From: Verrucomicrobiota bacterium
Lineage (GTDB): Bacteria; Verrucomicrobiota; Verrucomicrobiia; Limisphaerales; CANJXF01
DNA: 49,047 nt
Assembly (NCBI GenBank): GCA_038214755.1
Contig: JBBQRQ010000029.1
Span: 1-49,047, forward strand
Direction of reading: 5' to 3'
Shown: piece by piece, positions 1 through 49,047 of the stretch
Numbering within the stretch: the first letter of the stretch is position 1
How the letters are laid out: every line of letters begins with the position of its first letter
Position numbers and translations under genes: made by a program
The notes under the pieces: model-generated
Databases searched by the model: none
What the model was told of the DNA's origin: nothing
The model's input: the letters and a program-made list of their open reading frames with translations, nothing else

Positions 1-150
<150 letters not shown>

Positions 151-1077
151 ATGAAAACAAAAGAGGCCGCAAACTTTTTGAAAATGAGCAGCGCCCCTTT
201 CGCAGTCGCCGCTCTCTCCTCCACTGCGACCAACGCGGAAGTTGTTTCCCCCAAAAAGCGCGCGCTGAAAAAAGGCTACATGCTCAACACGTTTCCGCAG
301 GGGAAAAATCTTTCCATGCTGGAAAAATTTCAAATGTTGAAAGACGCCGGTTTCGAGGGAGTCGAGCCAAACAGCCATTCGGATCGAGACGAAATTTTGC
401 AAGCGCGCGACAAAACGGGATTGGCCGTCGCCAGCATCAGTTGCGGCACCCACACGCGATTTTTTTCCAATCCAGCGGCGGGTGAAAGACAGAAAGGTTT
501 GGATGGATTACTTCACGCTTTGCGCGACGCCAAAGCTTTCGGCGCGAAATCAATTCTCGTTGTGCCCGGCGGCGTTGATGAAAAAGTTTCCTACACCGAG
601 AATTACAAACGCACGCAGGAGGAGATTCGCAAAGCGGTTCCGCTGGCCGAAGAACTCGGTGTGGTGATGGCGATTGAAAATGTTTGGAACAACTTTTTGC
701 TCAGCCCGCTCGAAGCCGCGCGCTACGTGGATGAATTTAAAAGTCCGGCGGTCGGATGGCATTTTGATATCGGCAACGTGATCAGCATCGGCTGGCCGGA
801 ACACTGGATTCGTGTCCTGGGCAAACGTATTCAGAAACTTCACATCAAAGAATTCAGCCGGAAAAAAATGAACGAGGAAGGTTTGCGCAAAGGTTTTGCC
901 GTCGAATATCTCGAAGGCGATAACGATTGGCCCGCCGTCATGAAAGCCCTCGACGAAATTGGCTACGAAGGTTGGTGCATCATCGAAGACGCCTGCGGCC
1001 CCTGCAAAGAAAAGATTTCTCCAGAGGCGTTTCTGAAAAAAGTTTCCGCACAACTTGATAAGATTCTGGCGAGTTAA
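151..1077 (+). CDS. Sugar phosphate isomerase/epimerase (xylose isomerase-like TIM barrel, AP_endonuc_2 family), probably Tat-exported
   Basis: AIENVWNNFLLSP, HFDIGN and LHIKE metal-binding motifs; the N-terminus resembles a Tat signal (FLK) but lies next to low-quality sequence. Confidence 0.85.
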   Translation: MKTKEAANFLKMSSAPFAVAALSSTATNAEVVSPKKRALKKGYMLNTFPQGKNLSMLEKFQMLKDAGFEGVEPNSHSDRDEILQARDKTGLAVASISCGTHTRFFSNPAAGERQKGLDGLLHALRDAKAFGAKSILVVPGGVDEKVSYTENYKRTQEEIRKAVPLAEELGVVMAIENVWNNFLLSPLEAARYVDEFKSPAVGWHFDIGNVISIGWPEHWIRVLGKRIQKLHIKEFSRKKMNEEGLRKGFAVEYLEGDNDWPAVMKALDEIGYEGWCIIEDACGPCKEKISPEAFLKKVSAQLDKILAS

Positions 1078-1080
1078 TTT

Positions 1081-1995
1081 ATGAATCTCAATTTTTCGCG
1101 ACGTGACTTTTTGAAGACGGGCGGCGCTGCGGTCGCGTTGGCCGCGCTTTCACCCACAGGATTCACAGACGAAGCTCCGGAAAAAAAACGCGGCCTGAAG
1201 AAAGCGATCATGTTCGCCACCGTCGGGATCCCGGGTACGGTGCTGGAAAAATTTAAGGCAATCAAAGACGCGGGTTTCGCTGGCGTCGAGCCGATGAGCC
1301 ACATGAACGTCGAAGAAGTTCTAAAAGCTCGCGACGAAACAGGTCTAAAAATTCCGAGCGTTTGTTGCGGAACGCACTGGAAAGAAAATTTGGCGGCGCC
1401 CAATCCGGCGGAGCGCGAACGGGGACTCGATGGATTAAGGCAATCTTTGCAGGACGCCAAAAAATATGGAGCGACCTCGGTGTTGTTTATTTCCGCGGTG
1501 GTGAACAAACAAGTTTCCTACGCGGACGCTTACACCCGCTCGCAGCAGGAGCTTCGCAAAGCGATTCCTCTCGCGGAAGAACTCGGCGTCAAGATCGCCA
1601 TCGAGAATGTCTGGAACAATTTTTTGCTCAGCCCTCTTGAAGCGGCGCGCTACGTGGATGAATTAAAGAGTCCGGCGGTCGGATGGCATTTCGACATCGG
1701 CAATGTTCTCCGTTACGGCTGGCCGGAACAGTGGATTCCCATTCTCAATTCGCGAATTCAAAAGCTGCACATGAAAGAATACAGCCGCCAGAAAATGCAA
1801 AGCGCCGGTTTGTGGAAAGGTTTCGATGTGCAATATCTGGAGGGCGATAACAACTGGCCAAAAATTATGAAAGCGCTGGATGGGATCGGCTACAACGGCT
1901 GGGCGATTGCGGAACCGGCTTATCCCAACGCGGCGAGCGACGCGGCAGGTTTAAAAAATATTTCGGATAGGCTGGATAAAATCTTCGCAAGATGA
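1081..1995 (+). CDS. Sugar phosphate isomerase/epimerase, Tat-exported; tandem paralogue of 151..1077
   Basis: SRRDFLK twin-arginine motif; same ENVWNN/HFDIGN/LHMKE motifs. Confidence 0.88.
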   Translation: MNLNFSRRDFLKTGGAAVALAALSPTGFTDEAPEKKRGLKKAIMFATVGIPGTVLEKFKAIKDAGFAGVEPMSHMNVEEVLKARDETGLKIPSVCCGTHWKENLAAPNPAERERGLDGLRQSLQDAKKYGATSVLFISAVVNKQVSYADAYTRSQQELRKAIPLAEELGVKIAIENVWNNFLLSPLEAARYVDELKSPAVGWHFDIGNVLRYGWPEQWIPILNSRIQKLHMKEYSRQKMQSAGLWKGFDVQYLEGDNNWPKIMKALDGIGYNGWAIAEPAYPNAASDAAGLKNISDRLDKIFAR

Positions 1996-1999
1996 CTCG

Positions 2000-2137
2000 G
2001 GGTAGCATCTGCCTCCGGCGGGTGCGAAGAGATTTCTTATTTCGATCGATGGTGATTTATTTCGACACATCGAACATCCAACATCGAACGCTGAACAACG
2101 AAAGGGATTTCGCACCCGCCGGAGGCAGATGCTACCC
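2000..2137. repeat. REPIN-like inverted repeat pair (GTAG-type) with an internal short heptamer run
   Basis: gggtagcatctgcctccggcgggtgcgaa ... ttcgcacccgccggaggcagatgctaccc; a single arm recurs at about 15511-15537. Confidence 0.85.
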
Positions 2138-2158
2138 GACCTACGAACATATCGTCGC

Positions 2159-2174
2159 ATCAGGATAGCTTGAT
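2159..2174. promoter_or_regulatory. Candidate palindromic operator upstream of metH (SahR-like box)
   Basis: ATCAGG-ATAG-CTTGAT imperfect palindrome 36 nt before the metH ATG. Confidence 0.35.
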
Positions 2175-2210
2175 TTATTCGTTTCGTTAGGTCAAAGTGG
2201 GCGCGACTGA

Positions 2211-5200
2211 ATGAGTAAATCTTCAAATCGAATTGAGCGGCTGGAAAAATTGTTGCGCGAACGGATCATCATCATCGACGGAGCGATGGGCACGATGATC
2301 CAGCAACGAAATTTATCGGAAAAAGATTTTCGCGGAGAACGCTGGGCCGAGTGGAAAGGGAAAGACCTCAAAGGGAACAACGACCTCCTCAACCTCACTC
2401 AGCCGAAAATCATCGAAGAAATTCATCGGCAATATCTCGAAGCGGGCGCGGATATCGTTGAGACGAACACTTTCAACTCTCAGGCAATTTCGCTCGCGGA
2501 TTATGGATTGGAGTCGCTCGCCTACGAATTGGCGCGCGCCGGAGCGGAGTGCGCGCGTCGCGCTGCTGATGCCGTTGAGAAAGGAAATCCCGACCGCATT
2601 TGTTTCGTCGCGGGGGCGATCGGGCCGACCACGAAGACCACTTCCATCTCGACGGACGTGAACAATCCGGCGGCGCGCGGCACGACTTACGACGAATTAG
2701 TGACCGCATATGCAGAACAAATTCGCGGCCTCCTCGATGGCGGCGCGGACATTCTTCTGGTCGAAACCATTTTCGACACGCTGAATGCGAAGGCCGCGTT
2801 TTTCGCGGTGGAAAAAGTTTTTGAGGAGCGCGGAATTGAAACGGTTCCATTCCAACCATCCCTTGCTCAATCGCCAAAGGGCAATCGCCAAAGGGCAATC
2901 GCCAATCGCCAATCCCAAATCCCCATCATGGCGTCGGTCACGTTCATCCAAGCGGGAAGCAATCGTGGCGTGACGGGGCAAACGGTCGAAGCCTTTTGGA
3001 ATTCCATTTCGCACGTGCCGCTATTGAGCGTCGGAATGAACTGCGCGCTCGGGCCAAAAGAAATGCGGCCGCTCATCGAGGAGCTTTCAAAAATCGCGCC
3101 TATTCCGGTGAGTTGTTATCCGAACGCCGGTTTGCCCAATCCACTTTTGCCGACAGGTTTTCCTGAGACGCCCGAATCGCTCGCGCCTCAATTGGAAGAT
3201 TGGGCGAAAAACGGTTGGCTGAATTTAGTGGGCGGTTGCTGTGGCACGACGCCGGAACATATCAAAATGATCGCCGACGCCGTGCGAGATTTGCCGCCGC
3301 GCGTGCCGCCGATCGTGGAACCTTTTCTACGGCTCAGCGGCTTGGACGCGCTCACCGTGACGCCGCAAACCAATTTTGTGAACGTGGGCGAGCGAACGAA
3401 CGTCACTGGCTCGCCGAAGTTCTCCAAACTGATTCTCGAAGGAAAGTATGAGGAAGCGCTTACGGTCGCGAAGCAACAAGTGGTCAACGGCGCGCAAATC
3501 ATCGACGTGAACATGGACGAAGGGATGCTTGATGGCGTCAAGGCGATGACCCATTTTCTGAATCTCATCGCGAGTGAGCCGGACATTTCTCGCGTGCCGA
3601 TCATGGTTGATTCCTCGAAATGGTCGGTAATCGAGGCGGGGCTGAAATGCGTTCAAGGCAAAGGCATCGTCAATTCGATTTCGTTAAAAGAAGGCGAGGC
3701 GAAATTTATCGAGCAGGCAAAACTCGTTCGACGCTACGGCGCTGCCGTCGTGGTGATGGCATTTGATGAACGCGGCCAGGCGGATTCATTCGAGCGCAAA
3801 ATAGAAGTGTGCCAACACGCCTACGAAATTCTCACGCAGCGCGTCGGGTTCCCGCCAGAAGATATTATTTTCGATCCGAACATTCTCACCGTCGCAACCG
3901 GCATGGATGAACACAACAATTACGCGGTGGATTTCATTCGCGCGACGAAGTGGATCAAAGAAAATCTCCCACGCGCAAAAGTCAGCGGCGGCATCAGCAA
4001 TATTTCATTTTCGTTTCGAGGCAACAATGTCGTGCGCGAAGCGATGCACAGCGCATTTCTTTATCATGCCATTCAGGCCGGATTGGACATGGGCATCGTC
4101 AACGCAGGCATGCTCGAAGTTTATGCGGAAATTCCAAAAGACCTTCTCGAATTGGTCGAGGACGTTTTGCTGAACCGCAAACCCGACGCGACGGAACGCC
4201 TGGTGAAATTTGCCGAGTCCGTGAAGAAAAAAGACAAGGCGGAAGTTGTCGCGGACGAGTGGCGCAGCGGTTCGGTGGAAGAACGTCTCAGTCACGCCCT
4301 CGTGAAAGGAGTGGTTGATTTCATCGAGGTGGACATTGAAGAGGCGCGACAAAAATACGAGCGCCCGCTGATGGTGATCGAAGGGCCGCTCATGGCCGGG
4401 ATGAATGTCGTCGGAGATTTATTCGGTTCCGGGAAAATGTTTTTGCCGCAAGTGGTCAAGTCCGCCCGCGTGATGAAAAAGGCCGTGGCGTATCTTCTTC
4501 CGTTCATGGAAGCCGAGAAGGCGCGAACGCGGCGCATTCGCGAGTTGCGTTTGCTGGCGCGGAAATTGCACGGGGAAACGGTCACACTCATCGAAGGTTT
4601 CACTTACACACCTCACCCCGAACTGACCGAGAAAGAACGTCTGATGGAACAAAAATTCGCCGCCGAATTGGCCGCCGATCTCGAAGGGGCGGCCAGACGT
4701 TACGAGGCTGAATTTGCCAACGTGTTTGACCGCAACAACGCGCAGGAACTTAGCCCGGATTACGCGGCCAGCCGCGAAAGCCGCCAGCGATGGAGCGTGG
4801 CGACTCTTGGTCCTGCCGGGGGATTTATCGACTGGCTGTATCAAAGGAGGATTGAACAATTGCCGCCAGAAAGTTTGATTGCATTCAACGCGGGAGGGCA
4901 GGGCAGCGGCAAGACCACCGCGACCCGGCAGGCGGAGGTTGAGCGCGCCGCCAATATTTTGATGGATGGCACATTGCAGGATGAAGTGCGAAGCCGCCAG
5001 CATATCAAAGCTGCGCTCGAAAGGGGCCATGTGGCTCATATCCGGTTCGTTTATTGCCCGTGGGACAAAGCGGTGGTCAATATCCTGCGCCGAGCCGCGA
5101 AGGAAACCGGCCGTATCGTTCCATTGTCCCGCGCGGTCGGAGGGCATTTTCGATCGGCGAGAAATGTCCTCTCGCTCGACCAAAATAAGCCGTCGAACAA

Positions 5201-7091
5201 AGGAAGGTTTGAACTTTTTGTCTTCGACAATACGGACTTTGCCAATCCTAAATTGCAGAACTTGGAGTGGCTTCGTAAACACCTGCACAAGTCCACTAAA
5301 ATTCTCCTTGAAACCGGGCGCACAGTAGCAGAAAATTATCTCCATGAAAACAGCGACGATCCAGACTTCAATTCCGAGGAAATTCGATACGGATTCTTCC
5401 AAACGACCGAGCATCGAGGAACGGATTCACCAGCTCAACGAAGCGACGTTGTTGGTTCTCCGACGAGCGGGATTAGCTCGCAAGCTGAAGGAAGAGCAGG
5501 AGCAGCAGGAGAAACTGGCCGCGACCTCCCGCTAATCGAAAGCGACAAAGCCGGACGCATCCTCCTTGCCACCGTCAAAGGCGACGTGCATGACATCGGC
5601 AAAAATATTGTAGGTGTCGTGCTCGCTTGTAATAACTACGAAGTCATAGATCTCGGCGTGATGGTTCCGTGCGAAAAAATTCTCCAGACCGCGCGCGAAC
5701 TGAATGTGGACATCATCGGCTTGAGCGGATTGATCACGCCCTCGCTGGACGAGATGGCGCACGTCGCCAAAGAAATGGAGCGGCAAGGTTTTAAAATTCC
5801 ATTGCTCATTGGCGGCGCGACGACAAGCAAAGCTCACACCGCCGTGAAAATTGCGCCGGGATATTCCGAGGCAGTGGTGCATGTGCTCGATGCCTCGCGC
5901 GCCGTGCCGATTGTGGGAAGCTTGATCAGCGGAGAGCAAAAACCCGCTTTCATCGCAACGATCCGAAATGAATATGATCGGCTCCGCTCGCAACACGCCG
6001 GACAAAAAACAAAACTTCTAAACCTCGAGGGCGCCCGAGCGAATGCGCCTCAATTAAAATACGACAATTTGCCGCGACCAGAATTCGTCGGTGTGCGAGC
6101 GCTGACCGATGTTTCGTTAAGCGCACTTCGCGAGTTCATTGATTGGTCGCCATTTTTTCACACGTGGGAATTGCGGGGACGTTATCCGGCAATTTTGCAG
6201 CATGAAAAATACGGCGAAGAAGCGCGCAAACTTTTTGCCGATGCGCAAAAACTCCTGGATCAAATCGTTGAGAAAAAACTTTTGCAACCGCGCGGCGTGT
6301 ATGGATTTTTTCCAGCCAATCGCGTCGGAGACGACGTGGAACTTTACGGCGAAGAATCGCGGACGAAAGCGCTGACGACTTTCCATTTCCTGCGCCAACA
6401 AATTGAAAAGCCAAAAGGACAATCCAATTATTGTCTTGCCGATTTCGTCGCGCCGAAAAGTAGAACAGACGTCTCGCCTGTCCAGGGAGGGGCAGGCGAG
6501 ACGCCCACCCTACTTTCAGATTATCTCGGCGCGTTTGCCGTTACGAGCGGCCACGGACTGAAGGAACTGACAGAAAAATTCAAAGCAGATCACGACGACT
6601 ACAACGCGATCATGGCTGAGGCGCTCGCTGATCGCCTGGCCGAGGCCTTCGCCGAATATTTGCACCAACGGGTTCGCCAAGAATGGGGTTTTGGCAAAAA
6701 CGAAAATTTTAAAGTCGAAGAGTTGCTCGAAGAAAAATATCGCGGCATTCGTCCGGCAGCCGGTTATCCCGCCTGCCCCGATCACACCGAGAAAAAAATT
6801 CTGTGGGAGCTTCTTCAGCCGGACAAAAATGCCGGCATTCAAATCACGGAAAACTTTGCCATGTGGCCGGGCAGCAGCGTAAGTGGGCTTTATTTCGCGC
6901 ATCCCGAATCAAAATATTTCGCGGTGGGCAAACTCGGACGCGACCAGATTCTCGATTATCATTTGCGCAAAGGAATGACGGTTCAGGAAGTGGAACGCTG
7001 GCTTGGACCGTATCTAAATTACGAACCCAATCAGAAAGAAAACGCGCCGACGGAGACCCGGAAAGCCTGTGCGTGTGGCCTATCCCACTGA
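2211..7091 (+). CDS. metH: Cobalamin-dependent methionine synthase with three in-frame insertions (1626 aa)
   Basis: [16 protein letters not shown] and GGCCGT (homocysteine domain); [11 protein letters not shown] (pterin domain); [14 protein letters not shown] (cap); [10 protein letters not shown] and [10 protein letters not shown] (B12-binding); [12 protein letters not shown] (activation domain). Confidence 0.97.
2868..2923. repeat. Heptamer tandem repeat (CAATCGC/CAAAGGG, 8 units) inside metH
   Basis: caatcgc caaaggg caatcgc caaaggg caatcgc caatcgc caatccc aaatccc, translated as [18 protein letters not shown]. Confidence 0.85.
4521..5546 (+). other. In-frame inserted P-loop NTPase/kinase domain (zeta-toxin-like) within metH, about aa 771-1112
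   Basis: Lies between LLPFMEAEK and [16 protein letters not shown]; Walker [10 protein letters not shown] (4893-4919), ILMDGTL, RRA..TGRIVP, FVFDNT. Confidence 0.8.
5344..5535 (+). CDS. Candidate 63-aa helical protein overlapping metH in the +1 frame (possible partner or antitoxin of the inserted domain)
   Basis: ATG start; amphipathic [37 protein letters not shown]; stops about 11 nt before MetH homology resumes. Confidence 0.4.
6457..6516. repeat. REPIN-like palindrome in frame in the metH activation domain
   Basis: aaaGTAGaacagacgtctcgcctgtcc ... gggcaggcgagacgcccaccCTACttt, 60 bp, translated as [20 protein letters not shown]. Confidence 0.8.
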
Positions 7092-7248
7092 TATTCTCTT
7101 TGCCCAGAATAGTTTTCTGAAAAGACCTCGTGCGGATGGAACGCCGAACTCCGGTCCGGCTCGTGACGGAGAATTTGGCGTCGGGACGATGGGAAAATCA
7201 GCGCTCCTATCTGGAATTTATTTCGGCAACCGTTCTATTTTGTTCAGA

Positions 7249-7983
7249 GTGAAATCACTAATTTTTATTTCCGTCGCGCTCTCGTCACTGTTGACGCGGG
7301 GTTCCTTCGCCGCCGACACGAACAAGGCGGACGCGGCAAAAGTAATCGTGGCGGTCGCTCAAGCCGACGGTGAACTCAAAGGAATTCCCTTCGCAGATGT
7401 CGTCAAAGCCACCACCGGGAAAAAGATTTTATCGTTTGATCTCACCAACGAAGCTGACCGCGAACTGCTCGCCAAAATTGGCGCGGCGATGGACGAAGTA
7501 ATGACGCGAATGAATGCCACGAACAGCGTCGCGCAAAAACAAAAACGCATTAACGAAGTGAGCAGTCATTTTGAAAATGAAATCAAACAAGTGCTAAATG
7601 GGACGCCCGGTTTTTCCTGCGACATTCCGCGTCTGGCTTCGGGCAAGGTGCAGCGATCCGGGTATCCTGATTTGCGGCTGGTCGATAAAAAGACCGGGCG
7701 CATCGTTTACATTGATCCGAAACTTTACGCGCAAGGGAGCCGTTCCAGCAGCTTCCGCACTTTTTATTTCGAGCCAAAAACCGACACGAACAAGATTCTC
7801 GATGACGCTTGTCATCTGATTGTGGGCTTCGAGCACGACGGGCGAAAAAGCGGCGAGTGGAAATTTTTGAGTTGGGAGTTGATCGATTTGTCGCAGTTCA
7901 AAGTGCGATTGAAAGCGGAATTCCAAGGGAGCAATCGCGATCTGTATCAAGAGGCCGCCATCGTCGGAACCAGCCGGAAATAA
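7249..7983 (+). CDS. Hypothetical exported protein with a PD-(D/E)xK-like motif
   Basis: The GTG at 7249 gives the signal peptide MKSLIFISVALSSLLTRGSFA; GYPD-x13-IDPK; the ORF-track start at 7069 overlaps metH and is unlikely. Confidence 0.7.
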   Translation: MKSLIFISVALSSLLTRGSFAADTNKADAAKVIVAVAQADGELKGIPFADVVKATTGKKILSFDLTNEADRELLAKIGAAMDEVMTRMNATNSVAQKQKRINEVSSHFENEIKQVLNGTPGFSCDIPRLASGKVQRSGYPDLRLVDKKTGRIVYIDPKLYAQGSRSSSFRTFYFEPKTDTNKILDDACHLIVGFEHDGRKSGEWKFLSWELIDLSQFKVRLKAEFQGSNRDLYQEAAIVGTSRK

Positions 7984-7991
7984 CTTTTTGA

Positions 7992-8087
7992 GGAGCGCGG
8001 AATTCATTCCGCTTCGTGCTGATTAGTCGCTTGGCGCTCAATGACCGCAGGTTGTCGTCAGTCGAAGCGAAATAAATTCCGCGCTCC
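7992..8087. repeat. REPIN-like inverted pair (GGAG-type) between convergent genes
   Basis: ggagcgcggaattcattccgcttcg ... cgaagcgaaataaattccgcgctcc; family copies at 11774, 16068 and 48847. Confidence 0.85.
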
Positions 8088-8120
8088 GAAAACAGCGGTC
8101 AAGGAATGCCGCTGCAATAA

Positions 8121-8606
8121 TCAAAGGCGCGAAATTTTTTCGAGAATGGAAGTTGTGGATCGCCCCGGAACAATCGGAAGAATAAAAATTTTCGCGCCCA
8201 TTTCCTCCAAAATTTTCCGCTCTTCTTTGTCCAATGTTTCCAGTTCGTAGTCGCCGCCTTTGACGTAAATGTCGGGCGCGACATTTTTCAAAAACTGGCT
8301 TGCGGTTTTTTCGGAAAAAATTTGCACCGCGCTCACCATTTCCAATGCGGATAGGACCGTCGCGCGGTCAGTTTCATGGTTGATCGGACGGCCCTCGCCT
8401 TTGAGTTGACGCACGCCAGCGTCGCCGTTGACTCCCACGAGCAAAGCGTCGCCAAGTTTTCGCGCCGCTTCGAGATAAGTCACGTGGCCCGCGTGCAAGA
8501 GGTCAAAGCAGCCATTGGTCACGACCAGTTTTTTTTTGGACGCCCGCAATTCATCACGCCAAACTTTCAACGCGGCAGAGGACAGAATTTTATCCCGAAA
8601 ATTCAT
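8121..8606 (-). CDS. rfaE2: D-glycero-beta-D-manno-heptose 1-phosphate adenylyltransferase (RfaE domain II / HldC)
   Basis: TNGCFDLLHAGH, VGVNGD..V..LKG..RP, PDIYVKGGDY, STT. Confidence 0.9.
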   Translation of the reverse strand: MNFRDKILSSAALKVWRDELRASKKKLVVTNGCFDLLHAGHVTYLEAARKLGDALLVGVNGDAGVRQLKGEGRPINHETDRATVLSALEMVSAVQIFSEKTASQFLKNVAPDIYVKGGDYELETLDKEERKILEEMGAKIFILPIVPGRSTTSILEKISRL

Positions 8607-8697
8607 AGTGCCATTCGCGCATAAATCTTTCGCGCGAACAATTTATTATTTCAGGCTACAGAGGGGCGCATCTTCCGCGCGTGTTGCCCAAACAATT

Positions 8698-8794
8698 AGG
8701 AGCGCGGACGTTCTCGTCCGCGTGTTTCAACACCGAAAAAAACGTTAGCGTTTTCGCGCTTCCGATTCGCGCGGACGAGAACGTCCGCGCTCCT
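8698..8794. repeat. REPIN-like inverted pair (GGAG-type)
   Basis: aggagcgcggacgttctcgtccgcg ... cgcggacgagaacgtccgcgctcct. Confidence 0.85.
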
Positions 8795-8867
8795 TTCCAT
8801 AGCCGCGCTCCCGACAACACAAATGAAATCCCATTGGCAAATTTTCCCTGATTGTTAGCCTCGCCGC

Positions 8868-9395
8868 ATGGACGAACCGATCATCGATTTGCAGAGTGAC
8901 AATTATTTTATGGGCGAAGCATTGCGCCAGGCTCAACGCGCTTATCACGCCAAAGAAGTTCCTATCGGCGCAATCGTCGTTCGTGAAGGCCGCATCATCG
9001 CCCGCTCTTTTAATCAAGTGGAAACTTTGAAGGACGCGACCGCCCACGCCGAAATGCTCGCGCTCACTCAGGCCGAAGAAGTGGTAGGCGATTGGCGGCT
9101 GACCGGTTGCACGCTTTACTCCACGAAAGAGCCGTGCCCGATGTGCGCGGGCGCCCTCATCCATGTGCGGATGACGCGAGTGGTTTTTGGGGCGAGTGAC
9201 CTGAAAGCGGGCGCGGCAGGGAGCGCTTTAAATCTTCTGCAATTTCCGACGCTGAATCATCAATGCCAAATCACCCGTGGCGTGCGCGAAGCGGAATGCG
9301 GCTCGCTCCTTCGCACTTTTTTTTCCGAGCAACGCGCGGCGCGCAAAAATGAAATTGCGGAAAAGTTCGATGGAGAATCGACTTCACTTAATTGA
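8868..9395 (+). CDS. tadA: tRNA adenosine(34) deaminase
   Basis: EVPIGA, DATAHAE and EPCPMC zinc motif; LNH. Confidence 0.93.
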   Translation: MDEPIIDLQSDNYFMGEALRQAQRAYHAKEVPIGAIVVREGRIIARSFNQVETLKDATAHAEMLALTQAEEVVGDWRLTGCTLYSTKEPCPMCAGALIHVRMTRVVFGASDLKAGAAGSALNLLQFPTLNHQCQITRGVREAECGSLLRTFFSEQRAARKNEIAEKFDGESTSLN

Positions 9396-9537
9396 CGGAA
9401 GTCATCGAAATTTTTTCGTTCCATTTGTCGCGGGGGATACTTTGCGCATCTTTGTTCTGCTCTAAAAAAAGTTTGACAATATTCTGACAATCGTCAGTTT
9501 CGCCCGTCAGTCAGTAATCCACTAAAAGGGAATTCTT

Positions 9538-11724
9538 ATGAAAAAATACGTTGTCTGTTTGGCGTCAGTTTTTATCAGCGCGCAATTATTTGCGGTTGAC
9601 TCTATCCGTTTCACGGAAAAATTAACAGACAAGTTAGTGAGGTCGGGCGACCCGGATACCGGTTTCGTTTATGAACCTGTCACCACGATCAGCGGAACAT
9701 TTAACGCCAGCATTACCTTCCCTGGCTTCAAGGACGTGACTCGTGAGGAGCTGATAAATAGTAAATTCTCATTTACGGTGGGAGGCGTCGATTTCAGCGC
9801 TACAGGGGACGAAAGAGATCCGAAGTCTCCTTCGAATAGTGCTATCTTTTATCAAACCATCGGAGATCGCCGAGTGGGAACAATCACCTTTTCCAGAAAC
9901 GGCGATGTTCTCACCATATCCGCACAGTCTTCCGATTTGGATGGCGATTCGTTCGCGGCGGAAGGCCATGCGGGTGATACGAATCCACCGAGCGGTCAAA
10001 TCCAAGCGCACATTCAGATCGGAGAGTTGTTCCAAACAACGCGCAACGTTTATTACAAAGGCACCAGCAGCGTGACACATAAGACAGTAGGAAGCGGCGA
10101 CGATGCTCAGGAATTTAATCTCAATTCCGTCACGCTCTCCGGCGAAACTGACACTGCCCTTCCGACGGTATCCATTACGATGCCGAAGGCCAATCAACGA
10201 TGGAGCAACGAAGTGTTTATCGTGCGGGGTAAGGCGGCGGATAATTTCGGCATCCAAAGCGTTTCGCTGTGGGTCAACGAAGTTGACTTGGGGGCGGCGC
10301 AATTCGCGAACGGGAATTGGGAGAAAGAAATTTCACTGGCTCCCGGCACCAACATTATTAAAGCGCAGAGCATCGATCTGGAGGGAAACCACTCTATCAC
10401 CGGCCAGGTGAAAATGATTTATGTGCTGACCGATAATTTGGATCTGTTGGTCGATGCGGGAGGGAAAGTTACCGGCGTCAGTAATCAACAACTTCTCGAA
10501 CTGGGCAAACGCTACAAGGCAACCGCGACGGCCAGTAATACTTTTTTGTTCGCGGGCTGGGAGGGCGATATTACCAGCACGAATCCCGTGCTCAGTTTCT
10601 TGATGGCCACCAACTTGTCTTTGCACGCGAAGTTCATTCCCAATCCATTCCTGCCGTTGATGGGCGTTTACAATGGTCTGTTTTTTCCCGGCAACTCCAG
10701 CGCTGTTCGTTCTGAAATCACGACGGACTCCGTGACTTCCAGCAACGCGGGATTTTTTACAGGCAAGTTGTCGGATCGTGGAATCTGCGACGGCAAAGTG
10801 CTGATCGGCGGGGCGACCCTGCCTTTCAGTCGCGTGCAATTCAGTCTCACGGGTTCCGCGCATTTCACCATCGTGCGTCCCCGCCCTATTCCTGATCTCA
10901 TCATCGATCTGCAACTCGATTTTCAAAACGGCACCAAGACCCTTGTTGGAGCAATTCAGTCGAGCGACAATTCTTTCACTGCGCAATTGTTGGCTGATCT
11001 CGCCGTTGGCAACGCCACTTTCCTCGCCAAGCATACGTTTGTTATTCCAGGCGGCGCGGTGGAGGACACGAACGCACCGGCGGGACACGGCGCGGGAACC
11101 ATCGGCGTGAACAACGTCGGGACGCTGACTCTGGCAGGATCTCTGGCAGATGGCACGCCCATTTCCCAGAGCACGAGCCTGTCGAGTTCCGGCGACTGGC
11201 CGTTGTACGTGTCGTTGCAAGGAGGACGCGGCTTGCTGCTGGGCTGGGCAAATTTCACGACCAATCCGCAACCGTATCATGTTTCCGGCTCGCACATTCG
11301 CTGGATCAAAGCACCCGCGAACACCGCTGCCGACAAATTTTATCGAGCGGGTTTCAATCAGGAAAAAATGTTGCGCGGCGCGAGATACATCGCGCCCCCG
11401 CTGCAAACCAATATTCTTGGTTGGAGCAACGGCGTGGCGCTGATTGATGGCGGAAATCTTCCCGCCACTATCAGCAATCCAGTGACCGTTGCGAACAACA
11501 AAGTCTCGATATTGAGCAACAGCAATACCGTGGTTGTAACTTTGACTCCGGCCACCGGGCTTGTCGCAGGAAGTTTCAAACATGCAAATTTTGGAGCGAC
11601 GCCGCGCACTTTAAAAGGAGTGGTCATTCAATTGCCGGCGGAAAAATCATTTATTGGCGGATGGTTTTTAGGAACCGACCAAAGTGGCTATCTGTTTCTG
11701 CGTCGAGACCCGGAAATTCCTTAG
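9538..11724 (+). CDS. Secreted beta-rich multidomain protein (Ig-like domain, divergent B-repeat, C-terminal unknown domain)
   Basis: Signal peptide; Ig-like DTALPTVSIT..LAPGTNIIKAQSIDLEGN; FAGWEG..L.AKF repeat signature. Confidence 0.7.
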   Translation: MKKYVVCLASVFISAQLFAVDSIRFTEKLTDKLVRSGDPDTGFVYEPVTTISGTFNASITFPGFKDVTREELINSKFSFTVGGVDFSATGDERDPKSPSNSAIFYQTIGDRRVGTITFSRNGDVLTISAQSSDLDGDSFAAEGHAGDTNPPSGQIQAHIQIGELFQTTRNVYYKGTSSVTHKTVGSGDDAQEFNLNSVTLSGETDTALPTVSITMPKANQRWSNEVFIVRGKAADNFGIQSVSLWVNEVDLGAAQFANGNWEKEISLAPGTNIIKAQSIDLEGNHSITGQVKMIYVLTDNLDLLVDAGGKVTGVSNQQLLELGKRYKATATASNTFLFAGWEGDITSTNPVLSFLMATNLSLHAKFIPNPFLPLMGVYNGLFFPGNSSAVRSEITTDSVTSSNAGFFTGKLSDRGICDGKVLIGGATLPFSRVQFSLTGSAHFTIVRPRPIPDLIIDLQLDFQNGTKTLVGAIQSSDNSFTAQLLADLAVGNATFLAKHTFVIPGGAVEDTNAPAGHGAGTIGVNNVGTLTLAGSLADGTPISQSTSLSSSGDWPLYVSLQGGRGLLLGWANFTTNPQPYHVSGSHIRWIKAPANTAADKFYRAGFNQEKMLRGARYIAPPLQTNILGWSNGVALIDGGNLPATISNPVTVANNKVSILSNSNTVVVTLTPATGLVAGSFKHANFGATPRTLKGVVIQLPAEKSFIGGWFLGTDQSGYLFLRRDPEIP

Positions 11725-11773
11725 ACCGGGATTGTTCAGTTTTGAAATGAGTCCTGCCGGTAGCGATTGAGTT

Positions 11774-11797
11774 GGAGCGGAATAAATTCCGCACTCC
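11774..11797. repeat. Single REP arm (same family as 7992)
   Basis: ggagcggaataaattccgcactcc. Confidence 0.7.
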
Positions 11798-11807
11798 GGG
11801 CGTATGC

Positions 11808-12959
11808 CTACCCGGTTCCAAGAATCGTCTGATAGAGGCCGAAAATTTCCTGGGCGTGACGACGCATCGAAAGTTTTTCCCGGAGCGCCAGAGCTTTCTC
11901 CGACATTTTGATTTGCAGTGCGCGATCCGTCAGCGTGCCCAGATGAGCCGCCAGTTCTTCCACCTCCTCGGGTGATTCGAGCACAAACCCGTTCTCGCCC
12001 GGCGTGATACATTCCGCCGAACCATCGAAAGCCGTCGTGACCGCAGGGACGCCGAGCGACATTGCTTCAAGCACCGTCCGCGAACACGGGTCGTAATAAG
12101 TCGGCAACACGCAAACATCCGCGGCCAGATAAAGTTGCCACACGTCTGAGCGCGGCCCCAGAAATTGAACACGACTTTCAATGCCCAACCGACGCGCCAG
12201 TTTTTGGTAGCCAGCCGGGGAATCTTTTCCGGCCACCAGCAGATGCCAGTTTTCCGCAGGCGGTTTGGCCAGCGCCTCCAAAAGTTTGGACAAACCTTTC
12301 CTCCGAAAATTGTGTCCGGCAAAAAGCGCCACCGAATCGCTTTGGCTCAAGCCGGATTCCAACCGAATTTTTTCGCGAATGATTTGCCGCTCGGTCGGAG
12401 TGGGCAAAGCGATGGTGACGCCATTGAAAACGTCTCGAAGTTTTTCGCGGGGCAATTGATAGGACTCCTCCAGTTGGCGTCGCATAAAATGGCTGAGCGC
12501 CGCGACCATCGGCGGATTTTCGCGCGAGAGAAGTTGATGCTCTAATTTTTGGAGAAGCCGCTGTTTGGAATTCAGGGCGGCGCCGATTTTCCGGAGGGAG
12601 CGCGTGACCCAATTTCTTCTCGCGGCCACGGTTTGATGCAAGGCCTGGCGAGTGATTCCGCTGCGCGGCTGATACAAATTGCAATCGAGGCACGGGGTCA
12701 CGGCATGAACGACATCCCATTTTTGCAGACGTAAAAATTTTTCCGCGTCTTCCACAAAATTTTTGTATCGCGCGGTCCGCCCGACACCGTGAATTCCCAA
12801 TTGATGGACGGGCGCGCTGGAAAACTTGGGCGAAACAGTTTGGGTCACCACCTGCATTTCCGGGCCGAGCAACACCATGTCGTCGAGGAATTCCGTTGCC
12901 GAAGTTTCCATCCCACCTCTGCTCGACTCCAGCCGCTCGATTAAAAATGCGACTTTCAT
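11808..12959 (-). CDS. Glycosyltransferase family 4 (WaaG/RfaG-like, LPS core)
   Basis: GGME, NFRRKG, PTYYDPCSRTVLEAMSLGVP; overlaps the upstream kinase gene by 4 nt. Confidence 0.88.
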   Translation of the reverse strand: MKVAFLIERLESSRGGMETSATEFLDDMVLLGPEMQVVTQTVSPKFSSAPVHQLGIHGVGRTARYKNFVEDAEKFLRLQKWDVVHAVTPCLDCNLYQPRSGITRQALHQTVAARRNWVTRSLRKIGAALNSKQRLLQKLEHQLLSRENPPMVAALSHFMRRQLEESYQLPREKLRDVFNGVTIALPTPTERQIIREKIRLESGLSQSDSVALFAGHNFRRKGLSKLLEALAKPPAENWHLLVAGKDSPAGYQKLARRLGIESRVQFLGPRSDVWQLYLAADVCVLPTYYDPCSRTVLEAMSLGVPAVTTAFDGSAECITPGENGFVLESPEEVEELAAHLGTLTDRALQIKMSEKALALREKLSMRRHAQEIFGLYQTILGTG

Positions 12960-13819
12960 TGCGACCCGACCTTTCGATCATGCCGCGAAATGGCCTGAGT
13001 CTTTTTTATAATTTTTCGCACGAGAATTTTTTGTGACTCGTTCAATTTGTCGCAGCCGAAATAGTGTCGGACAAAACGCAATCGGTCGGCGCGGGAAAAT
13101 ATTTCTGAGGAGGCGGAATAATTCAACTGCGCCAAATCCTTGATCCGCCAGCGTTCTTTTCTCCAGCGTGGCCGAAAGACACGGGCCAAATCGATCAAGG
13201 TCAGTGGCGGGACCCTGTCCACGTTGGAAATAAAAATGTGGCAAAGATAAAAATCGCGATGCCGCCAGCCGTGATCGTGGAACTTGCGGGCGAAGGTCGC
13301 AACGGCCTGGAGAATTTTTAGTTTCTCGCTCAGCGGAATTTGTTTTTTCCCGCGAAAGAAATTTTCCAGTGAGTCTCCAGGAACCGCCGCCGTGACCACA
13401 AAACTTTTTTGGGTTGTTACCCGATTCCCAGAACGGCCGTGTGCGACCGGCGCGCTGGCGGCAATGCCTTCCCGACTTAAGGCTAGCGCGACATTCACTT
13501 CGCGTTCGGCGGGACTGGTTCGTTTTGCGTCTTCCCACCAACGACTCAACAGGGCGCTGAGCGTTTCACCTTCGTAACGTTTCAAATAAAAATGTTGCTG
13601 TGAGAGCGAGAGACGGGCGCGATAGCGGTTGCCCAATCCCGGTTTGGAGAGCGGCTCGCCCACCACAGAAAAAAAATCATCCGCCGTCTCCAATTTCGAC
13701 TGGCGAAAAAGCTCGATCCATTTTTTTTGGAGAAACGCGATGTTTTTTCCCGGCAAGCGTACCCAGGAAGACTCCTCCACTGATTCTGCTTTCGAACTGA
13801 GTTGGCTGGAGAAATTCAT
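12956..13819 (-). CDS. Lipopolysaccharide heptose kinase (WaaP/Kdo kinase family)
   Basis: YLKR, HRDFYLCH, LIDL, KDLAQL. Confidence 0.85.
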   Translation of the reverse strand: MNFSSQLSSKAESVEESSWVRLPGKNIAFLQKKWIELFRQSKLETADDFFSVVGEPLSKPGLGNRYRARLSLSQQHFYLKRYEGETLSALLSRWWEDAKRTSPAEREVNVALALSREGIAASAPVAHGRSGNRVTTQKSFVVTAAVPGDSLENFFRGKKQIPLSEKLKILQAVATFARKFHDHGWRHRDFYLCHIFISNVDRVPPLTLIDLARVFRPRWRKERWRIKDLAQLNYSASSEIFSRADRLRFVRHYFGCDKLNESQKILVRKIIKKTQAISRHDRKVGSQ

Positions 13820-15432
13820 CGCTCGCTCCGCAATTTTTCCGAAATCTGATTCGCTAACTCACGAACGGAAACGGGCTGCTCGCGTTGCTGGCAATATCGT
13901 TTCAAAAAACGCCATGGCGCAGAACCTAATTTTTTTTGATGCACCGAAATCCCTCGGGCAAGCCGGGCGAGATCATCAGCGGCGCGGTTTTGGTTTACCC
14001 GTCGGAATCTGCCCAAGCCATCGAGATCGATCAAAAACGGCTTCAAGTTGCCGTCGAGCAGAATGTTCGTTGGTTTCAAATCGCGATGAGAAAAGCCTTG
14101 GTCGTGCATCCGCGCCAGCAAATCCGCGAGTGGAACGATCAACGAAATGGGAGGCGAATGACCGGATAGAAATCCGGCCAGCGTTTGCGCATTTGGGATT
14201 TGTTCTGTGATTAAATAGGCCGTCTGCGGCCAGCGAAAATGTCGCGCGTCTCCCGCAGCAAAGGCGCGTGGAGTGGAGATTCCCTGTTGTTCCAACATCA
14301 ACCCGCGGCGCAAAGCACGGGTGGCGCGGGAGGATCGAAAGCTGTCCCGCACTCGGTGGTGGGACTTGGAGTAATTCAAACGGCGAAGGACCAGAGCGGG
14401 TTCATCGCCGACGGCGGGGACGCGGGTGACGGTGACAACACGGGAGTTTTTGAAATAGAGCGCTGGATTTTTCAGGAACGATTCCGGATCTTTGATCACC
14501 GTTAAAATCTTTTGGTGCAGTGCGCCTGGTCGAATTTGCCAGCGAATCTTTCCGGATTTTAAAAACCAGGTAGCACTCGATCTCCTGGGAGGAGCGGCAA
14601 ATTTTTTTGTCAGGAGGGAGAGTAGAACGCGGGGCCGTACTGTTTCTTTTTGGATCCGGCAATATTGCGCGACGAACCAAAGTTTTTCTCGCGCCGACAT
14701 GGGGATGCGTCGGAACAGCGGGACAAAATCGCGGACAATTTTTTCTATGGAAAATTTTCGACGCCAACGAAGGCCATCCAAATCGATCAACACGATTCGA
14801 AACATTTGGGTCACATCTTCCTGAACGAAAAAATTGGAAAGCGTCGGGTCGGTATGGGAAAGACCCTCGTTGTGCAAACGCGCGATGACGTCGGCAAGGC
14901 GGCGGACGACGATTCGGTTTTCGCGCGCGGTAAATTTTCCACCACGAAACTCGCGTAACGAGCGGGCGTTCGGGACTTCTTCGGTCACGAGATAAGATTC
15001 AACTCGGCCGTGAGACCAACGTTTGCTCGCAGCAATAGGCGTCGCGGTTGGAATATTTCTGGCGAGTAAAATGAATGCTTTTTCAAATGCAGAAAAAGCG
15101 GCGGCGCTGCGTAATCTCTCCTTCAGGGAATGCAAAAAATTTAGGGATCGGTAGCGTTTGACGATCAGGGGGACTGAATGGCACTGCGGCAAATTGAGTC
15201 GTGCAACGAAAGTGTTTCGCGGTCGGTTGTCTAATCGGATCGGTTCCGCCAGGCGCAAATTTTCTGATTCCAGACAGTGGAGGAATTTCAGATTGTTGAA
15301 CTCCGGATGGATTCGCCACACGAATTTTCCGACAGAGATTGAAATCCATTTGGGCGGGTCATCCGGCAAATCTCTGGCAAGCATCGACGTTTTACCTAGC
15401 GGAATTTTTTCGGCAGCGAAAGATTTAATCAT
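13816..15432 (-). CDS. Tandem two-domain LPS kinase (Kdo/WaaP/InaA family)
   Basis: Two kinase cores: HTDPTLSN..LIDLDG and HRDLKPTN..LIDLDG; start placed at ATG 15432 (uncertain). Confidence 0.8.
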   Translation of the reverse strand: MIKSFAAEKIPLGKTSMLARDLPDDPPKWISISVGKFVWRIHPEFNNLKFLHCLESENLRLAEPIRLDNRPRNTFVARLNLPQCHSVPLIVKRYRSLNFLHSLKERLRSAAAFSAFEKAFILLARNIPTATPIAASKRWSHGRVESYLVTEEVPNARSLREFRGGKFTARENRIVVRRLADVIARLHNEGLSHTDPTLSNFFVQEDVTQMFRIVLIDLDGLRWRRKFSIEKIVRDFVPLFRRIPMSAREKLWFVAQYCRIQKETVRPRVLLSLLTKKFAAPPRRSSATWFLKSGKIRWQIRPGALHQKILTVIKDPESFLKNPALYFKNSRVVTVTRVPAVGDEPALVLRRLNYSKSHHRVRDSFRSSRATRALRRGLMLEQQGISTPRAFAAGDARHFRWPQTAYLITEQIPNAQTLAGFLSGHSPPISLIVPLADLLARMHDQGFSHRDLKPTNILLDGNLKPFLIDLDGLGRFRRVNQNRAADDLARLARGISVHQKKLGSAPWRFLKRYCQQREQPVSVRELANQISEKLRSER

Positions 15433-15547
15433 TGAAGCAACGCCTTGGCCGCGATGATTTCCAATCCACAGACGTTGGAATGTTCCAAGCCACCCGGAAA
15501 AAAAACAGACGCACCCGCCAGAGGCAGATGCTACCCCCGGAACAGTC

Positions 15548-15982
15548 CTACACATCAATCACTGGACCACCGCCGTCATCTCGTGGCGGAGTTGGTGGCG
15601 GAGATTTTCCGCGCCGCACGGAAACGCGCGAGTCGCCCGTCCCCGTCAGCGAATTCAAGACCAATGAGACAATGCTGATGACGAGCGCGCCGAAAAAAGC
15701 GGGGCCGAATCCCGCCACCTGAAAATGTGATTCGCCCAAAAGTTTGCTGACGAGCAAAAGCAAAAAGGCATTGATGACGAACATAAAAAGTCCGAGCGTA
15801 AAAATCAGCAGCGGCAAAGAAAGCAGCAGAAGCAACGGACGCAAAATCGCGTTGAGAATTCCGAGAACCAGCGCCGCTACCACCAGGTCAACTGGTTTAT
15901 CGTAACTGATTCCTGGAACAACGTAGGTGGCGACTAACACGGCCAGCGTGTTGATCAACCAACGTTGGAAAAACGATTTCAT
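15548..15982 (-). CDS. YvlD/DUF360-type four-TM membrane protein (often annotated phage holin family)
   Basis: LGILNAILRP..LP..TLGLF..VINA motif; start at MKSFFQRW. Confidence 0.85.
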   Translation of the reverse strand: MKSFFQRWLINTLAVLVATYVVPGISYDKPVDLVVAALVLGILNAILRPLLLLLSLPLLIFTLGLFMFVINAFLLLLVSKLLGESHFQVAGFGPAFFGALVISIVSLVLNSLTGTGDSRVSVRRGKSPPPTPPRDDGGGPVIDV

Positions 15983-16067
15983 CGCGCCAAACATCACGCA
16001 GCGATTCGCCAAAAACAAGATTGGAAAATCGTCGGCCACAACATGGATACAGCATCCGCAAAGGGTC

Positions 16068-16164
16068 GGAGCGCGGAATTTATTCCGCTTCGACTCGAAC
16101 GCGACTCGCCATCGCCGCAGACTAACCGCTGTGTGGAGGGGAAGCGGACTGGAGTCCGCGCTTC
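16068..16164. repeat. REPIN-like pair (GGAG-type)
   Basis: ggagcgcggaatttattccgcttc ... gaagcggactggagtccgcgcttc. Confidence 0.75.
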
Positions 16165-16170
16165 TTCGCG

Positions 16171-17145
16171 TCAGTCCGCTTCAACGCGCAAAAATGAACA
16201 GGCGTTTTCTCCCAGCACGCTAACGTTTTCCAAACTGGCCGGTACCAAACAAAATTGTCCCGCCCGCAATGTGAGCCTGGTTTGCTGGTGCTGAATTGAC
16301 AATGTGCCTTCGAGCACGCCGATGATTTGCATCTTGCGCGGTGGCATTTGGAAAATCTTGCTCGGACCCATCTCAATAAAATTCACGGCGAATAAAGAAT
16401 CCCGCACTAATTCGCGGCATTTCATTCCATTTTGTTCGACGACTTTGGCGAAAACTAAACTTGGCTCGATGTCGCTGAAATCGATGCTGGCCAGAGATTG
16501 ATCGATGTGCAGTTCGCGCGGTCGCCCTTGCGCATCGGCGCGGTTCCAATCGAAGACGCGATAAGTGGTGTCGGAGTTTTGTTGGATTTCGAAAATAACA
16601 TTACCAGCGCCGAGCGCGTGGACGCGTCCGCTCGGAAGAAACATCACGTCTCCTTTTTTTACGGCGATACGATGAAAACATTCGGCGACGGTTTCCTCCT
16701 GAATCCGCTTTTCAAACTCATCACGAGTCGTTCCGTGTTTTAATCCGACAAACAAATCAGCCTCAGCGGCCGCATGGGACACGTACCACATTTCAGTTTT
16801 TGGCTCGCCGCCGAGTTGCGCGGCTTTGGCGGCGGGCGGATGGACTTGCAGCGAAAGTTTTTCCTGCGCGTCGAGAATTTTAATCAGCAGTGGAAAACGT
16901 CCTGATGCCGCCGGCTTCGCAGCGCCAAGCAATTCCGCTCGATGATTTTCCATGAGCCAACGAATCGATTTTCCAGCAAGCGGCCCATTGGCGATCACGC
17001 TTTCATCACCGGGCCGATCTGAAATCTCCCAGGATTCGCCGATGGGAATTTTCGGCGGCAAATTTTTTTGATAAAGCCTCTCCAGATTTCGCCCGCCCCA
17101 AATCCGCTCCTTGAAAATGGGTTGGAAGGTAAAAGGATAAAGCAT
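16171..17145 (-). CDS. manA: Class I mannose-6-phosphate isomerase
   Basis: RIWGG, GESWE, FPLLIKILDA..LSLQVHP, KTEMWY, VHA, EIQQNSDTTYR. Confidence 0.9.
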   Translation of the reverse strand: MLYPFTFQPIFKERIWGGRNLERLYQKNLPPKIPIGESWEISDRPGDESVIANGPLAGKSIRWLMENHRAELLGAAKPAASGRFPLLIKILDAQEKLSLQVHPPAAKAAQLGGEPKTEMWYVSHAAAEADLFVGLKHGTTRDEFEKRIQEETVAECFHRIAVKKGDVMFLPSGRVHALGAGNVIFEIQQNSDTTYRVFDWNRADAQGRPRELHIDQSLASIDFSDIEPSLVFAKVVEQNGMKCRELVRDSLFAVNFIEMGPSKIFQMPPRKMQIIGVLEGTLSIQHQQTRLTLRAGQFCLVPASLENVSVLGENACSFLRVEAD

Positions 17146-17189
17146 TTTGATTTCGCGTTTCTAATTTTTAATCCTGATCTGGCACTCGA

Positions 17190-17301
17190 CGTAGCGCAGC
17201 TTTGCAAGCGCTGCCGTATCGCCGGTTTGCCACCGGCAGGGCCTTGGAATTTTTAGCGGGTTGCAAACCCGCGATACAGCAGGGTAAAAACCTGCGCTAC
17301 G
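17190..17301. repeat. REPIN-like element with two hairpins per arm (GTAG-type)
   Basis: cGTAGcgcagc..gtatcgccggtttgccaccggc ... gcgggttgcaaacccgcgatacagcagggtaaaaacctgcgCTACg; same family as 35757-35910. Confidence 0.8.
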
Positions 17302-17401
17302 ACTTTTCGGACTTGGAAACATGGGCAAAGTTACGCTCAAACTCAATTGCGAAAGCGCTGTAAAAATTTAGCGGTTCTGCCAGAGTCAATTCATGGCGTT
17401 G

Positions 17402-17866
17402 ATGCGAATACTGGTGGACGGCTACAGCTTGCTGCATAGTTGGCCGGAACTGGCGCCGGGCAAACCACGACACTCCGCGGCGGCGCGCGATGAGTTGATT
17501 TCTCTGCTCACGCTTTATCGCGATGCGATTGGCACCCCGATCACCGTCGTGTTCGACGGAGGAGGCGCGCCGCATGGAACGCCGGGCGCGCTGTCCACCC
17601 CGGAAATGGACATTCTTTATTCACGCGCGGGACAGACGGCGGATGACATCATCGAGCGCGTGACGCATCGCATGAGTTCTCTCGGTGAAGTGCTGGCGGT
17701 GACGGATGACTTTGCCGAACGGGACACGGTCATCGCGCTAGGCGGGATGGCGTCGAGTTGTTTGAGTTTTATTCGGACGGTTGAAAGCACCCTGAACGAA
17801 CAGGCGCAAGACATAAAAAAATATAACCGTCGCGAGCGGAATAAATTTAAACATCAATCCTCATGA
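17402..17866 (+). CDS. NYN-domain protein (YacP/Rae1-like ribonuclease)
   Basis: ILVDGYSL, VVFDG, TADDIIE, AVTDD. Confidence 0.85.
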   Translation: MRILVDGYSLLHSWPELAPGKPRHSAAARDELISLLTLYRDAIGTPITVVFDGGGAPHGTPGALSTPEMDILYSRAGQTADDIIERVTHRMSSLGEVLAVTDDFAERDTVIALGGMASSCLSFIRTVESTLNEQAQDIKKYNRRERNKFKHQSS

Positions 17867-19122
17867 AAAAATTTCTCCTGTTGCTTTTGCTCATTGGAAG
17901 ACTCGAGCCAGTCACGGCGGACGAAGCGATTTCGCCGCGCGCCGAGAATCGTTTTTTATTTGTCGTGGAAACGTCGTCCGCAATGACCCGCTTTTCCAAA
18001 GCAACAAAAGAAACCGTGGCGTCGCTGATTGAGTCGGGCGTGCAAGGTCAGGTGCGTCCCGGCGATACATTTGGGTTATGGGTCTTCAATGAAAGGCTCA
18101 ACGCAACGTTTCAGATGCAGCGATGGTCGGCCGACGAAAATAAAAATCTGGCGGCGGGTGTATCCGATTTCTTAACGAAGGTCCGCCTGGAAAAGAAAGG
18201 AGATTTGCGGGTTGTGTTGTCGCCGCTCGAACCACTGGTGACAGCTTCGCGCGCGCTGACCGTGATTTTAATTTCCAGTGGCGACCAGCCGATTCGTGGC
18301 ACGCCTTTCGATGAAGAAATCAACGCGATTTATCCGCTCTACGCTCGCGAATTTCGGAACGCGAAAACGCCGTTCGTGACAATTCTCGTCGCCCGAAATG
18401 GAAAATGGGCGGCTTATTCCGTCAATTCTTCCCGTGGGCCGCTGCAAATTCCGAACCCGCCTTTGCCGCCGGTGGTCAATGTGGCCGATACGAAAACCAG
18501 CGCTCAGAAAACTAATTCGCCAAAAGTGGCAACAAACGCGGTCGCGCCCAAACGTTACGCCAAAGAAAATATCATTATGACCAAGCCGGTGGTGACGAAA
18601 TCGTCCGTGACCAATGCGACCATCACCACCAATCCCACGGCACAAGCGGCCGTCGAAAAAACAAATGAAGATAAAATAATCGAGACGACAAACATCCTTT
18701 CCGCGCCAGCGCCAATTCGTCAAGACGCGCCATTGATCACCGCGTCAAAGACTTCAGCGCCGATTTTAACGCAGCCTTCCCTCACCCTCTCGAGTAATCC
18801 GGGACAATTTCCACCCGAGACCCAGCACGTCCTTTCAGTCGTGAAAAATTTACCAAGGCCGGGCTATGGAATCCCGCCGACGTCGAGCACGAACACCGCG
18901 ACGCTCGAACCGACTCCAACTGAAATAAACCAAACATCAACGGCACCGGTTGCGCCGGTTGTGATAGGATCCGCCCAGCTTTCCAGCCCGCGTAAATTTT
19001 TCATCGCGGGCCTTGGGTTGCTTCTGCTCGCGGGGATTCTCGTCTTTTTTATCGTCCGAAATTCACGGACAAAATCCGAGTCCAGCTTGATTTCGCGCTC
19101 CATGAATCAGCGCGGTCGGTGA
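17863..19122 (+). CDS. Exported membrane-anchored protein: vWA-like domain, Pro/Thr-rich stalk, C-terminal TM
   Basis: Signal peptide; FLFVVETSSAM (degenerate MIDAS); VILISSG; C-terminal hydrophobic helix; ATGA overlap with the NYN gene. Confidence 0.65.
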   Translation: MKKFLLLLLLIGRLEPVTADEAISPRAENRFLFVVETSSAMTRFSKATKETVASLIESGVQGQVRPGDTFGLWVFNERLNATFQMQRWSADENKNLAAGVSDFLTKVRLEKKGDLRVVLSPLEPLVTASRALTVILISSGDQPIRGTPFDEEINAIYPLYAREFRNAKTPFVTILVARNGKWAAYSVNSSRGPLQIPNPPLPPVVNVADTKTSAQKTNSPKVATNAVAPKRYAKENIIMTKPVVTKSSVTNATITTNPTAQAAVEKTNEDKIIETTNILSAPAPIRQDAPLITASKTSAPILTQPSLTLSSNPGQFPPETQHVLSVVKNLPRPGYGIPPTSSTNTATLEPTPTEINQTSTAPVAPVVIGSAQLSSPRKFFIAGLGLLLLAGILVFFIVRNSRTKSESSLISRSMNQRGR

Positions 19123-19203
19123 CGAAGTTTTGTTGCATATGCAACAAAAGGTGGGACGTGCAGATCAGGCTTCCAATCGCGAATAAGTGCGACCCTTTAT
19201 CCG

Positions 19204-21066
19204 TCACGAAATTTTCAGCCAGACCGTTTTCAGGTAACCGGGTTCCTCGCGGGAAATGGGAAAATCCGGCGGCTGAGGAACGTAATGTTGTTGGAGAATT
19301 TTTCGTTTTGCACGATTCGTTGCGTTGTAAATCGTTTCCAAAAAATCCTCCGGCTTCCAATTCGCGGCGTTGGTCGAGGCGAACAAAATTCCACCGCTTT
19401 TCAACAACGGCAGCGCCACAGAAACCAGTTTGCCAAAATCTTTCTCCACTCGAAATGTCCCCTGCTCCTTTGACTGCGAAAAAGTCGGTGGATCCAAAAT
19501 GATCACGTCGAATTGCCTCTGCTTTTTTGCCAGGCGTTTCATCCAATCGAAAGCGTCGCCGAAAATAAATTCGTGTCGGGCGGGATCGATTTCATTCAGA
19601 ACAAAATTGCGCTTGCCCCATTCCAAATATTTTTTTGAAAGATCGAGACTTGTCACCGTTGCGCCCGCTTTCGCCGCGCAAACGGAAAAGCCACAGGTGT
19701 AGGAAAACGCGTTAAGAACTTCGATTGCACCCTCGCTTGTAGCGGCGGTCTGTGACCGCCGCTGATTTTCCGCTGTGCCACGGCGGTCACAGGCCGCCGC
19801 TACCGAAAAGTTGGGTGCGATGTAGTGGGTCAAAAAGCGACGACGATTTTCGCGTTGATCGAGAAAGAGACCGACCGAATAGCCTTCGTTAAAACTGAGC
19901 GCGAATTGAATTCCATTTTCGGAAATCAGAAATGGGTCAGGCGCGACTTCACCTAAAACAAATTGAGGCGAAGCGTCCCTCGATGATATTTGCCCGACCC
20001 GGCGCTTGAGAATTTTGTGATGCGCGCCGCGCAATGAAAATTTTCGCAATAGCTTCTCCAAAATTTCGTGCTGTGCCGGGTGTAATTCCGCACAAAGCGG
20101 CGGAGGACCGCCGCACTCCAAGACGCTTCGCGCCATTCGAGCGCCATCGAACGCCGCGCCCGGTTCTGGGTGGGCGGCGGTCCCCCGCCGCTCTTGCGAC
20201 GATGACACTACTGACTGCGGCGACTCCGATTGTGAGAGCAAAAAATCCCCCAGTCGCTCGACGTACCAACCCGGCCAGCCGTCCGCCGCGCCGTGAATGA
20301 GCCGATACGCATTAGTTTTAGAAATCGTAGCCGCCGACGTGAGGAGGCGGATTTCGCCTGTCAAACTACGAATCCGCCTCCTCACGTCGGCGGCTACGAT
20401 TAAATCGGGTTCGATCAGTGTGGCACGCAGAGCGAGCCGCGACTCCTCTTCGAAATTTGGCGGGCGGGAAAACGCTATCACTTTCCCGGTCGCGGGATGC
20501 TCGAAAGAAAGTTCCGACGCGTGAAGAAATACTTGCGGCGCGGCCGTTCCTCCGTAAAGCGCATCCCCCAGAATTGGGAACCCATGGGCGGCGGCGTGCG
20601 CCCGGATTTGATGGGTCTTGCCCGTGATCGGTTCGGCTTCAACAAAAATATTTTTGGAGCCGTCGCTCGATTTTAGTTTTCGAAAAACAGTTTCAGCGCG
20701 CTCGCCCCCCGCATGATCTGGACGACTGATATATTTCTCTCCTGCCCTGACCAGAACGGATTCCGCTTTCAACTCGTTGAATTTGACCGCGCGGTCCGTC
20801 GCCAAAATATATTTCTTGTGAACGGTTCTGTCTGAAAACTGTTTTGTCAGAGAGCGATTGGCCAAAGTGGTTTTTCCAAAAACCATGACGCCGGAGGTTT
20901 CTTTGTCGAGGCGATGAATGATGGCGAGATTGGCCCAGCGCGGTTCGCGATTTTTCAACCATTCATAAATTCCTTCTCCTGCGAATGGACTGGGCGAGTG
21001 CGTGTTGATTCCGGCGGGCTTGTCGATCACCAGCAAATGTTCATCTTCAAAAATTACCAGAGCCAT
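19204..21066 (-). CDS. Fusion of an RluA-family pseudouridine synthase and an RlmI/RlmK-like SAM methyltransferase, with three in-frame palindromic inserts
   Basis: IHRLDKETSG, TGKTHQIR, ILGD.LYG; GLFLDQRENR, LNAFSYTCGFS, ILDPPTF. Confidence 0.9.
   Translation of the reverse strand: MALVIFEDEHLLVIDKPAGINTHSPSPFAGEGIYEWLKNREPRWANLAIIHRLDKETSGVMVFGKTTLANRSLTKQFSDRTVHKKYILATDRAVKFNELKAESVLVRAGEKYISRPDHAGGERAETVFRKLKSSDGSKNIFVEAEPITGKTHQIRAHAAAHGFPILGDALYGGTAAPQVFLHASELSFEHPATGKVIAFSRPPNFEEESRLALRATLIEPDLIVAADVRRRIRSLTGEIRLLTSAATISKTNAYRLIHGAADGWPGWYVERLGDFLLSQSESPQSVVSSSQERRGTAAHPEPGAAFDGARMARSVLECGGPPPLCAELHPAQHEILEKLLRKFSLRGAHHKILKRRVGQISSRDASPQFVLGEVAPDPFLISENGIQFALSFNEGYSVGLFLDQRENRRRFLTHYIAPNFSVAAACDRRGTAENQRRSQTAATSEGAIEVLNAFSYTCGFSVCAAKAGATVTSLDLSKKYLEWGKRNFVLNEIDPARHEFIFGDAFDWMKRLAKKQRQFDVIILDPPTFSQSKEQGTFRVEKDFGKLVSVALPLLKSGGILFASTNAANWKPEDFLETIYNATNRAKRKILQQHYVPQPPDFPISREEPGYLKTVWLKIS
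19739..19803. repeat. GTAG REPIN in frame in the methyltransferase domain
   Basis: GTAGcggcggtctgtgaccgccg ... cggcggtcacaggccgccgCTAC, translated as VAAACDRRGTAENQRRSQTAAT. Confidence 0.85.
20094..20195. repeat. GGAG-type palindromic element in frame in the same gene
   Basis: aaagcggcggaggaccgccgcactccaa ... gcggcggtcccccgccgctctt, translated as ERRGTAAH...VLECGGPPPL. Confidence 0.75.
20323..20401. repeat. GTAG REPIN with perfect 31-bp arms, in frame near the domain junction
   Basis: aatcGTAGccgccgacgtgaggaggcggatt ... aatccgcctcctcacgtcggcggCTACgatt, translated as IVAADVRRRIRSLTGEIRLLTSAATI. Confidence 0.92.
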
Positions 21067-21068
21067 TG

Positions 21069-21157
21069 AAGTAGGGCAGTGCTTCCAGCCTGCCTCTCGT
21101 TATTTTTTGCGCGGACTTTATTGTAGAAACAGGCAGGCTGGAAGCGCTGCCCTACTT
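21069..21157. repeat. GTAG REPIN filling the intergenic gap
   Basis: aaGTAGggcagtgcttccagcctgcct ... aggcaggctggaagcgctgccCTACtt. Confidence 0.88.
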
Positions 21158-24111
21158 TATTTGGAAATGTAGTCGAGCAAATCGGCGAGGTCTTGCGGCT
21201 TGAGTCCGGCCTCCAAACCTTCGGGCATGAGCGATTGATCCTGGCTCTGAAGTTTTTTGATTTGCGAGCGGAGGATGACATTTTGTTTTCCGAAAGCCTG
21301 GAGCAACGTGACGCTCGTCGGCGTTTCGTTGGCGACCAAGCCGATGGAACTTTCGCCATCCCTTGTCTCGACCTCGAACGCTTTGTAATTCGGCGCGACT
21401 TCGCGATTGGGGTCGAGAATATTGACGAGCATTTTTTCTTTCCCGCTGTTTTTCACCGTCACCATATCGGGGCCGAGCGCGAACCCCATTCCGTCATAGC
21501 GATGACAAGAGGCGCAGCGTTCCGTGTAAATTTTTTTTCCGCGAGCAGGGTTCCCCGCCAGAGCCAGCGCTGGTTGAAAACTTTTTACCACATCGTCGCG
21601 ACGCGCCACCGCGACCGCAGCCAACAACTTTTGCGCCCGTGCGCGCAGTCCATCATCGCGATGATTTTTCAAAAACTTTATTTGTGGCGAAGTCAAATCG
21701 CCCGGGCGAATCGATCCTTTTTCAACAGCATTCAACAAAATGGCCACGCGCTCCGGGCGCGCCAATAAAACGGTGAGGGCGGCGCTGCGCACTCGCGGAG
21801 TCATCGAACCAAAGCGGTCGCTCAACTCTTTGGCCACGGCGGCGTCGGACAAATGGCCGAGCGCATCGACGGCGGCGAGTTGAATCGCTTGCGACTGATT
21901 TTGGCCGAGCAAAGAAATCAAGGTCAGTCCCGATTGCGAATAAGTGGTGATACCGAGCAGTTGAATGGCCTCCACGCGAGTCGCTTCGTCAACGCGTTGA
22001 TCGGCGGCCACCACCGCGGCGCGCGCGAACACCGGCTGGAAATAGACGACCAGATTTTTCAGAGGAGCGCCCGAGCGTTGCAAGCCATCGCCGAAGGCCC
22101 GGACCAGCGGGAAAAGAAATTGCGGATTGCTGGTTCCCCCCAGAGATTTCGCGACGAGAGAGACTTCGTCTGTCTGATGTTTTGTGCCAATCACTCCGGC
22201 CAATTGCGCGAGAAATTCCTGGCCGGGTTTGCTGTTGGAAAAATCCCCGTCGCGATAGAGCAGCGAAAACATCTCGCCGCTTCCCTCGGCCAGAGAACTC
22301 AAGGCGGCCACTCGCATCCAGGAATTGGCCGCGTCCCGTTTTAAAATTTCGGCCAGCGCTGGAATTTTTTCCGGGTGCTTCACGTCGCCGAGGGTGAAAG
22401 CGAGTTGGTAGCGGACATCGAGTGACAAATCTTTCGTGAGCAAACGGAACCGCTCCCATAAACGAGCCGTGGCGACCGGGTCACTCAGAAATTTTTCAGA
22501 TAATTTTATGGCGTGCTGGCGGACCAGGGAATCAGGATCGTGGAGTGAATTGAAAATGGTGGCCTCAGCCAGCGCGTTCAAACCATCCAACGCATAGAGG
22601 GCATGCATCCTCCCGAGAGGCGATTTGGAATTTTCCGCCAGAGCGATGAGCAGCGGCACGGCGGACTTATCCTGTCGTTGATAAAGCAGACGCGCGGCGG
22701 TATCGCGATGCCAGCCGTTCGGACTTTCCAGAGTCGCGACTAATTGTGGAATGGAAGCTTCGCCCAATCGCACCGGCTGCGGACGTTTGTAAGAGTCCGG
22801 CACGATGCGATAAATCCGGCCGCGATCATTGCCGCTGTTCAAGTCGAGATGCTTTTTGATTTGCTCGGGCAGCGACCACGGATGCTCGATCACTTCGCGA
22901 TACATATCGATGACATACAAAGTTCCGTCGGGCGCGTTGGCGAATTGCACCGGGCGAAACCACGTATCGGTTGAGGCAAGGAATTCCACTTTCTGTTCAT
23001 CGGCTGGCCGCGCGGCTTTCACGCCAACACCATCGGGATAAATTTTTTTCCGATGAACCAAATTTCCTCCGGCGTCACCGATAAATGCGTTGTCGAAAAA
23101 ATCCGGTGGGAAGGCGCTGCCGCGATAAATCGTGATGCCCGTGGCCCCGGTAAAATATCCTGCCGAACGTCCGCCGCCTTCGATCGGGCCGGGCGCAATC
23201 CCGCCGACGCGCCACTTGGTGCGAATGACCCGCCACGGTTCTTCCGGGCTGATGCGATAGACCTCCGCCGCCGGACCATCCACCGCGATGTCCACCAGCG
23301 CGCCGGGCATGGCGTAAAAAGGATTTCGCTCCGCGTAACGCGCTTCATACATGAACGTCCGAACGTGCGAACTGTTGCTGCAAACAAATTTTCGCCCTTT
23401 GCTGTCGTAACTCAGCCCGTATTGTCCGCCGCCATTTTCGGCGAACAATTCCATTGAGCGCGGATCAAAACAAAAATCGCGCCCGCTCAAGTCCATGGGT
23501 TTCTGTTGGGTCACGGCGCGGTTCGTCACGATCCCGCCGTTGGGCGCAGTCGCTCCGTGAATGCGATTGTCCAATCCCCAATTAAAACTGTTCAACAACG
23601 CCTGGACATTCAGTCGGTCTTTCGTGTTGCCGAATCCGGTATAAACCACTTTGCGAATGTCGGCCTTGCCGTCGCCATCGGTGTCCTTCAAATAAATAAT
23701 GTCCGGCGATGCCGCGACGAACACGCCACCGTCGTAACAAATCACACCCGTGGGCCACGGCAATTGATCGGCGAGCACGGAAGCTTTTTCAAAAAGCCCA
23801 TCGCCATCCAAATCTTCCAGCACGCGAATTCGCCCAAGCCGTTCATCGCGGCGCTCGGAATAATCAATCATCTCGACGACGAACATCCGTCCATTCTCGT
23901 CAAACGACAGGGCAATGGGGCTGGCAACATTCGGCTCCGAAGCGGCGAGTTCGAGGCGAAAACCTTTTTTGATTTGAAATGTGGCAAGGGCATTCGTGGC
24001 GATGACGGGAGGGAAACGGGGCAAATCTTTTTGCGGATCAAGTTCCGGCGGCGCGGCGTTTCCAGGAAAGATGGCAAAGAGAAAAGCGAACAATGCGAGA
24101 CGAGAAATCAT
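21157..24111 (-). CDS. PVC-type membrane-bound dehydrogenase-domain protein (beta-propeller, HEAT repeats, C-terminal CxxCH cytochrome c)
   Basis: Signal peptide; WGLDNRI, FRPVQ..PDG.LYVIDMYR, GRIYRI; CASCH; SLMPEGLE. Confidence 0.88.
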   Translation of the reverse strand: MISRLALFAFLFAIFPGNAAPPELDPQKDLPRFPPVIATNALATFQIKKGFRLELAASEPNVASPIALSFDENGRMFVVEMIDYSERRDERLGRIRVLEDLDGDGLFEKASVLADQLPWPTGVICYDGGVFVAASPDIIYLKDTDGDGKADIRKVVYTGFGNTKDRLNVQALLNSFNWGLDNRIHGATAPNGGIVTNRAVTQQKPMDLSGRDFCFDPRSMELFAENGGGQYGLSYDSKGRKFVCSNSSHVRTFMYEARYAERNPFYAMPGALVDIAVDGPAAEVYRISPEEPWRVIRTKWRVGGIAPGPIEGGGRSAGYFTGATGITIYRGSAFPPDFFDNAFIGDAGGNLVHRKKIYPDGVGVKAARPADEQKVEFLASTDTWFRPVQFANAPDGTLYVIDMYREVIEHPWSLPEQIKKHLDLNSGNDRGRIYRIVPDSYKRPQPVRLGEASIPQLVATLESPNGWHRDTAARLLYQRQDKSAVPLLIALAENSKSPLGRMHALYALDGLNALAEATIFNSLHDPDSLVRQHAIKLSEKFLSDPVATARLWERFRLLTKDLSLDVRYQLAFTLGDVKHPEKIPALAEILKRDAANSWMRVAALSSLAEGSGEMFSLLYRDGDFSNSKPGQEFLAQLAGVIGTKHQTDEVSLVAKSLGGTSNPQFLFPLVRAFGDGLQRSGAPLKNLVVYFQPVFARAAVVAADQRVDEATRVEAIQLLGITTYSQSGLTLISLLGQNQSQAIQLAAVDALGHLSDAAVAKELSDRFGSMTPRVRSAALTVLLARPERVAILLNAVEKGSIRPGDLTSPQIKFLKNHRDDGLRARAQKLLAAVAVARRDDVVKSFQPALALAGNPARGKKIYTERCASCHRYDGMGFALGPDMVTVKNSGKEKMLVNILDPNREVAPNYKAFEVETRDGESSIGLVANETPTSVTLLQAFGKQNVILRSQIKKLQSQDQSLMPEGLEAGLKPQDLADLLDYISK

Positions 24112-24177
24112 TTCAGAACCAAGCCAGCGAAGGGAGAGGAGTTCAAGAAATTTTTACCAATTCTAAATGCGAAGTTT

Positions 24178-24622
24178 TTTCGGCCTTGTCGAGCGCAGAA
24201 CTTTCTCACCGCTCCCGAGTATCCGCAGCGGCTTTGTCCCAACGTCTGTCGAGCCAGGAACACACGGTAATTAGGACATAAATGGGAACGCACCAGAGGG
24301 CCATCAGAAATGGGGCCATCCGTGGCATATCTTCCCGATCTTCGTCCCAATCGTTTGGCATCGGGGGAGCGGGCCAAGTAGAATAGACGAAACAAAGAAT
24401 CCCCCAGCCAGCGAGAATAGAAAGTATCAGCCCAAGAAATCGAAAACGACCCACCAACCATGCGGAGCCAACCAACACTGCCGGCATCGTAATGACACGC
24501 GCGATGACAAAGGCCATATACTTAACAGAGTCTTGATGGGCATGATTGCTGTGAGTTCAAGTTTTGAATGCTAAATCTCGTTTCGGCCTTGTCCAGCGCA
24601 GAACTTCTTTCACCGCTCCCGA
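24178..24622. repeat. Imperfect ~41-bp direct repeats (24178-24218 and 24581-24622) flanking a small ORF
   Basis: tttcggccttgtcgagcgcagaactttctcaccgctcccga versus tttcggccttgtccagcgcagaacttctttcaccgctcccga. Confidence 0.8.
24206..24517 (-). CDS. Small hypothetical membrane protein (about 3 TM)
   Basis: 103-aa ORF with hydrophobic segments; its stop codon lies inside the direct repeat. Confidence 0.55.
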   Translation of the reverse strand: MAFVIARVITMPAVLVGSAWLVGRFRFLGLILSILAGWGILCFVYSTWPAPPMPNDWDEDREDMPRMAPFLMALWCVPIYVLITVCSWLDRRWDKAAADTRER

Positions 24623-24676
24623 TTCACAATCCAAAAATATTTCGCGCAGGCGGGCGGTGAAGAGTTCCCGTGTCAT

Positions 24677-24878
24677 CAGCCCAGAGGGCTGCCGGAAATT
24701 AGCCGGGGATAACATCCCCGGACGTGTCCGAGTAATATTGCGCCCTGGAATGGCGCGGGAAGATTGGATATTTGGAAAATTTTTTTGGACTCGTCCGCCC
24801 CTGCCGGGGCGAAATATTGTTCGTGTGGCCTGACCGGGGATGTTATCCCCGACTAATTTCCAGCAGTCTTCCAGATTG
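24677..24878. repeat. Long multi-hairpin inverted-repeat element (MITE/REPIN-like)
   Basis: ctgccggaaattagccggggataacatccccgg ... ccggggatgttatccccgactaatttccagcag with internal hairpins. Confidence 0.8.
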
Positions 24879-24947
24879 CCCTCGCCTCAGCGGGCGACTG
24901 CGAAAATTTTCTCGAACAGGAGAACGATTGGAGCATAGTTGCAGTCC

Positions 24948-26432
24948 ATGAAATGTGGCCGCTTAAAAAATTTCTTCCTGGCGCTGGCGCTTGCCCTTTC
25001 CACTTTGCCGTGTTTGGCCGAGGTGCAGAAAACCATCTCAGCCGCCAATCAGCTTTCCGAGGCGGGCGATTTCCAACAGGCGTCGAATTTGCTCGCGTCC
25101 GCTTTGCAAGATTCAAAAGGAGACCTTTCTACTGCCGACAAAAAACAAATCGACTGGCAACTCGATTTACTCGAACGCATTCGCCATGATTATTCGCTGA
25201 CGCAAAACGCGCTCTACGATGCGCTCGACAAATCGCTCAAGGGTTTGACCAAAAAAGAATTTGCGCGCTGGCTCAAAGAAGGGCGCTTCGATGGCCGCGA
25301 TATCAACGGGACGCGCTATTTTGTCGGCACCAGCGTGAGCAATCTTTACTGGCGACATCCGGAATTGAATGCCCGCCGTCGCACGCCGAAGAATGATGCG
25401 GCGGGGCAACGCGCGATGCTGGAAAATTGTCGCGAGATCAAAACTGCCGCCGCAAAAGAAAATAAACCTTACGTTCTCCCGCATCGTTACCAGGCGACGA
25501 TGACCGTCACCGCCGAAAAAAATGTCGCGCATGATGGAGAAATCATGCGCGCCTGGCTGCCGATTCCGCGCGCCACTCCGTTTCAAAAAGATTTCAAACT
25601 GTTGAGCAGTTCTTCGCGCCCAAAATATTTGGCGGATGAAACCAGTCCCATTCGCAGCATTTACCTCGAACAAACAGCGGAGGAAGACCAGCCCACTGAA
25701 TTTCAAATCGTTTACGAATACACGATTCACAGCGTTCACTTTCCGTTGCAATCCGAGCAGGTTAAACCCGCGGACAAAAATGATCCGGCGTTAAAACCGT
25801 TTTTGGCCGAAGCGCCGCACGTCGTTTTTACCGACAAAATCAATGAGCTTGCCCAACAAATTGCGGGCGATGAAAAAAATCCGATGCTACAGGCGAAATC
25901 CTTTTTCGACTGGATTGCGGACAACATTAAATACAGTTTCGCCCGCGAGTATTCCACGCTGACCAACATCAGCGATTACTGCGCGAGCAATGGCTACGGT
26001 GACTGCGGACAGGAGGCGTTGCTTTTCATCACACTCTGTCGGTCGCGCGGAATTGCGGCGCGCTGGCAAACCGGCTGGCATCTGGTTCCAGGCAAACTGA
26101 CCATTCACGATTGGACGGAAATTTATCTCGCGCCCTATGGCTGGGTCCCGGCTGATCCGTGGGCAGGGATCCATGCGATGCGTTATTGCATGAGCTTGAA
26201 ACCGCCGGAGCGCCGCGAGTTGCGTGATTTTTATTTCGGCGGACTCGATCAATATCGAATGATTGCCAACAGTGATCACAACCAACAGTTGCAACCGCCC
26301 AAAAATACTTTTCGCTCCGACGACGTGGACTTTCAACGCGGCGAATTGGAATCGGGGAACAACAACCTCTACTTCGACAAATTTTCTTACGATCTCAAGG
26401 TGGAAGAGTTGAGACCCACATCTTCCAAATAG
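24948..26432 (+). CDS. Secreted transglutaminase-like cysteine protease domain protein
   Basis: Signal peptide; triad GDCGQE / IHDW / WVPADP; LCR..GI.AR. Confidence 0.85.
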   Translation: MKCGRLKNFFLALALALSTLPCLAEVQKTISAANQLSEAGDFQQASNLLASALQDSKGDLSTADKKQIDWQLDLLERIRHDYSLTQNALYDALDKSLKGLTKKEFARWLKEGRFDGRDINGTRYFVGTSVSNLYWRHPELNARRRTPKNDAAGQRAMLENCREIKTAAAKENKPYVLPHRYQATMTVTAEKNVAHDGEIMRAWLPIPRATPFQKDFKLLSSSSRPKYLADETSPIRSIYLEQTAEEDQPTEFQIVYEYTIHSVHFPLQSEQVKPADKNDPALKPFLAEAPHVVFTDKINELAQQIAGDEKNPMLQAKSFFDWIADNIKYSFAREYSTLTNISDYCASNGYGDCGQEALLFITLCRSRGIAARWQTGWHLVPGKLTIHDWTEIYLAPYGWVPADPWAGIHAMRYCMSLKPPERRELRDFYFGGLDQYRMIANSDHNQQLQPPKNTFRSDDVDFQRGELESGNNNLYFDKFSYDLKVEELRPTSSK

Positions 26433-26447
26433 TTTTTCCGAACCTTC

Positions 26448-27269
26448 ATGAATCTTTCCAAACAAAAACAAGCGCTTCGTTGCGCCATCGAAGCGGCTCG
26501 CGCGGCCGGGCAGACGATGAGAAAAAATTTTCGTCTCCCGAAAAAAATCAACGAACAATCGCGGCACGACATCAAATTGGAACTTGACGTGCGCTGTCAA
26601 AAGTTGATTCAAGAAACGCTCCACAAAAAATTTCCCGACGTTTCGTTTCTCGGCGAGGAAGGATGCAGCGGCGATGGTGAGTCTGCATTTCGATGGGTTG
26701 TCGATCCGATCGACGGCACGGTGAATTTCACCCACGAAATTCCCCACTCATGCGTCTCGATTGCGCTGCAAGGAAAAGTTCAAGGTTCAAAGTTTAAGGT
26801 TCAAAGTCGAGTTGCAGATTACGAAACTCTAGTCGGCGTGGTTTACGACCCGTTTTGCGATGAGCTATGGACAGCCATCCGTGGGCAACCCGCGCGCCTG
26901 AATGGAAAAGTGATTCACGTCAGCAAAAGACCTCGACTGGATCAAGCGATTGTTTCCATCGGATTCGGTAAATCAAAAACTACGGTCGATGCCACACTCA
27001 CTTACTTCACCAAGCTAATGCGGCGGGTGCGCAAAGTTCGAATGATGGGCGCGGCGGCTTTAGGCATGGTCTATGTCGCCAGTGGCAGGTTCGACGCCTA
27101 TATCGAAGGGAACATTCGTATCTGGGACATCGCGGCGGGAGGATTGATTTTGGAGTGCGCGGGCGGCGAATTTTGGAACCGTGTTACTGCGGGTGAGCAT
27201 ACTTACCGGATGATTGCCAACAACGGCTTGTTGCGTCGGCAACTGGAGAACCTGGGCAGGCTGACGTGA
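26448..27269 (+). CDS. suhB: Inositol monophosphatase family protein
   Basis: LGEE, WVVDPIDGTVNF, YVASGRFDAY, WDIAAG. Confidence 0.85.
   Translation: MNLSKQKQALRCAIEAARAAGQTMRKNFRLPKKINEQSRHDIKLELDVRCQKLIQETLHKKFPDVSFLGEEGCSGDGESAFRWVVDPIDGTVNFTHEIPHSCVSIALQGKVQGSKFKVQSRVADYETLVGVVYDPFCDELWTAIRGQPARLNGKVIHVSKRPRLDQAIVSIGFGKSKTTVDATLTYFTKLMRRVRKVRMMGAAALGMVYVASGRFDAYIEGNIRIWDIAAGGLILECAGGEFWNRVTAGEHTYRMIANNGLLRRQLENLGRLT
26775..26809. repeat. Heptamer tandem repeat (AA[AG]GTTC, 5 units) inside suhB
   Basis: aaagttc aaggttc aaagttt aaggttc aaagtcg, translated as KVQGSKFKVQS. Confidence 0.8.
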
Positions 27270-27275
27270 GAAGTA

Positions 27276-27450
27276 GTAGCCGCCGAGGTGGGGACCCCAT
27301 GAACGGGCCAGCGTTGGTAGGGCGCGTCACTCCGTGCGCCGGGGCGACAAGTACGGCGCGCACGGAGTGACGCGCCCTACCTTGAGGTTCGTGGGGAAGC
27401 GGATTCGTCATCTTCTCAGGCAAAATCCGCCTCCTTACGTCGGAGGATAC
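27276..27450. repeat. Nested palindromic elements (three layers)
   Basis: Outer element of the 20323 family with a split left arm; middle ccccatgaac...gttcgtgggg; inner gGTAGggcgcgtcactccgtgcgc...gcgcacggagtgacgcgccCTACc (27316-27381). Confidence 0.8.
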
Positions 27451-27464
27451 GGGTATCGTCAAAC

Positions 27465-30400
27465 TTATTCGCGAGTACGGTAGAAGCCGCGTTCGCTATT
27501 CGTCGCGTGGTTATCAATGAACTCTACTGTTCCATTGGGGCTGAAGATATTTGTCAGCGGTTCCCAATCGATAAAGTTCGTCGTTCGGTCTATCCAATAA
27601 CCCACCCCAGCGTCGCCGGTGAAGATAAGGTCGATGCTGCCGTCGAACAGGCGGGTAATGGATTGAAACTGCGGAGGAGTAGGCAAGACAATAGTTAGTA
27701 TCGCGTTGGAACTTGTTACCGAACCCGCCTCGTTGGTTACGACCACCGAGTAGGGTCCGGCGTCATTGGTCTGAACGTTGAATTGGGTATAGGTCGGGTT
27801 GGTCGCGCCGAGAATATTGTTTGCGCCAAATCGCCATTGATAACTAAATGGAGATGAACCTGTAACCATAGCGCTAAAGGTCACGTTGGTTCCTACTCTG
27901 CCTGTTTGGCTCTGTGGTTGAGAGGTAATGACTGGTGGTGTTGGAAACGCGCCCGCATAAGTGAAACGAACCGCGTCGGCCAAAACGACCAACCCCCCGG
28001 CATTGTTGTAGATGCGAACATAACCGTTCGTGCCCTGTAAGAATGGGCGCGCGGCAGAAATAAGATTCCATTGTCCACCGCCCGCTTGTTGATTGACCGG
28101 AATGGTAACGCTGCCCCCGTTATAAACGACAGTCCACGGCGCGTCGGGCGCGCGATTGCCACCTTGTGGATACCAGACAAATACATCGTAGTAACCCGGC
28201 ACGCCGATGCGAGGGCGGTAAGTAACGTTCGAGGTCCCGCCCGCAACGGAACTGGCGTATCGATAGTCTGAGGCATACTTATCCACTGAAGCCGTACCGA
28301 TAGTCCAATCACCCACATAGGTTACATCCGGGTCGAGGTTATCCAGGATGATGTCGGTCAAGGTAGTAACGAAGTTGGCGGTAATCGACTTGTTCGTTGT
28401 CATGGTTACACTCAATGGGTTGTTAGTTCCATTGGCATCGCCAGACCAACTGTCGAATGCGGAGTTCGCGGCGGGAGTTGCGGTCAAGCTAACGGTTGAA
28501 CCCGGTGTATAGCTGGTCAAGTTAGGGCTTCTGGAAACTGATCCGCCTGCCGAGGTGTTAACCGTCAAGGAATAATTTACTGTCAACATGGCGGAGGCGC
28601 TATTGGTTGAACCGAGGGTATTACTCACGATCACGGAGTAGGCTCCAGCATCGATAGGTTGAACATTGGTCCGTAGATACGTGCTGTTAGTCGCGCCGGA
28701 AATAGGTGACGAATTGAAGAGCCATTGATAACCGGGCGGGGGGTTGCCCGTCGCCGCAACGGAGAAGCTCACATTCGTGCCGGCAATGACGGTCTGGCTT
28801 TGCGGTTGGGTGGTAATGGTAGGCGCAGATGGAACCGTGGAGAAGGTTGTTGCGCTGGCGGGAGTGGAGTTAGCGGAACTACCGACTGAGTTCGTCGCGC
28901 GAACCACAAAATAGTAAGTCGTATTAGGAAGAAGATTGGTGTTGCTGTAATTGGTTGAGTTAGCGTTCAACGTCGCGATGTCGGTATAAGGCCCGCCGCT
29001 CACCAGGCTGCGTGCGACAACGAAACTAATTTCGTTGGTAGAGGCATCTGACCAGCTAAGATTGATTTGTGAAGTGCTGACTGCCACGGCGCTCAAGTTC
29101 GTCGGCGCAGCAGGAACCGAGGTAGGAGGAACGAACACCAGTTTCAACCCATCGACAACCGCGACCGAGGCCGCATCGGTAAAATTGTCGAGGATACGGA
29201 TATACCCATTCGTTCCAGCGGCGAAATTAAAACGACCGAGAAGAGTCCAGTTACCAGAATTGGTTTGTTGGTTGGCGAACACCGTAGCTGATCCGCCGCT
29301 GTAGTTAATGAGGAAGGGCGTATTGGTGGCAGCATCGGCGCGATTGACATGCCACTGAAGGACATCGTATTGGCCATCCACCAGAACAGCAGGTCTGAAC
29401 TGCATATAAGCTGTTCCTGTCCCTTTACCTTTGACCCAGTAGTTCGTGCCGAAAGAGTTATTATCCGTCCCACTGCCGTCCCCATAGAATACGGGGGTGG
29501 AACTACTGGTGGTTCCAAAAGTTTTGACCGCAGTCCAACTACCGACCACCGAAGCCTTGGCGTCATCCATTACGATGTTATTAACTACTCCTGCTAAATC
29601 CCCGCTGGTTCCCGCTTTGATGTAGGCGAATTGATTCGTTCCATGAAGGTCAGCGCGCCAGAAGTTAATACCTTTGTAACCGCCCACTGTTACGGAATTT
29701 GGATCGGCAGCGGAGTAATCAATAAACTCCATTACATCCAGGTCTGATTGCGGCCCAGTCACTGAGTTACAACGAGAGATGACATTATTGGTTTCTCCGT
29801 AAACGTCCTGCAATGGCAGGATAGGTTTGATCGAGTTAGTCCAGAAAATCGTTTGACCATTGATAACACTATTGGAGCCGACTAATGAGTTTTGCCAGGT
29901 CCGCCAGTTGACATCCGACCAATTGATCGCGGCGCTGGGTGAACCCTGTATGCCACTGGAAGAGAAATGGTATATCTGCGGCATGGCTGCATCGCACCAA
30001 TAGCCGAATTCTTTGTAGGGAAAACTGGAATGAAGGGAGATGATGGGAAACGGCGCGTGGGCGAGAAACTTGGTCGGCCAATTGGAGCGAACCATCGAGC
30101 AGAGTTGCCAGGCGAGCGCCGGGCCATTAGCGCCAATCCAAGGTTGCTGTTGCTCCCATTCGGCTTCCGCGTCAAAGACAAATCCATCCGCGCCGCAGTT
30201 AAAATTGTAGTTCGCCAGCGCCACTTCTCCAGCTATGTCGCTGCCATAGGAGCGAGTATAACCAAAGATCCAAATGCCGTTGGTTCGGGCGATGGTGCAA
30301 AGGTTGGTTGTAATCTGGTTGGGACTCGTATAACAGCCGGTGTAGTTGGTTGAGCCGGTGCCCATCTTAATAATGATGTAGCAGACGCCAATGCTCTTGT

Positions 30401-30614
30401 AATACTTCATCAGACTTACTTCGTTGGTCACACTTGCGATGTGGCCGCCGAGTTTGTTGGTGGCGTCTTTCATTGAATAAATCCAGTCACCTTTACCGAG
30501 GTTAGCTGGGTCAATTTCTCCGTCACGAATTACGGCTGAAACTTCCGGTGAAAAATTGAACAGAGCAATGGCGGCGAAAATTATCAGAGGAAGGCGTGTA
30601 ATAATTAAAAACAT
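27465..30614 (-). CDS. Secreted multidomain protein: glycoside hydrolase-like TIM barrel, two golvesin/Xly-CBD-like domains, FN3, two Ig domains, B-repeat, C-terminal FYR domain
   Basis: GADGFVFDAEAEWE; NQQ..G.W..LG.F; PAAPTNLSA..LSWSD..YYFVVRA; PTITTQPQSQ..YQW..DAGAYSV; start uncertain. Confidence 0.8.
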   Translation of the reverse strand: MFLIITRLPLIIFAAIALFNFSPEVSAVIRDGEIDPANLGKGDWIYSMKDATNKLGGHIASVTNEVSLMKYYKSIGVCYIIIKMGTGSTNYTGCYTSPNQITTNLCTIARTNGIWIFGYTRSYGSDIAGEVALANYNFNCGADGFVFDAEAEWEQQQPWIGANGPALAWQLCSMVRSNWPTKFLAHAPFPIISLHSSFPYKEFGYWCDAAMPQIYHFSSSGIQGSPSAAINWSDVNWRTWQNSLVGSNSVINGQTIFWTNSIKPILPLQDVYGETNNVISRCNSVTGPQSDLDVMEFIDYSAADPNSVTVGGYKGINFWRADLHGTNQFAYIKAGTSGDLAGVVNNIVMDDAKASVVGSWTAVKTFGTTSSSTPVFYGDGSGTDNNSFGTNYWVKGKGTGTAYMQFRPAVLVDGQYDVLQWHVNRADAATNTPFLINYSGGSATVFANQQTNSGNWTLLGRFNFAAGTNGYIRILDNFTDAASVAVVDGLKLVFVPPTSVPAAPTNLSAVAVSTSQINLSWSDASTNEISFVVARSLVSGGPYTDIATLNANSTNYSNTNLLPNTTYYFVVRATNSVGSSANSTPASATTFSTVPSAPTITTQPQSQTVIAGTNVSFSVAATGNPPPGYQWLFNSSPISGATNSTYLRTNVQPIDAGAYSVIVSNTLGSTNSASAMLTVNYSLTVNTSAGGSVSRSPNLTSYTPGSTVSLTATPAANSAFDSWSGDANGTNNPLSVTMTTNKSITANFVTTLTDIILDNLDPDVTYVGDWTIGTASVDKYASDYRYASSVAGGTSNVTYRPRIGVPGYYDVFVWYPQGGNRAPDAPWTVVYNGGSVTIPVNQQAGGGQWNLISAARPFLQGTNGYVRIYNNAGGLVVLADAVRFTYAGAFPTPPVITSQPQSQTGRVGTNVTFSAMVTGSSPFSYQWRFGANNILGATNPTYTQFNVQTNDAGPYSVVVTNEAGSVTSSNAILTIVLPTPPQFQSITRLFDGSIDLIFTGDAGVGYWIDRTTNFIDWEPLTNIFSPNGTVEFIDNHATNSERGFYRTRE

Positions 30615-30721
30615 AAGAATGGACGAACATACTTTACCAAGCAATAAGGCGCAATGTGTTTTGATCGGAGTAGCATAGGCTACCAGACCTTGTCATTACC
30701 CACAATTCCTTGGCGCCTGTT

Positions 30722-30990
30722 CAATCCCAACGGGATTGAAATCACTCAGCCCAGCGTTGCGAGGAACGAGCTACGCTGGGTCATGGTGCCAACAAATCAT
30801 CAACCCGGAACGGGTTGCATCAAATCCCCTCTTACGTGCGCTACGAAATCGAATTTGATGAACGGCAGAGTGGGATCAATTTCGCCATTTGATTCAACTC
30901 TTTCAGAGTTGATGTACTTTTATTGACGCCCCCCAGCGTAGCTCGTTCCTCGCAACGCTGGGCCAAGTGATACCAATCCTTTCAGGATTG
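30722..30990. repeat. Long multi-hairpin inverted-repeat element (about 270 bp)
   Basis: Perfect 32-bp arms gcccagcgttgcgaggaacgagctacgctggg (30749-30780) and 30932-30963, plus terminal and internal caa..ttg hairpins. Confidence 0.88.
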
Positions 30991-31037
30991 GAGAAGCACA
31001 CGCTGAGATGCGCTACGAGTGCTTGCTCCGGTCGCTC

Positions 31038-32336
31038 TCAATTGCCGACGAGTAACAGGACTCCTTGACCGGCAGTAAGCCACACTCCGTTTTTGTTATC
31101 GTAGGGTGAGAGAGAGCCGTCCATTGCTGATATGATTTGGATAGGTTGATCCGAAACCTTTGTTTGAAGAGTAAAGTGACCAGACCGTTCGAGACTAAGG
31201 TTCACCACCATCACGTAAGATTGGCCGCTGCAATGTTTGAATTCACCTATCATCAATGATGTGGGACAAGTCGCCGAAGCAACCAGATTGCCCGGAAGTA
31301 GAGGAAGGTTCTCGACTGGCGATGGAGCGCTGAAAAAAACAGCGGTTGACTCTAACCTGCTCATAATGGGAGCGAGGGTTGTGAGTTGCCGGTTAACTTC
31401 TTTGAGGTAAGCCCATGTCAAAGTCTTGCGCCCGGTTGAGTCAATCGGAGCATAGCGATAGCCGGTAGAGTAATAGGTGTACCAGGTTACTCCGCGATAA
31501 CCTGCTGCGAGAGTGGTATAGGCCTGGAAACTCAAATTGGCCGGGGATGGGATGGTTGTGCCTGGGCGAATTTGATTGGCAGAAACAATATTCAAGTAAG
31601 GCAAGTGATGGGCGAGAGCGACACGCCGAACTTCCAAGAGGTTGCTATAATAACGCGCGGCTTTGGTTGAGTCGGATAGGTCTTGCGACATTTCGACCAT
31701 GTAGTTGTCGTAGCTGATCAATTGCGGGTTGACCTCTTTGACAAAGCGTTCGAGGTAATCGGTATAGTTGGAGGTACCGAGTTGGGAGGTGTTGGTCGGG
31801 CCGACGGTCGCATAGTTGGGATAGAGATTGATGTAGGCCAGTTTCCCTGGAGCATATTTTCTGACCGCAGCGACGGCTTTGCCCAAGGCAGGGAAGTCAC
31901 TCACGCTGGGTTCATCGGAGAGAAAGTAACCTTTCACTGCCGGATTTTTTCCGGATAACTCAACCATCGTTTTGACGCGTTGATCGATTTGGTCAAGGGA
32001 AAGTTTTCTCCACTCACGGCGGTAATTGAGCGGAACCTCGGAGTTATCCACCGGCAACGTAATCGCGCCCAGCCCCAGTTTCTGGCATAGACGAACATCA
32101 CTCGGAAAAACGAATCCAGCGACATTGAACCCGCACTCAGCCATGCTCTCCAATCCATTATTCGTGTTTTGGGTAAAGGGCGGTTGCCAGCCATGCAAAG
32201 GTCCCCACGGAATGATTGGAAAAAATTCCGGCTTGGAAATATCGCTGTAATCGAGAGGGGCCGACGCGGCTTGCGTTGGAGTAACCATCTGCGACAACAC
32301 AGACGCGATTAGAAGAAGAAAAAATTTGCAAGTCAT
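31038..32336 (-). CDS. Secreted glycoside hydrolase-like TIM-barrel protein (clan A-like)
   Basis: Signal peptide; GYFLSDEP, YINLYP, ISYDNY, GYRGVTWYTY. Confidence 0.65.
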   Translation of the reverse strand: MTCKFFLLLIASVLSQMVTPTQAASAPLDYSDISKPEFFPIIPWGPLHGWQPPFTQNTNNGLESMAECGFNVAGFVFPSDVRLCQKLGLGAITLPVDNSEVPLNYRREWRKLSLDQIDQRVKTMVELSGKNPAVKGYFLSDEPSVSDFPALGKAVAAVRKYAPGKLAYINLYPNYATVGPTNTSQLGTSNYTDYLERFVKEVNPQLISYDNYMVEMSQDLSDSTKAARYYSNLLEVRRVALAHHLPYLNIVSANQIRPGTTIPSPANLSFQAYTTLAAGYRGVTWYTYYSTGYRYAPIDSTGRKTLTWAYLKEVNRQLTTLAPIMSRLESTAVFFSAPSPVENLPLLPGNLVASATCPTSLMIGEFKHCSGQSYVMVVNLSLERSGHFTLQTKVSDQPIQIISAMDGSLSPYDNKNGVWLTAGQGVLLLVGN

Positions 32337-32388
32337 AAAATTTTTCGGCGATCGCCCGACCCTTTTCCAAACACTCCCAAGGAGTAAG

Positions 32389-32895
32389 TCATTTGTAACT
32401 CACTTCCACAATTTCCAACTCCTCTTCACCTGCGGGGAATCGAAACTTCACCCGCTGACCGACCCGCGCATTGAGCAAAGCCCGCGCTATCGGAGAACGC
32501 CAACTCACCCATCCGCGATCAATGTCCGTCTCGTCGATTCCAACGATACGGTAGTGCGACTCATCTCCCGAGTTTCCGCGCACCGTCACGCTCGCTCCAA
32601 ACCTTACCACGTGTCCGGCCGCCAACGGCGGTGACACGATTTCCGCCGATTCCAAACTGTGCGCGAGGTAACCCACACGTTGGTCCAATTGGTGTAATTC
32701 CCTTTTTGCCCTCTCGAGTCCGTCAACCAGCAGTCGTGGCCTCTCAACCTGGATGAGGCGATCCATCTCCTCGCGCAACCGTTTCGCGCCTTCCAAGGTC
32801 AGATAATTTTTCATACCAGGCGGGAGCGCTTCCGGCTGACGAGCGAGGATTGGTTCCTCTGGAAAATCGTCCTCACGAGTGAAGGCCTTGCTCAT
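32389..32895 (-). CDS. GreA/GreB-family transcription elongation factor (MSKAF-type, short coiled coil)
   Basis: YLTLEG..L, VRFGASV, YRIVGIDE, VSWRSPIARAL. Confidence 0.88.
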   Translation of the reverse strand: MSKAFTREDDFPEEPILARQPEALPPGMKNYLTLEGAKRLREEMDRLIQVERPRLLVDGLERAKRELHQLDQRVGYLAHSLESAEIVSPPLAAGHVVRFGASVTVRGNSGDESHYRIVGIDETDIDRGWVSWRSPIARALLNARVGQRVKFRFPAGEEELEIVEVSYK

Positions 32896-33077
32896 AGAAA
32901 TAAATTTAACCCACTAGCTTCGTTCAACAAACTGGCGCTTAAGATGTGAGGAAACAATCTATCGTCAGAATGTTTCCTTAGGACAATTTTTTTTCGGTGC
33001 TCCAATTCCTTCGTCTCAATTCAGGGGAAGCACTTATTGAGAAAAACAAACCGGCGTGATTTCTTTGCTCGTTATCT

Positions 33078-33569
33078 ATGAAGGACTCCTTACCAACTCT
33101 GGTGACAGACTCGACGATTTTGCTGGTCGAAGATAACGACGACGACGCCTTCCTGATGTCACGCGCTTTTCGAAAAGCGCACTTGTTGAATCCCGTGGTT
33201 CGCGTCACCGATGGCGAGCAAGCCATTTTTTATCTTAAAGGCGAAGATGGTTATACTGACCGCGGGCGTTTTCCAAAACCTTTCTTGCTCTTGCTGGATT
33301 TGAAAATGCCGCGCATGGATGGCCTTGACGTTTTACGCTGGGTGCGCCAACAGCCTGACCTGAAACGGCTGCTGGTCGTCGTGCTCACCTCCTCGACTTC
33401 GGAGCCGGATATCAAGACGGCCTATGATCTCGGCGCAAATTCGTATTTGACCAAGCCGGCGAACTTCGAGGAATTGATCCAACTACTCAACCGTTTGCAA
33501 GGCTACTGGTTGATGACGAACATCTCTCCTGAATCATCGCGTCTGCACGAAGCCGAACTCATGCGGTGA
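33078..33569 (+). CDS. Single-domain response regulator (Rcp1-like)
   Basis: LLVEDNDDD, LLDLKMPRMDG, LTSS, GANSYLTKP. Confidence 0.9.
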   Translation: MKDSLPTLVTDSTILLVEDNDDDAFLMSRAFRKAHLLNPVVRVTDGEQAIFYLKGEDGYTDRGRFPKPFLLLLDLKMPRMDGLDVLRWVRQQPDLKRLLVVVLTSSTSEPDIKTAYDLGANSYLTKPANFEELIQLLNRLQGYWLMTNISPESSRLHEAELMR

Positions 33570-33618
33570 TCCAAAAAAACTTCGTGAAATTGTTCCTCGG
33601 GTCGGGCACGTTAACCGC

Positions 33619-34602
33619 ATGGCAAATCTTATCCTGCGGCCAGGTTGGTTCATTCCTGAAAACGACGTTACACCGGAAAATGTTTTCGAAAATCGCCGCG
33701 AATTTATCAAGCGAATTAGCCTCGTGGGAGCGGGTTTGCTCTCCGCTCCTGTGGTCGGTTGTTCCGAAAATAAAACGCCAAAATCAACTCCGCCGCTTTC
33801 AACCACGCACACTCCCTCCGCAAAACTTTATCCCGCTCCGCGCAACGCCGAGTTCAATCCCAAATGGGCTTTGACCGCTGAGAAGGTTGCCGGTTCCTAC
33901 AATAATTTTTACGAATTCTCTTTGAGCAAAGATAAAGTGCGCGAACTCGTCGGCAATTTTGTCACCGCGCCGTGGCCAATTCAAATCGGCGGTTTGGTGG
34001 ACAAGCCGCTGACGATGGATACGGAGGATGTGACCGCTCTCGCGCCCGTGGAAGAACGCGTTTACCGATTTCGTTGCGTCGAGGCCTGGGCGATGGTCGT
34101 GCCGTGGACCGGATTTCCTTTGAGCAAATTGATTGAGAAAGCCGCGCCGAAATCGGACGCGAAATTTATCCGCTTCGAGACGGCCAATCGTCCCGATCAA
34201 ATGCCGGGGATAAAACGACTGCCCAATTATCCGTGGCCCTACTTTGAAGGATTGCGCATGGACGAAGCGATGCATCCGCTGACGATGGTGGTCACGGGTA
34301 TTTATGGAAAGCCACTGGCCAAACAACACGGCGCGCCCATTCGTATTATTGTTCCGTGGAAGTACGGCTACAAAAGTATCAAGTCGATTGTGAAAATAGA
34401 TTTCATTGCCAAGCAGCCGACGACTTTTTGGGAAACACTCGCGGCGGACGAATATCCATTTGAATCCAACGTCAATCCCGCCATACCGCATCCACGCTGG
34501 TCCCAGGCTATCGAACGCGTTATCGGCACGGACGAGAGTGTGAGGACACAACCGTTCAACGGCTACGGAAATTACGTGGCGAAACTCTACGCGAAAAGTT
34601 GA
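33619..34602 (+). CDS. msrP: Protein-methionine-sulfoxide reductase catalytic subunit
   Basis: Tat NRREFIK; YNNFYEF, RCVEAW, EGLRMDEA, VPWKYGYKSIKSI, HPRWSQ. Confidence 0.95.
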   Translation: MANLILRPGWFIPENDVTPENVFENRREFIKRISLVGAGLLSAPVVGCSENKTPKSTPPLSTTHTPSAKLYPAPRNAEFNPKWALTAEKVAGSYNNFYEFSLSKDKVRELVGNFVTAPWPIQIGGLVDKPLTMDTEDVTALAPVEERVYRFRCVEAWAMVVPWTGFPLSKLIEKAAPKSDAKFIRFETANRPDQMPGIKRLPNYPWPYFEGLRMDEAMHPLTMVVTGIYGKPLAKQHGAPIRIIVPWKYGYKSIKSIVKIDFIAKQPTTFWETLAADEYPFESNVNPAIPHPRWSQAIERVIGTDESVRTQPFNGYGNYVAKLYAKS

Positions 34603-34671
34603 ACCGGCGTGAACGCCGCTTCACCGCTGCGAAACCATGATCCGAAAATGGCTTTTGGCATTCGCTCTAAA

Positions 34672-35388
34672 TCAGAGTGGGCGAATCCAAATATTCCGAA
34701 AGCGAACGGGGTTGTGATGATCCTGAAGTTGCAACGGCTGCTTGAGCGGATGCGGTTCGTATTTGGGTTCGCCGATGTGCGTGGTCGTTCCAAGAATTTC
34801 CACGTTGTCCTGCACCAGCACACCATTGTGAAGCACCGTCACGCGCGCGGGCGTCAGGAGTTTGTTCCCTTCAAAGCGCGGTGCATGGAAAATAATTTCG
34901 TAGGTTTGCCATTCGCCCGGCTTGCGCGAGGCATTGACCAGTGGCGCGTGTTGTTTGTAAACCGAGCCGGCCTGTCCGTGAAAATAAGTCGTGTTGTGGT
35001 AGGAATCGAGCACCTGGATTTCGTAACGATTTTGAATATAGATTCCGCTGTTCCCCCTGCCCTGCCCTTCGCCTTTCACTTCGGAGGGCGACGCCCATTC
35101 GACATGAATCTGGCAATCGCCAAATTCTTCCTTCGTAAAAATGCTGCCGCTCCCGTTGGCGGTTATCACCCCATTTTTCACATCCCACTTGGCCGGCGCG
35201 TTATCTTTGCCAACCCATTTCGATAAATTTTTTCCGTCAAACAAAACAATCGCATCCGACGGCGGCGGGCCCGCATCGATCACGCGCGGTTCCACCGTGG
35301 GTTCGGGAACGGGATCGGCAAATATTGTGGTCGCGGAAGACAGTCCGAGGAAAAGGGCGAGGCCGAAAATAAATTTGAAATTTTTCAT
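34672..35388 (-). CDS. DUF1080 (3-keto-disaccharide hydrolase-like) protein
   Basis: [41 protein letters not shown]. Confidence 0.9.
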
Positions 35389-35470
35389 ATTGAGTTGGGA
35401 AAGATTCAAATGCTTTCCCGAAATCCGCAATGGAAATTTCTACGAATATAAAATCTTTGTTTCCGGATTA

Positions 35471-35666
35471 AACGCAAAGGCCGCGAAGGTTCACGCAGAG
35501 GCCGCAAAGGAAAGTAGTCAACGAACGCGCGCACTCTACGTAGCGCAGGCTTCCAGCCTGCAGGTTCGGGACTCTTCCAGAGTCCAGTCGAAACCAGCGC
35601 GCAAGAGGTTATCCGGGAGTTTGTCACTCTGCGACCTCTGCGAAAACCTTTGCGCCCTTTGCGGTA
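35471..35666. repeat. Inverted clusters of ~9-nt CGCA[AG]AG repeats enclosing a single GTAG REP
   Basis: aacgcaaaggccgcgaagg..cgcagaggccgcaaagg ... ctctgcgacctctgcg..ctttgcgccctttgcggt; gtagcgcaggcttccagcctgc at about 35540. Confidence 0.7.
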
Positions 35667-35756
35667 AAAAATAAATGTTCCCACTTCTCCAGCCATCAGA
35701 ATCCCCGAAGAACCAAATTTTCCAAACTCGCCGGGTGTGATTTCACGTGGCGGTCA

Positions 35757-35910
35757 CGTAGCGCAGGATTGCATCCTGCTGTATCGCCGGTTTGAAACCG
35801 GCTGAACGTCGCAAATAGAGAAAGTCTTTGGTTTCGAAAGTCTCTCCGTTTCTGGCGGCATCTCGCAGGTTGAAAACCTGCGCTACGGCAGGATGCAATC
35901 CTGCGCTACA
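35757..35910. repeat. GTAG REPIN with two hairpins per arm
   Basis: cGTAGcgcaggattgcatcctgctgtatcgc ... gcgctacggcaggatgcaatcctgcgCTACa. Confidence 0.88.
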
Positions 35911-35997
35911 ACTGACCCAACTGACCGCCAGTTAAAATCACATCCGAACCCCTCTTTAACAATTGCGTCAGAAAAATTCTTTCTCTATTTTTTCGCC

Positions 35998-37227
35998 ATG
36001 CCTGATTTCAATTCGCCCCGCCTCGCCATGAATCGCCGCCAGTTTATTCACGCCAGCGGTTTGCTCGCTGCGACTTTGGCGAGTCCCGTCTCCAATCTTT
36101 TTGCGGAAGAAAAAATCATCATGCCTTTCGCCAATGGCGAACGCGCCCTCGTAAAATATCCGCAGAAACGTCCGCTCATCCGCGTCACCTCGCGCCCGCC
36201 GCAACTGGAAACGCCCATGTCCGTTTTCAACGAAGGCGTTATCACGCCCAACGACGCTTTTTTTGTGCGCTACCATTTGTCCGACATTCCGCTTTCGATT
36301 GATCCCGACACGTTTCGTTTGGAAATCAAAGGCTCGGTCGATTCGCCGCTCACACTTTCGCTCGCTGATTTGAAAAAAATTGAGCCGGTTGAGTTGGTTG
36401 CCGTTTGCCAATGTTCGGGCAATGGCCGCGCATTTTCGCAACCGCGCGTCGGCGGCGGACAACTCGGCAACGGCGCGATGGGCAACGCGAAATGGCGCGG
36501 CGTCAGTCTGAAAAATGTGCTCGCCAAAGCCGGAGTGAAAGCGTCCGCGAAACAAGTGACGTTCAACGGCCTCGATAAACCTGTCGTGGAAAAAACGCCT
36601 GATTTCGTCAAGGCCCTCGATCTCGACCATGCGCTCGACGGCGAAGTAATGCTCGCTTACGAAATGAACGGCGAGCCACTCCCGATGCTGAATGGCTTTC
36701 CGCTGCGACTGATTGTGCCCGGATATTTTGGGACTTATTGGGTCAAGCACGTCAACGAAATCACCGTCATCGACGAAGTGCTGAATAATTTTTGGATGGG
36801 CACGGCCTATCGAATTCCTGACAACGATTGTGGATTTGTCGAGCCGGGCACCACGCCGGCGAAGACCACGCCGATCAAGCGTTACAATGTTCGTTCCTTC
36901 ATCACCAACCTCAAAGACGGCGATACCGTCAAAGCGAATGAAAAAATCTCTTTGAAAGGAATCGCATTCGATGGCGGGTTCGGCATTCAGGAAGTTTTGT
37001 TTTCCATAGATGCCGGGAAGTCGTGGCATCCCGCCGAACTCGGAAAAGACCTGGGCAAATATTCTTTCCGCGAATGGAATTCCAGCGTGGAACTTCCCTC
37101 GGGCAAACAGGAATTAAAAGTTCGCGCCGTCAATCGCATCGGCGAATCGCAACCACTCGATCCACTGTGGAATCCGGCCGGTTACATGCGCAACGTCGTC
37201 GAAACTGTTCGCGTCCAGGCCACGTAA
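35998..37227 (+). CDS. Sulfite oxidase-family molybdopterin oxidoreductase (SorA-like sulfite dehydrogenase)
   Basis: Tat NRRQFIH; RPPQLETP, FFVRYH, CQCSGNGR, NGFPLRL..PGYFG..WVK, WNPAGY; alternative start at 36028. Confidence 0.9.
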   Translation: MPDFNSPRLAMNRRQFIHASGLLAATLASPVSNLFAEEKIIMPFANGERALVKYPQKRPLIRVTSRPPQLETPMSVFNEGVITPNDAFFVRYHLSDIPLSIDPDTFRLEIKGSVDSPLTLSLADLKKIEPVELVAVCQCSGNGRAFSQPRVGGGQLGNGAMGNAKWRGVSLKNVLAKAGVKASAKQVTFNGLDKPVVEKTPDFVKALDLDHALDGEVMLAYEMNGEPLPMLNGFPLRLIVPGYFGTYWVKHVNEITVIDEVLNNFWMGTAYRIPDNDCGFVEPGTTPAKTTPIKRYNVRSFITNLKDGDTVKANEKISLKGIAFDGGFGIQEVLFSIDAGKSWHPAELGKDLGKYSFREWNSSVELPSGKQELKVRAVNRIGESQPLDPLWNPAGYMRNVVETVRVQAT

Positions 37228-37237
37228 TTTTTCCACT

Positions 37238-38053
37238 ATGAAAAATATTTTGATTTGTCTGAATTTGAAATGGGTAGTGCAGGCGACGTTTAAATGGGTA
37301 GCACAGGCGACTCGCCTGTCCCGTCCGGCCACTGGCCGGACGGAATGGAAAGAGCGTCTCTACTGCAACCAGGCCCCGAAAAAAGCTCACGCGCTATTCC
37401 CGTTCCGAACGGCGAGTCGCCGTTCGGGACAGGCCAGTGGCCTGTGCTACCCACTGTTCCGAATTGCGGGTTTAATTTTTGTCACGACATTCATTGCCCA
37501 GGCCGAACCGGTAAAAATTCAGTTGCCGCCCGAGACCGCCGTTTACAAATCCGGCCCCGGCGCCGACGTGGCCAACGCGCAATGTTTGACTTGCCACTCC
37601 GCTGATTACGCTGCAATGCAACCGCCCATGCCCGCAAAATTTTGGAAAGGCGCGGTGGACAAAATGATCGCCAAATACGCGGCGCCAATAGAGACGAATC
37701 AAGTGGACGCGCTCGTCGAATATTTTGCCAAACATTACGGGACCGACGGGACAAACGCGGCCGCTTCGACTGTTGCGAAACAAATTCCCACCGACGCATC
37801 CACTGACCCCAAACAGTTGATGCAAAAAAACGGATGCTTCAATTGCCACACCGTGGACAAAAAATTTATTGGCCCCGCCTTCAAAGATGTCGCCGGAAAA
37901 TACAACGGGACATCCGACGCGTTCGCCAAAGTTGCCCATCAAATCCAAAATGGCGGATCAGGTCTATGGGGCCCGATTCCGATGCCGCCCTTCAAACAAT
38001 TTTCGCAGGTGGAAGTAAAAATTTTGTCCGATTGGATTCTAGCGCAGAAATAA
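37238..38053 (+). CDS. Dihaem cytochrome c: SorB-like domain fused to a c551/c552-like domain, with a REPIN in the signal peptide
   Basis: CLTCHSADY..QP..W..V.KM; CFNCH..IGPAF..VA.KY..WGPIPMP. Confidence 0.85.
   Translation: MKNILICLNLKWVVQATFKWVAQATRLSRPATGRTEWKERLYCNQAPKKAHALFPFRTASRRSGQASGLCYPLFRIAGLIFVTTFIAQAEPVKIQLPPETAVYKSGPGADVANAQCLTCHSADYAAMQPPMPAKFWKGAVDKMIAKYAAPIETNQVDALVEYFAKHYGTDGTNAAASTVAKQIPTDASTDPKQLMQKNGCFNCHTVDKKFIGPAFKDVAGKYNGTSDAFAKVAHQIQNGGSGLWGPIPMPPFKQFSQVEVKILSDWILAQK
37295..37453. repeat. GTAG REPIN (159 bp) in frame in the cytochrome N-terminus, preceded by a 24-nt tandem duplication
   Basis: tggGTAGcacaggcgactcgcctgtcccg ... cgggacaggccagtggcctgtgCTACcca; the duplication gives KWVVQAT/KWVAQAT. 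Confidence 0.85.
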
Positions 38054-38381
38054 ATTTCGGTTGGTAATCAACACATCGACATCCACCAAAGGTCAATCAA
38101 CCTTGCCACGACCGCGCCGACCTCCCAGTCACTCGCCGCACGCAGCCGAAAGTTCCCGGCGTCATTCGAGCAACCCGCTGGTAACAGCCAATCATCGCCG
38201 CACCGACGGTAGCCGCGACGACAAAGTCACGCTCGCGGATTGGGAGGAGGAATAAATTTTCAAAACTCAAATGGAAAGACTTGCAACATACGCTGGCAAA
38301 TGCAGGCGCGGTTACATCATGCAGCACCATTCACGTAAATCAACCTGGTCGTAACCGCCGCAACCATCAATCACGCACAGT

Positions 38382-39902
38382 TCAGGGAACCGATTTCTTT
38401 CCTTCATTATTCGGATAGTCTTGGCGGGTGGCGTCGGCGACGGGCGAGTCAGTTGGAGGCGTGACGCCCGCAGCCCGCATCACGCGATGAAGCGCGGCGA
38501 TGGTTTCAGCCGAAGGCTTGAAGTTTCCGGGACGGTGGCCCTCCGCGATCATCAACGGCGTCCATCCATACTTGTTTTTCTGATTCCAGATTTCGATCTT
38601 CGCTCCCTTGTCGGCGAGAAATTGAATCACCTTCGGCAGATTTTTGTAAGCTGCGCCGTGCATCGCGGTTTCGCCGTTTGCGTCAACCGCATTCACCTCC
38701 GCGCCAAGGTCGATGAGGAGTTGAGCCGCTTCGAGGATTTCAGGTTCCGTACCGGCGTTTTCGTTCGCGGCTGACGAACCAACGCCAATTCCACACGCGA
38801 CCATCAGCGGCGTGCAGTTATCAACGTTTCCCAACTTCGGGTCGGCACCCAATTCGAGCAGCAGTCTCATGAAAACGATGTCCGCTGTCGCGCTCGCCAT
38901 GAGGAAAGGCGTCGCGCCGACTTTGTTCCAAAGGCCCGGCCCGCCCTTGCCAGTTTTCAGCCGCGCATTCACGTCCGCGCGGTGCGCTACCAAGGTCTTG
39001 ATGAATTGGACGCTGCTCATATTTCCAGAGCCAAGTGGCGGCGGAGCGCCTTCGTCTTCACCACGCTGCGGTTTGCGAACCCATGTCATTACGTGAAGCG
39101 GAGTGAATCCCGAACGCTGGTCATTCGGATCCGCGCCCGCGTCGAACAAAGCCATTGCAAGTTCGAAATGACCGTTTTCGACCGCCAGGATCAGCGCACT
39201 GGTTCCTTTGCCCGGATTTTTGCCAGAGGGTTTTCGGGGCTGCATCGTCTCGTTCACGTCGGCACCCGCTTTCAACAATACGCGCACAACTTCAGCACGT
39301 CCCTCGCGCGCGGCGAAAAAGAGCGGGGTGAATCCCGAATCGGGAAGTGCCGTTCGGAAATCTGCGCCCGCCTTGAGAAGCAACTCGACAACAGGAGCGT
39401 GGCCCTCCGCCGCCGCCCACATGAGCGCCGTCTGCCCGCGTTTTTCCTTGGCGTCAACCTTCGCGCCGCGGGCGAGCAACGCCTTCACTGGACCGAGCTT
39501 GCCGGTGCGCGCGGCGGTCATCAGCACCGTTTCGCCGCCGCGCAACGTTGTATTCGCGTCGGCGCCGGCGGTGAGCAGGAGTTCCACCAATTCGGTGTTT
39601 CCATTCTCGCACGCGAGCGAAAGCGGCGTCACACCGAAGTTGTTGGTCGCCTTCACGTCGGCGTCGGCTTTCACCAGCAACCGGGCGGTTTCGAGATCGT
39701 CCAGATGTGCCGCCCAGTGCAACGCCGCCATGCCGTCCGCCTGTGACGCGTTCACATCGGCGTGTTGCTTGAGAAGTGTGCGGATGGCCGTGCGGTCTGA
39801 TTTCTCGGCGGCATCGGCCAGTGGCGACTTGATGCTGGCCGCAGGACTGGATGCTGCTAACAACATAGCCAGGCCGACTGCGCGTGCTTGTTGCTTCGTC
39901 AT
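38382..39902 (-). CDS. Exported ankyrin-repeat protein
   Basis: Many G.T.L..AA..G...V..LL..GADVN repeats; signal peptide. Confidence 0.92.
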   Translation of the reverse strand: MTKQQARAVGLAMLLAASSPAASIKSPLADAAEKSDRTAIRTLLKQHADVNASQADGMAALHWAAHLDDLETARLLVKADADVKATNNFGVTPLSLACENGNTELVELLLTAGADANTTLRGGETVLMTAARTGKLGPVKALLARGAKVDAKEKRGQTALMWAAAEGHAPVVELLLKAGADFRTALPDSGFTPLFFAAREGRAEVVRVLLKAGADVNETMQPRKPSGKNPGKGTSALILAVENGHFELAMALFDAGADPNDQRSGFTPLHVMTWVRKPQRGEDEGAPPPLGSGNMSSVQFIKTLVAHRADVNARLKTGKGGPGLWNKVGATPFLMASATADIVFMRLLLELGADPKLGNVDNCTPLMVACGIGVGSSAANENAGTEPEILEAAQLLIDLGAEVNAVDANGETAMHGAAYKNLPKVIQFLADKGAKIEIWNQKNKYGWTPLMIAEGHRPGNFKPSAETIAALHRVMRAAGVTPPTDSPVADATRQDYPNNEGKKSVP

Positions 39903-40246
39903 TTCTTACCAGTGCGGTAGGGGATTTTAGCTTCCGAGAGCACCATGGATTTGGATTCATCTTTTGGCGCCAGGGTAACACGAACTGTGACGCCAAGAAC
40001 TTCCGCCACGCGGCGCAACATGGTCAAGGAGTGGCCTTCGTAAGAAGGCGATTCGAGGCGGCTGATGTTTTGCTGGGAGGTTTTGAGTTTCCGCGCGAGG
40101 TCCCTTTGCGAAAGGCCGGCTTTCTCGCGTAGCGCGGCAATCTGCATCGCCACGTCCCAAGCTTCACCGGCGCGTTTGAATCGTACCGCAAAATCCGGGT
40201 CGCGGAGTTGTTCTTCGAGAAAAAGATCAAAGTCGGTCTTGCTCAT
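39899..40246 (-). CDS. XRE-family HTH antitoxin (HigA-like)
   Basis: LREKAGLSQRDLARKLKTSQQNISRLE; overlaps both neighbours by 4 nt. Confidence 0.88.
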   Translation of the reverse strand: MSKTDFDLFLEEQLRDPDFAVRFKRAGEAWDVAMQIAALREKAGLSQRDLARKLKTSQQNISRLESPSYEGHSLTMLRRVAEVLGVTVRVTLAPKDESKSMVLSEAKIPYRTGKK

Positions 40247-40596
40247 GCCTCATTCCTTTCCTTCCAGTCGCGCATTCGCTCGTGCGCTGTGTTCAAGTCG
40301 CGGGTCGGGATGGCCTGACCTTTATTGCGGATGCCGTGAACAGCGAAGATTCGGCGGCCTTTCATAAAGAACCACAGCACGCGAGTGTTCAATTTGCCGA
40401 CGTGCCGGAGTTCGAACAGGCCATCACCGAGCGCCTTCGTCAAAGGCTCACGGTGACACTGCCGGTTGCGCAATTTTTCCAGCCCCGCCGCCACTGCCGC
40501 GAAATCATCGGGATCGCTGGCCTTGAGTTCCAAGAGAAACTCCCGCACGGGCGAATGACCGTTCGCAGTTTTGTAGAACTCTACGTCGAACTCCAT
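40243..40596 (-). CDS. RelE/ParE-superfamily toxin (Gp49/HigB-like)
   Basis: FYKTANGHSPVREFL, K.L.DGLFELR, RVLWFF, HG..K; toxin-first gene order. Confidence 0.85.
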   Translation of the reverse strand: MEFDVEFYKTANGHSPVREFLLELKASDPDDFAAVAAGLEKLRNRQCHREPLTKALGDGLFELRHVGKLNTRVLWFFMKGRRIFAVHGIRNKGQAIPTRDLNTAHERMRDWKERNEA

Positions 40597-40604
40597 AACT
40601 TGGC

Positions 40605-40622
40605 AACATCAAATTTGATGTT
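40605..40622. promoter_or_regulatory. Perfect 18-bp palindrome, probable antitoxin operator
   Basis: AACATCAAATTTGATGTT, 8 nt upstream of the toxin ATG. Confidence 0.65.
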
Positions 40623-40665
40623 CTTCGGCCAGCCCTTCGACTTCATAGACCAACGACAGTTTCAA

Positions 40666-42006
40666 TCAAATCCCCATCGGCTCAAACAACTCATCCACCT
40701 TGCCGTTGCTGTCCGCGAACTTGTCGAGCCGCACACCGACTTTGTCGAGCAGCGTCAGGTGGAGATTGGCCAGCGGGGTCGGCTTCGCGTACTTGATGTG
40801 ACGTCCGCCTTTCATTCCGCCCGCCGCGCCACCGGCGACCAGGATCGGCAAATTCGAGTGGTCATGCACGTTGGGATTGCCAATGCCGCTGCCGTAAAGA
40901 TAGAGCGAATGATCGAGCAAGGTGCCGTTCCCTTCCGGCGTCGCCTTCAATTTCCCAAGGAACTCCGCGAACAGCGACACGTGGAACTGATTGATCTTCG
41001 CCATGCGCGCGATTTTTTCCGGATCGTTGCCGTGATGCGAGAGTGGATGATGCGGATCGGACACGCCAATCTCTGGGTAAGTGCGATTGCTCGTTTCGCG
41101 CGCGAGCTGGAACGTGATGACGCGCGTGACATCGCCTTGGAGCGCCAGGACCTGCAAATCGAACATCAATCGCGCGTGGTCAGCGTAAGCGGCCGGCACG
41201 CCCACGGGCCGATCCAGATCCGGCAACGGATTGTCCGCCGCGTTGGCCTCGGCCTTTTGAATCCGGCGTTCGACTTCGCGGATGGTTTCGAGATACTGGC
41301 TGACCCGGGCGCGATCACCCGGTCCGAGTTTGCGGTTCAGGCGCGCGATGTCTTCGTTGAACCAGTCGAGCAAGCTGGCCTTTTTCCGCAAGGCGGCCTG
41401 TCGCTCCAACCTGCTGCCGCCTTCGCCGAACAAGCTTTCAAAAACGATTCGTGGATGCGCCTCCGCCGGCAGAGGCGTCGTGGGCGACGACCATGAAAGA
41501 TTATTTTGATAAACGCAGGCATAGCCGTTGTCGCATTGGCCGACCACCTGCATCAAGTCCATCGAAAGCTCCAGCGACGGCAATTGCGTCTCCTGACCGA
41601 TCTGTTTCGCGGCGATCTGATCCACCGTCGTGCCGAGGTAATAGTCCGTGCTCTCCGTCAACTTCGCCTTGGCGGCACTCAGGAAGGCGGAGTTCGAGGT
41701 CGCATGGCTGCCGGGATAGGCGTTTTGCAACTCCAGATTCGTGATGGCCGTGACGTGTTCCCTGACCGGGGCCAGTGAACTCAGGATCGGCGAAAGCTGA
41801 TCGAGCTTGTCGCCCTGCGGAGTCCACCGCGTGATGTCGCACCCCATCGGCATGAAAACGAAACCGAGGCGGCGCACGGGATTGGCTGCGGTTTTGGCCA
41901 GCGCAGTCGCCGCCGGAACCATCGCGTCCAACAACGGCAGCGCCATCGTTGCTCCCACGCCGCGCAGGAACGTGCGGCGAGGCATAAATTTTTTCGTGAT
42001 GATCAT
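40666..42006 (-). CDS. DUF1552 (HXXSHH) protein
   Basis: RRTFLRG...LPLLDAM, HHPLSHH, GTLLD, H.H.NLP...GG. Confidence 0.92.
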   Translation of the reverse strand: MIITKKFMPRRTFLRGVGATMALPLLDAMVPAATALAKTAANPVRRLGFVFMPMGCDITRWTPQGDKLDQLSPILSSLAPVREHVTAITNLELQNAYPGSHATSNSAFLSAAKAKLTESTDYYLGTTVDQIAAKQIGQETQLPSLELSMDLMQVVGQCDNGYACVYQNNLSWSSPTTPLPAEAHPRIVFESLFGEGGSRLERQAALRKKASLLDWFNEDIARLNRKLGPGDRARVSQYLETIREVERRIQKAEANAADNPLPDLDRPVGVPAAYADHARLMFDLQVLALQGDVTRVITFQLARETSNRTYPEIGVSDPHHPLSHHGNDPEKIARMAKINQFHVSLFAEFLGKLKATPEGNGTLLDHSLYLYGSGIGNPNVHDHSNLPILVAGGAAGGMKGGRHIKYAKPTPLANLHLTLLDKVGVRLDKFADSNGKVDELFEPMGI

Positions 42007-42181
42007 AGAACGCCTTTCTTCATGCTCGATGCGGGCTTCATAGGCATTCGTCTAACACAGATTCCTTGCGTTTGCACCAAGGAAAAACGGCGGGCAAGCG
42101 CTGATTCGTTTCAACGCAAAGACGCCAAGCCGCAAAGAATTTCAACGACGGATGAAGCGAAAAACTGAAGACCCGAAAAAA

Positions 42182-42631
42182 TCAAGCTGGCACACTCGGT
42201 CGGTCGTGCTCGTCAATCCATTGCACGGCCTTGACCATAGTTTGTTCCGGCGTGTTCGTCTTTTTGAGTTCTTGGTGCTTGCTCTCAAGCTGCTCCAAGA
42301 ATTCACTGATTTCTTTTACCCGCGAATCAAAAGCTTTTTTCAAGTCTGCTTTGGCATGACCGTTCTGGCCCAATGTAGATTCAAACAGGCTGCCGGAAAA
42401 AACCGCGATCCCATAAATCATTTCCGCCATCTTCTTTGAGGTTTCGACCGTCATTCCGTATTTGTCTTGGAGGGCCTTGATGAACAAATCAATTTCTTTG
42501 ACCTCCGTCTTTACGGCAGTGAAGTCATTTACGTTGTTTTGTTGCCCTCGCTCAATCGTGGCTTCAAACAAGCCTTCGGAAAAGGTGGCGAGACCATCTA
42601 TCATTTTTCTGTTGAATCCGCAGAGTGGCAT
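42182..42631 (-). CDS. Hypothetical helical protein with an internal duplication
   Basis: 149 aa; MIDGLATFSEGLFEATI..VKEIDLF resembles MIYGIAVFSGSLFESTL..VKEISEF. Confidence 0.7.
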   Translation of the reverse strand: MPLCGFNRKMIDGLATFSEGLFEATIERGQQNNVNDFTAVKTEVKEIDLFIKALQDKYGMTVETSKKMAEMIYGIAVFSGSLFESTLGQNGHAKADLKKAFDSRVKEISEFLEQLESKHQELKKTNTPEQTMVKAVQWIDEHDRPSVPA

Positions 42632-42636
42632 AAATT

Positions 42637-43335
42637 TTAAGTGTGGGCTTTTGGTTGGTGTTGATGTGCGTGTTCTACAAAAACGTCGTCTGTTAAGGTC
42701 CAGATGATATTTGAAAGCATCATTTGAAAAGCAATCGTGCCCCCAAAAAATGCGTCCATGTGTTCTTGGTCAATTTTGTTTTCACCGAGGGTAAAAGCAT
42801 ACAATGTCAGAATCGCAAAGGCAATTGATATGGGAATATCGCTGAATTTCATCGATAAAAAGAAGGCCTTGCTGATAGGGGGCTGCTGATGAACGAGTGC
42901 TTTCGCCAGAGTAAAATCCAAAATCACGAATAGCAGGGCCGTGAGAAACAAACAAACCATGCTCGAACGACGGTCCGTCAGAAAAATGAAAATGCGAAAG
43001 TATTCATTCAGCGAAACCAGAAAAACTCCAAGCAACGCAAATATCGAAACGACTATCAGCGCCGTCTTTTCGCCTCCTATGTCGTTAAAATATTTTTTCT
43101 TATACCCTTCACGGTAGATGAAGCACGTATAAATGAACGTAAATCCCAAAGCACAGACCTCCCAATTCTTCCAAGACGAAAGTTTGCTCCACCCGAACAC
43201 TTTGGTCATCCCAAGAACGACGCAGGCACAGAGAAGGGACAATGAAATGACGTTACGGCAAACATAATGCCAAGCGATTTTGGGAACGTCTCGAAGGCCC
43301 AAATCTTCAATCTTCGTCTTATTGATTTTTGCCAT
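42637..43335 (-). CDS. Hypothetical integral membrane protein (about 6 TM)
   Basis: Alternating hydrophobic segments; the ATG overlaps the symporter 3' end. Confidence 0.7.
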   Translation of the reverse strand: MAKINKTKIEDLGLRDVPKIAWHYVCRNVISLSLLCACVVLGMTKVFGWSKLSSWKNWEVCALGFTFIYTCFIYREGYKKKYFNDIGGEKTALIVVSIFALLGVFLVSLNEYFRIFIFLTDRRSSMVCLFLTALLFVILDFTLAKALVHQQPPISKAFFLSMKFSDIPISIAFAILTLYAFTLGENKIDQEHMDAFFGGTIAFQMMLSNIIWTLTDDVFVEHAHQHQPKAHT

Positions 43336-45015
43336 GCGCAGATAGTAGATAGCCAATTGAGTAAATAAGCGTGCTCAAAATAATGCAAACCAAAACCGGA
43401 TACCAAGCATAGTCTGGCTTCCAAATCACGGCGTAGATTCCGATGGAGATTCCGGCAACAGCACCCACGATCATGCTGGCATTTGCCCAGAACGCATTCG
43501 GATGTTTTTTCAGGAACAGGATGCCGAAGATCAGAGGAAAAAATGAAAGCTGCGCCGAATAAAAGGCTAGGAGAAGGTTTATGAAAAGTTCCCCGCCGTT
43601 TGCAACGTGCTTGTCGAAGAAAACAAAAAACAAAATGCCCAAGACAATCGCCAAGAAACCGAAGAGTCTCCCTGCGTTCGTAATTTTTGAATAGTTGTTC
43701 CTTTTTTGCTCGTCGTTTTCGCTGTCGAGCAATTTGCGTGTTTTCCCGTAAGAGTCGTAAACGAACGTGAAGATTATGCCGACGATAAATGAGTCAACCG
43801 TTGACAGCATGATTGCAAGAACACTGACGATGAAAGCAAAGCCGACAAAATGCTGAACCAGACTGCCGGAGTTGATTAGCTGCTTCGGAATATCAATCAG
43901 TAAATCAGTAACAGTGAAGTGAGGCAAAGCACTGACGGCAAGCAAGCCGAAGAACAAGAAGATCATCCAAGTGAACGGCGATTCAATAGCGTAAATTAGC
44001 AAACCTTTGCGGATGTTCAGATGCAGATTCTCAACATCGTTTTCTCGGTCTGCCTTGACCGACAAAAGCCGCTGCCATTTGTTAAGTCAACGAACTGCCA
44101 ACACAGCGGCAAAACTATTAGAGTAAGAAGGCCGGAGATTCCAAAGCCCTCAACATTTACCAGGTTTGACACAGTTGGTTTGAAATCTGGTTGCAGGACG
44201 ATCTTGTAGATTGCGACACCGAAAAGAAGAATGAGCAAAGCACAAACTGCGGTGTTCAGGATTTGATTTATGGTTCTGTTTGTCGTGGTGTCCTCTTCGC
44301 TAAATTTGATGAATCGGAATTTCCGGATGAAAACAATTATCGGGATGTAGATAACCAATGTCAAAAAACTGAACGAGAGAGCGCCTGAAGTGTTAACGCC
44401 TTTCATAAGCAGCAAATAGAAAAAATAAAGCATGATCCCAAAAACACCAGTGTAAGAAATGATCAGTTGCAGTTGATCTGTTCGGATAGAACTCAACTGT
44501 CCACCGTAAGCGATATAGCTGAAAACAAAGAGCAAGGTGACGGCGACAATTACATAAAAAACATTTTTGTTTTCAACAACCGAGAGAAGAACTTTTGAAC
44601 CAAAATAGGTTTCCGCAATTGCAAAGCCGAGAAATCCAATCATCGTCAGATAGGAAGCAACCACGCGAACGCTCATCCCATACTGCTTCCCCAAAAATCC
44701 GTGAAGGGTCAGGTCTTGCCCGATGAACTGCTTGTAGCGGTTGAAGCAAAGATAAAAAAGGAAGATGCCAAGTCCCCAACAAACCGTGTTGACCGCTGGG
44801 ACAAAATAAAAATTTTGCGCGCCCCAAAGCAAAAATGGATAAACCGTGCTGACTTGAAAGGCGTAGGCGATGGAAGAACTCGAAAAAGCTGTGACACCAA
44901 CTTTCTTGTAAGCGACAAAGAAATCATCAGGATGGCTCAAGTCCCTCTTGGCCACTGACAACGCGCCGATGACATAAATCAGCAGCGGTATTCCTATGAC
45001 GATTGCTCCAAGCAT
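43319..45015 (-). pseudogene. Sodium:solute symporter (SSS) family protein split by a 1-nt deletion at about 44077 (pseudogene or sequencing error)
   Basis: DDFFVA, YGG..S..RTDQLQ, MLSTVDS; adding one base joins the two ORFs as QFVDLTNWQRLLSVK. Confidence 0.8.
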
Positions 45016-45291
45016 TGCTACACAATGGTTCGCATCACTCGCCACGCATAACAGACCTACCGGGAAAACAAAAAAGATTGTTGTGACGATTAAAAATTAG
45101 AGCGAGGCCGTCAAGCGCGTTTCGCTTGACGTACACGGGTAAGTCGCGTCAATCAGCGGTTGAAAGCATCTCACCCCGGCCCTCTCCAAACTTCGGGGAC
45201 ACCTCATCCGGCTTCGCCACCTTCTCCCCCATCCGATGCGGAGAAGGATTCTTCTGCGTTCTTTGTGTTCTTTCGCGGCATTGAATCTGCG

Positions 45292-45342
45292 TTAAGAATA
45301 ATTCTCCATCCCCACGCACGAGCAGACCAGGTTGCGGTCGCC
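45292..45342 (-). pseudogene. 3'-terminal remnant of a glycine dehydrogenase (gcvP-like) gene
   Basis: Translates as GDRNLVCSCVGMENYS*, matching the GcvP C-terminal GDRNL.CSC motif. Confidence 0.65.
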
Positions 45343-45354
45343 GCAGAAGATTGT

Positions 45355-45561
45355 TTACGCCGCCAATTTCTGCGATTCGTCCAACGCCTCTTCGACGGTC
45401 AAGCGCCCTTCCTTGATAGCCATGCACGCACGCATGGTGTTCAGTTCGGCCAGCATGGGATCGTTCGGCTCTTCCTCGGCAAAAGACTTTGCGAGCCGCG
45501 CGAGTTTGTCCGCTGGAATGCCAGCCTGGCGGGCAATCGTTTCGTAATCGAAGTAGCGCAT
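45355..45561 (-). CDS. Small hypothetical helical protein (68 aa)
   Basis: Protein-like composition; strong promoter directly upstream. Confidence 0.65.
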   Translation of the reverse strand: MRYFDYETIARQAGIPADKLARLAKSFAEEEPNDPMLAELNTMRACMAIKEGRLTVEEALDESQKLAA

Positions 45562-45566
45562 AATGT

Positions 45567-45596
45567 TTTATAGTTCCGGTGGCGATAGAATGTCAA
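45567..45596 (-). promoter_or_regulatory. Sigma70-type promoter, probably giving a leaderless transcript
   Basis: TTGACA-N18-TATAAA ending 5 nt before the ATG at 45561. Confidence 0.6.
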
Positions 45597-45705
45597 TGGG
45601 CGGCAGACCCGCCGTGCTCGCGCCCGTCGCGGGCAGGTCAGCGTCAATCAGCGGTTGAAAGTTTTCTGCCTTTGAAATCGTTTCATTGGCTGCTACAGTT
45701 ACGGC

Positions 45706-45921
45706 ATGAGCGTGACGACATTTGAAGGCGTAGTCGAAAACGGCCAGATTCACTTGGCCGCCGATGTTTGTCTGCCAGAGAAGGCGAAGGTCTATGTGAT
45801 TGTCCCGAACGGTGCTGTGCCGCCGCCGGCTTTCATGGCGAGTCCGCGTCTCGCGCATCCAAAGGACGCCATCGCTTTCAAAAAGGAAGTAGTTCAAGGC
45901 ACGCCAAATGCCGACGTATGA
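45706..45921 (+). CDS. Small AF2212/DUF104-like (AbrB-type fold) putative antitoxin
   Basis: FEGVVENGQI.L.....LPE...VYVIV. Confidence 0.65.
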   Translation: MSVTTFEGVVENGQIHLAADVCLPEKAKVYVIVPNGAVPPPAFMASPRLAHPKDAIAFKKEVVQGTPNADV

Positions 45922-46300
45922 CGCCATTCGGTTCTCGCCGCCCGCGCCCTTGGCGCTGGTCATCTTTCGCAACGTAGCGACCGGCGCAAGCGCGTCAGGC
46001 GTGCCGATGTTGCTGGATTCGGGTGCTGATGTATCGCTCGTCCCACGGCAGACCGTTCTCGCGCTCGGTGTTTCCATTGACCCAGCCGCGGTCTATGAAT
46101 TGATGGGGTTCGACGGGAACCGGAGTTTGGCGCAAGCGGTGAATCTCGACCTCATCTTTCTTGGGCGAACGTTTCGGGGCCGGTTCCTGTTGATTCACCA
46201 CGAATGCGGCATCTTGGGCCGCGACATTCTCAATCACGTTTCGTTGTCGCTCGACGGGACGAATTTGACTTGGGACGAGCGGACATCCTTCGCCAAATAA
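45908..46300 (+). CDS. Retropepsin-like (clan AA) aspartyl protease
   Basis: LLDSGAD and ILGRDIL; overlaps the upstream gene by 14 nt. Confidence 0.8.
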   Translation: MPTYDAIRFSPPAPLALVIFRNVATGASASGVPMLLDSGADVSLVPRQTVLALGVSIDPAAVYELMGFDGNRSLAQAVNLDLIFLGRTFRGRFLLIHHECGILGRDILNHVSLSLDGTNLTWDERTSFAK

Positions 46301-46325
46301 CTAGACGCGTCCACGAATTTCCCGT

Positions 46326-48746
46326 TCACGGATTAACCGACAGGGATTTCCTCATGGTGAACGGGGTGCTGTTGACGATTCCAAGAATGATGGATGAGAA
46401 ACGGTAATCATTCGCTTGCGCGTCGCGGACAATCTTGCGCACCGCGGGTGCGTCATACGATTCCACACCGCGACCGAGCGCAAACGTGAGCAGCTTTTCC
46501 GTCAGCGTGCTGACAAAAAGTTCCGGGCACTTGAGCAAACCCTCTTCCAGCCCGGAGACGCCGGCGAACTTGCTCCCGTCTGGCAAACCGCCTGCCACGT
46601 CAATCGGCAAACCGTCTTCCAACATTCGCCAGCGGCCGATGGCGTCGAAGTTCTCCAGAGAAAAACCGATTGGGTCCATCAGATTGTGGCAACTCGCGCA
46701 GGCAGCATTGGCACGGTGTTCTGCCAGGCGCGCGCGCACGGATAGATTCGCCGAAACCGTGTTGTCCTTCAGCGCCGGCACGTCCGACGGCGGCGGCGGT
46801 GGCGGCGCTCCGACAATGTTTTCGAGAATCCATTTGCCGCGAATCACCGGCGAGGTACGCGTGGCATACGATGTCACCGTGAGAACACTACCCTGCCGAA
46901 GCAAGCCCCCACGGTCGCTGTCTTTGTCGAGGGCGACCCGCCGAAAGCGGCTGCCGTACACATTGGGAATTCCATAGTGCTTCGCGAGCCGCTCGTTCAG
47001 GAACGTGTAATCCGCCTTGAGCAAGTCGAGCACGCTACGATCTTCGCGCCGGACGGTTTCGAAATGCAGTTCGGTTTCGCGTCGGAACGCCTGACGCAGG
47101 TTGTCGTCAAAGTCCGGAAAGAGCCGCAGGTCCGGCGTGATGGATTCGAGGTTGCGCAAGTGGAGCCATTGCTCGGCAAAATTGCGGACGAGATTTTCAG
47201 CCCGGGAATCCGCGAGCATCCGACGCACTTGTTTCTCCAGCACTTTGGGCTTGTGAAGTTCGCCGCGCTCGGCGGTCGCGAGCAACTCGTCGTCCGGGAT
47301 GCTGCTCCAGAGGAAAAATGAGAGACGCGACGCCAGCGCCAAATCGCTGATTCGATACACACTGTTAGACCCGACATCAGTTGGGTCTTGTTCAATGCGG
47401 AAAAGAAATTCCGGACTGACCAGCACCGCGCTGAGCGCCGCCTCGACGCCTGCATCGAAATCCTCTTCCCCCTTCGCCTTGCGATAGAACTCCATTGGCT
47501 TTTGAAGGTCGGCGCTGGTCACTGGTCGCCGATAGGCACGACGTATCAAAGTGGAAAAAATGCGTTCAGCGCATTGATCTTCCTCGCTTGGTTTCGTCGG
47601 CTGGCTAACGAAAATTCGGCGGCGACTCGGTGTGTCTCCGGGACTTTTCGAGTCGTACGGGCCGTTGATCGAGATTTGATAAAGGGCCGGCGTGAGACGT
47701 GGATGCCGGTGCATGTTGTAGTGAGCTTGATACGGCTGGCGCTTCGTTTCGATGAGCGACGAAGAATTTTTCAGGAACGTCACGCCGAGCTGATGCGGTC
47801 CAGCGTCCACGGGCAGTCGCACTTTCAGATGCGCATCCACTTTCTCGAAATCCTTGTTGGTTGGAGGCGACACCGTGAACGATCTCACGCGCTTGCGATC
47901 CAACAGCACTTCCAGTTCGTGCGCTTCGCGCAAGCCCTCGACCTCCTCGTTGCGGTCGCGCGTGAGGCGGATTTGGATTTCATACTCGCCGTCGCGCGGA
48001 AACGTGTAGGAAAGCAACGCACCACCGCGCGTGCCTAGCGGCAGCCCTTCAACGTGATCTTCCTGCGTGAGGTCCGGACGGATGCGAAACGTGTCCCCGC
48101 CGAGCTTGCGCCGTGGAGCGCCGACCGCCAGCCGGCTGATTTTCTCGGAGGCTGCGATGTAACGATGCAAAAGCGTCGGTGAAAGATTTGCGACCCCCAC
48201 ATTGTCGAAACCCTGACTCACGTCGTCCTTCGGCAATAGAGCCGTTGCATCAATGTCCAGACCGAGAAGGTCGCGAATCGCGTTTTGATATTCGGTCCTG
48301 TTGAGTCGCCGGAAGGTTTCGGTTCGTCCAGGGTTTGGATTCTTCGCGGCCGTGCGGTCGAGCGACACCGCCAGCCTGGCCACAACTTGGTCGTAAGTTT
48401 TATCCGGCGGCCGTTTTTTTCCGATGGGCGGCATCTGCCGCGCGCGCAGTTTTCGGATGACACGCTCCCACTCATCCGAATTTTCCCACGTGTCGCTGCG
48501 GCTGATGCTGTCGAGATCGAGGCCGCCTTTCTTCAACGTGTCGTCATGGCACTGAACGCAATACTGGTTCACGACTGATTTCACTGGCCCGGCCACCGCA
48601 GAAGATGACTGTTGCGCAGCCGAAGAGTTTAAGGCCGCGCCCACCAGCAACGAGCAACAGAGGGAACGAATTCCCCGGCGAATCCTTGTTGCGTTAACGC
48701 AGCTTTGAGCGCTTGGAATTGGTCGTTTCACAACAGCAAAGAGCAT
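46326..48746 (-). CDS. DUF1592/1588/1585/1587/1595 (PSD/PSCyt) cytochrome c-containing protein
   Basis: CVQCH, RRLNRTEY, SP.FLFR, LASRLSFFLWSS.PD, TSPV.RG.W, CASCH..MDP.GF.LENFD; start uncertain. Confidence 0.92.
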   Translation of the reverse strand: MLFAVVKRPIPSAQSCVNATRIRRGIRSLCCSLLVGAALNSSAAQQSSSAVAGPVKSVVNQYCVQCHDDTLKKGGLDLDSISRSDTWENSDEWERVIRKLRARQMPPIGKKRPPDKTYDQVVARLAVSLDRTAAKNPNPGRTETFRRLNRTEYQNAIRDLLGLDIDATALLPKDDVSQGFDNVGVANLSPTLLHRYIAASEKISRLAVGAPRRKLGGDTFRIRPDLTQEDHVEGLPLGTRGGALLSYTFPRDGEYEIQIRLTRDRNEEVEGLREAHELEVLLDRKRVRSFTVSPPTNKDFEKVDAHLKVRLPVDAGPHQLGVTFLKNSSSLIETKRQPYQAHYNMHRHPRLTPALYQISINGPYDSKSPGDTPSRRRIFVSQPTKPSEEDQCAERIFSTLIRRAYRRPVTSADLQKPMEFYRKAKGEEDFDAGVEAALSAVLVSPEFLFRIEQDPTDVGSNSVYRISDLALASRLSFFLWSSIPDDELLATAERGELHKPKVLEKQVRRMLADSRAENLVRNFAEQWLHLRNLESITPDLRLFPDFDDNLRQAFRRETELHFETVRREDRSVLDLLKADYTFLNERLAKHYGIPNVYGSRFRRVALDKDSDRGGLLRQGSVLTVTSYATRTSPVIRGKWILENIVGAPPPPPPSDVPALKDNTVSANLSVRARLAEHRANAACASCHNLMDPIGFSLENFDAIGRWRMLEDGLPIDVAGGLPDGSKFAGVSGLEEGLLKCPELFVSTLTEKLLTFALGRGVESYDAPAVRKIVRDAQANDYRFSSIILGIVNSTPFTMRKSLSVNP

Positions 48747-48846
48747 GGCTCCGCGCCCAATTGCGGACAAGGGAAAAGGAGTGGAAACGAAATAGGCACC
48801 GGTCTAAGCCGTGACGATTAAGTTGGAGCACAAGGCTCGAGGGATT

Positions 48847-48870
48847 GGAGCGCGGAATTTATTCCGCTTC
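48847..48870. repeat. Single REP arm (7992 family)
   Basis: ggagcgcggaatttattccgcttc. Confidence 0.75.
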
Positions 48871-49002
48871 AACTCGATCACGACGCAGAATCATCGCCCT
48901 GCTGAAGGCACGGAAAATTCTTCTGGCGGTATAAGCGGCTGATTGGAAGTCAGTTGATCGATCGTGCTGGACTTTGCCGTCAAAGTTTTTCACGCTGCGG
49001 TC

Positions 49003-49047
49003 ATGGCAAAACATTCTTCGGCCCGTCACTCCGCGCGCTCCGTCTCT
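49003..49047 (+). CDS. Possible 5' end of a gene truncated by the window edge
   Basis: ATG followed by an open frame MAKHSSARHSARSVS; only 15 codons visible. Confidence 0.25.
   Translation, partial: MAKHSSARHSARSVS

Follow-up and report, generated by a model that had tools for sequence, protein, structure and literature searches.

A methionine synthase gene with an extra domain

In the window (the whole 49,047-nucleotide stretch of Verrucomicrobiota DNA that was analysed), a 1626-aa ORF on the forward strand (nt 2211..7091) runs in a single frame with no interruption and matches both NCBIfam metH equivalogs (NF007024, 2010.8 bits against a cut-off of 1497; TIGR02082, 1680.6 bits against 1010.85). 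Pfam searches located the homocysteine S-methyltransferase module at aa 20-358 (nt 2268..3284; S-methyl_trans PF02574, E 7.6e-92), the pterin/folate-binding module at aa 393-631 (nt 3387..4103; Pterin_bind PF00809, E 2.6e-64), the cap domain at aa 689-770 (nt 4275..4520; B12-binding_2 PF02607, match 689-762), the B12-binding (Cob) domain at nt 5553..5960 (B12-binding PF02310, match aa 1115-1209) and the reactivation (AdoMet) domain at nt 6117..6974 (Met_synt_B12 PF02965, match aa 1303-1588, E 6e-121). The cobalamin-ligating DxHxxG motif in Cob reads GDVHDIGK (aa 1123-1130). Judged from its sequence, the ORF is a MetH in which all five modules, Hcy, Fol, Cap, Cob and Act, are intact, and it is the sole Met_synt_B12 match in this genome (G000). 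Its neighbours are TIM-barrel isomerase-like genes, an unknown ORF, a cytidylyltransferase and a deaminase.

Between the cap and the B12 domain lies an extra domain of aa 771-1112 (nt 4521-5546). The cap motif LLPFMEAEK ends at aa 770, and the motif on the B12 side begins at aa 1115. The distance from the end of the cap to DxHDxGK is 17-23 aa in 14 insert-less MetH of the same class and 356-367 aa in three insert-bearing genomes, and the ~340 extra residues are therefore real. An initial reading of the sequence alone had claimed an unbroken frame with about 342 extra residues and quoted a series of motifs, all of which were present in the ORF, including the Walker motif at aa 895-903, FVFDNT and a longer quoted stretch. 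The module coordinates also bear out its placement of the insert, in frame at the cap-B12 hinge.

The insert has three parts, all on the forward strand. The N-block (aa 771-902, nt 4521..4916), conserved between alleles, comprises a basic helix, a beta-hairpin, an acceptor-site block and beta1 with the P-loop. It includes D840-R841-N842 (nt 4728..4736) and ends in the Walker A sequence GGQGSGKT (nt 4893..4916), assigned by motif match and alignment, with K901 as the P-loop Lys; a Walker A regular expression matched 119 of 121 sequences. The C-half that follows the P-loop (aa 903-1065, nt 4917..5405) is hypervariable and swapped between alleles. It holds MDGT (D919), R961, G967-R968, G978-H979 and D1006-N1007, and 22 of its 158 columns are invariant. 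A low-complexity tether of ~45 aa (aa 1066-1112, nt 5406..5546), predicted to be disordered (pLDDT <50), leads to the B12 domain.

The chance that the insert is an intein or an assembly artefact is practically nil. No intein or Hint family was found by Pfam in the 1626-aa protein at E<=1, and the insert junctions, the second of which reads IESD/KAGR, do not have the Cys/Ser/Thr plus His-Asn pattern of splice junctions, in agreement with the sequence-only reading. The same architecture was found in 120 independent protein clusters (the best 120 of 159 at E<=1e-3), all but 3 of which carry a precomputed PF06414 match, and in 95 genome records, and it is common to independent assemblies and isolate genomes. 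A 1225-nt contig from another assembler crosses both junctions (nt 4375-5599) with 0 differences, though it probably comes from the source sample and is not independent. Together with the clusters and genome records, this contig excludes an assembly chimera.

Family, fold and active site of the insert

The Pfam family Zeta_toxin (PF06414) matched aa 907-992 of the whole protein (E 1.3e-8, 35 bits against a cut-off of 22.3) and reached 38.3 bits with the insert alone (gathering threshold 22.3), with the match confined to profile positions 89-176. The sequence-only reading had proposed a zeta-toxin/AAA_33-like P-loop domain; the zeta family was upheld by PF06414, by a PDB profile search and by the fold, while AAA_33 had no match in the protein at E<=1. 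The profile of A1 matched ng_zeta1 (PDB 6eph and 6epg) at E 1e-26 in an alignment that spans chain residues 20-280 and takes in the N-terminal catalytic block around D56. Foldseek likewise returned ng_zeta1 first (E 3.8e-10, TMq 0.66, 283 columns, 13-15% sequence identity), with zeta, AvrRxo1 and PezT next. By profile and by fold, the nearest solved relative is thus the "rewired" gonococcal UDP-sugar 4'-kinase toxin ng_zeta1, of the Neisseria gonorrhoeae epsilon1/zeta1 pair (PDB 6EPG/6EPH/6EPI; PMC5923241). The insert has the same rewired topology, with the acceptor/catalytic block N-terminal to the P-loop. It is probably best described as a zeta-kinase-like P-loop domain of a distinct "DRN" subtype. 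Neither MeaB nor MMAA appeared among the profile and fold matches listed, the top ones being zeta-type kinases, which speaks against a B12 G-protein chaperone of the MeaB/MMAA/IcmF type (a SIMIBI GTPase).

The insert retains equivalents of ng_zeta1 K115, E133, R175 and R181 as K901, D919, R961 and R968. All four are invariant, so that the P-loop, the DGT motif and the arginine patch are kept. The catalytic Asp of the family (zeta D67, PezT D66, ng_zeta1 D56) is replaced, however. The Asp56 column holds Asn842 in 81/81 MetH-embedded copies, an assignment made from sequence and profile alignment, whereas 141 of 148 other relatives have Asp there and 5 have Asn, 3 of these being MetH fragments. 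The position of the UNAM-binding Lys59 is also changed, to Gln845, and is Gln in all embedded copies. ng_zeta1 is a plasmid toxin-antitoxin gene, whereas the insert is embedded in an enzyme and has neither the C-terminal OB domain nor an epsilon1-like antitoxin gene. With the classical zeta/PezT UDP-GlcNAc 3'-kinase toxins and AvrRxo1 (PF06414), the insert shares family and fold (E about 1e-4), but it is rewired, lacks the catalytic Asp and an antitoxin, and matches only part of the Pfam profile. Since the canonical catalytic Asp is lost, the insert is probably not a classical UDP-sugar 3'/4'-kinase toxin. D840, two residues before N842, might substitute as catalytic base; it is invariant in the DRN clade, and other relatives have N (68), D (53) and S (22) in that column. 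We also noted that D840 and N842 flank the N-terminus of one short helix in the structure model.

No antitoxin of the epsilon/PezA type was found beside metH in the window, and the largest family of metH neighbours occurs at only 10 of 67 loci, among which no partner or trigger gene for the insert was found. Searches with the insert, P0126 and P0130 matched no PADLOC family at E<=0.01, and PHROG gave no match. With Asn in place of the catalytic Asp in every embedded copy and no conserved antitoxin-like neighbour, the toxin function put forward in the sequence-only reading was not supported.

Large-scale domain motion is classically illustrated by MetH, whose hinges include the Cap-Cob linker. 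In AlphaFold2 model 2 (pTM 0.72), the last cap helix continues into the insert as an unbroken helix of aa 745-785 (model residues 106-146, pLDDT 78-90), and aa 1066-1110 are disordered; superposition on the cap-on structure 1bmt gave a TMt of 0.75. These models suggest that the domain would be rigidly mounted on the last cap helix with a flexible tether of ~45 residues to the B12 domain, and that the cap-on Cap:Cob module could still form with the insert in place. MetH may tolerate the insert because of this combination of rigid mount and flexible tether.

Patchy distribution, allele exchange and relatives

Met_synt_B12 is present in 263 of 301 sampled genomes of the class and the insert in only 9. 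On the core tree, with only 14 insert-less rows, insert presence requires 11 changes, with at least 7 of them forced by well-supported branches (trees from FastTree or quick IQ-TREE runs). In genus g57, the full insert occurs in G369 and G601; an in-frame deletion has removed 146 aa of the P-loop core in G342; and G354 lacks the insert and has a short linker like that of other families. The insert tree conflicts with the MetH core tree, and an AU test of the insert alignment rejected core clades (p 0.0011 and 0.00016), the groups having been taken from the core tree and the insert tree being known before the test was run.

L043 and L051 share 95.1% nucleotide identity over the core, 93.8% over the N-block and 51.0% over the C-half; the corresponding values for L047 and L051 are 76.0%, 88.0% and 94.0%. 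G351 and P0030 are 100% identical in core and N-block and 58% identical in the C-half. Clustered at 70% identity, 50 genes formed 3 core clusters compared to 29 C-half clusters. Where pairs have orthologous-looking inserts, omega is 0.08-0.15 in the insert, 0.03-0.1 in the core and about 1 in the tail; the tether, with a median omega of about 1.2, evolves neutrally. Between allele classes omega is 0.3-0.45 with dS saturated, and the C-half diversity therefore shows old alleles and recombination, not proven diversifying selection. Embedded copies are 53-80% identical overall to aa 640-1250 of the window protein (81 copies). Decay occurs, as in the degenerate P-loop of P0137 and the G342 deletion, but is rare. 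The linker had been proposed as a cargo-exchange hotspot that also accepts DUF559. This was not borne out: in the MetH of the class that were compared, it holds only the zeta-like cassette or a short linker, and other in-frame cargo in these proteins (Y1_Tnp, PRTase-like) sits at other linkers.

The MetH-embedded copies are monophyletic, and a single origin explains the constant position of the insert. Their sister is a stand-alone DRN family. Where upstream sequence was available (3 of 3 loci), an HTH_36 gene lies just ahead of the stand-alone gene, overlapping or adjoining it; one of the stand-alone loci also has an integrase. This two-gene layout resembles that of toxin-antitoxin pairs, so members of the DRN subtype could still be active as kinases or toxins. 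Next in sequence similarity (30-38% identity) come the more distant zeta-like kinase domains of polyvalent proteins, several of which carry LPD3, Kinase-PolyVal or ddrB-ParB domains. Zeta-like kinases of this type are described from conjugative elements of Verrucomicrobium, and from conjugative elements and phages more widely (PMC5512222). These kinases retain the catalytic Asp and form part of injected mobile-element proteins, not of a housekeeping enzyme.

Roles considered for the cassette

The probable explanation, and the one we favour, is a cassette descended from a mobile element that sits in frame, without splicing, in the Cap-Cob hinge of a MetH that is otherwise intact. Such a cassette would be optional: metH alleles would gain it, lose it and exchange it by homologous recombination in the conserved MetH flanks. 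Its post-P-loop part would exist as many deeply diverged allele classes, and its nucleotide-binding site would be maintained under purifying selection with the canonical catalytic Asp gone. There is close to, if not quite, an even chance that this ATP-binding module has its selected role in genetic conflict or self-persistence and not in methionine synthesis, with metH as a safe harbour. The safe harbour proposed in the sequence-only reading was retained for a module of toxin origin, given the 9/301 distribution, the allele exchange and the mobile-element contexts of the insert's kin, while its other proposal, a domesticated part of the enzyme, fits less well. More tentatively, the cassette could be a conflict module, a toxin-derived NTP-binding domain housed in an enzyme hinge and not in an operon of its own. 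It would spread between species via the conserved flanks of the enzyme, much as an intein does but with neither splicing nor a homing nuclease; its C-half classes could be kept by an arms race, perhaps against proteins of phages or conjugative elements, and it might link the B12/methionine/SAM state of MetH to growth arrest or defence. Like inteins, the insert is carried in frame at a conserved position in an important gene, is patchily distributed and has flanks that permit spread, but it lacks a Hint domain, splicing junctions and a homing endonuclease, and should remain in the mature protein, at a hinge between domains. Polymorphic-toxin and cassette-swapping loci have a conserved 5' part and a sharply bounded variable part, with many allele classes exchanged by recombination. 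The insert resembles them in its conserved first part and delimited, swapped second part; unlike theirs, its variable part lies within a housekeeping enzyme, retains one fold and one set of motifs, and is not accompanied by a neighbouring immunity gene.

Since G000 and most carriers have no Met_synt_B12 match other than the insert-bearing gene, a role in MetH function is possible. The insert could be a domesticated accessory domain, either a switch, sensor or chaperone that depends on NTP and gates uncapping, B12 loading or reactivation at the Cap-Cob hinge, or a nucleotide/UDP-sugar sensor tuning methionine synthesis. The constant hinge position beside the B12 domain, the invariant ATP-site residues under purifying selection, the rigid coupling to the cap helix predicted by the model, and a catalytic base lost as in pseudokinase-type regulators are consistent with this, as is the P-loop chaperone fused to a B12 enzyme in the isobutyryl-CoA mutase IcmF (PMC10481361). 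The IcmF chaperone, however, is a SIMIBI GTPase and a fixed, functional part of its enzyme, and the likeness, a P-loop NTPase beside a B12-binding domain, is one of analogy only; the cassette is a zeta-type kinase, optional and polymorphic. The rarity of the insert among MetH-bearing genomes, its absence or half-deletion within one genus and the occurrence of the same subtype as stand-alone genes away from metH also argue against domestication, and the constant position is accounted for by the single origin. The swapping of C-half classes between near-identical MetH cores would be unexpected for a co-adapted domain, and we regard domestication as unlikely.

It is quite unlikely that the cassette still works as a small-molecule kinase or toxin, with its catalytic base shifted to D840 or with a new acceptor, whether as an abortive-infection/addiction-type effector restrained in MetH or as a kinase of a nucleotide-containing metabolite. 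The invariance of D840, its predicted place with N842 at one helix N-terminus, the upstream HTH gene in operon-like overlap with stand-alone DRN genes, and a hypervariable surface consistent with an arms race against inhibitors all point in that direction. On the other hand, the equivalent mutation in PezT (D66T) yields an inactive, non-toxic protein (PMC3062530), the UNAM-contacting Lys is Gln in all embedded copies, and neither a conserved antitoxin-like neighbour nor a defence-family match was found; a constitutive housekeeping fusion to an active cell-wall toxin would also require a silencing mechanism. A neutral passenger, a toxin remnant kept only since imprecise deletion would break an important gene, would suit the patchy distribution, the neutral tail and the dispensability of the insert in G342 and G354. 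It is very improbable given ATP-site and motif residues that are invariant in 81/81 copies at such overall divergence, the low omega in orthologous-looking inserts and the rarity of decay.

No description of this architecture was found in the literature searched, in which no paper combined 'methionine synthase' with 'zeta toxin' and a 2023 PezAT review had no relevant MetH passage. The favoured cassette reading has consequences for both the enzyme and the kinase family. A natural insertion of 340 residues shows how much the MetH Cap-Cob hinge tolerates, and nature provides paired alleles with the insert, without it and with half of it deleted. A domain of toxin ancestry that is optional and swapped among close relatives is unusual for a housekeeping enzyme; here, a zeta-type kinase domain has left its operon, lost its canonical base and endured inside a housekeeping gene as a highly polymorphic cassette that recombines. 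Should the polymorphism stem from a function in conflict, such modules may be hidden in core metabolic genes, beyond the reach of defence-island and toxin-antitoxin searches.

An extra in-frame domain in methionine synthase

The metH gene (2211-7091, + strand) is a single, uninterrupted ORF of 1626 aa with NCBIfam metH equivalog scores far over the cut-offs. Pfam reported the five MetH modules in order, namely the homocysteine (Hcy), pterin/folate (Fol), Cap, B12-binding (Cob) and reactivation (Act) domains, plus Zeta_toxin (PF06414) at aa 907-992 with a score of 35 bits (cut-off 22.3); no AAA_33 match was reported in this MetH. The motifs quoted in the sequence-only reading were all found in the ORF, with K901 as the P-loop Lys. 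Its view that the insert (aa 771-1112; nt 4521-5546) replaces a short linker held, as 356-367 residues separate the cap end from the DxHDxGK motif in three insert-bearing genomes versus 17-23 in 14 insert-less MetH of the same class, and its statement that this is not an intein agrees with Pfam, which reported no intein or Hint family. Both insert junctions, for which that reading had asked for spanning sequence, are covered without a difference by a 1225-nt contig from another assembler, which comes from the probable source sample and so is not an independent sample. That sample was the sole holder listed among sequencing runs, and no RNA run was among them. Searches for the insert-bearing architecture gave 159 matches at E<=1e-3, with PF06414 precomputed in all but three of the best 120 listed, and 95 relatives were found in a species-genome collection, isolates titled Haloferula and Verrucomicrobium included. 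This recurrence in independent assemblies confirms the insert as real and, with it, the observation of an extra in-frame domain in MetH. As far as our searches of the literature reach, the architecture is not in print. Candidates for split or novel architectures such as zeta+Cob+Act or cap+zeta+Cob (P0122, P0123, P0125 and P0284-P0286) were rejected; they proved to be pieces of ordinary insert-bearing MetH or calls that start inside it.

The metH neighbours in the window are two xylose-isomerase-like TIM-barrel genes, a cytidylyltransferase, a tadA-like deaminase and an unknown 304-aa ORF without a Pfam family (7069-7983, + strand) that has a 23-nt overlap with the metH stop and is not conserved beside metH in other carriers. 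No antitoxin-like or mobile-element gene was found among them, and no neighbour family occurred in more than 10 of 67 insert-bearing loci. We also noted a small additional Gln/Arg/Ser-rich segment within the homocysteine-binding module (2847-2924, ~aa 213-238), where the Pfam profile of 283 positions is stretched over 339 residues. Long poly-C tracts at the contig start (1-130; GC 0.64, GC skew -0.52) probably reflect an artefact of the assembly end or of sequencing, not biology.

Fold and active site of the insert

Searched as a single sequence against PDB sequences, the insert yielded nothing beyond a chance match. With profile A1, built from the insert and 55 relatives (54 of them short, 151-371 aa in length, the other being P0122, a MetH piece), the gonococcal toxin ng_zeta1 was matched (6EPH and 6EPG, E 1e-26) over residues 20-280, thus taking in the block N-terminal to the P-loop; MetH matches in the same search were discarded as an artefact of the MetH part of P0122. 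The AF2 model of the insert (pLDDT 86.5, pTM 0.80, last 42 residues disordered) had 6EPG, 6EPH and 6EPI as its best structural matches (E 4e-10, TMq 0.66), followed by zeta, AvrRxo1 and PezT at E about 1e-4. The insert is therefore a zeta family member by profile and fold, and the earlier description of a zeta-toxin-like P-loop domain is borne out by the Pfam, profile and structural matches alike. Genome-wide PF06414 counts were uninformative and left unused, the Pfam model matching in 14 of 14 control genomes. PADLOC and PHROGs gave no match.

According to Rocker et al. (PMC5923241), ng_zeta1 belongs to the zeta toxins but has a rewired topology, and its target for phosphorylation is the C4'-OH of UDP-sugars. 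Its likely base is Asp56, its P-loop Lys K115 and its phosphate-binding patch R175 with R181; K59 and N75 contact UNAM. In the alignment-based mapping of the insert on ng_zeta1 by profile, K115, E133, R175 and R181 correspond to K901, D919, R961 and R968, none of which varies among the 81 embedded copies. N842 and Q845, which take the places of D56 and K59, are likewise invariant among these copies. The D56 column in 148 representative relatives outside the first set holds D in 141 and N in five, the latter being three MetH fragments, P0126 and P0137. As mutation of the equivalent Asp in PezT (D66T) abolishes kinase activity and toxicity (PMC3062530), the embedded domain appears, from the aligned residues, to have kept the nucleotide site and to lack the canonical base. 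By this alignment and the gene neighbourhood, the insert falls short of two defining toxin features, the catalytic Asp and a cognate antitoxin. D840, also invariant, lies two residues upstream of N842, and in the insert model both flank the N-terminus of one short helix.

In a model of aa 640-1250 (pLDDT 83.3, pTM 0.72), a single unbroken helix (aa 745-785) runs from the cap into the insert, and aa 1066-1110 are disordered; superposition of this model on 1BMT, the cap-on Cap:Cob structure, gave a TMt of 0.75. In this model the cap and the cassette would form a rigid unit followed by a flexible tether of ~45 residues, and the tether would allow the B12 domain to go on shuttling between the other modules.

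Patchy distribution and allele exchange

The insert was found at E<=1e-5 in nine of 401 genomes of an even phylum sample, only five of the nine being of the MetH type. Of the 301 genomes in the class sample, 263 encode the MetH reactivation domain, and the insert was detected at E<=1e-20 in only nine; three of these carriers belong to the window's own order (including the window's genome), five to family f14 and one to family f8. Carrier records are titled Prosthecobacter, Verrucomicrobiaceae, Akkermansiaceae, Opitutales, Pedosphaera, Chthoniobacterales, Verrucomicrobium and Haloferula. Three bins with a verrucomicrobial-type metH (L071, L106 and L121) bear the titles Klebsiella, Enterobacteriaceae and Spirochaetaceae, probably through faulty binning or labelling. 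One insert copy and one metH are present in the window's genome; it also encodes a 357-aa MetE-like "core" protein (G000:C25:16394-17419, - strand; PF01717, 91.8 bits), so MetH may not be its sole methionine route.

In a FastTree tree built from 103 rows of the MetH core without the insert columns (only 14 of these rows being insert-less), insert-bearing and insert-less genes were interspersed, with 11 changes in insert presence needed and at least seven forced by well-supported branches. On these changes and the patchy genome counts, a lineage-wide, vertically inherited domesticated domain was dropped. AU tests on the insert alignment rejected two strongly supported core-tree clades (p 0.0011 and 0.00016), the groups having been defined from the core tree after a quick insert tree had been seen. 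Within genus g57, genomes G369 and G601 have the full insert and G354 has none; the core of G354 is nearer to that of G369 than the core of G601 is. The short linker of G354 resembles insert-less MetH linkers from other families and is therefore not a deletion scar, and an origin of insert-less alleles by simple deletion was rejected on this likeness. A 146-aa in-frame deletion in G342 (L029) relative to G369 (L028) takes out the P-loop core between flanks that are 96-100% identical; this is a natural knockout of the cassette's ATP site with the remaining MetH intact.

Codon-level comparison of 50 full-length insert-bearing genes revealed close pairs with near-identical cores yet deeply diverged inserts, such as loci L043 and L051 (core dN 0.014, dS 0.19; insert dN 0.286, dS 0.86). 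Sliding windows placed the breaks directly after the P-loop and close to the tail end, and for this pair the nucleotide identity was 92-98% in the core, 87-98% over aa 761-880 and 41-74% over aa 881-1120, then 98% again. L047 and L051 showed the reverse pattern, with nucleotide identity rising from 76.0% for the core through 88.0% for the N-block (aa 771-902, including the P-loop) to 94.0% for the C-half (aa 903-1065). Most extreme was G351 (L026) versus P0030, with 100% identity in the core over the compared columns, 100% in the N-block and 58% in the C-half; the low-complexity Hcy-Fol linker of these otherwise identical proteins also differs, by an indel and substitutions. In the window's own clade, P0002 and P0005 share 96.1% of the core, 95.6% of the N-block and 69.0% of the C-half. 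At 70% identity the 50 genes fall into three core, six N-block and 29 C-half clusters, and no more than 22 of 158 C-half columns are invariant, these being the motif residues. In pairs with seemingly orthologous inserts, omega was 0.08-0.15 in the insert fold against 0.03-0.1 in the core and ~1 in the tail (aa 1066-1112), which indicates purifying selection on the insert fold together with exchange of entire alleles. Among the 50 genes, positive selection was not demonstrated, dS between allele classes being saturated. Diversity-generating retroelements and silent cassettes were weighed as mechanisms; the window's genome has a single insert copy, and the allele differences comprise indels as well as changes at every base.

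Stand-alone relatives and the role of the cassette

An exhaustive representative search with the insert gave 1179 relatives at E<=1e-3, only nine of them below 1e-30. Those beyond the MetH type comprise free-standing proteins (250-330 aa) as well as domains within giant proteins, some of the latter with LPD3, Kinase-PolyVal or ddrB-ParB domains. Zeta-like kinases of this sort are reported from Verrucomicrobium conjugative elements (PMC5512222). The sister group of the embedded copies in the tree is a stand-alone family of 257-292 aa (P0126 and P0270-P0283; 15 clusters, 50-75% identity to P0126), in which the DRNNAQEL signature is present in every member covering the site and the P-loop is intact in all. 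An HTH_36/DnaD_N-like gene precedes the stand-alone gene in all three metagenome loci with upstream sequence (L122, L123 and L124), overlapping it by 14-20 nt in two of the three, and this pair may be an undescribed two-gene mobile-element module. A phage-type integrase is encoded at one of the stand-alone loci, and a 1593-aa AAA protein at a second. Given the shared signature, the HTH gene and the integrase/AAA context, the DRN subtype (named for D840-R841-N842) is a distinct conserved kind with a mobile-element flavour, older than or independent of MetH embedding. Searching plasmid and phage collections by tblastn with the insert gave no match at E<=1e-8. When IMG/VR was scanned with the stand-alone family, a single distant relative (28% identity) came up; the scan of GTDB genomes gave MetH-embedded copies only (35-46% identity), with no stand-alone gene.

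Other cargo was seen in insert-bearing verrucomicrobial MetH: a PRTase-like segment (P0018 and P0026) or an IS200-like Y1_Tnp segment (P0080) between Cob and Act, Y1_Tnp within the Act domain (P0093 and P0103), and about 150 additional residues between Hcy and Fol (P0016). In this group, several linkers of MetH seem liable to take up in-frame cargo.

What the domain does for its host gene can be weighed on these data. A still-active kinase or toxin is improbable; D840 might, from its place in the model, compensate for the canonical base that the embedded copies appear to lack. A regulator or chaperone of MetH is a somewhat better candidate, albeit an unlikely one: the predicted continuous helix, which would join the domain to the cap, speaks for it, and the absence of the domain from most MetH-bearing genomes of the class speaks against it. 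That it is a neutral passenger strikes us as very doubtful, the fold being under purifying selection and the P-loop Lys invariant in the embedded copies. We tentatively prefer, at slightly below even chances, an ATP-binding module with a role in conflict or self-persistence; part of the probability is given to none of these four readings. The insert is optional, is exchanged between alleles, is highly polymorphic in one half and has mobile-element-like ancestry, which together argue against a co-adapted part of the enzyme and favour a cassette for which the metH hinge is a safe harbour.

Follow-up and report, generated by a model that had tools for sequence, protein, structure and literature searches.

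A small gene in the +1 frame of a verrucomicrobial metH, probably encoding the partner of a captured zeta-toxin-like kinase

The analyzed stretch of DNA, henceforth called the window (49,047 nt, contig JBBQRQ010000029.1 of the Verrucomicrobiota assembly GCA_038214755.1), carries metH on the forward strand (2211..7091, 1626 aa), in which the Pfam domains S-methyl_trans, Pterin_bind, B12-binding_2, Zeta_toxin, B12-binding, and Met_synt_B12 were identified. This is the sole cobalamin-dependent methionine synthase found in the genome (one PF02965 match). The zeta-like domain belongs to an insert of ~340 aa (~4527..5549, + strand) that separates the cap (B12-binding_2) from the Rossmann B12-binding domain. 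When E. coli MetH (PDB 1bmt) was aligned, breaks appeared at residues 109 and 451 of the query, and homology resumes with the start of the Rossmann domain (5550..5850, + strand). The same insert was recovered in 24 loci by a search of genome contigs, and the matches indicate carriers of the Prosthecobacter, Pedosphaera, and Opitutaceae types. Among the papers listed in a limited literature search, none reports a MetH with a zeta-like domain.

The insert was modelled with AF2 at a pLDDT of 81. It comprises a folded P-loop kinase domain (4563..5405, + strand, residues ~40–320 of the segment starting at 4446, pLDDT mostly >90), followed in the MetH frame by a low-complexity linker that is predicted to be disordered (5406..5549, + strand, residues 321–368, pLDDT 30–44). 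In a Foldseek search with the insert, the top six matches were all Neisseria gonorrhoeae zeta_1 (E-values 1.5e-9 to 4.2e-8, TM ~0.57–0.58), and PezT, zeta, and AvrRxo1 ranked next. The profile PF06414 matched the insert with 35.0 bits (cut-off 22.3, E-value 1.3e-8) over profile positions 89–176 of 199 only; free-standing relatives reached 39.7–43.5 bits. As modelled, the insert has a zeta-toxin fold, the closest relative being gonococcal zeta_1. Its Walker A motif GGQGSGKT lies at 4893..4916 (+ strand). Across 34 embedded and free-standing sequences, G150, G151, G153, S154, G155, K156, and T157 were invariant, and so were GxxGSGKT, D174-G-T, R216, R223, R229, and H234. These invariant residues would correspond to the catalytic residues of zeta, and the embedded kinase is apparently catalytically intact.

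At the 3′ end of this insert, a sequence-only reading of the window had noticed an ATG-started ORF of 63 aa in the +1 frame of metH, with a stop almost exactly at the right boundary of the insert and no clear Shine–Dalgarno sequence. All of this was recovered: the ORF (5344..5535, + strand, TAA stop at 5533–5535) lies in the +1 frame of the 1626-aa MetH ORF (2211–7091), its stop falls ~15 nt before the insert boundary in the alignment to 1bmt, the low-complexity stretch in the MetH frame and the helical stretch in the +1 frame were found exactly as quoted, and no Shine–Dalgarno-like core was found upstream of the ATG. The missing core says little, because such cores are rare in the window (3/30 long ORFs in a crude scan, and metH is not one of the three). 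Based on the single sequence, the ORF does not rise above chance; it does so with homologues. The first 10 kb of the window contain 72 ORFs of at least 50 aa, and longer same-strand ORFs in an alternative frame (122 and 120 aa) exist within metH itself. When metH was synonymously reshuffled with the MetH protein sequence fixed, the +1 frame stayed open in 85% (mean) of the reshuffles, and +1 openness was consequently dropped as stand-alone evidence.

The ORF, with a length of ~60–75 codons across the insert-bearing metH genes of some Verrucomicrobiota, was kept in 33/33 such loci examined, a count that overstates independence (the sequences are related). Locus L009 is truncated by the end of its contig, and part of the insert is missing from L037. 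Absence from homologous inserts, which had been named beforehand as the outcome that would speak against a second gene, was thus not observed. The start codon was ATG in 32 loci and GTG in one (L022). When 24 of the sequences were compared, the only 60-codon stretch with an open +1 frame in all of them was 5340–5504, with 0–22 open sequences elsewhere, and the other alternative-frame ORFs of metH were not conserved.

The frame under selection was determined on the same 24 loci. Only over 5346–5525 does the greatest variability shift from the third to the first position of the MetH codons; over 5433–5468, for example, diversity at MetH codon positions 1/2/3 was 0.55/0.21/0.15. In the kinase core, pN/pS was 0.25 in the MetH frame, 1.74 in the +1 frame, and 1.64 in the +2 frame, and in the ORF core it was 1.40, 0.46, and 1.33, respectively (276 pairs from 24 sequences; simple Nei–Gojobori estimates, general rather than overlap-specific and ignoring kinship). 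Amino-acid identity in the ORF core was 0.35 in the MetH frame versus 0.58 in the +1 frame. As read from these comparisons, it is the +1 frame and not the MetH frame that is under selection in the ORF core, which contradicts the idea that only the MetH frame is selected. The MetH frame was nevertheless open across the ORF in 24/24 sequences, versus a mean of 22% when the peptide was synonymously reshuffled, so that the MetH-frame linker over the ORF core appears to be constrained only to stay open. Dual constraint, in line with the dual-coding region that had been proposed, was found in 5344..5414 (+ strand), where the end of the kinase domain in the MetH frame lies over the N-terminal third of the peptide and both frames are constrained (pN/pS 0.68 in the MetH frame, 0.63 in +1, and 1.21 in +2).

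Free-standing homologues of the insert kinase were not found in genome contigs, neither with a protein query nor subsequently with an alignment query; seven were retrieved from a metagenome scan. Small ORFs in the +1 frame at the same place were carried by all seven loci of free-standing clade A and by all four of clade B, so that the check on free-standing homologues proposed in the sequence-only reading came out positive. These ORFs begin 15–37 codons inside the 3′ end of the kinase gene and extend beyond the kinase stop, and their start codon (ATG/GTG) is conserved in 11/11 loci. The free-standing loci sit in mobile or defence contexts. When solved structures were searched by sequence with the free-standing clade, gonococcal zeta_1 alone matched significantly (E-value 3.2e-9). 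In the tree, 31 metH copies fall on one side of a branch with a support of 97/100, sister to clade A, and P0010 and clade B fall outside this grouping. Profile–profile alignment of the embedded with the free-standing peptides by hhalign detected no sequence homology (Prob 0.12, E-value 0.47; Prob 0.37, E-value 0.16), and their orthology is thus based on position, frame, and start region. Overall, the proposal of a captured kinase/partner module is largely borne out.

The peptide has a conserved helix (residues 24–47, 5413..5484, + strand) with the motif ...RxxxLNEATLxALRxAGxAR..., in which T35, L39, A42, G43, and R46 are invariant. This helix forms the predicted contact surface in a model of the peptide with the kinase, and kinase residues 304–305 near the C-terminus are included in the interface. 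The complex model scored 0.82 with 0.00 for the best of three controls, a mark reached by 116/157 solved complexes and 2/215 mismatched pairs in a calibration that is only approximate because own alignments were supplied, and the score may reflect memory of solved epsilon/zeta complexes. Contact agreement between runs was at least 95%, and the partner pLDDT was at least 68. Searches of the peptide against Pfam, NCBIfam, and PADLOC gave no family match, its profile gave nothing significant against the PDB (best E-value 0.31), and the ESM Atlas yielded nothing usable (best 0.75, below the useful range). Among 1.84 billion representatives, the peptide profile matched 26 proteins at an E-value of at most 1e-3, 24 of which are 35–87 aa long. 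One of the 22 matches retrieved (P0019) is identical to the peptide of locus L059, so gene callers have called the embedded ORF elsewhere. With a degenerate DNA pattern of the peptide motif, true relatives as judged by HMM were 2 of the 80 loci among the matches listed; both are embedded in metH, and the remaining pattern matches are mostly due to chance. Relatives of the profile match P0041 were not found in viral contigs, and a look-up of clusters for the possibly independent small homologues returned no names. The analysis thereby points to an unnamed small-protein family whose members would be partners of zeta_1-type kinases.

Considering all of the above, we hold with a probability of roughly 70% that 5344–5535 is a real nested gene whose product is the partner of a captured kinase module, is internally initiated, and binds the kinase. 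The ancestral module would have consisted of two genes, a zeta_1-type P-loop kinase and a small helical protein, and would have entered, in a single capture, the linker that joins the cap to the B12 domain of MetH, in an ancestor of several verrucomicrobial lineages. In this proposal, MetH translation runs over the partner gene in another frame because the kinase lost its stop codon, and the out-of-frame stretch would serve MetH merely as a flexible, disordered tether that is kept open. Translation from the ATG, which the pattern of selection suggests, would be achieved by ribosomes that initiate inside the metH mRNA. The partner gene of the swallowed module would survive in the other frame, and one stretch of DNA would yield two proteins. 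According to the complex model, the peptide would bind the embedded kinase, its conserved helix packing against kinase helix alpha1, which lies behind the P-loop, and against one side of the central sheet. The most likely role of the peptide would be a neutralizing or stabilizing one, i.e., antitoxin- or chaperone-like.

A real peptide that acts away from the kinase in a new role after the capture, for example as a regulator of MetH or methionine metabolism or as a nucleic-acid-binding protein resembling a helix-hairpin-helix, is improbable, though less so than the alternatives below. It would account for locus L037, in which the kinase has lost its P-loop core and the ORF and its motif persist; this retention would not be expected of a peptide that works only on the kinase in cis. 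A relaxation of selection on the ORF by the L037 deletion was tested for and rejected: two congeners whose inserts are intact differ from each other just as much over this stretch. The distant profile match P0042 has a weak match to the RNA polymerase alpha CTD, a helix-hairpin-helix domain, at an E-value of 0.0066, which is below the cut-off (i.e., not accepted), and P0038 and P0041–P0044 may be stand-alone small proteins. A role independent of the kinase is, however, difficult to reconcile with the recurrence of the arrangement with a zeta-like kinase in three clades and with a modelled interface that coincides with the conserved helix (0.82 versus 0.00 for the controls), and DNA binding would have to be assumed without any family-level match.

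A route to the +1 frame by programmed +1 ribosomal frameshifting, with the helix as a C-terminal extension of the kinase in a truncated MetH isoform, is less probable still. In the model, the helix lies beside alpha1 with an interface near the kinase C-terminus, so that a connection in cis looks sterically possible, and many loci have a long stretch before the ATG that contains no +1 stop (up to 295 codons). Seven of 24 loci, however, have a +1 stop only 5–12 codons before the ATG (the window, L002, L003, L008, L012, L024, and L017, the last at 12 codons), and in L026 a +1 stop directly precedes it. Frameshifting also has no need for a start codon, which is conserved in 33/33 embedded and 11/11 free-standing loci, or for the bias that comes with it: the MetH codon from which the start takes its letters one and two (AT; GT in L022) encodes His, Asn, Tyr, or Arg and ends in T in 24/24 loci, against a background of 31% T-ending His/Asn/Tyr codons in the same genes. 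By eye, neither a MetH-frame stop nor a conserved slippery or stop-stimulated site was seen; the ATG is the conserved element, and the second +1 codon varies (AAA, AAC/AAT, ATT, or AGC). Moreover, the product of such a shift in metH would be devoid of the B12 and activation domains.

That there is no second gene, and that the ORF is a by-product of constraints on the MetH frame, composition, or RNA structure, is very improbable. The mean +1 openness of 85% in reshuffles and the longer alternative-frame ORFs in metH would fit this explanation. Against it, the MetH frame behaves as non-coding over the ORF core and the +1 frame does not (see the values given above), the flip in wobble phase coincides exactly with the ORF borders, and the other alternative ORFs are unconserved. 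In free-standing loci, furthermore, no other gene shares the DNA that encodes the conserved helix, and in clade A the non-overlapping part of the ORF shows a coding signature (diversity 0.21/0.07/0.52 at codon positions 1/2/3). Reading of MetH itself in the +1 frame by two compensating frameshifts, with the helix as the true inter-domain linker, would agree with the +1 frame being the conserved one in this stretch but can practically be dismissed, as each +1 ORF meets a stop ahead of the B12 domain or shortly after its beginning, the MetH frame stays uninterrupted in 24/24 sequences versus a mean of 22% in reshuffles, and to our knowledge, there is no precedent for two obligatory frameshifts in an essential enzyme.

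Returning to the nested partner gene as the preferred reading, well-supported same-strand nested genes are few in bacteria, and annotation pipelines discard such genes. In the present case, the comparative signal is unusually clean, with a flip of the wobble phase at the ORF borders in 24 genomes, and the history is readable from a free-standing module in a mobile context to a single capture into metH. A linker that was born by overprinting an existing gene would reverse the usual direction of overprinting. The analysis also flags an uncharacterized MetH architecture, i.e., a zeta-like kinase between the cap and B12 domains of a sole methionine synthase. More tentatively, and in our estimate rather doubtful as a whole, the sole MetH, an essential housekeeping enzyme, could harbor a toxin–antitoxin-like module, in which an apparently catalytically intact zeta_1-type kinase is neutralized by a partner made from within metH and the tether is overprinted on the partner gene. 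If so, a single mRNA would give rise to both kinase and partner, with internal initiation determining their ratio, and methionine/B12 metabolism could be coupled to a growth-arrest switch or the fused allele could become self-stabilizing. If the two act as toxin and antitoxin, synthetic gene entanglement would have a parallel in nature. Among the papers listed in a limited literature search, none reports an antitoxin that naturally lies inside the gene of an enzyme.

Classical epsilon and PezA partners are encoded upstream of their kinases. The pair described here shares same-strand adjacency with epsilon/zeta pairs (33/33 embedded, 7/7 clade A, and 4/4 clade B loci), but here the partner gene comes second, and the two genes overlap. 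Streptococcal epsilon/zeta and PezA/PezT have the zeta fold (3q8x, 2p5t, 1gvn) and PF06414 in common with the insert, and in these systems, a small proteic partner neutralizes the kinase by binding. No sequence relation of the peptide to epsilon, PezA, epsilon_1, or Arc1 was detected with family profiles, the PDB, and the Arc1 motif. As described in PMC5923241, epsilon folds into a three-helix bundle and occludes the ATP site with its N-terminal helix, and epsilon_1 rests on the surface of zeta_1 as a non-globular polypeptide. The latter binding mode is similar in kind to the helix-on-surface binding predicted here. The gonococcal epsilon_1/zeta_1 complex (PDB 6EPG/6EPH) also provides the best structural match, with ~270–280 aligned columns of ~395 zeta_1 residues, and the P-loop of the insert kinase lies late in the sequence as in zeta_1. 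In contrast to epsilon_1, the partner here resembles no solved chain, and its gene lies downstream, overlapping that of the kinase in the +1 frame; in contrast to zeta_1, the kinase forms part of MetH as an internal domain. A counterpart of the C-terminal OB domain of zeta_1 was not seen, given the extent of the Foldseek alignment and because no folded domain is predicted after the insert kinase.

A downstream partner is also found in the AvrRxo1:Arc1 module. AvrRxo1 (4z8t, Foldseek probability 1.00) has a zeta fold and a small helical partner encoded downstream, as is the case here; according to PMC4938570, the partner of 81–98 aa, an antitoxin/chaperone, is encoded immediately downstream, an order unusual among TA systems. 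Among the known systems compared here, only avrRxo1:arc1 shows this order. The Arc1 motif KExFD(x25-27)(Y/L)ExxYY was absent from the peptides by eye. As far as PMC4938570 describes the pair, no gene overlap is reported and it is not embedded in another gene, unlike the module in metH. Overlapping and overprinted genes of bacteria, as presented in PMC4683798 and PMC8850804, likewise have two frames with purifying selection in the alternative one, but most bacterial cases among the matches listed are antisense and young, whereas the overlap in metH is a same-strand nested one. Here, the nested frame would be the older one, since the gene exists unoverlapped behind free-standing kinases, and it is the linker of the host enzyme that overprints the nested gene. 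A TA component in the alternative frame of an enzyme gene has also been described as a synthetic construct, i.e., relE within ilvA (bioRxiv 10.1101/2023.02.27.530340, as outlined there). That construct is engineered and has the toxin embedded, whereas the case in metH is natural and it is the small partner that is embedded.

The metH gene of the window (2211–7091, + strand; 1626-aa ORF) carried the usual Pfam domains of MetH and, at residues 907–992, a weak match to Zeta_toxin (35 bits, cut-off 22.3). In its alignment to E. coli MetH (PDB 1bmt), an insert of ~340 aa (~4527–5549, + strand) separated the cap from the Rossmann B12 domain, and one MetH with one insert copy was found in the genome. 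At the 3' end of the insert, a 63-aa ORF ran from ATG to TAA in the +1 frame relative to metH (5344–5535, + strand), its stop lying ~15 nt upstream of the resumed E. coli MetH homology. The sequence-only reading had described this ORF and its position correctly, and both amino-acid strings that it quoted (MetH frame and +1 frame) were found in translations of the window; it had further proposed that a toxin/partner operon was captured by metH. The MetH also contained other lineage-specific extra stretches, located within the homocysteine domain (basic, ~aa 213–237), within the activation domain (~aa 1420–1440), and at the C-terminus as a tail.

The best six structural matches of the insert model were chains of N. 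gonorrhoeae zeta_1 (E-value 1.5e-9 to 4.2e-8, TM ~0.57), followed by PezT, zeta, and AvrRxo1, and a profile of the free-standing relatives (i.e., kinases encoded as genes of their own) matched zeta_1 by sequence (E-value 3.2e-9). Across 34 embedded and free-standing sequences, Walker A and a number of polar residues did not vary. According to the part of the zeta_1 paper that was consulted (PMC5923241), this subclass has a displaced P-loop, and its antitoxin is a non-globular polypeptide lying along the kinase surface.

Judged on the sequence of the window alone, the ORF at 5344–5535 is not more than chance would give. The first 10 kb of the window contained 72 ORFs of at least 50 aa, metH itself held two longer alternative-frame ORFs in the ORF scan (122 aa, 3950–4318, + strand; 120 aa, 4966–5328, + strand), and redrawing synonymous codons with the MetH protein fixed kept the +1 frame free of stops on average 85% of the time, so that the case for a nested gene depends on the comparison of homologues, among which the two longer ORFs had neither a conservation nor a phase signal. 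As already reported from the sequence, a Shine-Dalgarno core was absent before the ORF. The organism seems to rely little on such pairing, since a GGAG/GAGG/AGGA core was present at −18 to −4 of the first ATG/GTG in just 3/30 long ORFs of the whole window, in a crude scan for which some of the 30 starts are possibly wrong.

Scanning one genome per species yielded 24 insert-encoding loci (56–73% identity), nearly all labelled Verrucomicrobiota, and in 23 of them the cap motif of MetH, the insert, and the B12 motif followed one another in a single open frame, while L009 ended at a contig edge. Eight more metH-embedded copies were retrieved by other searches (L035, L036, L037, L059, L114, L178, L179, L182), some as low as 49–51% identical. 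The distribution across the phylum is patchy: under even sampling, 9/401 genomes had any match, five of which were metH-embedded. Zeta-like P-loop domains were also seen in very long open frames (2009–4309 aa) without the paired cap and B12 motifs of MetH in other Verrucomicrobiota (L038, L041, L174, L175, L181).

The +1 ORF proved to be conserved in homologous inserts. Counting the window, 33/33 metH-embedded loci had a start codon at the corresponding position, followed by an open +1 frame (32 ATG, 1 GTG; L009 is truncated at its 3' end and the insert of L037 is partly deleted), giving peptides of 53–76 aa in which M1, T35, L39, A42, G43, and R46 were invariant (consensus LNEATLNALRxAGxAR). 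Many stops interrupted the +2 frame over the same stretch, and 5340–5504 was the sole 60-codon span with the +1 frame open in 24/24 aligned sequences (0–22 elsewhere). The first two bases of the start codon come from a MetH codon for His, Asn, Tyr, or Arg, which ended in T in 24/24 loci, compared to a background of 31% T-ending His/Asn/Tyr codons in the same genes. A similar motif, R(I/M)(D/E)ALN(E/K)AT(L/I)xALRxAG, with differing tails was observed in profile matches from other metagenomes (P0038, P0041–P0044; 52–87 aa).

In the codon alignment of 24 sequences, MetH position 3 was the most variable everywhere but at 5346–5525, where position 1, i.e., the wobble position of the +1 frame, was the most variable (diversity at positions 1/2/3 over 5433–5468: 0.55/0.21/0.15). 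Values of pN/pS were calculated according to Nei-Gojobori from 276 pairs of related sequences, ignoring kinship. For the MetH, +1, and +2 frames, respectively, they were 0.25, 1.74, and 1.64 in the kinase core; 0.68, 0.63, and 1.21 in the first third of the ORF; and 1.40, 0.46, and 1.33 in the ORF core (5415–5504), where amino-acid identity was 0.58 in the +1 frame versus 0.35 in the MetH frame. By these measures, and in line with the dual-coding claim, selection is not confined to the MetH frame: in the ORF core, the +1 frame evolves like a protein and the MetH frame like an out-of-frame reading. The MetH frame was nonetheless open in 24/24 sequences, against 22% on average in synonymous redraws of the peptide, and its stretch (segment residues 321–368) was predicted by AlphaFold to be disordered (pLDDT 30–44) after a confidently folded domain. 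Together, these patterns, from related sequences and with no phylogenetic correction, argue that both frames are maintained, +1 for its sequence and MetH for its openness as a tether; translation of the peptide is inferred from selection. In the cap-to-B12 segment of L037 (G342:C3), a deletion had removed ~146 aa of the insert, among them the entire P-loop core, yet the +1 ORF with its LRRAG motif persisted. The ORF/linker stretch of this locus was 62–65% identical in nucleotides to that of its congener L036, compared to 87–95% in the flanks. Relaxed selection after the deletion was not supported, since this stretch, which outpaces its flanks in the genus, was equally divergent between two congeners with intact inserts, and the divergence of L037 hence says nothing on relaxation.

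The predicted complex of kinase segment and peptide scored 0.82 (best of three controls: 0.00), above a mark reached by 116/157 solved complexes and 2/215 mismatched pairs; these counts apply approximately here, as own alignments were used. Contact agreement between runs was at least 95% and partner pLDDT at least 68. Peptide residues 24–60, mainly the conserved helix, formed the modelled interface with helix alpha1 behind the P-loop (155–169) and alternate residues of strands 144–146, 196–202, and 254–262. The model thereby supports a putative binding of the peptide to the kinase, with the qualification that the pass may partly reflect memorisation by the predictor, because solved epsilon/zeta complexes exist. 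The peptide would be made by internal initiation within metH, bind the kinase domain in trans, and neutralise, stabilise, or regulate it. Access to the +1 frame by +1 frameshifting is disfavoured, as the conserved ATG and the +1 stops shortly before it in several loci point to initiation.

A protein search returned nine stand-alone relatives (257–292 aa, 38–44% identity), whose DNA was not found in the scanned genome contigs, and a metagenome scan yielded seven free-standing loci (clade A). In 7/7 of these, a +1 ORF started from an ATG ~26–28 codons ahead of the kinase stop and continued beyond it, by ~40 codons in the six loci that were complete (L032 ended at a contig edge). Its non-overlapping part (ERAxFFGQMAxESLSxAAR) had a diversity of 0.21/0.07/0.52 at codon positions 1/2/3, a pattern by which the small ORF qualifies as a real gene. 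These modules adjoined genes for a tyrosine integrase, a HerA-like ATPase, an HTH_36/DnaD_N protein, and a JetD-like protein (L027: 3896–5068, − strand; L028: 6–671 and 940–1419, + strand, and 2532–3785, − strand), which is a mobile-element or defence-island context. In clade B (L168–L171), a more distant group of the same phylum with ~30% identity to the insert, a +1 ORF lay over the kinase stop in 4/4 loci, with a conserved C-terminal motif W...L..L..AL(S/A)G (n = 4); one start region, MKTTTQ (from ATGAAAAC), resembled the embedded MKTATIQ. The expectation of a small ORF beside free-standing kinases was therefore borne out in position but not in detectable sequence homology to the embedded peptides, for which hhalign against the two free-standing sets gave E-values of 0.47 and 0.16; their putative orthology is argued from position, frame, and start region. 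In an IQ-TREE phylogeny of 42 kinase domains, midpoint-rooted for drawing only, 31 metH copies shared the same side of a 97/100 branch; clade A was their sister group, and the protein P0010 and then clade B fell outside. This would fit a single capture of a pre-existing two-gene module, provided that the metH group does not contain the root.

Few same-strand nested genes under clear purifying selection are known from bacteria. Among the literature matches listed, bacterial overlapping genes were mostly antisense in the parts consulted (e.g., PMC4683798, PMC8850804), and neither a zeta-like domain in MetH nor a natural case of an antitoxin-like gene lying within the gene of an enzyme was described. 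What would be unusual is the direction of overprinting, with the nested gene as the older reading frame and the linker of the enzyme as the newcomer. The nested peptide matched no curated family and no solved chain, and on sequence and motif it falls outside the epsilon_1 and arc1 partner families. Among known systems, epsilon_1/zeta_1 and avrRxo1:arc1 come closest; avrRxo1:arc1 is, in the part of its description consulted, a zeta-family pair whose small partner is encoded downstream, as here.
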